Assembly (NCBI RefSeq): GCF_000039765.1
Contig: NC_004459.3
Span: forward strand, 1,830,001-1,862,000
From: Vibrio vulnificus CMCP6
Lineage (GTDB): Bacteria; Pseudomonadota; Gammaproteobacteria; Enterobacterales; Vibrionaceae
Reading direction: 5' to 3'
Length of the DNA stretch: 32,000 nucleotides
Of the stretch, positions 1-32,000 are shown piece by piece. Position 1 is the first letter of the stretch. Each line of letters begins with the position of its first letter. The translations under genes were made by a program, and so were the position numbers. Under the pieces are notes generated by a model. The model had not been told where the DNA came from. It searched no databases and saw nothing but the letters and a program-made list of their open reading frames with translations.

Positions 1-1427
1 TTGTCGGTTGCAATCACACTGCCGTTGACGACAAAGTCGACTTGCTTAATCGCGGAAGTGAGGGAGGTCACGTCGGCACTTAGGGTCACGTTTTTACCCA
101 AACCAACCGTTTGGCCAGCCGTTGGTGAAGTGAGCGTGACGACAAGCGCTTGATCACTGACCGTGACATTGACCACCGACTCACTCACGTTATTGTCGTT
201 GTCGGTTGCGATCGCTTTTAGCTGATTGGCTCCAACGAAAGTTGCACTCCAAGTCTGTGCGTAGGGAGGCTGAGTCACCACACCTAAGCTCGAGTTATTC
301 GCGAAAAACTCGACTTGGGTGACGCTGCCGTCTGCGTCACTGGCATCGGCGCTGAGGGTTAGGCTACTGCCTGCGAGCACCACCGCACCGTCATTGGGGG
401 AGGTAATGGTAATTTGCGGTGGGGTTGAGCACGCGCCCAATCCACTCCAAGCATCTTGCCAGTATTGGCCTACCCCAGGCTCGTAAGCCCAAGCGGCATC
501 AGAAGAACACCAGCCTGCGACATCGCAACGGTATTTTTGATTGAGATTGGAGACCAACGTACCCGCTTCGTAGCGTGTGCCAGCAAGATAAGGAACTGCA
601 TCCGCGCAGCCGCCAGAATGGCTGCCACTGACAACCAATGAGACGTTTTGGCTCATGGTGGTTAAATTGGCATCATCGGTCGCTTGTGCTTTGAATGTAT
701 GGGTGCCCGCAACCGCATTCCAGAGGTACTCGTAAGGCGCATTGGTATCCACAAAGACCGATTGATTATCGATGAAAAACTCCACTTGCGTCACGATGCC
801 ATCGCTGTCTGCCGCTTGAGCGCTCACGATTAAGCTGTCTTTATCGCTCAGTGTTTCACTTCCGGTTGGGCTGGTCAGAGAAACCGTTGGTGGCGCAAGC
901 TCTCCTTGGGGTAACACGCTGATATTAACGTTGGTGGACTGGGTTGCCCCTTCATTGTCCGTGGCAATGGCCGTTAATTGAGAGGTACCTTTCACCGCTG
1001 TCCATGGGGTTTCAAATGGTGCTTGTGTGACCACCGCAATCAATTGTGTTCCTGCAAGAAACTCGACTTGGCTAACTTGGCCATCTTCATCGCTGGCATT
1101 CGCCAACAACGTGATGACTGCGCCTTCAGGAATTTCTGCATTATTGGTTGGAGAAGAGAAGGTGATGCTTGGTGGTAGATTACCTCCGCCGTTGTCACAT
1201 TGCCCAAGAGATTTCCATGCCTCCCAAGGGCCAGAGTTCGTGATGGGATCATTGCCTTGAGTCCAGTAGGCGGCTTCGAATGCTTGGTTCTCTTTTTGAA
1301 CTTGACTACCGGATGTGTAGATCTCGCTGCTATTCCATGTCGCTAGGCTTTGGCAGTTATAAGCCTGCGCTTGATAGCTGACGCCAAGCGCACTGATCAG
1401 CGCGCTTGATAACAAAGTGACTCTCAT
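1..1427 (-). CDS. Secreted multi-domain carbohydrate (chitin)-binding protein, 3' end outside the window (partial)
   Basis: I translated the reverse complement by hand from the ATG at 1427..1425, and the frame stays open to position 1. It is missing from the ORF track because it has no in-window stop. The N-terminus MRVTLLSSALISALGVSYQAQA looks like a Sec signal peptide. Next comes a Trp/Tyr-rich CBM5/12-type module (YNCQSLATWNSSEIYTSGSQVQKENQAFEAAYWTQGNDP). Two ~90-aa Ig-like repeats follow (..SDEDGQVSQVEFLAG..AIATDNEG.. and ..ADSDGIVTQVEFFIDN..AQATDDAN..). Then a second Cys/Trp-rich module (..YRCDVAGWCSSDAAWAYEPGVGQYWQDAW..) and at least two more Ig-like repeats. Confidence 0.7.
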   Translation of the reverse strand, partial: MRVTLLSSALISALGVSYQAQAYNCQSLATWNSSEIYTSGSQVQKENQAFEAAYWTQGNDPITNSGPWEAWKSLGQCDNGGGNLPPSITFSSPTNNAEIPEGAVITLLANASDEDGQVSQVEFLAGTQLIAVVTQAPFETPWTAVKGTSQLTAIATDNEGATQSTNVNISVLPQGELAPPTVSLTSPTGSETLSDKDSLIVSAQAADSDGIVTQVEFFIDNQSVFVDTNAPYEYLWNAVAGTHTFKAQATDDANLTTMSQNVSLVVSGSHSGGCADAVPYLAGTRYEAGTLVSNLNQKYRCDVAGWCSSDAAWAYEPGVGQYWQDAWSGLGACSTPPQITITSPNDGAVVLAGSSLTLSADASDADGSVTQVEFFANNSSLGVVTQPPYAQTWSATFVGANQLKAIATDNDNNVSESVVNVTVSDQALVVTLTSPTAGQTVGLGKNVTLSADVTSLTSAIKQVDFVVNGSVIATD

Positions 1428-1683
1428 TTTTCTCTCCATTAATAAAAAACATCTCAAGAGTAATAAGTAGCCAAGTTGGAGCGTTTTGCAGGCTAAATTG
1501 CTGATTAAATGATATTTACTCCCTCGATATCACGTACAGTTCACTGATGTAACAGCACTCGACATGAATTTTTCGGCGCACTTCAAGGTGTTTTATGAAA
1601 AGGAAAGCTGGTGTGTATGCCAAATTTTACGATGTGATTGTCTGATATTTTCGTTAAGTGTCGAGTTATTGACCAGTTGAAGA

Positions 1684-1728
1684 TTGTTATGCCAAACATG
1701 TTTCTGTATTGTACTAGCTAACTAGTTC
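1684..1728 (+). promoter_or_regulatory. Candidate sigma70 promoter (TTGTTA-N17-TATTGT) overlapped by a TrpR-type operator GTACTAGCTAACTAGTTC (1711-1728)
   Basis: The core ACTAGCTAACTAGT differs at one position from the E. coli trp operator core ACTAGTTAACTAGT. It sits 20 nt upstream of the transporter ATG and overlaps the candidate -10 and start-site region. Confidence 0.6.
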
Positions 1729-1747
1729 ACAAGTGCAGTTAGGTCGT

Positions 1748-3112
1748 ATGTCACAGCAAACAACTTCTCAACCGAGGGAACATTTTGGTTCTCGATTAGG
1801 CTTTATTCTAGCGGCAGCGGGTGCGGCTGTTGGCTTAGGGAATATTTGGGGTTTCCCGACACAAGCCGCCTCAAATGGTGGCGGTGCTTTCCTTTTAGTT
1901 TATTTAGTGATGATTTTGATCGTTGCTTTTCCAATGCTTGTGGTGGAGATGGCGATTGGTCGTCATGGGCAAGCAAACCCTGTCGACAGTATGCGCGCAC
2001 TCACCAGTCACCCTGTTGGTAAAAAAGTCGGTGGGCTGGTTGGTTGGATTGGCCTGAGTGTGCCAAGTGCCGTGTTGGCGTTTTATTCGATTGTTGGCGG
2101 TTGGATCATCTGTTTTATGCTGGGGGCAATCACAGACCTACTCGGCATGGAAGCGGCGACGGCATGGTTTAAAGGGTTCAGTGTTGAGCGCAACCTTTTC
2201 GGTACGATGACTTTTTATGTGCTCACTATTTTGATCGTTCAAGGTGGCGTGAAACAAGGCATTGAAAAGTGGTCAACCCGCTTAATGCCAGCTCTGTTTG
2301 TGCTCTTTGCTGTGCTGTTTATCTATATCATGACGCAAAATGGCGCGATGGAAGGGCTAAAACACTATTTAGTGCCTGATTTCGATAAGGTGTGGGATAG
2401 AAAACTGATTCTGGCAGCAATGGGGCAAGGTTTTTTCTCGTTAACCATTGGTGGCTGTTCAATGCTGATCTACGGTTCGTACCTCAGCAAAAAAGAGAAC
2501 TTACCGAAGATGGCCATGAATGTCACATTGGTGGATACTGCCGTGGCCTTTATTGCCGGTTTGGTTGTGCTTCCCGCGATGTTTGTTGCGATGCAAAAAG
2601 GGGTGCAAATCTATGCGGAAGATGGCTCTTTACTGAGCTCAGATACGCTGGTGTTTACCGTGCTACCACTGATGTTTGATAGCTTGGGGCTTCTCGGTCA
2701 GATATTTGCCGTGGTGTTTTTCTTGCTGCTGACGATTGCCGCACTCACTTCTTCCATCTCCATGCTGGAGTGCCCTGTGGCGCTTGTGGGTGAACGTTTT
2801 AATACCAAACGCAGCACCACGAGCTGGGTCTTGGGGGGGCTAATTGCCCTGTTCAGTGTGGTGATTGTGTACAACTTCGGTGCGCTGTTTGGGCTGGTGG
2901 CAACCATCGCGACACAATATCTGCAACCAACGGCCGCGCTGCTATTCTGCTTGTTTGGTGGTTGGGTGTGGAGTCGTCACAGCAAAATCAAAGAGCTTGA
3001 GCAGGGCAACCCTGAGTTCACCTTGGGTTGGTTTGGCAAAGTTTGGCCTTCGTATGTGAAGTTCGTTTGTCCTGTGCTGGTGGCTACAGTGATTTGGGCT
3101 TCCTTTGGTTAA
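1748..3112 (+). CDS. Sodium-dependent transporter, neurotransmitter:sodium symporter (NSS/SNF) family
   Basis: Long ORF with the NSS signature near the N-terminus (FGSRLGFILAAAGAAVGLGNIWGFP) and a highly hydrophobic multi-TM sequence. I prefer the ATG at 1748 (MSQQTTSQ..) to the GTG at 1733 used by the track. Confidence 0.9.
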   Translation: MSQQTTSQPREHFGSRLGFILAAAGAAVGLGNIWGFPTQAASNGGGAFLLVYLVMILIVAFPMLVVEMAIGRHGQANPVDSMRALTSHPVGKKVGGLVGWIGLSVPSAVLAFYSIVGGWIICFMLGAITDLLGMEAATAWFKGFSVERNLFGTMTFYVLTILIVQGGVKQGIEKWSTRLMPALFVLFAVLFIYIMTQNGAMEGLKHYLVPDFDKVWDRKLILAAMGQGFFSLTIGGCSMLIYGSYLSKKENLPKMAMNVTLVDTAVAFIAGLVVLPAMFVAMQKGVQIYAEDGSLLSSDTLVFTVLPLMFDSLGLLGQIFAVVFFLLLTIAALTSSISMLECPVALVGERFNTKRSTTSWVLGGLIALFSVVIVYNFGALFGLVATIATQYLQPTAALLFCLFGGWVWSRHSKIKELEQGNPEFTLGWFGKVWPSYVKFVCPVLVATVIWASFG

Positions 3113-3130
3113 AGCCAGAGAGCAGTAGAT

Positions 3131-3163
3131 AAAAAAGCTTGATGCGGTGGCATCAAGCTTTTT
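3131..3163. terminator. Bidirectional rho-independent terminator
   Basis: 11-bp perfect stem aagcttgatgc/gcatcaagctt with a 4-nt loop, flanked by an A6 run upstream and a T-run downstream. It lies between convergent genes. Confidence 0.8.
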
Positions 3164-3170
3164 ACGTTAA

Positions 3171-3226
3171 TAGGATCTAGGATCTAGGATCTAGGATCTA
3201 GGATCTAGGATCTAGAGGCTAGAACC
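3171..3226. repeat. Heptanucleotide tandem repeat: (TAGGATC) x6 perfect, plus two degenerate units (TAGAGGC, TAGAACC)
   Basis: Read directly from the sequence. Six perfect units span 3171-3212 and the degenerate units span 3213-3226. Every perfect unit carries a GATC, and each unit junction forms a CTAG. Confidence 0.95.
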
Positions 3227-3417
3227 TATCGAAACTGCCCAGCATCGGGCAAAAACTCAAAACCCGCGGTGGCCAATTTGGCTTCTAATGCCGCACGATC
3301 AATATCGAAATAACGCACGAGTTTATCGAGGTCACCGGCAAAATCGTCACGTAGCTTCATGTTGACGATGCTCATCAACATGATCGGATCCATGGATGCA
3401 AAGTTTGCCAAGTTCAT
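3226..3417 (-). CDS. Small conserved protein, DUF4250-like
   Basis: 63-aa ORF MNLANFASMDPIMLMSIVNMKLRDDF..DIDRAALEAKLATAGFEF. It matches my recollection of the DUF4250 family pattern. The ATG at 3417 is preferred over the TTG at 3420. It directly follows yaeP. Confidence 0.65.
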   Translation of the reverse strand: MNLANFASMDPIMLMSIVNMKLRDDFAGDLDKLVRYFDIDRAALEAKLATAGFEFLPDAGQFR

Positions 3418-3420
3418 CAA

Positions 3421-3624
3421 TCAGTCCTCAAAATCTGAAATGAGCAAGTTGGCGGCGGCAAAAGCGGCTTTCTCACGTGTTTCTTTAGGTAGTGATTCAT
3501 CTGCGGCAATATCATTCAGCGCTTTGACTGCACACGAGATTGCCTGTGGAATGTACCCTTGATCACCACTACCAATTTGAGCATAAAGCTCACGAACTAA
3601 CTCACAACAGCCGTATACTTGCAT
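3421..3624 (-). CDS. yaeP: UPF0253 family protein YaeP
   Basis: From the internal Met, [67 protein letters not shown] aligns along its whole length with E. coli YaeP as I recall it (..[40 protein letters not shown]..). An AAGGA RBS precedes the ATG at 3624. The 24-codon N-terminal extension in the track is rejected. Confidence 0.8.
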
Positions 3625-3744
3625 GGCGTTTTCCTTGAACTTAAACAAATGATAACTGCTCTCAAATATACACAGTGTGGTTTTGAAACTCAAAGCTCAG
3701 AGTTGTTTTGGCGCAAGTTAATTACCCCTCTGAGCAAAGATTCA

Positions 3745-4413
3745 TCAACGCAATTGCTGTTCAAGTTGTTCGATGACTTCAGGGGCCAGTTGCAGCTGCT
3801 TCGCAAGTTCTTGCAAATACGCTTTTTCCATAAAGCTTTGTTCGTCTGCGATGATCAGCGAGGCAAGGTAAATTTCACTTGCTTGCTGTGGTGATGTCGC
3901 TAACTTGGCAATGTCGGTTGGGTCGAGTGGTTTTTGCAGCTCTTGTTGAACGAGTTGTCGCACCTGTTCATCGGCGTTCATCTCACTGAGTGCTTGCTCA
4001 ATCTGGGCCATTTCCTGCTGGTCAATATGACCATCTGCTTTGGCCATCGCTATCATCGCTTTGATGATCAGCACTGAGTGGTGATTATCTTGTGGGTCGT
4101 AAGCTTCCGCCACGCCAGTGTTTGGTTGAGTTCCTTGCCAGTCGTTGTAAACCTTATAAGCCAACGCACCTAAGGCTGCGGCGCCACCAATTTTGAGTGC
4201 ATTCTTGCCAAGCTTCTTGGCCATCTTTCCGCTTTTTTTTGAACCCATCAGCATGCCGATGAGGCCGCCACCCAATGCGCCAGCACCGAGTGTTTTGAGT
4301 TGACTGGCGTTGGTGTTGTTTTTGAGATTTTGGGTCTGTTTGTTCAATGCCTCTGAACCTTGTTTTAAAAGATCAGAGTTGAGGGCTTGATTGAGAAGAC
4401 TTTTTAGATCCAT
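3745..4413 (-). CDS. DUF533 (YebE-like) / TerB-domain inner-membrane protein
   Basis: MDLKSLLNQALNS.. N-terminus, a Gly/Ala-rich hydrophobic segment (LGAGALGGGLIGMLMGSKK..IGGAAALGALAY), and a C-terminal TerB-like region (IKAMIAMAKADGHIDQQE). The ATG at 4413 has an AGGAGAGG RBS, so the track's upstream extension is rejected. Confidence 0.75.
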   Translation of the reverse strand: MDLKSLLNQALNSDLLKQGSEALNKQTQNLKNNTNASQLKTLGAGALGGGLIGMLMGSKKSGKMAKKLGKNALKIGGAAALGALAYKVYNDWQGTQPNTGVAEAYDPQDNHHSVLIIKAMIAMAKADGHIDQQEMAQIEQALSEMNADEQVRQLVQQELQKPLDPTDIAKLATSPQQASEIYLASLIIADEQSFMEKAYLQELAKQLQLAPEVIEQLEQQLR

Positions 4414-4476
4414 GACGCCTCTCCTGCCTAAACATAAGGCAAGCATAACGGGAGAAATCTGACCCAAAGATTAATA

Positions 4477-4508
4477 GAAAAGGGATTGGCCTTGACCAAT
4501 CCCTTTTA
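4477..4508 (-). terminator. Rho-independent terminator downstream of proS
   Basis: 11-bp stem aaagggattgg/ccaatcccttt with a 6-nt loop. T/A runs lie on both sides. It begins about 28 nt after the proS stop. Confidence 0.7.
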
Positions 4509-4535
4509 ACTGTTGTTATAACACAGAGCTAGGTG

Positions 4536-6251
4536 TTATTTCAGTTGCGCTTTGATGTGCTCAACGATATCCGCCATCGCGACAGGTGTTTTTTCACCAG
4601 AACGACGGTTCTTATACTCAAAGTGACCTTCGTCCATGCTGCGATCGCCAATCACGATAGTGTGAGGGATACCGATCAGTTCCATATCAGAGAACATGAC
4701 GCCTGGGCGCTCTTTACGGTCATCGAACAGCACTTCGATACCCATCGCTGTCAGCTCTGCGTATAGTTTCTCTGCAGCTTCTTGAACGCGCTCAGATTTG
4801 TGCATGTTCATTGGTACGATAGCCACTTGGAAAGGCGCAAGTGCGTCTGGCCAAATGATGCCGTATTTGTCGTTGTTTTGTTCGATAGCCGCAGCAACCA
4901 CACGAGAAACACCGATACCGTAACAGCCCATCTCTAGGATCACGTTTTTACCGTTGGAATCGAGAACGCCACAGTTCATCGCTTCAGAGTACACATTACC
5001 GAGTTGGAAAATGTGACCCACTTCGATACCACGTTTCAGCATCAATGTGCCTTTTCCACATGGGCTTGGATCGCCTTCGACGACGTTACGTAGGTCAGCA
5101 ACTTGGCCAAGCTCTACATCACGACCCCAGTTGATACCGAAGTAGTGTTTGCCATCGATGTTTGCGCCCGCACCGAAATCGCTCATAACAGCAACCGAGC
5201 GGTCAACGATGAATGGTAGTTTAAGGCCAACAGGGCCAAGAGAACCTGCACCTGCGCCAATCAGTTCACGCATCTCTTCTTCTGTTGCCATCTCTAAAGG
5301 CGTTGCCACTTCAGCAAGGTTTTCTGCCTTGATTTCGTTGAGTTCGTGATCACCACGGATGATCAGTGCAACGATAGGCGCTTCAATTGCGTCCGACGCT
5401 TTAACGAATAGCGTTTTAACGGTTTTCTCGATTGCGATACCGTGCTGTTCAACCAGTTCAGCGATGGTTTTAGCGTTTGGCGTATCCACTAGCGTCATCT
5501 CTTGAGTTGGCGCTGCACGCTCAACCGCAGGAGCAACGGCTTCTGCTTTCTCGATGTTGGCGGCGTAATCGGATTCAGTTGAGAAGGCGATGAGGTCTTC
5601 ACCACTTTCAGCCAGTACGTGGAACTCTTGAGAGCCGTTACCACCGATTGCACCTGAGTCTGCGAGTACTGGACGGTACTCAAGACCCATGCGGTCGAAT
5701 GCTTTACAGTAAGCATCGTGCATCGCTTGGTAAGATTTTTCCAGACCAGCTTTGTCGATATCGAAGCTATACGCATCCATCATGCAAAATTCACGTGCAC
5801 GCATCACACCAAAACGTGGACGACGCTCATCGCGGAATTTGGTTTGGATTTGGTATAAGTTGATCGGTAGCTGTTTGTACGAGCTCACTTCGTTTCGTAC
5901 AAGCGCAGTGATTACTTCTTCTGCTGTTGGGCTGAGTACAAACGGACGAACATGGCGGTCAGTAAAGCGAAGAAGTTCCGGGCCCATTTTTTCAGAGCGG
6001 CCAGTCTCTTCCCATAGTTCAAACGGCTGCACAACGGGCATCAAGGTTTCAATTGCACCTGCATTGTCGATCTCTTGACGAACGATGTTTTCGACTTTAC
6101 GCAGTACACGTAGACCGGTAGGCAGCCAGGTGTAAAGACCTGAAGCCAGCTTACGGATCATACCTGCACGTAGCATGAGCTGATGGCTCACTACTTCTGC
6201 GTCGTTTGGAGTCTCCTTCAGAGTAGAAAGAAGATATTTACTGGTACGCAT
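4536..6251 (-). CDS. proS: Proline--tRNA ligase
   Basis: 571-aa ORF with the typical bacterial ProRS N-terminus ([44 protein letters not shown]), class II motifs and the INS editing-domain length. Confidence 0.97.
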
Positions 6252-6342
6252 TCTATGGTATCCGTTTCATCATGGTTTGAATAACCCCTCAAAAGTGAGG
6301 GAACAAAATTAAGCTGACTATGATATCAGCCATTTGTGATTG

Positions 6343-7038
6343 TCAAAAGCGTTCGATGCGGCTAACCGTCACTATCTTATCTTGGATAATGAATTTGACG
6401 TTCAAATCGAACAAATTTACCGCATATTCTTTCTCATCCGGTTTGTTTTTCTTATAGGCAGGGCGAGGATCTTGTGCCAAAACTTGCTCAATGACCTGTT
6501 TCTCTAGCGTTCCATTAGGTCGTGTCGCCAATAGCGCATCCGCTTCACTGGAGAAGATCACGAGTGAGCGCTCGGGTTCTGACTCTGCGTAGCCACCGAC
6601 GGCATCGAGAATCGCGTCGGAATAGGGGATGTAAGGTTTGATATCAATGATTGGGGTCCCGTCCACCAAATCCACACTGCCAAGATCGAGATAGACCTGA
6701 TCGCCTTGTTTAGTTATCCCTTTCATTTCCACCGCTGACATGCCAATGCCGTTGGGGCGAAACGTTGAACGGGTGGCAAATACACCCATGCGCTCATTGC
6801 CACCTAGGCGAGGTGGGCGAACGGTGGGTTTCCAACCGGCGGCCAAGTTTTGATCAAACAAAAACAGCAACCAAACGTGGGAAAATTGCGCCAAACCTCT
6901 TACTGACTCGGGCGTGTTGGCACTGCCAACCAGTTTTACCCGTGCTCTCGCAGCAGGGACTAAGCGAGGTTGTCTGGGGACCGCGAATTTCTCTTTATAG
7001 GGGCTCTCAATAAAGCCAATAGGATCAATGGAGTGCAT
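6343..7038 (-). CDS. trmO: tRNA (N6-threonylcarbamoyladenosine(37)-N6)-methyltransferase TrmO (YaeB/TsaA family)
   Basis: N-terminus IGFIESPYKEKFAVPRQP.. is typical of YaeB/TsaA. Its position next to proS matches E. coli yaeB. Confidence 0.85.
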   Translation of the reverse strand: MHSIDPIGFIESPYKEKFAVPRQPRLVPAARARVKLVGSANTPESVRGLAQFSHVWLLFLFDQNLAAGWKPTVRPPRLGGNERMGVFATRSTFRPNGIGMSAVEMKGITKQGDQVYLDLGSVDLVDGTPIIDIKPYIPYSDAILDAVGGYAESEPERSLVIFSSEADALLATRPNGTLEKQVIEQVLAQDPRPAYKKNKPDEKEYAVNLFDLNVKFIIQDKIVTVSRIERF

Positions 7039-7121
7039 AGTGAGTCAAATAAAAAACAACAGATGGACTGAAAAATATCACAGTTTTCTCTTGCATTTCT
7101 TGTTGATAATAATTATTAATT

Positions 7122-7144
7122 AATATGTTATAACATAACAATTA
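7122..7144. promoter_or_regulatory. Zur box (zinc uptake regulator operator) upstream of rpmE2-rpmJ2
   Basis: The core TGTTATAACATAACA (7126-7140) closely matches the gammaproteobacterial Zur consensus TGTTATAWTATAACA. A second AT palindrome, TAATAATTATTA, lies at 7107-7118. A candidate promoter TTGCAT-N17-TATTAA (7091-7119) overlaps that AT palindrome and ends 6 nt upstream of the Zur-box core. The downstream genes are classic Zur targets. Confidence 0.75.
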
Positions 7145-7158
7145 TTGGAGAGAGAAAA

Positions 7159-7419
7159 ATGAAACCAGGAATCCATCCTGAATATCGCAAAGTCGTGTTC
7201 CACGACACCAGTGTCGATCACTATTTTGTGGTTGGTTCGACCTTGCAAACTGACCGCACCATAGAATGGGAAGATGGCCAAACCTACCCTTACTTCACCA
7301 TTGAAGTCTCCTCGGAATCACATCCGTTTTACACCGGTAAGCAAAGAGTGGTGCAAAAAGAGGGTCGCGTGGCGAACTTCAATCGTCGTTTTGCTCAGTT
7401 TGGTTCGAGAGAAGGTTAA
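7159..7419 (+). CDS. rpmE2: 50S ribosomal protein L31 type B (zinc-independent paralog, YkgM-like)
   Basis: [25 protein letters not shown] is L31-like but lacks the CxxC zinc-ribbon cysteines (no Cys at all). GGAGAG RBS. Confidence 0.9.
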
Positions 7420-7422
7420 GAA

Positions 7423-7548
7423 ATGAAAGTACTTAAGTCACTGAAGAGCGCAAAAGCGCGTCATCCAGATTGCCAGATCGTCAGACGACGTGGTCGTTTA
7501 TACGTTATTTGCAAAAGTAATCCACGTTTTAAAGCAGTACAAAAATAA
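7423..7548 (+). CDS. rpmJ2: 50S ribosomal protein L36 type B (YkgO-like)
   Basis: Not in the ORF track because it is only 41 aa. My translation is [41 protein letters not shown], close to E. coli YkgO as I recall it. It starts 4 nt after the rpmE2 stop. Confidence 0.9.
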
Positions 7549-7822
7549 AACGACGGTGCGCGACATTGACTGGAATAGCCTTCAGAATTGAATGGTTATT
7601 TACATCGTGTAGTGTTGGTTTGTTTGCTTATTTATAATTCCAGTTAATATCAATAAACTGGTTTATAAGGCCATGTTTTAAGCATTAATTGGTTAATAAT
7701 ATCGCTATCGGAAAAGTTTTGTAACATTTGTAATTTCGTTTTCCCTCTCTTGTCGAGTAACCTGCCCAGGCTTTTGACATTTTTGTCACAAATGCACAGG
7801 AAAAACTACAAGGAGGGAACAG

Positions 7823-9409
7823 ATGAGTTCATCTGCTTCGATTAAGCAAACTTCACCTAAGAAACCGCTCTTTACGCGCTTTCTAGACACGGTTGAATAT
7901 TTGGGGAACTTGTTACCCCACCCAATCACACTTTTCGCCATCTTCTGTTTGGCAATCTTAATTTCTTCTGGCATCGCGGGCTATTTTGAAGTCTCCGTTG
8001 TCGACCCTCGCCCTGAGGGTGCCAAAGGCCGCGCTGCTGACGGTATGATTCACGTTGTGAGCTTACTTAACGCAGACGGACTAGAGCTGATCGTGACCAA
8101 TCTCGTTAAAAACTTTGTCGGCTTTGCTCCTTTAGGCACAGTACTGGTGGCCATGTTGGGTGTTGCAATTGCAGAACACTCAGGTCTACTTTCTGCGGCC
8201 ATGCGTGGCATGGTGATGGGTGCGTCTAAGCGCATGGTGACCGTCACTGTGGTCTTTGCAGGTATCATTTCGAACACTGCATCTGAGCTTGGTTATGTGG
8301 TTCTGATTCCGCTTGCGGCGATGTTGTTCCACTCACTCGGTCGTCACCCTCTTGCGGGCTTGGCTGCTGCGTTTGCGGGTGTGTCTGGTGGTTACTCGGC
8401 AAACCTGTTGATCGGTACGGTGGATCCACTGCTTTCAGGTATTACTGAAACGGCAGCAAAAATGATCGACCCTACATACACGGTTGGTCCTGAAGTGAAC
8501 TGGTACTTCATGTTCGCGTCGACGTTTGTTATTTCATTCTTGGGTGCTTTTGTCACCGAAAAAGTCGTTGAGCCTAAACTGGGCAAATACAACGTTGAGG
8601 AAGCTGCAGAAGATCTCTCAAACGATAAGATGGGCAGTCTCACTGACGTTGAGAAAAAAGGTCTGAAACTGGCGGGTGTTGCGGTATTAGTGGTATCGGC
8701 ATTACTTGCTTGGACGATTGTTCCAGCTGACGGTGTGTTGCGCTCTGACGCAGGTACGGTAGCGGGTTCACCATTCCTTAAGAGTATTGTGGCGTTTATC
8801 TTTGTCTTCTTCGCTATCCCTGGCTTTGTTTACGGTAAAGTCGTTGGCACGATGAAGAATGACCGCGATGTGATTGATGCGATGTCAAAATCCATGTCTT
8901 CAATGGGTATGTACATTGTGTTGGTGTTCTTTGCTGCTCAGTTTGTTGCTTTCTTTAAGTGGACTAACTTCGGTCAAGTTTTCGCGGTGGCGGGTGCCGA
9001 TTTCCTACAGACCATTGGTCTTACTGGCCCGATGCTGTTCTTTGCCTTCATCCTTATGTGTGGCTTCATCAACTTGATGATTGGTTCTGCCTCTGCTCAG
9101 TGGGCGGTCACCGCACCGATCTTTGTTCCAATGTTGATGCTGGTGGGTTATGCACCTGAAACGATTCAAGCGGCATACCGTATCGGTGATTCCGTGACGA
9201 ACATCATCACGCCGATGATGAGCTACTTCGGTCTGATCCTCGCGGTTGCCACTCACTACATGAAGAACATGGGTATCGGTACACTGATCTCTGTGATGCT
9301 GCCGTACTCTATCGTCTTTATGGTGGGTTGGAGCTTGTTGTTCTACGTATGGGTATTTGTGTTTGGTTTGCCAGTGGGCCCAGGCGCGGCAACGTACTAC
9401 ACGCCATAA
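7823..9409 (+). CDS. AbgT family transporter (p-aminobenzoyl-glutamate transporter / MtrF-like)
   Basis: 528-aa polytopic membrane protein. The N-terminus ..FTRFLDTVEYLGNLLPHPITLFAIF.. is characteristic of AbgT. Strong RBS AAGGAGGG. Confidence 0.85.
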   Translation: MSSSASIKQTSPKKPLFTRFLDTVEYLGNLLPHPITLFAIFCLAILISSGIAGYFEVSVVDPRPEGAKGRAADGMIHVVSLLNADGLELIVTNLVKNFVGFAPLGTVLVAMLGVAIAEHSGLLSAAMRGMVMGASKRMVTVTVVFAGIISNTASELGYVVLIPLAAMLFHSLGRHPLAGLAAAFAGVSGGYSANLLIGTVDPLLSGITETAAKMIDPTYTVGPEVNWYFMFASTFVISFLGAFVTEKVVEPKLGKYNVEEAAEDLSNDKMGSLTDVEKKGLKLAGVAVLVVSALLAWTIVPADGVLRSDAGTVAGSPFLKSIVAFIFVFFAIPGFVYGKVVGTMKNDRDVIDAMSKSMSSMGMYIVLVFFAAQFVAFFKWTNFGQVFAVAGADFLQTIGLTGPMLFFAFILMCGFINLMIGSASAQWAVTAPIFVPMLMLVGYAPETIQAAYRIGDSVTNIITPMMSYFGLILAVATHYMKNMGIGTLISVMLPYSIVFMVGWSLLFYVWVFVFGLPVGPGAATYYTP

Positions 9410-9435
9410 GCCTTAACTCGACATCTCGACTCGAA

Positions 9436-9472
9436 ACAGAAGCCTGCGAATATCGCAGGCTTCTGTCTATTT
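9436..9472 (+). terminator. Rho-independent terminator after the AbgT gene
   Basis: 14-bp perfect stem acagaagcctgcga/tcgcaggcttctgt with a 3-nt loop, followed by a T-rich tail. Confidence 0.8.
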
Positions 9473-9572
9473 ATAACTCTGCAAAAGGATACAAAGAGTT
9501 TGTCTCACTTCTTATTTTGAACCGGTGAAACAATTTCAGCACTTGATTAGCTGTTTCTATGGAAAGGCATTA

Positions 9573-10682
9573 TCAAGGAATTTCTTCACCATTCCACTCT
9601 ATATCAACGGTCGAAGCCGCAGCAAATTTCACTTTGTTCTTCCTTGCGATTTGAAGTAGCTCAAAAACGCTCAACATTTGATACCTGATCGGTAAGTCGT
9701 GTTGCCGCATTACGTTGACGCCTGATAGCCAATCTTGCCAAGTGTTTGCTTTAAAAAAGGATAATCCGCCTCGTGCGATGAGCGAAACCGCTCCTAAATG
9801 GTGTAACTGCGGTTTTGTAGGAAAAGAGAACGCAAGTTCGGGAAACAAGTGAGTGCATTGAGGTGAGAGTAGGTGTAAACCACTAGTGGCTCTTGGGTTA
9901 CACTCGATTATATATAGCTCATCGTTTGTCTGGATAAAATCAAATGAAACTTGACCATGATAGTGATGCCGATGTCCAAAAGCCGTCATAAATGCCTCTA
10001 ATCGATCATCAACTATCGGTTGAAATGCACTGGCGGCAGAGCCATTTACACAGTTTTTGGGCAGATAAGCTTGGTGTGCTCTCATTTGACCATGTTCAAA
10101 AATCGCGTAGTTGCAAATAGGTGCTCCATGGATTTTTTCTTGCTGTACCCAAGGATGTTGAGTCGACATCGTGAGAGTGGAAATAGACTGACGGGTAATA
10201 TCTCGTATTACTTCACCGCCGAATCGAGAGTAAACCGGTTTGAGTACTGAGTCTGCGTTAATCTTGATGTCATGTTTATCAGTAACCAAACGAGTTTTGG
10301 GTAGGGAAATCTCAGGTAAATTTCGAAGTTGGTCAAAGACGGTAAACTTGTTGTGCAGTGAGCGCAGTAATGTCGAATTGGGTAGAAAAAAATGGACTCT
10401 CGGACACTGTTGGGCAATGTGTGCCAAATAGAACACTTCTTCACAAGTCGGTATCACCATATCAATGCGTTGCTGAGTGAGTAAATTGAGGATCTGTTGC
10501 TGGTAAGTAGGAAAGGAGAATCGAGGTGAAGCCGTTTTTACGTAATGCTCAATGCCTCGTAAAAACGCCCCCAGAGGTTGTGCTAATGAATCAGTGAGAA
10601 TGACATCGTGTCCATGCTTTATACACATCGCTGCCCACTCTAATGCGACGGGTGCCCGGGCGCCAGTGATTAAAATCCGCAT
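9573..10682 (-). CDS. ATP-grasp domain ligase (last gene of the five-gene operon)
   Basis: From the internal Met, MRILITGARAPVALEWAAM..HDVILTDS is a pre-ATP-grasp Rossmann-like N-terminus. It also has a ..VLKPVYSRFGGEV.. nucleotide-binding segment and a ..YIIECNPRATSG.. C-terminal ATP-grasp motif. The ATG at 10682 overlaps the upstream stop by 13 nt. The longer track start at 10721 is possible but less likely. Confidence 0.75.
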   Translation of the reverse strand: MRILITGARAPVALEWAAMCIKHGHDVILTDSLAQPLGAFLRGIEHYVKTASPRFSFPTYQQQILNLLTQQRIDMVIPTCEEVFYLAHIAQQCPRVHFFLPNSTLLRSLHNKFTVFDQLRNLPEISLPKTRLVTDKHDIKINADSVLKPVYSRFGGEVIRDITRQSISTLTMSTQHPWVQQEKIHGAPICNYAIFEHGQMRAHQAYLPKNCVNGSAASAFQPIVDDRLEAFMTAFGHRHHYHGQVSFDFIQTNDELYIIECNPRATSGLHLLSPQCTHLFPELAFSFPTKPQLHHLGAVSLIARGGLSFFKANTWQDWLSGVNVMRQHDLPIRYQMLSVFELLQIARKNKVKFAAASTVDIEWNGEEIP

Positions 10683-11938
10683 GTGTTCACCACTCGTCGT
10701 TGTTTGTTCATCGGAGTCCAAATCGGAGCAGGGCGATAATTGAATGTGACGGGATCAAGCCTTAGTTGATCAAACAGTTTTACTAGGGCTCGGTAAATGG
10801 CCGGGTGATGGTGAACATCCGCTTCTATTTGAATAGCCTGAGCTCCGGTTTGGGTGATTCGGTAATCGACGCGATCTTGAATTTCTAAAGTGATGGATCG
10901 GTAAATAAGATCAGGTAGCACCGACACGGCTACTTGGCTTGCGTTCAATTTTAGGCAGTCGCCACATCGCCCGGCAATAGCTCCGAGCGGTTCAAATACA
11001 CCGTTGTCCTGTTTGCTCTCAATGATATCGTCAAGCTGGTAGCGAATAATTGGCTGAGTTTTACGACGAAAATCAGTGATGATAGGGCTGTAATGAGTGC
11101 GTTCAGCGTTTAGCCAATGTTTTTCAATATAGACAATATCTTGATTCCATCGCATTTGTCCTTGTTGGTCAGTGCACGCAAGAAAACCTTCAGTACATTG
11201 ATAGACTTCATGCAATTCACTATCGAATTTTTGAGAAATATAGTGACGATCGATCTCGGTTAGCACCTCTGCTCCAGAAATGATCCGTTTCGGCTGGATC
11301 GCTGGCTGACCAAATTGACCACTGAATTGAGCACAGAGTTGAAGGGCTTGAGCGCTACCAACCAAAAGCGTGGGTTGAAACTCATCTAGTTCCTTTATCC
11401 ACTCTTGGTAAGGTTTGTTTAAATCAGCATAAAAGAACGTAATGGGACCTTTTGCTACGGATTTATATAGCGGGCTGTTGGCTCGCAGGGCAAGAGCTAT
11501 TCGATGTTTTCCCCACAAGCTGGGTAAGAGGCGACCCAAAATATTACCTGCCCAGAGTTGTGTCTCTTGTTTATCCGCGAGAAACAATCCGCGCATACCA
11601 GAGGTGCCTGAAGACAGTCCAACAGTTACATTGCCAACTTTTGACGCTGCGAAATTGCGTGATTTTTCTGCCTCTAATGCTTGTTGCATTAATGAGTTTG
11701 CATCCAAACCTTTTGTGTTTAACTCAGAGAGATTTTCCATCATGGTTTGCTTATTCATGATTGGGAAATCACGGAGTGACGCTCCTTGAAATGAATGATA
11801 ATAAGGAGAATGGCGACACACCCAATCCAGATGTTGTGTTACCTGTTTTTGTTGCCACTTTTCAACATGTGTTCTTGAGCTAAAAGGGCGGTAGCGCGTA
11901 CGCCAAAACTCAGAGAGAAGCGTTCTCACATTATCCAT
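10670..11938 (-). CDS. Adenylate-forming enzyme, coenzyme F390 synthetase / PaaK-like family
   Basis: The N-terminal region resembles PaaK/F390 synthetase (..HVEKWQQKQVTQHLDWVCRHSPYYHSF..). It has a phosphate-binding loop, GLSSGTSGMRGLF, related to SSGTTG. The start at 11938 (MDNVRTLL..) is chosen because the upstream 27 codons lie wholly inside the MBL gene. The start is uncertain because of weak SD spacing. Confidence 0.75.
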   Translation of the reverse strand: MDNVRTLLSEFWRTRYRPFSSRTHVEKWQQKQVTQHLDWVCRHSPYYHSFQGASLRDFPIMNKQTMMENLSELNTKGLDANSLMQQALEAEKSRNFAASKVGNVTVGLSSGTSGMRGLFLADKQETQLWAGNILGRLLPSLWGKHRIALALRANSPLYKSVAKGPITFFYADLNKPYQEWIKELDEFQPTLLVGSAQALQLCAQFSGQFGQPAIQPKRIISGAEVLTEIDRHYISQKFDSELHEVYQCTEGFLACTDQQGQMRWNQDIVYIEKHWLNAERTHYSPIITDFRRKTQPIIRYQLDDIIESKQDNGVFEPLGAIAGRCGDCLKLNASQVAVSVLPDLIYRSITLEIQDRVDYRITQTGAQAIQIEADVHHHPAIYRALVKLFDQLRLDPVTFNYRPAPIWTPMNKQRRVVNTCGF

Positions 11939-12789
11939 CCTTCTGTAATTAACTGTTGGATTGTCGCTTGGCAATGAGAAGGCACAAAGCGCACAAAATG
12001 ATGGGTATGCTGGTAGCAATTTCTCAACTCAGAGAGTGTTTGCTTGTAGGCTTGGGTATCATCGCAAAGCAGGTTCGCGAGCCAATGTTGATCGATGTTT
12101 TCACTCAAGTTCTCGATTAACCAACAGGCATCAGCTAACAAGAACAGCCAACCTTGCTCTCTCTTCACTAAAAGCCCTACTTGACCAGCAGCATGTCCGG
12201 GTAAACTCACCATGTAAATTAAGCCGTCGTTGAACATATCTTTACAAAGCAGATCAACGCCTTGGCAATGGGGAAGGATTTCACCAATGGGGATGGAAAA
12301 ATCACGGTGCATGACCAAGTTGGATTCGAGTTGTTGAGGGAGTAGCGCTTTTAGGTATCCTTTTCTAACGCCTCCCACTCGACCACTCTTAGTTAGGGCG
12401 TCCACTCCTTTTTGTTGGCAATGTAATTGGGAGTGCGCAAACTCAGACACGGCAGCGATGTGGTCGGCATGGAAGTGAGAAAGGACCAAGTGCTCAATCT
12501 CATGAGGTCCGATTTTTTCTTTTGCTAACTGGGCCACAATTCCGCGCTCTTTTTGATAGTGACATGGTGTTGTCCAAGCATAAAAGCGTTCAGGGAAGGG
12601 ACGAGTGGCACGGAAAAAATGCTCGTGATACCCAGTATCAAACAGAATGTTACCTTTAGTTGGGTGTTGAATTAACGCGACAGCCGCTGGAAACGATCTT
12701 GGCTTTAACCCAGAGCCGGGTTTGACGACAAAACTAGGGTGTACGCAGTGCCCAGCCTCAAAGATTTTTATTTTTAGACCAGTCTGCAT
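11926..12789 (-). CDS. MBL-fold metallo-hydrolase
   Basis: HxHxDH zinc motif (LVLSHFHADHIAA) followed by later His/Asp ligand candidates (..LPGHAAGQ.., ..LLADACW..). The N-terminus MQTGLKIKIFEAGHC is typical of lactonase/glyoxalase-II-like MBL proteins. Confidence 0.8.
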   Translation of the reverse strand: MQTGLKIKIFEAGHCVHPSFVVKPGSGLKPRSFPAAVALIQHPTKGNILFDTGYHEHFFRATRPFPERFYAWTTPCHYQKERGIVAQLAKEKIGPHEIEHLVLSHFHADHIAAVSEFAHSQLHCQQKGVDALTKSGRVGGVRKGYLKALLPQQLESNLVMHRDFSIPIGEILPHCQGVDLLCKDMFNDGLIYMVSLPGHAAGQVGLLVKREQGWLFLLADACWLIENLSENIDQHWLANLLCDDTQAYKQTLSELRNCYQHTHHFVRFVPSHCQATIQQLITEGWIM

Positions 12790-13744
12790 ACTGTTGGATT
12801 CCTTCTTGAACTGAAAAAAGCGGTTGGTAATTCAGCTTTTTCTGCGCCTTACTGATATCTAGAGTTTGGTGGTAGTTAAATAACCCTGCGCTGTATGAAG
12901 TGAGCTTTGGCTCCGGTTGGTACGGTAAGCGCATCCGTATTTGCTCACTGAGTTTTAATAACGGCAACACTAAGCGGTATGGGAGTGATATTAATTTAAC
13001 GTTTATGTTCAATGCTTCACACAAAGCTCTTAGCACGGTCTCAATAGGCATTGGCTCGTTGTTGGATATATTGAATATGTCACCATGTTGAAGTTGTTCC
13101 GCTTGAGTACAAGCAAGCATGGCAGCATGGGCTACATTATCGACATAAGTCAGATCAACAACCGGATTTCGCCCGGATGGCAGAAGTAGTGTGTCGTTTT
13201 TTATCGCTTTAAGTACCCTAGGGATAATCGCGCGATCGTTAGGACCGAAAATACCACGAGGTCTTAAAATGATCGTTTTGCTTTGTCCCTGTATGGCTTC
13301 AAGTTCAGACAAGTATTTTGTGTGCGCGTAATCATTACACCAACGCGAAGCAATATCGTCTGTTTCTCGAATATTCCACCTGTCTTTGTAGTCAAAATAG
13401 ACGCTGGTGGAGGAAATATGGATAAAACGTGATACCTGATGGGCATTCGCTGCGCTGATGAGGTTTTTTGTGGTGTCTACATTGGATTGATAAAACGCTT
13501 CCCACTTTCCCCAAGGGCTTGAGAGCGCAGCGCAATGGATGATCCCATCAATACCTTGGCATACATCATAAACCGCTGATTTATCCTCTAAATTGAGTAA
13601 ATGCGGTGTGACATTGAATTGGTCGGTGAGTTGTTTTGCGATGACAGTATTTCGCGCAGTAAAGTGCAGTTCATGTTGCTGGTGAAACATCCGTAGAATC
13701 GCACTACCCAGCATACCACTGCCACCTGTGACTAATATTTTCAT
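12758..13744 (-). CDS. NAD(P)-dependent extended short-chain dehydrogenase/reductase (epimerase/dehydratase / 3-beta-HSD family)
   Basis: N-terminal Rossmann motif MKILVTGGSGMLGSAI (TGxxGxxG) and catalytic YxxxK (YAHTK). At 328 aa, the length fits an extended SDR. Confidence 0.85.
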   Translation of the reverse strand: MKILVTGGSGMLGSAILRMFHQQHELHFTARNTVIAKQLTDQFNVTPHLLNLEDKSAVYDVCQGIDGIIHCAALSSPWGKWEAFYQSNVDTTKNLISAANAHQVSRFIHISSTSVYFDYKDRWNIRETDDIASRWCNDYAHTKYLSELEAIQGQSKTIILRPRGIFGPNDRAIIPRVLKAIKNDTLLLPSGRNPVVDLTYVDNVAHAAMLACTQAEQLQHGDIFNISNNEPMPIETVLRALCEALNINVKLISLPYRLVLPLLKLSEQIRMRLPYQPEPKLTSYSAGLFNYHQTLDISKAQKKLNYQPLFSVQEGIQQYADWSKNKNL

Positions 13745-14730
13745 AGTTTAAGGACTCCCATCCCCAACGAGAGCCCAGCAGCAGTGCCCGCCAATAAAAC
13801 ATGTTTCCCTTGTGTGCCTGGTTGGTTGCGTAGCCAGTGCAAGTTTATCGGCAATGACGCAGCGACTTGGTTACCCAAGGTGGAAAAGTGATTAACGATT
13901 TTCTCTTTCGGTAAACCAACGAGTGAGGGTAATTTCTTTAAACCGTGAGCACTCGCTTGGTGTGGAAGAAAGTAGTCAATATCGCGAAGGGTAACTGGAG
14001 AGGAGCAAAAGCCTTTTTCAAGAAACGCAGGCAAAGTTTTGCGCACATGTTTAAACAGTGCTTTGCCTTCCATTTCAAATTGGCAGTTTTTCAAATAGGC
14101 TTGATGCTCTGAAGTATGCGGGTTGATATGACTGCCTCCCCCCTTTATTTGACAGAATGAATACCCAGCGTGATGCGTTTCAAAGTGGCTCGTGAGCAGC
14201 CCTTCATTCTCTGTTTGCTCTAGTAAAAACGCTGCTGCACCGTCGGCGAATAAGGTTGCAACTTCAGGTTTGAGTGTGAAGCTGCGATTCAATGTGATGC
14301 CCGTAGCGAGCTCACTGGTGACAATAAGAATACGTTGGTAGCGTTTTGCTAAAAAAAGGTTCTGAGCAAGATTGAGAGCGGAGAGAAAAGACAAACACGT
14401 ACTGTTTAAATCAAAACTTTCTAGCGATGTCGGGGCGTCTAATGCCGCTAAGACTGCCGATGCATCATAAGGTAAAGACTGATGATGTGTGCCACTGGCA
14501 TAAATAAGGAGGTTAACAGAACTTAGCGAATGTGTGTTAGCGAGACATTGCGTTATCGCTTGCATTGCCATATATACAGCGGTTTCTTTCGTGTCGGCTA
14601 CATGACGATACTCAACGTCGAATTTGTTTCGACAAGTTCCTGAGGGTAATTTTAGGAAGCGATCCATCTCCCGATCTGACCACTGATTGACTGGCAGATA
14701 GCTTCCACTGGAAAGGATATTAAAGCCCAT
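13741..14730 (-). CDS. 3-oxoacyl-ACP synthase III (FabH-like KAS III) family condensing enzyme, first gene of the operon
   Basis: N-terminus ..ILSSGSYLP.. resembles FabH. The active-site Cys sits in NSTCLSF at residue 112 by my count, with His in LPHQAS and Asn in GNQVAAS. The C-terminal GxG region AGTAAGLSLG is also present. Confidence 0.85.
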   Translation of the reverse strand: MGFNILSSGSYLPVNQWSDREMDRFLKLPSGTCRNKFDVEYRHVADTKETAVYMAMQAITQCLANTHSLSSVNLLIYASGTHHQSLPYDASAVLAALDAPTSLESFDLNSTCLSFLSALNLAQNLFLAKRYQRILIVTSELATGITLNRSFTLKPEVATLFADGAAAFLLEQTENEGLLTSHFETHHAGYSFCQIKGGGSHINPHTSEHQAYLKNCQFEMEGKALFKHVRKTLPAFLEKGFCSSPVTLRDIDYFLPHQASAHGLKKLPSLVGLPKEKIVNHFSTLGNQVAASLPINLHWLRNQPGTQGKHVLLAGTAAGLSLGMGVLKL

Positions 14731-14926
14731 TATTTTCTACAAAGTCATTAAAAACGCCGTTCAAAATAATTCAAGTTGCATATTGGATCTATATCAAGAG
14801 GGTGAAAAAGGTAAGTGAGAGAATGCGAATGGGAGCGATAACACGCTTTGTATGCAAGGCTGGGTACAAAATATTCACTAGTGAGCCAGATGTTGATCAA
14901 CTGGCTCAATTTAAAAGGTGAGAGCT

Positions 14927-15376
14927 TTATTTCTTAAATTTGGCCAAAATGCGATCCAAATGATTGGCAAATTCGCGGCGTTCGGTTTGCGAGAGAGCCG
15001 CAGGGCCGCCAGTCTGGATTCCACTTGAGCGCATGGTTTCCATAAAGTCACGAATGTTAAGGCGCGCTTTAATGGTGTCTTTAGTATACAACTCACCACG
15101 TGAACTTAAGGCGAGTGCGCCTTTGGTGATCACTTCATCGGCGAGCGGAATATCAGAAGTAATCACCAAATCGTTTGGTTCCACACGTTTGACGATCTCG
15201 TTATCCGCAATGTCGAAGCCGGCAGGCACTTGCAAACTGTGGATGTTGGGCCTTCTTGGTACTGGTACAACGTGATTAGCGACAAAGGTGCATTCGACAC
15301 CGGTTCGCTCTGCTGCGCGGACAATGGTTTCTCGAATCACTTTTGGACAGGCGTCGGCATCAACCCATATCTTCAT
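14927..15376 (-). CDS. yaiI: YaiI/YqxD family protein (UPF0178, DUF188)
   Basis: [18 protein letters not shown].. is the hallmark N-terminus of UPF0178. 149 aa. Confidence 0.85.
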
Positions 15377-15666
15377 TGGTTTTTCTCTTTTAGTTGTGCT
15401 TCTAATGCATCGATACGAGCTGCCAGCTTCAGGACGGTCGCTTCGAGTTGGGCAATGCGTTCCGCATCTTGATTGGTTTGACTTGCCACTTCGATCTTCG
15501 GTACGCGCTGGGCGCTCTTCCAGCTTTTGATCGCGGCAATGATCGCAGGCATGGGGACCGATGTTTTTAATCGTGCCTTCACGAGCGCGACAGACGGCTC
15601 TTTTCCTTGCTGCTGAAGCTGTTCAAGCACCGCTTCCAGCTCTTTGGTGACATCTTGAGTTAACAT
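15373..15666 (-). CDS. Small protein with a KfrA_N-like DNA-binding N-terminus and a C-terminal coiled coil
   Basis: ..[32 protein letters not shown].. resembles the KfrA N-terminal domain pattern (..G..PTV..VR..LG.GS...I...L..W.). The C-terminus [27 protein letters not shown] has heptad character. AGGAAG RBS. The stop overlaps the yaiI start (ATGA). Confidence 0.5.
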
Positions 15667-15745
15667 TTTTTCTTCCTGATAACGATATGTTTATCATGAT
15701 ACGTGGCACTAAGGTTTTTGGCGAATAGCAATTTCGGTAATTGCG

Positions 15746-15763
15746 TGTGAGAGATCTCTTACA
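15746..15763. promoter_or_regulatory. GacA/UvrY/VarA-type upstream activating palindrome TGTGAGAGATCTCTTACA
   Basis: 18-bp inverted repeat matching TGTRAG-N6-CTYACA, about 170 bp upstream of the inferred sRNA start. Response-regulator sites for csrB/rsm genes sit at this kind of distance. Confidence 0.6.
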
Positions 15764-15922
15764 CAGCTTGTGCGAGAAAGCTAATTTATCGTAAGAGGAA
15801 TGGTTATCAAAAGAACCTAACCTAATGATTAATAAGGAATGTTAATGCGATGTAATGGTTTGCATAAGCGTTTTTCTTTGCCGGTGGATTGCTCCGTTCA
15901 AGAAAAAGAGTAAATTAAACCC

Positions 15923-16322
15923 TGTCGGAAGGATGCTGACACGGAACAGGAAACGCCAAGGATTTGGTTATCGTCAGGAAGACGATTTGGTTGCTCAGGA
16001 TGAGGAATCAAGCAAGGAGCGAAGGACATTGTAGGAAGCAATCACTAATAGGATGTTGGTGACGAAGGAACGACAATGGACACCTCGAGGATGGAGGTCA
16101 GGACAGTATCAGGACGATACCAGGGACACCGCTCAAGGAACAAGTGATGTGCGCTAACGGGGATAGTTAGCTGTCAGGAAGATTAGGACACCGCTAGGAC
16201 GGCGAAGTAAGGAATAGCTGAAGGATTCAGCCACTATTATGGATGATGCAGGGAGCATTATTAGTAGCCGGACTGCTGCGAGTAAGACTATAGCCCCGAT
16301 ACGAAAGTGTCGGGGCTTTTCT
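15923..16322 (+). ncRNA. CsrB-family (CsrB/CsrC/CsrD-like) CsrA-sequestering small RNA
   Basis: No ORF of 60 aa or more lies in 15667-16500. I count about 29 GGA trinucleotides on the + strand between 15927 and 16272, mostly as A(N)GGA, and almost no TCC. Several sit in loops of 5-bp hairpins: tcgtcAGGAAgacga (15971-15985), acctcGAGGATGgaggt (16082-16098), gtatcAGGACgatac (16106-16120) and gctgaAGGATtcagc (16217-16231). The RNA ends with an intrinsic terminator, agccccga..tcggggct + TTTTCTT (16292-16322). The 5' end is approximate, taken from a candidate promoter TTGCTC-N16-TAAATT at 15889-15916. Confidence 0.8.
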
Positions 16323-16500
16323 TATCGTCATCTCTTCACACTCTCTACCGTCAGATCGATATAAGTATTTTATAAACAACGTTAAAAAACAATCTGGATC
16401 AATAACTCTTTGTTCAAGTTGGTTTAATTTTTCGGCTTCTCAATTGGGCGTAACGGATTTGCAACGCGCTAAATCGGTACCGCCATATCAAGGATAGAAT

Positions 16501-17004
16501 GTGACCATAGTAACTCGAAGGACATTACTCCTTCCTTACAATGAATCATTAAAGCTCGAATTCGTGATGCTAAATTGCTGCGCGAAGAATCGTGCGCAGC
16601 TCAATGGTCCATACACGGTTGCCAATGCCAAGCTTCTGTTTGATAAAGTATTGAATGATAAAACGATCCATGCCAGAGCTGTATTGGATAACTACAATCG
16701 CGAATACATGGGGCATGTCTATATCGCGCATTTAGATAGTCAACCTGAACTGGAGTTCATGTTTGATAAATCGTACTGGGGGAAAGGGATCGCCAGCGAA
16801 ACATTGAAGGCGTTTGTGCCCAAAGCGATGCATGAATTGCAGTTGGAGAGCTTAACGGCACACATCAAACCTCAGAACATCGCTGCAATCAAAGTACTCA
16901 CCAAGCTGGGCTTTTATGATGTTTCCCAGCTTAGTCAGTGCAATGCGCTCGTGACAATGCGTTTTACATCCGATGAGGTGGCAGGAAAAAGTTCAGCGGC
17001 CTGA
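16501..17004 (+). CDS. GNAT family N-acetyltransferase (RimJ/RimL-like)
   Basis: GTG start with an AAGGA RBS. The motif-A region FDKSYWGKGIASETLKAF.. and the beta-strand pattern are typical of Acetyltransf_3-type GNATs. Confidence 0.8.
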   Translation: MTIVTRRTLLLPYNESLKLEFVMLNCCAKNRAQLNGPYTVANAKLLFDKVLNDKTIHARAVLDNYNREYMGHVYIAHLDSQPELEFMFDKSYWGKGIASETLKAFVPKAMHELQLESLTAHIKPQNIAAIKVLTKLGFYDVSQLSQCNALVTMRFTSDEVAGKSSAA

Positions 17005-17263
17005 ATCCTGTCATCATCAGTTGCCCTTGATAGCAGTCGTCACCGAGCGCTGAAAACTCAAATAAATAAACAGTATGCCAACGCCAGCTTCCCTCTGGCG
17101 TTTTTAATTTGTGCCCGCCAAACGCAACACTAATGAGTTGTAACTCCAGTTGGTCGCATTTGCGTGCTATCGCAGCCTTGGCCAGTTCCGATTGGCGACG
17201 TTGTTGCCAAAAGAGAAAACAGAAGAAACACAATCCTAAGATGGCAAACAAATCACCGACCAT
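16964..17263 (-). CDS. DUF3301 family membrane-anchored protein
   Basis: The N-terminal TM helix followed by FWQQRRQSELAKAAIARKCDQLELQLISVAF.. and ..WRWHTVYLFEFSALGDDCYQGQLMM.. matches my recollection of DUF3301. Confidence 0.7.
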   Translation of the reverse strand: MVGDLFAILGLCFFCFLFWQQRRQSELAKAAIARKCDQLELQLISVAFGGHKLKTPEGSWRWHTVYLFEFSALGDDCYQGQLMMTGFRPLNFFLPPHRM

Positions 17264-17266
17264 GGT

Positions 17267-18304
17267 TTATCCTTTTGTAGCCTGTTGTAGATTTAAAAGT
17301 GCATTGGCCAGCTCTGGTGATGGGCTGGAGTGCAGCAGAGGCAATAGCACCATTCTGAGCTGTGGAAGCATCACTAAGTCGGCAAACAGCTGGTTGAACA
17401 GGTTTTGATTACCCGTTTGTGCCAAACGAACCAAAAAGAGCTGTGCGACCTCCGTTTCAGCCAACCAATGCCAAGCGCGACCGGCAATACCAATCAACAC
17501 TTCCTGATGGCTCAATCTAGGACTGGCGAGCAGTGTGTTCAGCAGGGGTTTCACTTGTGCTTGCTCTGCGCCTGACAGCGCACGAATCAGCGCAGAGAGC
17601 AAAAACAGATCAGGGTGTGGCTTGGCGATTTCACCTTCAGTGAGCTCGATTAAGCGGGCTGTTAGCTTTTCAGGCAAGGTGACATGCTCTAACGCACCAA
17701 GCAGAGCATACAATGGGGTTGAAGGAAGGTGCGCCAGTGCCTTGCGTATTAGCACGCCATTTTGCTCTTGATCCAATCGAGCACAGATGTCGGTAATGCC
17801 CTGCAAGCCAACGGTTTGCCAGTTTTCCCAACCCAATTTCCCTTGGAAATAGATTTGGGCGTGTTCGTAGTATTGGCTGGTCGGTAACTGCAATTGCGCG
17901 CGCACCAAGCTATGAAATACCGCCATTTTGTCTTCAGAAGGCTTAAACGTATAAGGATTGTTCGCCAACTTCTGTTGCTGTTCTTCACTCATTTCTTGCG
18001 ATAAACGCGTTCCCATCGCTTCTACGACAAATTTAATGAAGTTGCCGATGTCTGCTTGCTTCAATAGACCACGCTCGTCGAGTTCAAATTTCAAAAACCA
18101 AATCCATGGTTGCTTTTGCTCATTCCAATACACAATCGCCAAATTGGCTTTCCGTTGCAGAGGGTAAGGATAAGGCGCTGAGCCTTTTTCTATCTCGGCA
18201 AATTGCGTTTGGCTGATTGGATTGATACGGCGGCCCAAATCATAAATGGCGTATTGGCAGTCGCTGGCGGTAAGGAGTTGACTGAGAGTGTGTATGGTAT
18301 CCAT
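17267..18304 (-). CDS. DUF3549 family protein
   Basis: 345-aa ORF (..YAIYDLGRRINPIS..PWIWFLKFELDERGLL..). It lies directly upstream of the DUF3301 gene with a 3-nt gap. This pairing is recurrent in gammaproteobacteria as far as I recall. Confidence 0.7.
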   Translation of the reverse strand: MDTIHTLSQLLTASDCQYAIYDLGRRINPISQTQFAEIEKGSAPYPYPLQRKANLAIVYWNEQKQPWIWFLKFELDERGLLKQADIGNFIKFVVEAMGTRLSQEMSEEQQQKLANNPYTFKPSEDKMAVFHSLVRAQLQLPTSQYYEHAQIYFQGKLGWENWQTVGLQGITDICARLDQEQNGVLIRKALAHLPSTPLYALLGALEHVTLPEKLTARLIELTEGEIAKPHPDLFLLSALIRALSGAEQAQVKPLLNTLLASPRLSHQEVLIGIAGRAWHWLAETEVAQLFLVRLAQTGNQNLFNQLFADLVMLPQLRMVLLPLLHSSPSPELANALLNLQQATKG

Positions 18305-18383
18305 GAAGCATGTTGTCCTAACTTTATTTCTTCAATAAATGGTATCATTCGCGGCTAATTCAAGGTTCGGAATGTAAAGATTA

Positions 18384-18698
18384 ATGACAAACACCTCAAC
18401 TTTGACGGGATTATTGCGACAACTTGAGCTGGAGCTGAAACGTTTAGGCTGGTGGGATGAAATACCCCCAGAGCCTGCATTGTTGCAAAGCGAAATGCCT
18501 TTTGCGGTCGACACGTTAGCGCCGCAACAATGGTTGCAGTGGATCTTCATCGCTCGCATACAGCAGATGATGGCACAAGGGGCGTCACTGCCTAAGGGGT
18601 TTCTGCTCACCCCTTATTTTGAAGAAGCTTGGAAAGAACAGCGTGATACACAAACGTTGTTGAGTATTTTGCGTACGATTGATGAGGTAAGCCAGTAA
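18384..18698 (+). CDS. yqcC: YqcC family protein (DUF446)
   Basis: ..LELELKRLGWWDE..PFAVDTLAPQQWLQWIFIARI..LPKGF.. aligns with E. coli YqcC as I recall it. It is followed by truC, as in E. coli. Confidence 0.8.
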   Translation: MTNTSTLTGLLRQLELELKRLGWWDEIPPEPALLQSEMPFAVDTLAPQQWLQWIFIARIQQMMAQGASLPKGFLLTPYFEEAWKEQRDTQTLLSILRTIDEVSQ

Positions 18699-19435
18699 TG
18701 CTGGAGATTGTGTATCAGGATGAATATTTTGTGGCCGTGAATAAACCGGCGGGCATGCTTGTGCATCGCAGTTGGTTGGATAAACATGAAACGCAGTTTG
18801 TAATGCAGACATTGCGTGATCAAATTGGTCAGCATGTTTTTCCGCTTCATCGCCTGGATCGTCCAACCTCCGGGGTGTTGGTTTTTGCACTGTCCTCTGA
18901 AGTCGCATCTCAGGTTATGCCCATGTTTGCCGGACAGGAGATGAGCAAAACCTACCATGCGATTGTGCGTGGCTGGATAGAGGAAGAAGGGGAGCTAGAC
19001 TACGCGTTGAAGGTTGAACTGGATAAGATTGCGGACAAGTTTGCTTCGCAAGAGAAGGAAGCGCAAGACGCGATTACGCTCTACAAACCGCTTGCTAAAG
19101 TGGAAGTACCTTATTCAACGAGCAAGTTCCCAACGACCCGCTATGGGTTAATGGAGCTCAAGCCGAAAACCGGTCGTAAGCATCAACTTCGTCGCCATAT
19201 GGCGCATCTTCGTCATCCGATCGTGGGGGATACCACCCATGGTGATGGCAAACACAACAAGCTGTTCCGTGAAGAGTTTGACGCGCCGAGATTGCTGCTG
19301 CACGCCTCTGAACTCAGATTTGTCCATCCGTATACACAGCAAGAAGTGGTGATTCGAGCAGAGGTTGATAAAGTTTGGCAACAGTTGTTTGAACGTTTTG
19401 AGTGGCCGAGCACTTTGCTTACCGCAAGTCACTAA
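18698..19435 (+). CDS. truC: tRNA pseudouridine(65) synthase TruC
   Basis: MLEIVYQDEYFVAVNKPAGMLVHRSWLD..HRLDRPTSGVLVFA is nearly colinear with E. coli TruC and includes the catalytic Asp in HRLD. TAATG overlap with yqcC. Confidence 0.9.
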   Translation: MLEIVYQDEYFVAVNKPAGMLVHRSWLDKHETQFVMQTLRDQIGQHVFPLHRLDRPTSGVLVFALSSEVASQVMPMFAGQEMSKTYHAIVRGWIEEEGELDYALKVELDKIADKFASQEKEAQDAITLYKPLAKVEVPYSTSKFPTTRYGLMELKPKTGRKHQLRRHMAHLRHPIVGDTTHGDGKHNKLFREEFDAPRLLLHASELRFVHPYTQQEVVIRAEVDKVWQQLFERFEWPSTLLTASH

Positions 19436-19461
19436 TGCACTCATACTAGGGTGATCACAGT

Positions 19462-19492
19462 AAAAAGGGTTGATGTCATATCAACCCTTTGC
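19462..19492. terminator. Bidirectional rho-independent terminator between convergent truC and the DUF3461 gene
   Basis: 11-bp stem aaagggttgat/atcaacccttt with a 5-nt loop. An A-run lies upstream and a T-run downstream. Confidence 0.75.
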
Positions 19493-19529
19493 CATTTAGG
19501 CAGTTTTAAACCAATGAGAAGAGCTTCGC

Positions 19530-19913
19530 TTATTTGAGTTTTTCGAGATCCGCTTCAATTTCGGCAATTTTGCTCGCCACCACTTTCTCGAGATGCTTCA
19601 GATCGGTGAGGATCTTTTGTTTGATATCCACATCTTCTTGTTTGGGTGGCTTGGTAATTTTATTTAGCTCATCAATGACTAAAGTGAGGTTGCGATTAAT
19701 TTCCGTGACTTCTTTATATTGATGACTACCGCTATCAACCAAGACATTTTTGACTTGTCGTGGATACTTGAATTTCACGCTTTTGGCAAAAAACTCGCCT
19801 TTTTGCTTGTGGAAATAGATTTTTAATACGTCTTTGTGCGCTTCCTGACGTAGTGAATAGCGTTCAATCTGGCTAGGATCATGAATACCCAGTCCAGTGA
19901 GGTGTGGATACAT
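19530..19913 (-). CDS. DUF3461 family protein
   Basis: [53 protein letters not shown].. matches my recollection of the DUF3461 N-terminal pattern. Coiled-coil C-terminus. Confidence 0.65.
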
Positions 19914-20034
19914 AAGCGACCTCTATTTAGGTATGACTGTTAAGATTCAATGTAGCAGTCAAATCATGTGGTAGATAGCTGATAATCCGACCAATTGACT
20001 AAGTTGTGCACGAGATCGCGCTCGGTATCCTTGG

Positions 20035-20070
20035 TGAAAAAATCCCTCAGCAGAGCATGCTGAGGGATTT
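20035..20070 (-). terminator. Rho-independent terminator downstream of glnD
   Basis: 11-bp stem aatccctcagc/gctgagggatt with a 7-nt loop. On the minus strand it is followed by TTTTTT. Confidence 0.8.
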
Positions 20071-20096
20071 ATCAAAAGCAGAATTTTATGATGAGG

Positions 20097-22718
20097 TTAA
20101 GGGGCGAGTTCGGCGATGTTGTGAATCAGTTTTTCACGTAACTGAAGTTCTTGCTCTTCACTGAGTCGTCCGCCATTCTCACTAGTAAGAATAAATAAGT
20201 CTTCCGCTCGCTCACCTATGGTGGTGATTTTTGCCCCATGTAAGTTAAATCCCATATCAGCGAAGGTCGCGCCTGTAATCGCAAGTAGCCCCGGTGTATC
20301 GAGCGCCACCAGTTCCATCAAGGTGCGTTTTTTACTCTTCGTGGGTAGGAAATCCACTTTGGTTTTCACTTTGAAATGTTGCAACTTATAAGGCGTACGA
20401 CGGGTTTTAACTTTGGTGGGACGACCATCAGCTAGCACGTGCATCAGATGTTTGATGACCGCTTTGTGATTGTCGACGTCGATCGCTTGGCCGTGTTGGT
20501 CAAGTACCATAAAGGTATCCAGTACGTAACCGTCTTTGCTGCTCATGATCTGTGCGTCGTGCACGTTAAAATTACGACGGTCTAGCTCTGCCACCACGGT
20601 GGCAAAGAGCGCATGTTGGTCTTTGGTATAAACAAACACTTCTGTACCGCCACGAGTGGCCTTTTTACTCATCAGCACTAAAGGCTGCTCAGGGTTGTCC
20701 ATACGCAGAATATGTTCGCAATGCCAGGCGATCTGTTTGTGAGTGTGACGGAGGAAATAATCCGCTTTGAAACGTTGCCACAATACTTCGATTTCACGCG
20801 CGGTAAAGCCTTCTTTGCGCAGCAAAGCCGATGCGAGTTGCTGGTTGTGACGAATGCGCTCACGCACGTCGACTGGATTTTCCAATCCACGTCGTAAGGC
20901 TCTTTGGGTGGAGTAAAACAGCTCCGCAAGCAAGGTCCGTTTCCAACTGTTCCAAAGCTCTGGGTTGGTTGCACAAATATCCGCAACGGTCAGGCAGACC
21001 AAGTATTCCAAACGTTCTTCATCGCGTACTTGTTTGGCGAACTCAGTGATCACCTCGGGGTCATAGATGTCTCGGCGCTGGGCCGTGACCGACATCAGCA
21101 GATGGTGTCGTACCAGCCAAGATACCAGCTTGGCTTCAGGCTTGGAAAGGCCGTGTTCGATACAGAAATCGTATGCTTCCTTTTCACCAATTTCTGAGTG
21201 ATCGCCACCGCGCCCTTTGCCAATGTCATGGAAAATGGCGGCGAGGAGCAATAACTCTTTCTTTTGCAATCTAGGATAAACTTCGCAGCAGATGGGGTGT
21301 TTGTCGTGATTTTTCGCATAACTAAAGGTGTTAATGTGATTAAGCAGTCGCACACTGTGTTCATCCACGGTATAGACGTGGAAAAGGTCAAACTGCATCT
21401 GGCCGACAATTTGGCTCCATTGGGGAAGGTAGGCGGCTAAGACCCCAAGCTTATGCATTAAGCTAAAGGCTCGATGAAGCGCATTCGGGTGGCGAACCAG
21501 CTCCATAAATTTTTCACGCGCTTCCGGAATGGTATGAAGAAATTTGTTCAAACGGCGGCGAGCGGTGCGCAATTGGCGTAACGTTGGCGGGCTAACACTG
21601 TCAATGGTGGAATCGTTGGCGATGTGCAAAAACATATCAAGGATGGTTTCTGGACGTGCTTGAAACAACGCAGGTTTGCGCGCCTCGATTAAACGCCCTC
21701 GGCGTTGAAAATCTTCATTGATGATGACCGCTGGCTCGGTTTCTCCACCGTTAATGATGGCTTGGTCAAACAGCTTGAGCAGCATCTTATTGAGCTCCGC
21801 TACACGGCGAAGTGTGCGGTAGAACTCCTTCATCATCATTTCAATGCCGCGGTTCCCTTCACCTTTAAAGCCTAAATGTTCAGCGACTTGTATTTGATGG
21901 GCGAAGGTCAATCGATTGTCATAACGTTTTAGCTCGATGTGTAGCGCAAAACGCACTCGCCATAGAAAATCTTGGCATTCCACCAGTTCGCGATACTCGG
22001 CATCGGTCAGAAAACCATAGCGGCTCATCTCAAGCAGCGAAGTGGCACCAAAATGACGACGCGCTACCCAACTTAAGGTATGAATGTCGCGCAATCCACC
22101 CGGTGTCGATTTTATGTCGGGCTCCAAATTGTAAGTGGTATCGTGATAACGCGCATGGCGCTCACGCTGTTCTTGAATCTTGGCACGGTAGAAGGTCTCA
22201 CTGGGCCAGAAGGAGTCAGAGAGCACCACTTTTTTCAAATCTTGGAAGGTGTTTTCACTGCCGCACAGCAATCGAGCTTCCTGCAGGTTAGTGGCGACGG
22301 TCAAATCTTCACGGCCTATTGCTGCGCACTCCTCGACCGTGCGGACAGCATGACCCACTTCTAAGCGCAAATCCCAAAGCAAAGTGATGAACTCGCTCAG
22401 CTTGGTCTCTAACTCACCGGGTAATTTGTGTTTAGAGAGCACCAGTATATCGATGTCGGATAGCGGGTGAAGCTCACCTCGACCATATCCTCCCACCGCG
22501 ACTAAGGAAATATTATGAATTTCGCTAAACCCGTAGTAGCGCCAAAGACGGGTCAATAGCAGATCCATATATTCCGCGCGTGAGAGCACTAAGTCTGTCA
22601 CCGGATGATGGTTAAGAAACGCTTGTTTCTGCGCATTGGCAAAAAGATCGAGCTGTGATTTGAGTTGGGCAACCGTCAGTTGTTCGTCATTGAAGGTGAG
22701 GGGAGATTGAAAAGCCAT
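20097..22718 (-). CDS. glnD: Bifunctional [protein-PII] uridylyltransferase / uridylyl-removing enzyme
   Basis: 873-aa ORF with a nucleotidyltransferase motif (GGYGRGELHPLSDIDILVL), an HD domain (..AAIFHDIGKGRGGDHS..) and two C-terminal ACT-like regions. Adjacent to map, as in other gammaproteobacteria. Confidence 0.97.
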   Translation of the reverse strand: MAFQSPLTFNDEQLTVAQLKSQLDLFANAQKQAFLNHHPVTDLVLSRAEYMDLLLTRLWRYYGFSEIHNISLVAVGGYGRGELHPLSDIDILVLSKHKLPGELETKLSEFITLLWDLRLEVGHAVRTVEECAAIGREDLTVATNLQEARLLCGSENTFQDLKKVVLSDSFWPSETFYRAKIQEQRERHARYHDTTYNLEPDIKSTPGGLRDIHTLSWVARRHFGATSLLEMSRYGFLTDAEYRELVECQDFLWRVRFALHIELKRYDNRLTFAHQIQVAEHLGFKGEGNRGIEMMMKEFYRTLRRVAELNKMLLKLFDQAIINGGETEPAVIINEDFQRRGRLIEARKPALFQARPETILDMFLHIANDSTIDSVSPPTLRQLRTARRRLNKFLHTIPEAREKFMELVRHPNALHRAFSLMHKLGVLAAYLPQWSQIVGQMQFDLFHVYTVDEHSVRLLNHINTFSYAKNHDKHPICCEVYPRLQKKELLLLAAIFHDIGKGRGGDHSEIGEKEAYDFCIEHGLSKPEAKLVSWLVRHHLLMSVTAQRRDIYDPEVITEFAKQVRDEERLEYLVCLTVADICATNPELWNSWKRTLLAELFYSTQRALRRGLENPVDVRERIRHNQQLASALLRKEGFTAREIEVLWQRFKADYFLRHTHKQIAWHCEHILRMDNPEQPLVLMSKKATRGGTEVFVYTKDQHALFATVVAELDRRNFNVHDAQIMSSKDGYVLDTFMVLDQHGQAIDVDNHKAVIKHLMHVLADGRPTKVKTRRTPYKLQHFKVKTKVDFLPTKSKKRTLMELVALDTPGLLAITGATFADMGFNLHGAKITTIGERAEDLFILTSENGGRLSEEQELQLREKLIHNIAELAP

Positions 22719-22774
22719 AGTTTGCTATCCGTGCAATCGTTATCTGCTAAAGAATGTAACAGAGTTGCGACTGA

Positions 22775-22803
22775 TAAAAAATATCCCCGCGTAGGCGGGG
22801 ATA
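22775..22803 (-). terminator. Rho-independent terminator downstream of map
   Basis: 9-bp GC-rich stem tatccccgc/gcggggata with a 4-nt loop. On the minus strand it is followed by TTTTTTAT. Confidence 0.8.
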
Positions 22804-22827
22804 GAAAAACGAAATGATCCGATGGGA

Positions 22828-23706
22828 TTAGATATTCTTCATAAGGCGAGGAATGGATTCTTCACTGCGCAGAGTGAGCACTTCACAACCCTCTTTAGTG
22901 ACGAGAATCGTGTGTTCCCACTGTGCTGAATTTTTACCGTCACCAGTGTAAACCGTCCAATCATCTTCAGCATCGACAGTACAACCGAATTTACCTGCAT
23001 TGATCATCGGTTCGATAGTAAAACACATGCCTTCTTTTAACACGCGACGATCGCTATTACGGTAGTGAACGACTTGAGGTTCTTCGTGGAACTCATCACC
23101 AATGCCGTGACCACAGAAATCTTTCACAATAGAGAACTTATTGCGTGGGTTGTTTTTATTATTGTCTTTGATGTATTTCTCGATCGCGGTACCAATATCA
23201 CCCACGGTAGCACCCGGTTTAACTTGACGCATACCGATGTACAGGGCTTCTTGTGCCACCATGCAAAGGCGTTTGTTGGCTGGAGAAACGTCGCCAACTA
23301 GGAACATTTTTGAAGTATCGCCGTGGAAACCTTGAGGACGAACAGACAAATCGGCTTTTTCATCGTCAGGCACAATGACGGTGATATCAACGTTAACGAT
23401 ATCGCCATTTTTCAAAATTGCAGGTTTCATTTGGCCGTTGCTACCGATTTCATCTTTTGATGCTGGAATGCCGTGGCAAACAATATGGTTAATTGACGTG
23501 CAAATCGATTTAGGAAAACCGTGGTAATCCAATGGAGCAGAGTAAGCACCTTTTTCTAGAGCGTAATCGTGACAAATCTGATTCAGTTCATCTGTTGTCA
23601 CCCCTTCCTTGATGTATGGCTCAATCATTTCCAGGATTTCTGCGGCCAGTTTACCGGCAATTCTCATGCGCTCAATTTGCTGAGTAGTTTTAATCTTAAT
23701 TGACAT
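22828..23706 (-). CDS. map: Type I methionine aminopeptidase
   Basis: MSIKIKTTQQIERMRIAGKLAAEILEMIEPYIK.. and the metal-ligand context (..VNVDITV.., ..GHGIG..FHEEP.., ..TIEPM.., ..AQWEHT..) are colinear with E. coli Map. Confidence 0.97.
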   Translation of the reverse strand: MSIKIKTTQQIERMRIAGKLAAEILEMIEPYIKEGVTTDELNQICHDYALEKGAYSAPLDYHGFPKSICTSINHIVCHGIPASKDEIGSNGQMKPAILKNGDIVNVDITVIVPDDEKADLSVRPQGFHGDTSKMFLVGDVSPANKRLCMVAQEALYIGMRQVKPGATVGDIGTAIEKYIKDNNKNNPRNKFSIVKDFCGHGIGDEFHEEPQVVHYRNSDRRVLKEGMCFTIEPMINAGKFGCTVDAEDDWTVYTGDGKNSAQWEHTILVTKEGCEVLTLRSEESIPRLMKNI

Positions 23707-23866
23707 TGGCTTTCTCTACTTAATTCGGGGGCACATCAGAGTGTGCTGATGCGGCATTCTAACAGGAAGAAATGAGAATGTGTATTTGTCTGAAAAACGA
23801 GAGTATACCCAGGGCCATTTTTTATGGGTTGTGTTCGTTTGGCTTCGTTGCTAAATGCATTTTTTT

Positions 23867-24079
23867 TTGCCTTCAATGGGCAAAATATGGTATAAAGCGC
23901 GCCGGAAATGAGGACTGTTCTCTTCGTTAAGAGAAACTTAATGGCGAAGCAGGCTTCTTCCAAAAACACTTTTTCTTTAAATCACACACATTCCGACACA
24001 TGTTCCGGGGTGCCCAGCGATTAGGCTAGGGTCGGATACATGGGGGATGTGGAGGCCTAACCCCATAGAGGATTTTAAA
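23867..24079 (+). promoter_or_regulatory. rpsB promoter (TTGCCT-N18-TGgTATAAA, extended -10) and ~180-nt structured 5' leader (probable S2 autoregulatory leader)
   Basis: An extended -10 lies at 23888-23896. A long GC-punctuated leader (..ccggggtgcccagcgattaggctagggtcggatacatgggggatgtggaggcctaacccc..) precedes the AGAGGA RBS. In E. coli, rpsB-tsf is known to be autoregulated through a conserved long 5' UTR. Confidence 0.5.
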
Positions 24080-24808
24080 ATGGCAACTGTATCAATGCGC
24101 GATATGCTGAAAGCGGGTGTACACTTCGGTCACCAAACTCGTTACTGGAACCCAAAAATGAAGCCATTCATCTTTGGCGCTCGTAACCGCGTTCACATCA
24201 TCAACCTAGAAAAAACTGTACCAATGTTCAACGAAGCTCTAGCTGAGCTAGTTAAAGTTGGCGAGAAAAAAGGTAAAGTTCTTTTCGTAGGTACTAAGCG
24301 CGCTGCATCTGAAGCTGTTAAAGAAGCTGCAATCGCAAGCAACCAGTACTACGTAAACAACCGTTGGTTGGGTGGTATGCTGACTAACTACAAAACTGTT
24401 CGTCAGTCAATCAAACGTCTAAAAGAGCTTGAAGTTCAGTCTACTGACGGTACTTTCGACAAGCTTACTAAGAAAGAAGCTCTAATGCGCACTCGCGAAA
24501 TGGAGAAGCTAGAGAAGTCTCTTGGTGGTATCAAAGATATGGGTGGTCTTCCAGACGCTCTATTTGTAATCGATGCTGATCACGAGCACATTGCTATCAA
24601 AGAAGCGAACAACCTGGGCATTCCAGTATTCGCAGTAGTTGATACAAACTCTAACCCAGACGGCGTTGATTACATCATCCCAGGTAACGATGACGCTATC
24701 CGTGCTGTTCAACTATACCTGAACGCAGCGGCTTCTTCTCTAACTGAAGGCCGTAACAAAGACGTTGCAGCTGTAGCTGAGAAAGACGGTTTCGTAGAAG
24801 CTGAATAA
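24080..24808 (+). CDS. rpsB: 30S ribosomal protein S2
   Basis: [27 protein letters not shown].. The track's start at 24047 adds 11 non-conserved codons and is rejected. AGAGGA RBS before 24080. Confidence 0.97.
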
Positions 24809-24875
24809 TCGCGGCTCTGTGTCACACTTAGTCCATGTGCAACCTGTTTGTCGCATAAACTAAGTTATAGTTAGC

Positions 24876-24908
24876 ATCAGGGGCCGAAATACTGGCCCCT
24901 GATTTTTA
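24876..24908 (+). terminator. Intercistronic hairpin/attenuator between rpsB and tsf
   Basis: 10-bp stem atcaggggcc/ggcccctgat with an 8-nt loop, followed by TTTTT. A partial terminator at this position is known for E. coli rpsB-tsf. Confidence 0.7.
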
Positions 24909-24938
24909 CCGTATCCAGAATTAACTGAGGAATAGAGA

Positions 24939-25781
24939 ATGGCTGTTACTGCTGCTCTAGTAAAAGAACTGCGCGAACGTACTGGCGCAGGTATGATGGA
25001 ATGTAAGAAGGCGCTTGTTGAAACTAACGGCGACGTTGAACTAGCAATTGAAAACATGCGTAAGTCTGGCGCAGCGAAAGCAGCTAAGAAAGCTGGTAAC
25101 GTTGCAGCTGAAGGCGCAATCTTCATCAAAGAAGAAAACGGTGTTGCAGTTCTTCTTGAAGTAAACTGTCAGACTGACTTCGTTGCTAAAGACGGTAACT
25201 TTACTGCATTCGCTGGCAAAGTTGCAGCTGAAGCATTGGCATCTAAAGCGTCTATCGAAGAGCTACAAGCTAAATTCGAAGAAGAGCGTGTTGCTCTAGT
25301 TGCTAAGATCGGTGAAAACATCAACATCCGTCGCGTTCAGTTCGTTGAAGGTACTGCGCTAGCTTCTTACCGTCACGGTGAGAAAATCGGTGTTGTTGTT
25401 GCTGGTGAAGGTGATGCTGAAACTCTAAAACACATCGCAATGCACGTTGCGGCTTCTCGCCCAGAATACGTGAACCCAGAAGACGTACCAGCTGACGTTG
25501 TAGCGAAAGAGCGTGAAGTTCAAGTAGAAATCGCTATGAACGAAGGTAAGCCAAAAGAAATCGCAGAGAAAATGGTTGAAGGCCGCATGAAGAAATTCAC
25601 TGGCGAAGTTTCTCTGACTGGTCAACCATTCGTAATGGAACCTAAGAAATCTGTTGCTGAAATCCTTAAAGAGCGTGGCGCTTCTGTTGTTACTTTCGTT
25701 CGCCTAGAAGTTGGTGAAGGTATCGAGAAGGCTGAAGGCCTAAGCTTCGCAGAAGAAGTTGCACTGGCTCAAAAAGGTTAA
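24939..25781 (+). CDS. tsf: Translation elongation factor Ts
   Basis: [44 protein letters not shown].. is the canonical EF-Ts N-terminus. Confidence 0.97.
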
Positions 25782-25804
25782 TCCTTAGAGATTGTGCAAA
25801 GATT

Positions 25805-25833
25805 AGACCGTAGCCAAGGCTGCGGTCTTTTTA
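25805..25833 (+). terminator. Rho-independent terminator after tsf
   Basis: Stem agaccgtagc/gctgcggtct (with one G-U pair) followed by TTTTT. Confidence 0.8.
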
Positions 25834-25995
25834 CGAATAAGCGGTAAATTTTAGCCGTGATGAATTGGGATTGAACACTGACTTTTGCATTAGCCAGTGA
25901 CGAGATGAGAGTGAGAAAGTCATTCCTCACCACGCTCTTCCCTAATCTCAATTCATGACTGTTAACCAACAACTCTTTTTTGTAAGGTGTACTCC

Positions 25996-26721
25996 ATGAC
26001 GACTAACCCTAAACCAGCGTATCAACGTATTCTGTTAAAACTGAGTGGCGAAGCTCTGCAAGGCTCAGAAGGTTTTGGTATTGACCCTACTGTACTTGAT
26101 CGTATGGCTCAGGAAGTAAAAGAATTAGTAGAACTTGGTGTACAAGTTGGTGTGGTTATCGGTGGCGGTAACTTGTTCCGTGGTGCTGGTCTAGCGCAAG
26201 CTGGTATGAACCGTGTTGTGGGTGACCACATGGGTATGCTAGCAACGGTAATGAATGGCCTAGCGATGCGCGATGCGCTACACCGTGCTTACGTAAATGC
26301 ACGCGTGATGTCTGCAATTCCACTTAACGGTGTTTGTGATGACTACAACTGGGCAGACGCCATCCGCGAACTTCGCCAAGGTCGCGTGGTTATTTTTGCC
26401 GCAGGTACTGGCAACCCATTCTTCACTACGGATTCTGCTGCTTGCCTACGTGGTATTGAGATTGAAGCGGATGTAGTTCTAAAAGCGACTAAAGTGGATG
26501 GCGTATTTACTGCTGACCCGGTAGCCAACCCAGACGCAGAGCTGTATGATAAGCTTTCTTACACCGATGTTCTTGAAAAAGAACTGAAAGTGATGGATTT
26601 GGCAGCATTTACATTGGCACGTGACCACAAAATGCCAATCCGCGTATTTAACATGAACAAGCCGGGTGCTTTGCGCCGCGTGGTGATGGGTGAAGCTGAA
26701 GGTACGCTAATTACCGCCTAA
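25996..26721 (+). CDS. pyrH: UMP kinase
   Basis: [21 protein letters not shown].. is colinear with E. coli PyrH. The ATG at 25996 is preferred to the GTG at 25987. Confidence 0.95.
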
Positions 26722-26812
26722 GCTGTTAATATGCCATTGCAGATAAGGCAATGGCGTAAACGAACCCCGAACAAGCTTTCTAGTAGAAAGACGACATTTT
26801 TAAGGTGAAACC

Positions 26813-27369
26813 GTGATTAACGATATTAAAAAAGACGCGCAAGAGCGCATGGAAAAAAGTGTTGAAGCGCTTAAAAACAGCCTGTCTAAAGTTCGTACTG
26901 GTCGTGCGCACCCAAGTCTGCTGTCTGGTATCTCTGTAGATTACTACGGTGCAGCAACGCCGTTAACTCAAGTAGCGAACGTAATTGCGGAAGATGCGCG
27001 TACACTGGCTATCACTGTTTTTGATAAAGAGCTAACTCAGAAAGTTGAAAAAGCGATCATGATGTCTGACCTTGGTCTAAACCCAATGTCTGCAGGCACT
27101 GTTATTCGTGTTCCACTTCCCCGCTAACAGAAGAACGTCGTAAAGACCTAGTAAAAATCGTTCGTGGTGAAGCTGAAGGTGGTCGTGTCGCAGTTCGTAA
27201 CATCCGTCGTGACGCAAACAGCGATCTTAAAGCGCTACTGAAAGAAAAAGAAATTTCAGAAGATGAAGATCGTAAAGCGCAAGACGAAATTCAAAAACTC
27301 ACTGATGCTGCAGTGAAGAAGATCGACGACGTTCTTGCGGCAAAAGAAAAAGAGTTGATGGAAGTTTAA
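26813..27369 (+). pseudogene. frr: Ribosome recycling factor, reading frame broken by a 1-nt deletion as assembled
   Basis: A GTG start with an AAGGTGA RBS gives 103 conserved codons ending ..VIRVPLP, then R-stop at 27125-27127. The -1 frame from 27121 reads [82 protein letters not shown]-stop (27367-27369), which is the conserved C-terminal half. Restoring one nucleotide in the CCCC run (27119-27122) yields a 185-aa protein, the same length as E. coli Frr. Confidence 0.85.
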
Positions 27370-27393
27370 TATTTCCATTCACATCACTGTTGG

Positions 27394-27426
27394 AAAACGC
27401 TGTGTTCGCAGCACAGCGTTTTTTTG
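27394..27426 (+). terminator. Rho-independent terminator after frr
   Basis: 9-bp stem aacgctgtg/cacagcgtt with a 7-nt loop, followed by TTTTTTTG. Confidence 0.85.
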
Positions 27427-27465
27427 TGTTACTCTATCCAACTGATGGAACTCAGTTAACTCTTT

Positions 27466-28221
27466 ATGCAAAATTCTCAACTCTTCACCGAATCTCTTCC
27501 TAAGCATATTGCCATTATTATGGACGGCAATGGTCGCTGGGCTAAATCTAAGGGTCAACCTCGCGTCTTCGGACATAAAAAAGGGGTTAGCGCCGTTCGT
27601 AAAACCATCGCAGCTGCATCGAAACTGAATATCCAAGCCATTACGTTGTTTGCTTTTAGTAGTGAAAACTGGCGTCGTCCTGAAGAGGAAGTCGGATTGT
27701 TGATGGAACTTTTCATCACCGTACTGTCTAGCGAAGTGAAGAAGTTACATAAGAATAACCTGCGTTTACGCATCATCGGTGATACCTCACGTTTTAGCGA
27801 ACGTTTGCAAAAAAAGATTGTAGAAGCACAAGAGCTAACAGCAAGTAACACGGGTATGGTGATTAATGTTGCTGCTAACTACGGTGGCAAATGGGATATC
27901 ACTCAGGCCGTACAAAAAGTGGCGCAGCAAGTGGCACTTGGTGATCTGTCGGCTGAGGACATTACGGAAGACGACATTGCTAAGCATCTGACCATGTCAG
28001 ATCTGCCAGAAGTGGACCTGCTCATTCGCACGAGTGGAGAATGCCGCATTAGTAATTTTATGTTGTGGCAAATGGCCTATGCTGAAATGTACTTTACTCC
28101 TGTATTCTGGCCCGATTTTGGTGAAGAAAGCCTGATTGAGGCGATCACATGGTTTGTAAATCGCGAGCGCCGTTTTGGTTGTACTGGCGAGCAAATCAAG
28201 GCCCTGATGAGTGCTCAATAA
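27466..28221 (+). CDS. uppS: Ditrans,polycis-undecaprenyl-diphosphate synthase
   Basis: ..[45 protein letters not shown].. are canonical cis-prenyltransferase motifs. Confidence 0.95.
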
Positions 28222-28227
28222 GGATCA

Positions 28228-29076
28228 ATGAGTTTGAAACAAAGAATAATTACTGCACTAATTCTTGCACCTTTGGTAATCCTGGGGATTTTTGAATTAT
28301 CTCTACCACTTTTTATCGCAGCGCTTACAGCCGTGACTTTTTTGGGCTTTTGGGAGTGGACTCAATTTGTTGAGGCAAAGTCTCGTATCAAAGCCATGCT
28401 GCCAGCGGTTGTTGTGACGATCGGCAGTTTTTTCTGGATTGAAGCCGATTCTGCCAGTCTGAATCAAATTGGCCTGCCGCACTATCTCATGCTAGCAGCA
28501 GGCAGTATCTGGTGGCTCTATGCCAGTGCTTTGGCCATCACTTATCCTAAATCCACACAGAGTTGGCAAGGTCACAAACCTCTACGTCACCTTTTTGGCT
28601 TGCTTACCCTTATTCCTTTCATGTGGAGCGTGATTTTATTACGCGCCGTTGATATTGAAAGCGCCCCTTATTTTGGTGCAAAACTGGTGATGTTTGTGTG
28701 TCTCTTAGTTTGGGCAGCAGACAGCGGTGCCTATTTCGCGGGTAAAACTTTGGGTAAGCGTAAAATGGCACCTAAAGTGAGTCCAAACAAAACCATCGAA
28801 GGCCTTATTGGTGGCGTTATTACTGCCATTATTGTTGGTTGGTTCTTCTCTGGTTGGTTTGACATTCCATTCTCTAGCCCACTACACATGGTTTTGATTA
28901 CGCTTGCCACCGTGGTTATTTCGGTGCTTGGGGACCTTGTCGAAAGTATGTTTAAGCGAGAGTCGGGCATCAAAGACAGCAGTAATATCATTCCAGGTCA
29001 TGGCGGTATCCTTGACCGAATCGATAGCCTTACTGCCGCATTTCCGATTTTTGCTCTTCTTTATTTCTTGTTCTGA
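28228..29076 (+). CDS. cdsA: Phosphatidate cytidylyltransferase (CDP-diglyceride synthase)
   Basis: Polytopic membrane protein with the C-terminal CdsA signature ..SVLGDLVESMFKRESGIKDSSNIIPGHGGILDRIDS.. Confidence 0.93.
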   Translation: MSLKQRIITALILAPLVILGIFELSLPLFIAALTAVTFLGFWEWTQFVEAKSRIKAMLPAVVVTIGSFFWIEADSASLNQIGLPHYLMLAAGSIWWLYASALAITYPKSTQSWQGHKPLRHLFGLLTLIPFMWSVILLRAVDIESAPYFGAKLVMFVCLLVWAADSGAYFAGKTLGKRKMAPKVSPNKTIEGLIGGVITAIIVGWFFSGWFDIPFSSPLHMVLITLATVVISVLGDLVESMFKRESGIKDSSNIIPGHGGILDRIDSLTAAFPIFALLYFLF

Positions 29077-29134
29077 TATTTATAAGGGGAGATGATGCCG
29101 TTTCCCCTTTTGTTTCTTTATTCGGTCAACAGTT

Positions 29135-30343
29135 ATGCAAAAGCTAACGATTCTAGGTGCAACAGGCTCAATTGGTGCAAGCACTCTAAAAGTCATTGAA
29201 CAAAACCCAGATAAGTTTTCTGTGGTTGCCTTGGCTGCAGATTCAAATGTGGAGAAAATGCAGCAACTTTGCCAACGATGGCAGCCGGAATACGCTGTTA
29301 TGGCCAATAAAGAAGCTGCGCTGCGTCTTAAAATGGCGCTTGCCGTCTTGGCTCCCAACACACAAGTTCTTGGTGGACAAGAAGCACTTTGCTATGTCGC
29401 TACGCTTGAGCAGGTAGACAGCGTGATGGCCGCGATTGTTGGAGCGGCAGGTCTAGTCCCTACCATGGCGGCAGTCAAAGCAGGCAAACGTATTTTGCTG
29501 GCGAATAAAGAAGCCTTAGTCATGTCTGGGCAACTGTTTATTGATGAAGTCGAAAAATCAGGCGCTCAGTTGTTGCCTGTAGACAGTGAACATAACGCCA
29601 TTTTTCAATGTTTACCTCAAACCGTTCAGGGCAATCTTGGTCGCTGTGACTTAGCGTCTCAAGGGGTGAGCCATATCCTATTGACCGGTTCTGGTGGGCC
29701 GTTTCGTTACACTGATGTGGCCGAATTAGAAGCAGTGACACCAGAGCAGGCGATTGCTCATCCTAACTGGTCTATGGGGCCAAAAATTTCGGTTGATTCT
29801 GCGACGATGATGAATAAAGGCTTAGAGTATATCGAAGCCAAATGGTTATTTAATGCCAGCAGAGATCAGCTTAAAGTGATCATTCATCCCCAGTCAGTGA
29901 TCCATTCGATGGTGCAATATCTCGATGGCTCGGTGTTGGCTCAGATGGGTGAGCCAGACATGGCGACGCCGATTGCGTTAACCCTGTCTTACCCCGAACG
30001 CGTTAAAGCGGGTGTGAAACCGTTGGATTTCACACAAGTTGGCGAACTCACTTTCCTACAACCTGATTTTGAACGTTACCCGTGTTTGGCACTAGCGATT
30101 GAGGCGTGTTACTTAGGTCAGCATGCGACAACGACGCTTAATGCTGCCAATGAAGTGGCGGTGGCGGCATTTCTTGCTCGCCAAATTAAATTTACAGATA
30201 TCGCCAGGGTGAATGACTCAGTTTTAAACCAAGTATGTAAACAGTCGTTAGCATCCGGCCTAGATAGCTTGGAAAGCTTATTAGAGCTCGATAGAATGGC
30301 AAGAACATTAGCCGATGAAGTTGTTAGAGAGCGTGCACAATGA
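29135..30343 (+). CDS. dxr: 1-deoxy-D-xylulose 5-phosphate reductoisomerase
   Basis: [21 protein letters not shown].., ..LANKEALV.., ..[11 protein letters not shown].. and ..[23 protein letters not shown].. are canonical Dxr motifs. Confidence 0.97.
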
Positions 30344-31698
30344 CAGATATCTTGTGGAACCTAGTCTCCTTTATCGTTGCGCTGGGCATCTTGGTGGCCG
30401 TGCACGAGTTTGGCCACTTTTGGGTCGCGCGCCGTTGTGGCGTGAAAGTAGAGAAGTTTTCAATTGGCTTCGGTAAATCCATTTGGAGTAAGGTCGGCCA
30501 AGACGGCACCGAGTACAGTATTTCCGTGATCCCTTTAGGGGGCTACGTCAAAATGCTGGATGGACGTGTTGATGAACTCAATGACGATGACCGTCAATAT
30601 GCTTTTGATAGCAAACCGTTATGGAAGCGTACTTCCATCGTCGCCGCAGGGCCGATATTTAACTTCTTGTTTGCGATTTTTGCCTACTGGTTAGTCTTTC
30701 TCATCGGTATACCAGCCGTCAAACCTGTGATTGGCCCTGTGACCCCGCATTCTATTGTCGCTGAAGCGGGAATTGAAACCGGAATGGAACTAAAAGCCAT
30801 TTCAGGTATCAAAACTCCCGATTGGGAATCGGTCAACATGCAGTTGATTTCTCATATTGGTGATGCCCAGATGGCGGTTACGGTAGCGCCTTCCGAGGAA
30901 ATAGGCTCCGAACGCACGGTGATGTTGGATATTTCCAATTGGAAGTTTGACCCTGAAAAAGAGTCAGCGATGTTGTCACTCGGTTTTCGTCCTTTTTCGC
31001 CTGAGATCTTCACGCGTTTAGCTAATGTTTCTCAAGGTGGTGCAGGAGAAAAAGCGGGCTTAGTGAACGGTGACCGATTGGTGGCCATCGATCAACAACC
31101 AATTGAACAGTGGGATGATGTTGTAGAGTGGATTCGTTCGAATCCTTCTAAATCATTGTCTGTTGAAGTTGAGCGTGCTGGGCAGAGGCAAGTGCTCACA
31201 TTAACACCAGACAGCCGTTCGTTGTCTGATGGTAGTGTGATCGGTTTTGCAGGTATTGCTCCAGAAGTCGCAGAATGGCCGGAAAGTTATCGCTTCGATC
31301 TCCAATTTGGTGTATTCGAATCTGTAGCCAAAGCCGTTGAGAAAACTGGGCAAGTTATCGATCTGACCATTAGCATGCTGAAGAAGCTGATAACTGGTGA
31401 TGTGGGTTTAAATAACCTAAGCGGACCGATCTCTATTGCCAAAGGTGCAGGCGCCACAGCAGACTATGGCTTAGTCTACTTTCTTGGCTTTCTTGCCCTT
31501 ATCAGTATCAACTTAGGGATAATTAACTTAGTGCCACTTCCAATGTTAGATGGTGGACATCTGTTGTTTTTTGCCATTGAGGCAGTCATCCGACGTCCAG
31601 TGCCTGAGAAAATTCAGGAAATGGGATACCGCATCGGCGGTGCAGTGATTTTTTCACTGATGGCGTTGGCATTATTTAATGATTTTACTCGTCTGTGA
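30340..31698 (+). CDS. rseP: Sigma-E protease regulator RseP (site-2 zinc metalloprotease)
   Basis: HEFGHF zinc motif near the N-terminus, central PDZ-like region, and C-terminal ..[15 protein letters not shown].. motif. ATGA overlap with dxr. Confidence 0.95.
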
Positions 31699-31743
31699 TG
31701 GTTCAGAGACAAAGAGCAGTAGCAAGGAATAATTAAAACAATT

Positions 31744-32000
31744 ATGGCGATCAAGCAGATTCTGTTCGCAACATTATTGGCAACCAGCGTGTCCGCAAAC
31801 GGAGCCCAAAACTTTGTTGTACAAGACATTAAAATTGAAGGACTACAGCGTGTAGCACTCGGTGCTGCATTGCTTAAAATGCCCGTCCGCGTGGGTGATA
31901 CGGTTGAACAAAAAGACGTATCGGCGATCATTAAGGCGTTATACGCATCAGGTAACTTTGAGGATGTCAAAGTTCTCCGTGATGGCGATGTGCTGATAGT
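31744..32000 (+). CDS. bamA: Outer membrane protein assembly factor BamA, 5' portion only (partial)
   Basis: My translation from the ATG at 31744 is [54 protein letters not shown].. That is a signal peptide plus the POTRA1 start typical of BamA. The frame runs off the right edge, so it is absent from the ORF track. Confidence 0.9.

Follow-up and report, generated by a model that had tools for sequence, protein, structure and literature searches.

An operon of Vibrio vulnificus CMCP6 as a possible trimmed version of a widespread bacterial cassette for a fatty-acid-derived lipid

The described systems closest to the operon discussed here are the OleABCD pathway and its counterparts for lipstatin (LstABCD) and nocardiolactone, in which a compact cluster encodes, without a carrier protein, condensation by a thiolase-fold enzyme, reduction by an enzyme of the 3-beta-HSD type, ATP-dependent adenylation and a step by a hydrolase-type enzyme. 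The Ole proteins are organized as an OleBCD assembly with a separate OleA, and lipstatin assembly further decorates such a lipid with an amino acid and an N-acyl group. A second carrier-free system, PqsA/PqsD/PqsE, combines an ANL ligase, a KAS III-fold enzyme and an MBL hydrolase acting on CoA thioesters, the route having neither an SDR nor an ATP-grasp enzyme. The multidomain, ACP-dependent FadD32-Pks13-CmrA system, which is confined to the Mycobacteriales, joins two fatty chains by adenylation and Claisen chemistry, reduces the 3-keto group and, through a hydrolase/transferase, releases a 2-alkyl-3-hydroxy lipid acid for attachment to a polar head; its likeness to the present operon is one of logic only, as the proteins are unrelated.

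In the 32,000-nucleotide stretch of the V. vulnificus genome that was analysed (the window), the four roles of the OleABCD system are encoded, together with an ATP-grasp ligase, by five intact ORFs, all on the minus strand. The features, in the direction of transcription, are as follows:

14731..14926, minus strand: upstream intergenic region of 196 bp, the presumed promoter region (from the sequence)
13741..14730, minus strand: KAS III-fold condensing enzyme (KS), 329 aa (Pfam ACP_syn_III and ACP_syn_III_C)
12758..13744, minus strand: extended SDR of the 3-beta-HSD type, 328 aa (Pfam Epimerase and 3Beta_HSD)
11926..12789, minus strand: MBL-fold dizinc hydrolase assigned to the lactonase clade, 287 aa (Pfam Lactamase_B)
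10670..11938, minus strand: PaaK/F390-synthetase-type adenylate-forming enzyme, 422 aa (TIGR02304 member)
9573..10682, minus strand: ATP-grasp ligase of the carboxylate-amine type, 369 aa (PRK06849 member)
9436..9466, no strand assigned: GC-rich hairpin with a 14-bp stem between the ATP-grasp gene and abgT (terminator scan and sequence)

Neighbouring genes overlap by 4, 32, 13 and 13 nt along the operon, the first overlap being that of the SDR gene with the KS stop codon, and the same pattern is found in V. penaeicida, V. ruber, V. nigripulchritudo, Vibrio sp. MEBiC08052 and Psychromonas. To judge from this layout the five genes form a single, tightly packed operon, which bears out the head-to-tail arrangement of the original prediction; its coordinates and strand are confirmed as well, and its family calls by Pfam, NCBIfam and the motifs. 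The F390-related and ATP-grasp ORFs are listed from ATG starts, which match the N-termini in family alignments; a longer TTG ORF reaches 12019 for the former, and a TTG alternative extends to 10721 for the latter. The catalytic motifs are complete in the KS, the SDR, the MBL enzyme and the F390-related protein, and dN/dS values of 0.05-0.21 for all five genes indicate purifying selection on each of them.

Within the upstream intergenic region a conserved hairpin (14882-14908) lies immediately past the yaiI stop codon, and when four other Vibrio loci are aligned with it, its stem TGAGCCAG/CTGGCTCA is kept while the loop varies. The intergenic region has no Rfam match, and no promoter-like site is reported in 14731..14926, where the site count was not above that of shuffles. 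At the other end the ATP-grasp gene and abgT are convergent, and the hairpin between them is probably a bidirectional terminator closing the operon.

Comparison of 47 related loci whose flanking sequence was long enough shows that the conserved unit is a four-gene core of KS, SDR, MBL and F390/PaaK-type enzyme, and that the ATP-grasp gene is present in 30 of these loci; the expectation that all five genes are inherited as one unit was not borne out, and that of a conserved neighbourhood stands for the core. An SDR and an MBL gene are each found next to the F390-related gene in 46 of the 47 loci and a KS gene in 40, an arrangement far from chance, with SDR, MBL and F390-related genes adjacent in this order and the KS more mobile. 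Carriers of the core include Vibrio, Hahella, Sulfurimonas, Bacillales, cyanobacteria, Yersinia and P. syringae, and 674 of the 5426 complete genomes of E. coli have it as well; its order is kept across Gammaproteobacteria, Campylobacterota, Bacillota and Cyanobacteria. Between V. vulnificus and V. harveyi the cluster has a dS of 0.15-0.21, against 1.48 for the flanking abgT; the block has moved as a unit between the two species. The cassette is thus widespread among bacteria and has no described function in the literature and databases searched, most subscription journals lying outside their coverage; within the same sources it holds true that the gene set matches no characterised pathway.

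The ATP-grasp gene and a gene for a GNAT-like protein behave as a separable pair across these loci, and the ligase belongs to an optional second module together with this FemAB-like GNAT and a Rieske oxygenase. In the window there is neither a GNAT-like nor a Rieske partner, and the V. vulnificus operon would accordingly be a trimmed copy of the cassette that has lost both. The ATP-grasp protein itself scores 457 bits with PRK06849 (cutoff 406) and also matches ATP-grasp_3; its AF2 model (pLDDT 92.9) is related by Foldseek to PurK, an L-amino-acid ligase, PylC, PurT and RizA at TM 0.5-0.6 and 12-16% identity. Its dN/dS (0.13-0.21) is the highest of the five genes, which, taken with the missing GNAT partner, suggests that its role in this strain may be reduced or different, and a truncated 258-aa copy is present in some V. 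harveyi records. No ACP, transporter or regulator is encoded within the five-gene block of the window. The lack of an acyltransferase and a transporter stated earlier, like that of a hydrolase of the alpha/beta type, applies to the V. vulnificus lineage only, as genes for a GNAT-like protein, an ABC exporter and an alpha/beta-hydrolase are found at the loci of relatives.

The loci lacking the ATP-grasp module carry membrane-lipid tailoring genes after the core and in the same orientation. In P. syringae and E. coli these encode PAP2_3, a fatty-acid hydroxylase resembling OlsE and a desaturase resembling DesA/B, and in Yersinia a GT21 glycosyltransferase resembling HpnI; TM-like segments are predicted in all four. 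In Sulfurimonas the cluster lies directly downstream of a gene for a large MFS + acyltransferase + AMP-binding protein. The original prediction had envisaged an acyl metabolite, possibly a lactone or amide conjugate; this context in Enterobacterales and Pseudomonas points to a membrane lipid and not to a diffusible secondary metabolite of that kind, by way of accessory genes that are found in other taxa and not in Vibrio. Head-group and lipid-tailoring genes downstream of the core also imply that the polar group is retained, and that the product is not a hydrocarbon as in the Ole pathway.

The KS has the triad Cys112/His257/Asn287 and, at 236 bits against a cutoff of 402, is a divergent member of the PRK07204 family, with which its cluster orthologues score 553 (Bacillus) and 448 (cyanobacterial). 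Its best PDB matches are 4v2p (7e-38), labelled 'KETOSYNTHASE' and which we take to be MxnB of myxopyronin biosynthesis, and CorB (1e-32), ahead of true FabH (1e-23) and PqsD (1e-13), and in 37 of the 37 KS family members tested 4v2p/CorB scored above E. coli FabH. These closest solved relatives, alpha-pyrone-forming head-to-head ketosynthases of myxobacteria, share the aligned triad and 31-32% identity with the window KS (30-48% across the family). They belong to trans-AT PKS/NRPS clusters, and their substrates are chains bound to carrier proteins, whereas the present enzyme is stand-alone, without PKS or carrier protein, and pyrone formation is only putative. It has to be noted that the Cys-His-Asn triad is also that of decarboxylating FabH enzymes and that the Bacillus orthologue passes the generic FabH subfamily cutoff (269 vs 249), which together keep ordinary primer-plus-malonyl chemistry in play.

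The SDR, with GxxGxxG at 7-13 and Y139xxxK143, is a probable 3-keto reductase. In NCBIfam it scores best with the models for OleD 2-alkyl-3-oxoalkanoate reductases (173 and 171 bits, cutoff 580; Bacillus orthologue 248), and its best PDB match is the sterol-4-alpha-carboxylate 3-dehydrogenase NSDHL (3.7e-21).

The MBL enzyme carries HFHADH at residues 105-110, and H105, H107, D109, H110, H199, D220 and H272 are all present and, like W223, invariant in the family. With the profile of this family, full-length matches at 1e-23 to 1e-20 are obtained to AHL lactonases, GcL and 4-pyridoxolactonase, and one at only 5.5e-4 to the PqsE thioesterase. The enzyme thus lies in the lactonase clade and shares the complete dizinc site (HxHxDH...H...D...H) of AiiA, AttM and GcL. 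This likeness does not prove a lactone substrate; every lactonase family cutoff is far from reached (66 against 390 for the AttM model), the invariant Trp three residues past the metal-binding Asp stands where AiiA carries its catalytic Tyr, and, in contrast to AiiA/AttM/GcL, the enzyme is encoded within a biosynthetic-looking operon. Orthologues at related loci also show weak to unmarked Pfam Anti-Pycsar_Apyc1 matches beside Lactamase_B.

The adenylating enzyme, identical to AAO10249.2 of V. vulnificus CMCP6, scores 374 bits with TIGR02304, 'F390 synthetase-related' (cutoff 252), and has no Pfam AMP-binding match. Its family profile matches PaaK-type ligases at 3e-18, in an alignment that does not cover the roughly 170 N-terminal residues. 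The AF2 model (pLDDT 90.5) matches PaaK1/2, BT_0428, AjiA1, NatL2 and ClxA over the full length in Foldseek (TM 0.55-0.61), and an SSGTSG loop at 109-114 and K412 are invariant in the family. The model thus predicts a full PaaK fold with an invariant lysine of catalytic type. The solved enzymes among these matches are mostly CoA ligases; identity to them is just 15-17%, and the F390-related ligase falls in a separate curated family (TIGR02304) that bears no functional name; its acceptor could be CoA, an amine or an internal hydroxyl.

In the model favoured here, to which we give about even chances, the operon is a lineage-specific, trimmed version of a two-module cassette for a fatty-acid-derived lipid. 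The best reading is a carrier-protein-free route to a branched 3-hydroxy lipid acid, followed by amine conjugation; substrates, step order, head-to-head chemistry, product and head group are inferred. The first module, the invariant core without dedicated carrier protein, would begin with a Claisen condensation of two acyl thioesters, presumably head-to-head, by the KAS III-fold enzyme, following which the OleD-like SDR would reduce the 3-keto group to give a (2-alkyl-)3-hydroxy acyl product. The lactonase-type dizinc enzyme may then make or break an ester, lactone or thioester bond, allowing the intermediate to be freed or re-routed, and the PaaK-type enzyme would activate a carboxylate with ATP. 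In the second module, the ATP-grasp ligase, usually with the FemAB-like GNAT and often the Rieske protein, would couple the free carboxylate to an amine or amino acid as head group, the V. vulnificus window having the ligase alone.

A different order of events, which we regard as possible and clearly the less probable course, follows from PqsA/PqsD/PqsE: the ligase makes the acyl-CoA of an unusual acid, the KS adds one malonyl unit in a decarboxylative, FabH/PqsD-like manner, the SDR carries out the 3-keto reduction, the MBL enzyme as a thioesterase releases the 3-hydroxy acid and the ATP-grasp ligase amidates it. The combination of ANL ligase, KAS III enzyme and MBL thioesterase is an established precedent (PqsE is labelled in the PDB as 2-aminobenzoylacetyl-CoA thioesterase and PqsD as a PQS biosynthetic enzyme), and it agrees with the preponderance of CoA ligases among solved PaaK-family enzymes, with the FabH-like features of the KS, and with a core that has no other thioesterase; the Rieske VanA-like oxygenases of some related clusters would suit an aromatic primer. 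The sequences are nevertheless distant, the MBL enzyme being far closer to lactonases than to PqsE and the KS to 4v2p than to PqsD; the ligase is PaaK-type and not PqsA-type, the reductase is an OleD-like extended SDR and not a FabG-type ketoacyl reductase, and the lipid-tailoring genes are easier to reconcile with a lipid of two tails than with a small 3-hydroxy acid.

A strict analogue of the Ole/lipstatin pathways, with which the original prediction had drawn a parallel, is rather improbable. Here the KS would correspond to OleA, the SDR to OleD and the F390-type enzyme to the beta-lactone synthetase OleC, with the MBL enzyme in place of OleB opening or decarboxylating the beta-lactone; the pathway would end in a beta-lactone, olefin or ring-opened conjugate. 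Part of the analogy stands: OleD is the best family of the SDR, head-to-head condensing enzymes are the closest matches of the KS, the MBL enzyme falls in the lactonase clade, the tightly linked reductase, hydrolase and ligase genes with a mobile KS parallel the OleBCD assembly and its separate OleA, and the ATP-grasp and GNAT pair parallels the amino-acid and N-acyl additions of lipstatin. Membership does not, as no operon protein reaches any Ole family cutoff. The KS is of the FabH/PRK07204 type and not the OleA type, the ligase is not of the Pfam AMP-binding type, and an MBL fold stands in for the alpha/beta-hydrolase OleB; we know of no MBL-fold beta-lactone decarboxylase. An olefin end product would also leave the ATP-grasp, GT21 and PAP2 enzymes nothing to modify.

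It is very improbable that the operon is catabolic or signal-quenching, with the MBL enzyme opening an exogenous lactone (AHL, pyrone), the ligase activating the hydroxy acid, the SDR oxidising it and the thiolase-fold enzyme cleaving it. The four core reactions can all be written in reverse and the nearest relatives of the MBL enzyme are quorum-quenching lactonases, but KAS III-fold Cys-His-Asn enzymes condense and do not thiolyse, the core has genes for glycosyltransferases, desaturases, hydroxylases and a PAP2 enzyme as neighbours, and the Vibrio locus lacks a transporter or regulator of the sort usual in catabolic operons.

That the operon is an anti-phage defence system, or that unrelated genes lie together by chance, has a negligible probability. 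The weak to unmarked Apyc1 matches of the MBL orthologues speak for defence, but PADLOC is silent on the operon save for a match of the MBL enzyme to LmuA (E 4e-4), and cross-phylum synteny and purifying selection lead us to reject chance adjacency.

The five-gene cluster is read here as a proposed lipid-condensation pathway of the thiolase/SDR/adenylating enzyme/hydrolase type, in which each enzyme comes from another family or subfamily than its counterpart in the OleABCD olefin/beta-lactone route. The five ORFs proved intact, with the coordinates and strand of the original prediction; its ATG starts fit the N-termini of the family alignments, and Pfam and NCBIfam HMM searches bore out all of its family assignments. 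In gene order, the intact ORFs are as follows:

13741-14730, minus strand: KS, a KAS III-fold condensing enzyme with both KAS III domains (Pfam)
12758-13744, minus strand: SDR, an extended reductase of the Epimerase/3-beta-HSD type
11926-12789, minus strand: MBL, a dizinc hydrolase with HFHADH at residues 105-110
10670-11938, minus strand: F390-related ligase, a PaaK-type adenylating enzyme and TIGR02304 member, 100% identical to V. vulnificus CMCP6 AAO10249.2
9573-10682, minus strand: ATP-grasp ligase, a PRK06849 member

Neighboring genes overlap by 4, 32, 13, and 13 nt, counted in gene order from the KS; the active-site motifs are complete in all five proteins, and dN/dS lies between 0.05 and 0.21 for the cluster genes in four pairwise comparisons, a set from which the value for the F390-related gene of the related locus L002 was left out. 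A 196-bp intergenic region lies 5′ of the operon, upstream of which Rfam gave no match to a leader RNA or riboswitch. The 196-bp region contains the first of two hairpins that flank the operon genes:

14882-14908, minus strand: hairpin just past the yaiI stop, with the stem TGAGCCAG/CTGGCTCA kept and the loop variable in five Vibrio sequences
9436-9466: hairpin with a 14-bp stem, between the ATP-grasp gene and the convergent abgT

The first of these is without a T-tract and may be a terminator-like or REP-like element. In a scan for sigma-70 promoters and terminators the site counts did not exceed those of shuffled sequence, with only the hairpin at 9436-9466 standing out. The genes surrounding the cluster are chromosomal housekeeping genes, the order being proS, trmO, abgT, the cluster, yaiI, CsrB, glnD, map, rpsB, tsf, pyrH, uppS, cdsA, dxr, and rseP. 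Membership of abgT, yaiI, and a 97-aa ORF in the cluster was considered and rejected, as they are not found beside it in distant Vibrio species; abgT and yaiI are also placed outside because both diverge at the species level, whereas the cluster does not. The 97-aa ORF (15373-15666, minus strand) overlaps the start of yaiI, gives no more than weak matches to KfrA_N and PspB-like coiled coils, and shows 73-77% identity in V. harveyi and V. diabolicus versus approximately 95% for the adjacent yaiI.

When the window is compared with the V. harveyi locus L001, the synonymous divergence of the cluster (9573-14730) is low, with dS of 0.15-0.21, whereas in the flanks (7823-9409 and 14927-15376) abgT has a dS of 1.48 and yaiI is saturated. 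The lineages of V. vulnificus and V. harveyi have therefore recently exchanged the whole five-gene block by horizontal transfer, at a shared abgT/yaiI site. Homologues of the ligase are also present on 31 plasmid records of PLSDB.

The five genes are present, with order and overlaps unchanged, in V. harveyi, V. floridensis, V. diabolicus, V. penaeicida, V. ruber, V. nigripulchritudo, Vibrio sp. MEBiC08052, and Psychromonas, and the flanking genes differ in the more distant of these species. All five orthologues, at 28-55% identity, are clustered in Hahella, a Thermoactinomycete, a Bacillus, a Limnothrix cyanobacterium, and Sulfurimonas, with the order KS, ATP-grasp, SDR, MBL, ligase in the Thermoactinomycete and the Bacillus. 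A metagenome scan added 80 further loci. Counted over the 47 loci whose flanks were long enough, the genes found beside that of the ligase are the SDR and the MBL (46/47 each), the KS (40/47), the ATP-grasp (30/47), a gene for a GNAT-like, FemAB-like protein of approximately 365 aa (15/47, plus three divergent copies assigned to the same family by hhalign with probability 100), and a Rieske/VanA-type oxygenase (5/47). The SDR, MBL, and ligase genes are always contiguous and in fixed order, with the KS placed either 5′ of the SDR or 3′ of the ligase and the ATP-grasp either behind the KS or behind the ligase. In Eikenella sp. (locus L098, 7001-9197) the ATP-grasp and GNAT-like genes form a pair with a Rieske fragment nearby and the core not alongside, so that this second module is separable. 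From the neighbor counts and the Eikenella locus, the cassette therefore has two modules, an invariant four-gene core (KS, SDR, MBL, and ligase) and an optional set of ATP-grasp, GNAT-like, and Rieske genes. The conserved unit is accordingly not the full set of five genes but the four-gene core, to which the ATP-grasp ligase is an optional addition.

The GNAT-like gene is kept in V. diabolicus, V. penaeicida, V. nigripulchritudo, and Psychromonas, and lies 3′ of the ATP-grasp gene in four of the numbered related loci:

L002, 10342-11439: FemAB-like/GNAT-like gene
L004, 10398-11471: FemAB-like/GNAT-like gene
L007, 10362-11453: FemAB-like/GNAT-like gene
L008, 10353-11444: FemAB-like/GNAT-like gene

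It is missing from the window, V. harveyi, V. floridensis, V. ruber, and MEBiC08052, and a search of the window and of loci L001, L003, L005, and L006 found neither the gene nor a remnant of it. The V. harveyi ORF located 3′ of the ATP-grasp gene is the unrelated MipA. The GNAT-like family has no match in PDB or NCBIfam; its Vibrio copy is also without a Pfam match, and PF13480 matches the Hahella and Limnothrix copies weakly. There are hints that the partner-less ATP-grasp ligase is decaying in some V. harveyi strains. Some V. harveyi records carry a shortened ATP-grasp protein of 258 aa (P0246), with 95% identity over 64% of the query.

The KS is closest, among solved structures, to 4v2p (7e-38), an entry labeled “KETOSYNTHASE” that we take to be MxnB, and to CorB (1e-32), with the true FabH enzymes following at approximately 1e-23 and PqsD at 1e-13. 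The same preference is seen in all 37 of the cluster KSs, which score higher to 4v2p/CorB than to E. coli FabH, with identities of up to 48%. CorB and MxnB condense two acyl chains in a head-to-head manner, with lactonization releasing the product. The triad C112, H257, and N287 aligns with the triad motifs of both structures. The KS falls short of the FabH cutoffs (TIGR00747, 136.5 vs 292 bits; PRK09352, 159.1 vs 249 bits), the latter of which is passed by the Bacillus cluster KS with 269 bits. Against PRK07204 (“beta-ketoacyl-ACP synthase III”) it scores 236 bits, below the cutoff of 402, and the Bacillus and cyanobacterial KSs score 553 and 448, respectively; the window KS is therefore related to, but divergent from, the family in which the cluster KSs fall, and, judged by these scores, PRK07204 is effectively NCBI's model for the KS of this cluster. 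OleA condenses two acyl-CoAs head to head and nondecarboxylatively; by sequence the window KS is of the FabH/PRK07204 type, although its nearest solved relatives do condense head to head.

For the SDR, the best curated family is OleD, the 2-alkyl-3-oxoalkanoate reductase, with scores of 173.5 and 171.4 bits against models NF042422 and NF042423; these are below the cutoff of 580, as is the score of the Bacillus orthologue (248 bits). The hydrolase has an MBL fold, in contrast to OleB, which is a beta-lactone decarboxylase of the alpha/beta-hydrolase fold; the window contains no alpha/beta-hydrolase, and among the relatives only locus L010 has one. The profile of the MBL family matches AHL lactonases, GcL, and 4-pyridoxolactonase over the full length at 1e-23 to 1e-20, with the AHL lactonase families AttM, AiiA, AhlS, and AidB themselves giving at most 65.9 bits (cutoffs, 360-475). 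All seven residues of the dizinc HxHxDH...H...D...H site are invariant in 26 family members, and an invariant Trp is located three residues past the metal-binding Asp.

The ligase passes TIGR02304 (“F390 synthetase-related protein”) with 374.1 bits over residues 6-394 (cutoff, 251.9) and scores 18.3 bits against TIGR03335, the coenzyme F390 synthetase proper (cutoff, 458.7); the “F390” in its name is historical and does not imply F420 chemistry. It belongs to TIGR02304 and has a PaaK fold, whereas OleC is a beta-lactone synthetase from Pfam family PF00501 (AMP-binding); the Pfam search with the window ligase gave no match. The AF2 model (pLDDT 90.5) has the complete PaaK architecture, with TM scores of 0.55-0.61 to PaaK1/2, BT_0428, AjiA1, NatL2, and ClxA, and an SSGTSG loop of the phosphate-binding type and a C-terminal Lys are invariant. 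The ligase family is of modest size, with 372 representatives (50% identity, E ≤ 1e-30, among 1.84 billion proteins). The PaaK family includes CoA ligases as well as enzymes that form esters or amides directly. The ATP-grasp protein passes PRK06849 (“hypothetical protein”) with 456.8 bits over its full length (cutoff, 406), and its AF2 model (pLDDT 92.9) resembles PurK, L-amino-acid ligases, PylC, PurT, and RizA in a generic manner, at 12-16% identity, a picture compatible with its being a carboxylate-amine ligase from a new subfamily. As single queries against PDB sequences, the ATP-grasp protein had no match and the F390-related protein one weak match; family profiles and AF2/Foldseek comparisons of both gave generic folds and no clue to the substrate.

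In the best-supported model, the CorB-like KS would condense two acyl thioesters and the OleD-like SDR would reduce the 3-keto group; release and reactivation of the acid would fall to the lactonase-type MBL and the PaaK-type ligase, and the ATP-grasp ligase would then add an amine. What the model stands on are the enzyme classes, the conservation, and the context of the cluster, while its substrates and step order are what we infer. The main rival is an order of the PqsA/D/E (alkylquinolone) type, built from the same enzyme set, in which the ligase acts first, the extension is decarboxylative, and the MBL serves as the thioesterase. Its main weakness lies in what the MBL and the KS most resemble: the MBL profile matches the PqsE thioesterase at 5.5e-4, approximately 19 orders of magnitude weaker than the lactonases, and does not reveal a specific relationship to PqsE. 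A strict Ole scheme, in which the ligase would be a beta-lactone synthetase and the MBL would open the beta-lactone, is a special case and is rated lower, because the tests for membership in OleD, OleC, and OleB all fail and because an olefin end product would leave the downstream modules nothing to modify. A catabolic operon is unlikely. An anti-phage defense system was considered and rejected: for the five proteins PADLOC returned only the MBL against LmuA at a nonsignificant E value of 4.4e-4.

The neighbors of the core in other taxa point to a lipid as its product. Many Enterobacterales and Pseudomonas have the core but not the ATP-grasp module. Behind the core, the Yersinia pseudotuberculosis complex carries genes for another OleD-like SDR, a GT21 glycosyltransferase with HpnI as its nearest relative, an unknown protein of 194 aa, and a glycosyltransferase similar to macrolide GTs. 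The corresponding genes of P. syringae encode a PAP2_3 protein, a fatty-acid hydroxylase closest to OlsE, and a fatty-acid desaturase closest to DesA/DesB, and both types of combination recur in metagenomic loci. The PAP2, hydroxylase, desaturase, and GT21 proteins each have three to six TM-like hydrophobic segments, and the core enzymes seem soluble. The Sulfurimonas cluster lies directly downstream of a gene for a protein of 1144 aa that combines MFS, acyltransferase, and AMP-binding domains. In E. coli, a seven-gene island located between narI and a tRNA-Tyr gene is present in 674 of 5426 complete genomes (about 12%), comprising the KS, SDR, MBL, ligase, PAP2, “sterol desaturase family”, and fatty-acid desaturase genes under generic PGAP names only. 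It is found, among others, in O25:H4 isolates, strain 83972, ATCC 25922, and “clone D i2”, and two copies are plasmid-borne. On the chromosome of strain Rb-23 it lies as follows:

L097, 5799-12680: E. coli seven-gene island

Several of the families concerned (GT21, PAP2_3, and the membrane hydroxylases/desaturases) tailor ceramides and other two-tailed lipids, and on this basis we read the core product as a lipid bearing a free polar group.

A further-reaching proposal, which we regard as conceivable but rather improbable, is that the four-gene core makes an unrecognized class of two-tailed membrane lipids, with head-group modules swapped by lineage and with new MBL/ligase chemistry. The product would be a 2-alkyl-3-hydroxy “pseudo-ceramide/mini-mycolate” acid, built by a stand-alone, CorB-like head-to-head KS without a PLP-dependent Spt and without a PKS, and the lactonase-type MBL and PaaK-type ligase would carry out a new release-and-reactivation chemistry. 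Vibrio, Bacillales, and cyanobacteria would decorate it with the ATP-grasp ligase, the FemAB-like GNAT, and the Rieske oxygenase, Yersinia with glycosyltransferases, and P. syringae and E. coli strains (including O25:H4 isolates, 83972, and ATCC 25922) with the PAP2, hydroxylase, and desaturase proteins. If the lipid reading is right, the compact, horizontally mobile cassette would represent an undescribed lipid pathway in important organisms, among them V. vulnificus, the Y. pseudotuberculosis complex, Serratia marcescens, Pectobacterium, P. syringae, and E. coli (about 12% of complete genomes), and a third route to two-tailed 3-hydroxy lipids beside Spt-based ceramide and Pks13-based mycolate synthesis. 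It would also give functions to TIGR02304, PRK06849, and PRK07204 (“function unknown”) and to the GNAT-like family (at most weakly PF13480), and might uncover new chemistry of lactonase-type MBL and PaaK-type enzymes. Since envelope lipids affect interactions with antibiotics, phages, and hosts, the core product could carry phenotypic weight. If the lipid reading is wrong, the cluster is still an ordinary orphan biosynthetic cluster.

The full-text literature searched, for the most part outside subscription journals, holds no description of the gene set under F390/CoF synthetase, TIGR02304, PRK06849, PRK07204, IPR012685, or combinations of FabH, ATP-grasp, MBL, PAP2, and desaturase, and the ligase, ATP-grasp, and GNAT-like proteins all lack a functional name in the curated families. 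Tabulated data for P. aeruginosa ATCC 27853 list a “coenzyme F390 synthetase” gene, the same by annotation name only. For P. syringae pv. actinidiae, the transposon mutants tabulated in a virulence screen include an insertion in IYO_RS29540, annotated “Coenzyme F390 synthetase” and likewise matched by name only (PMC9823363).

Two structured RNAs were also recorded in the window on the plus strand. A CsrB/RsmB-family sRNA at 16009-16327 has a full-length Rfam match of 100.5 bits and ends in a strong terminator hairpin (16292-16317), and a t44 RNA (RF00127, 83.4 bits) is located at 23965-24061, directly 5′ of rpsB.
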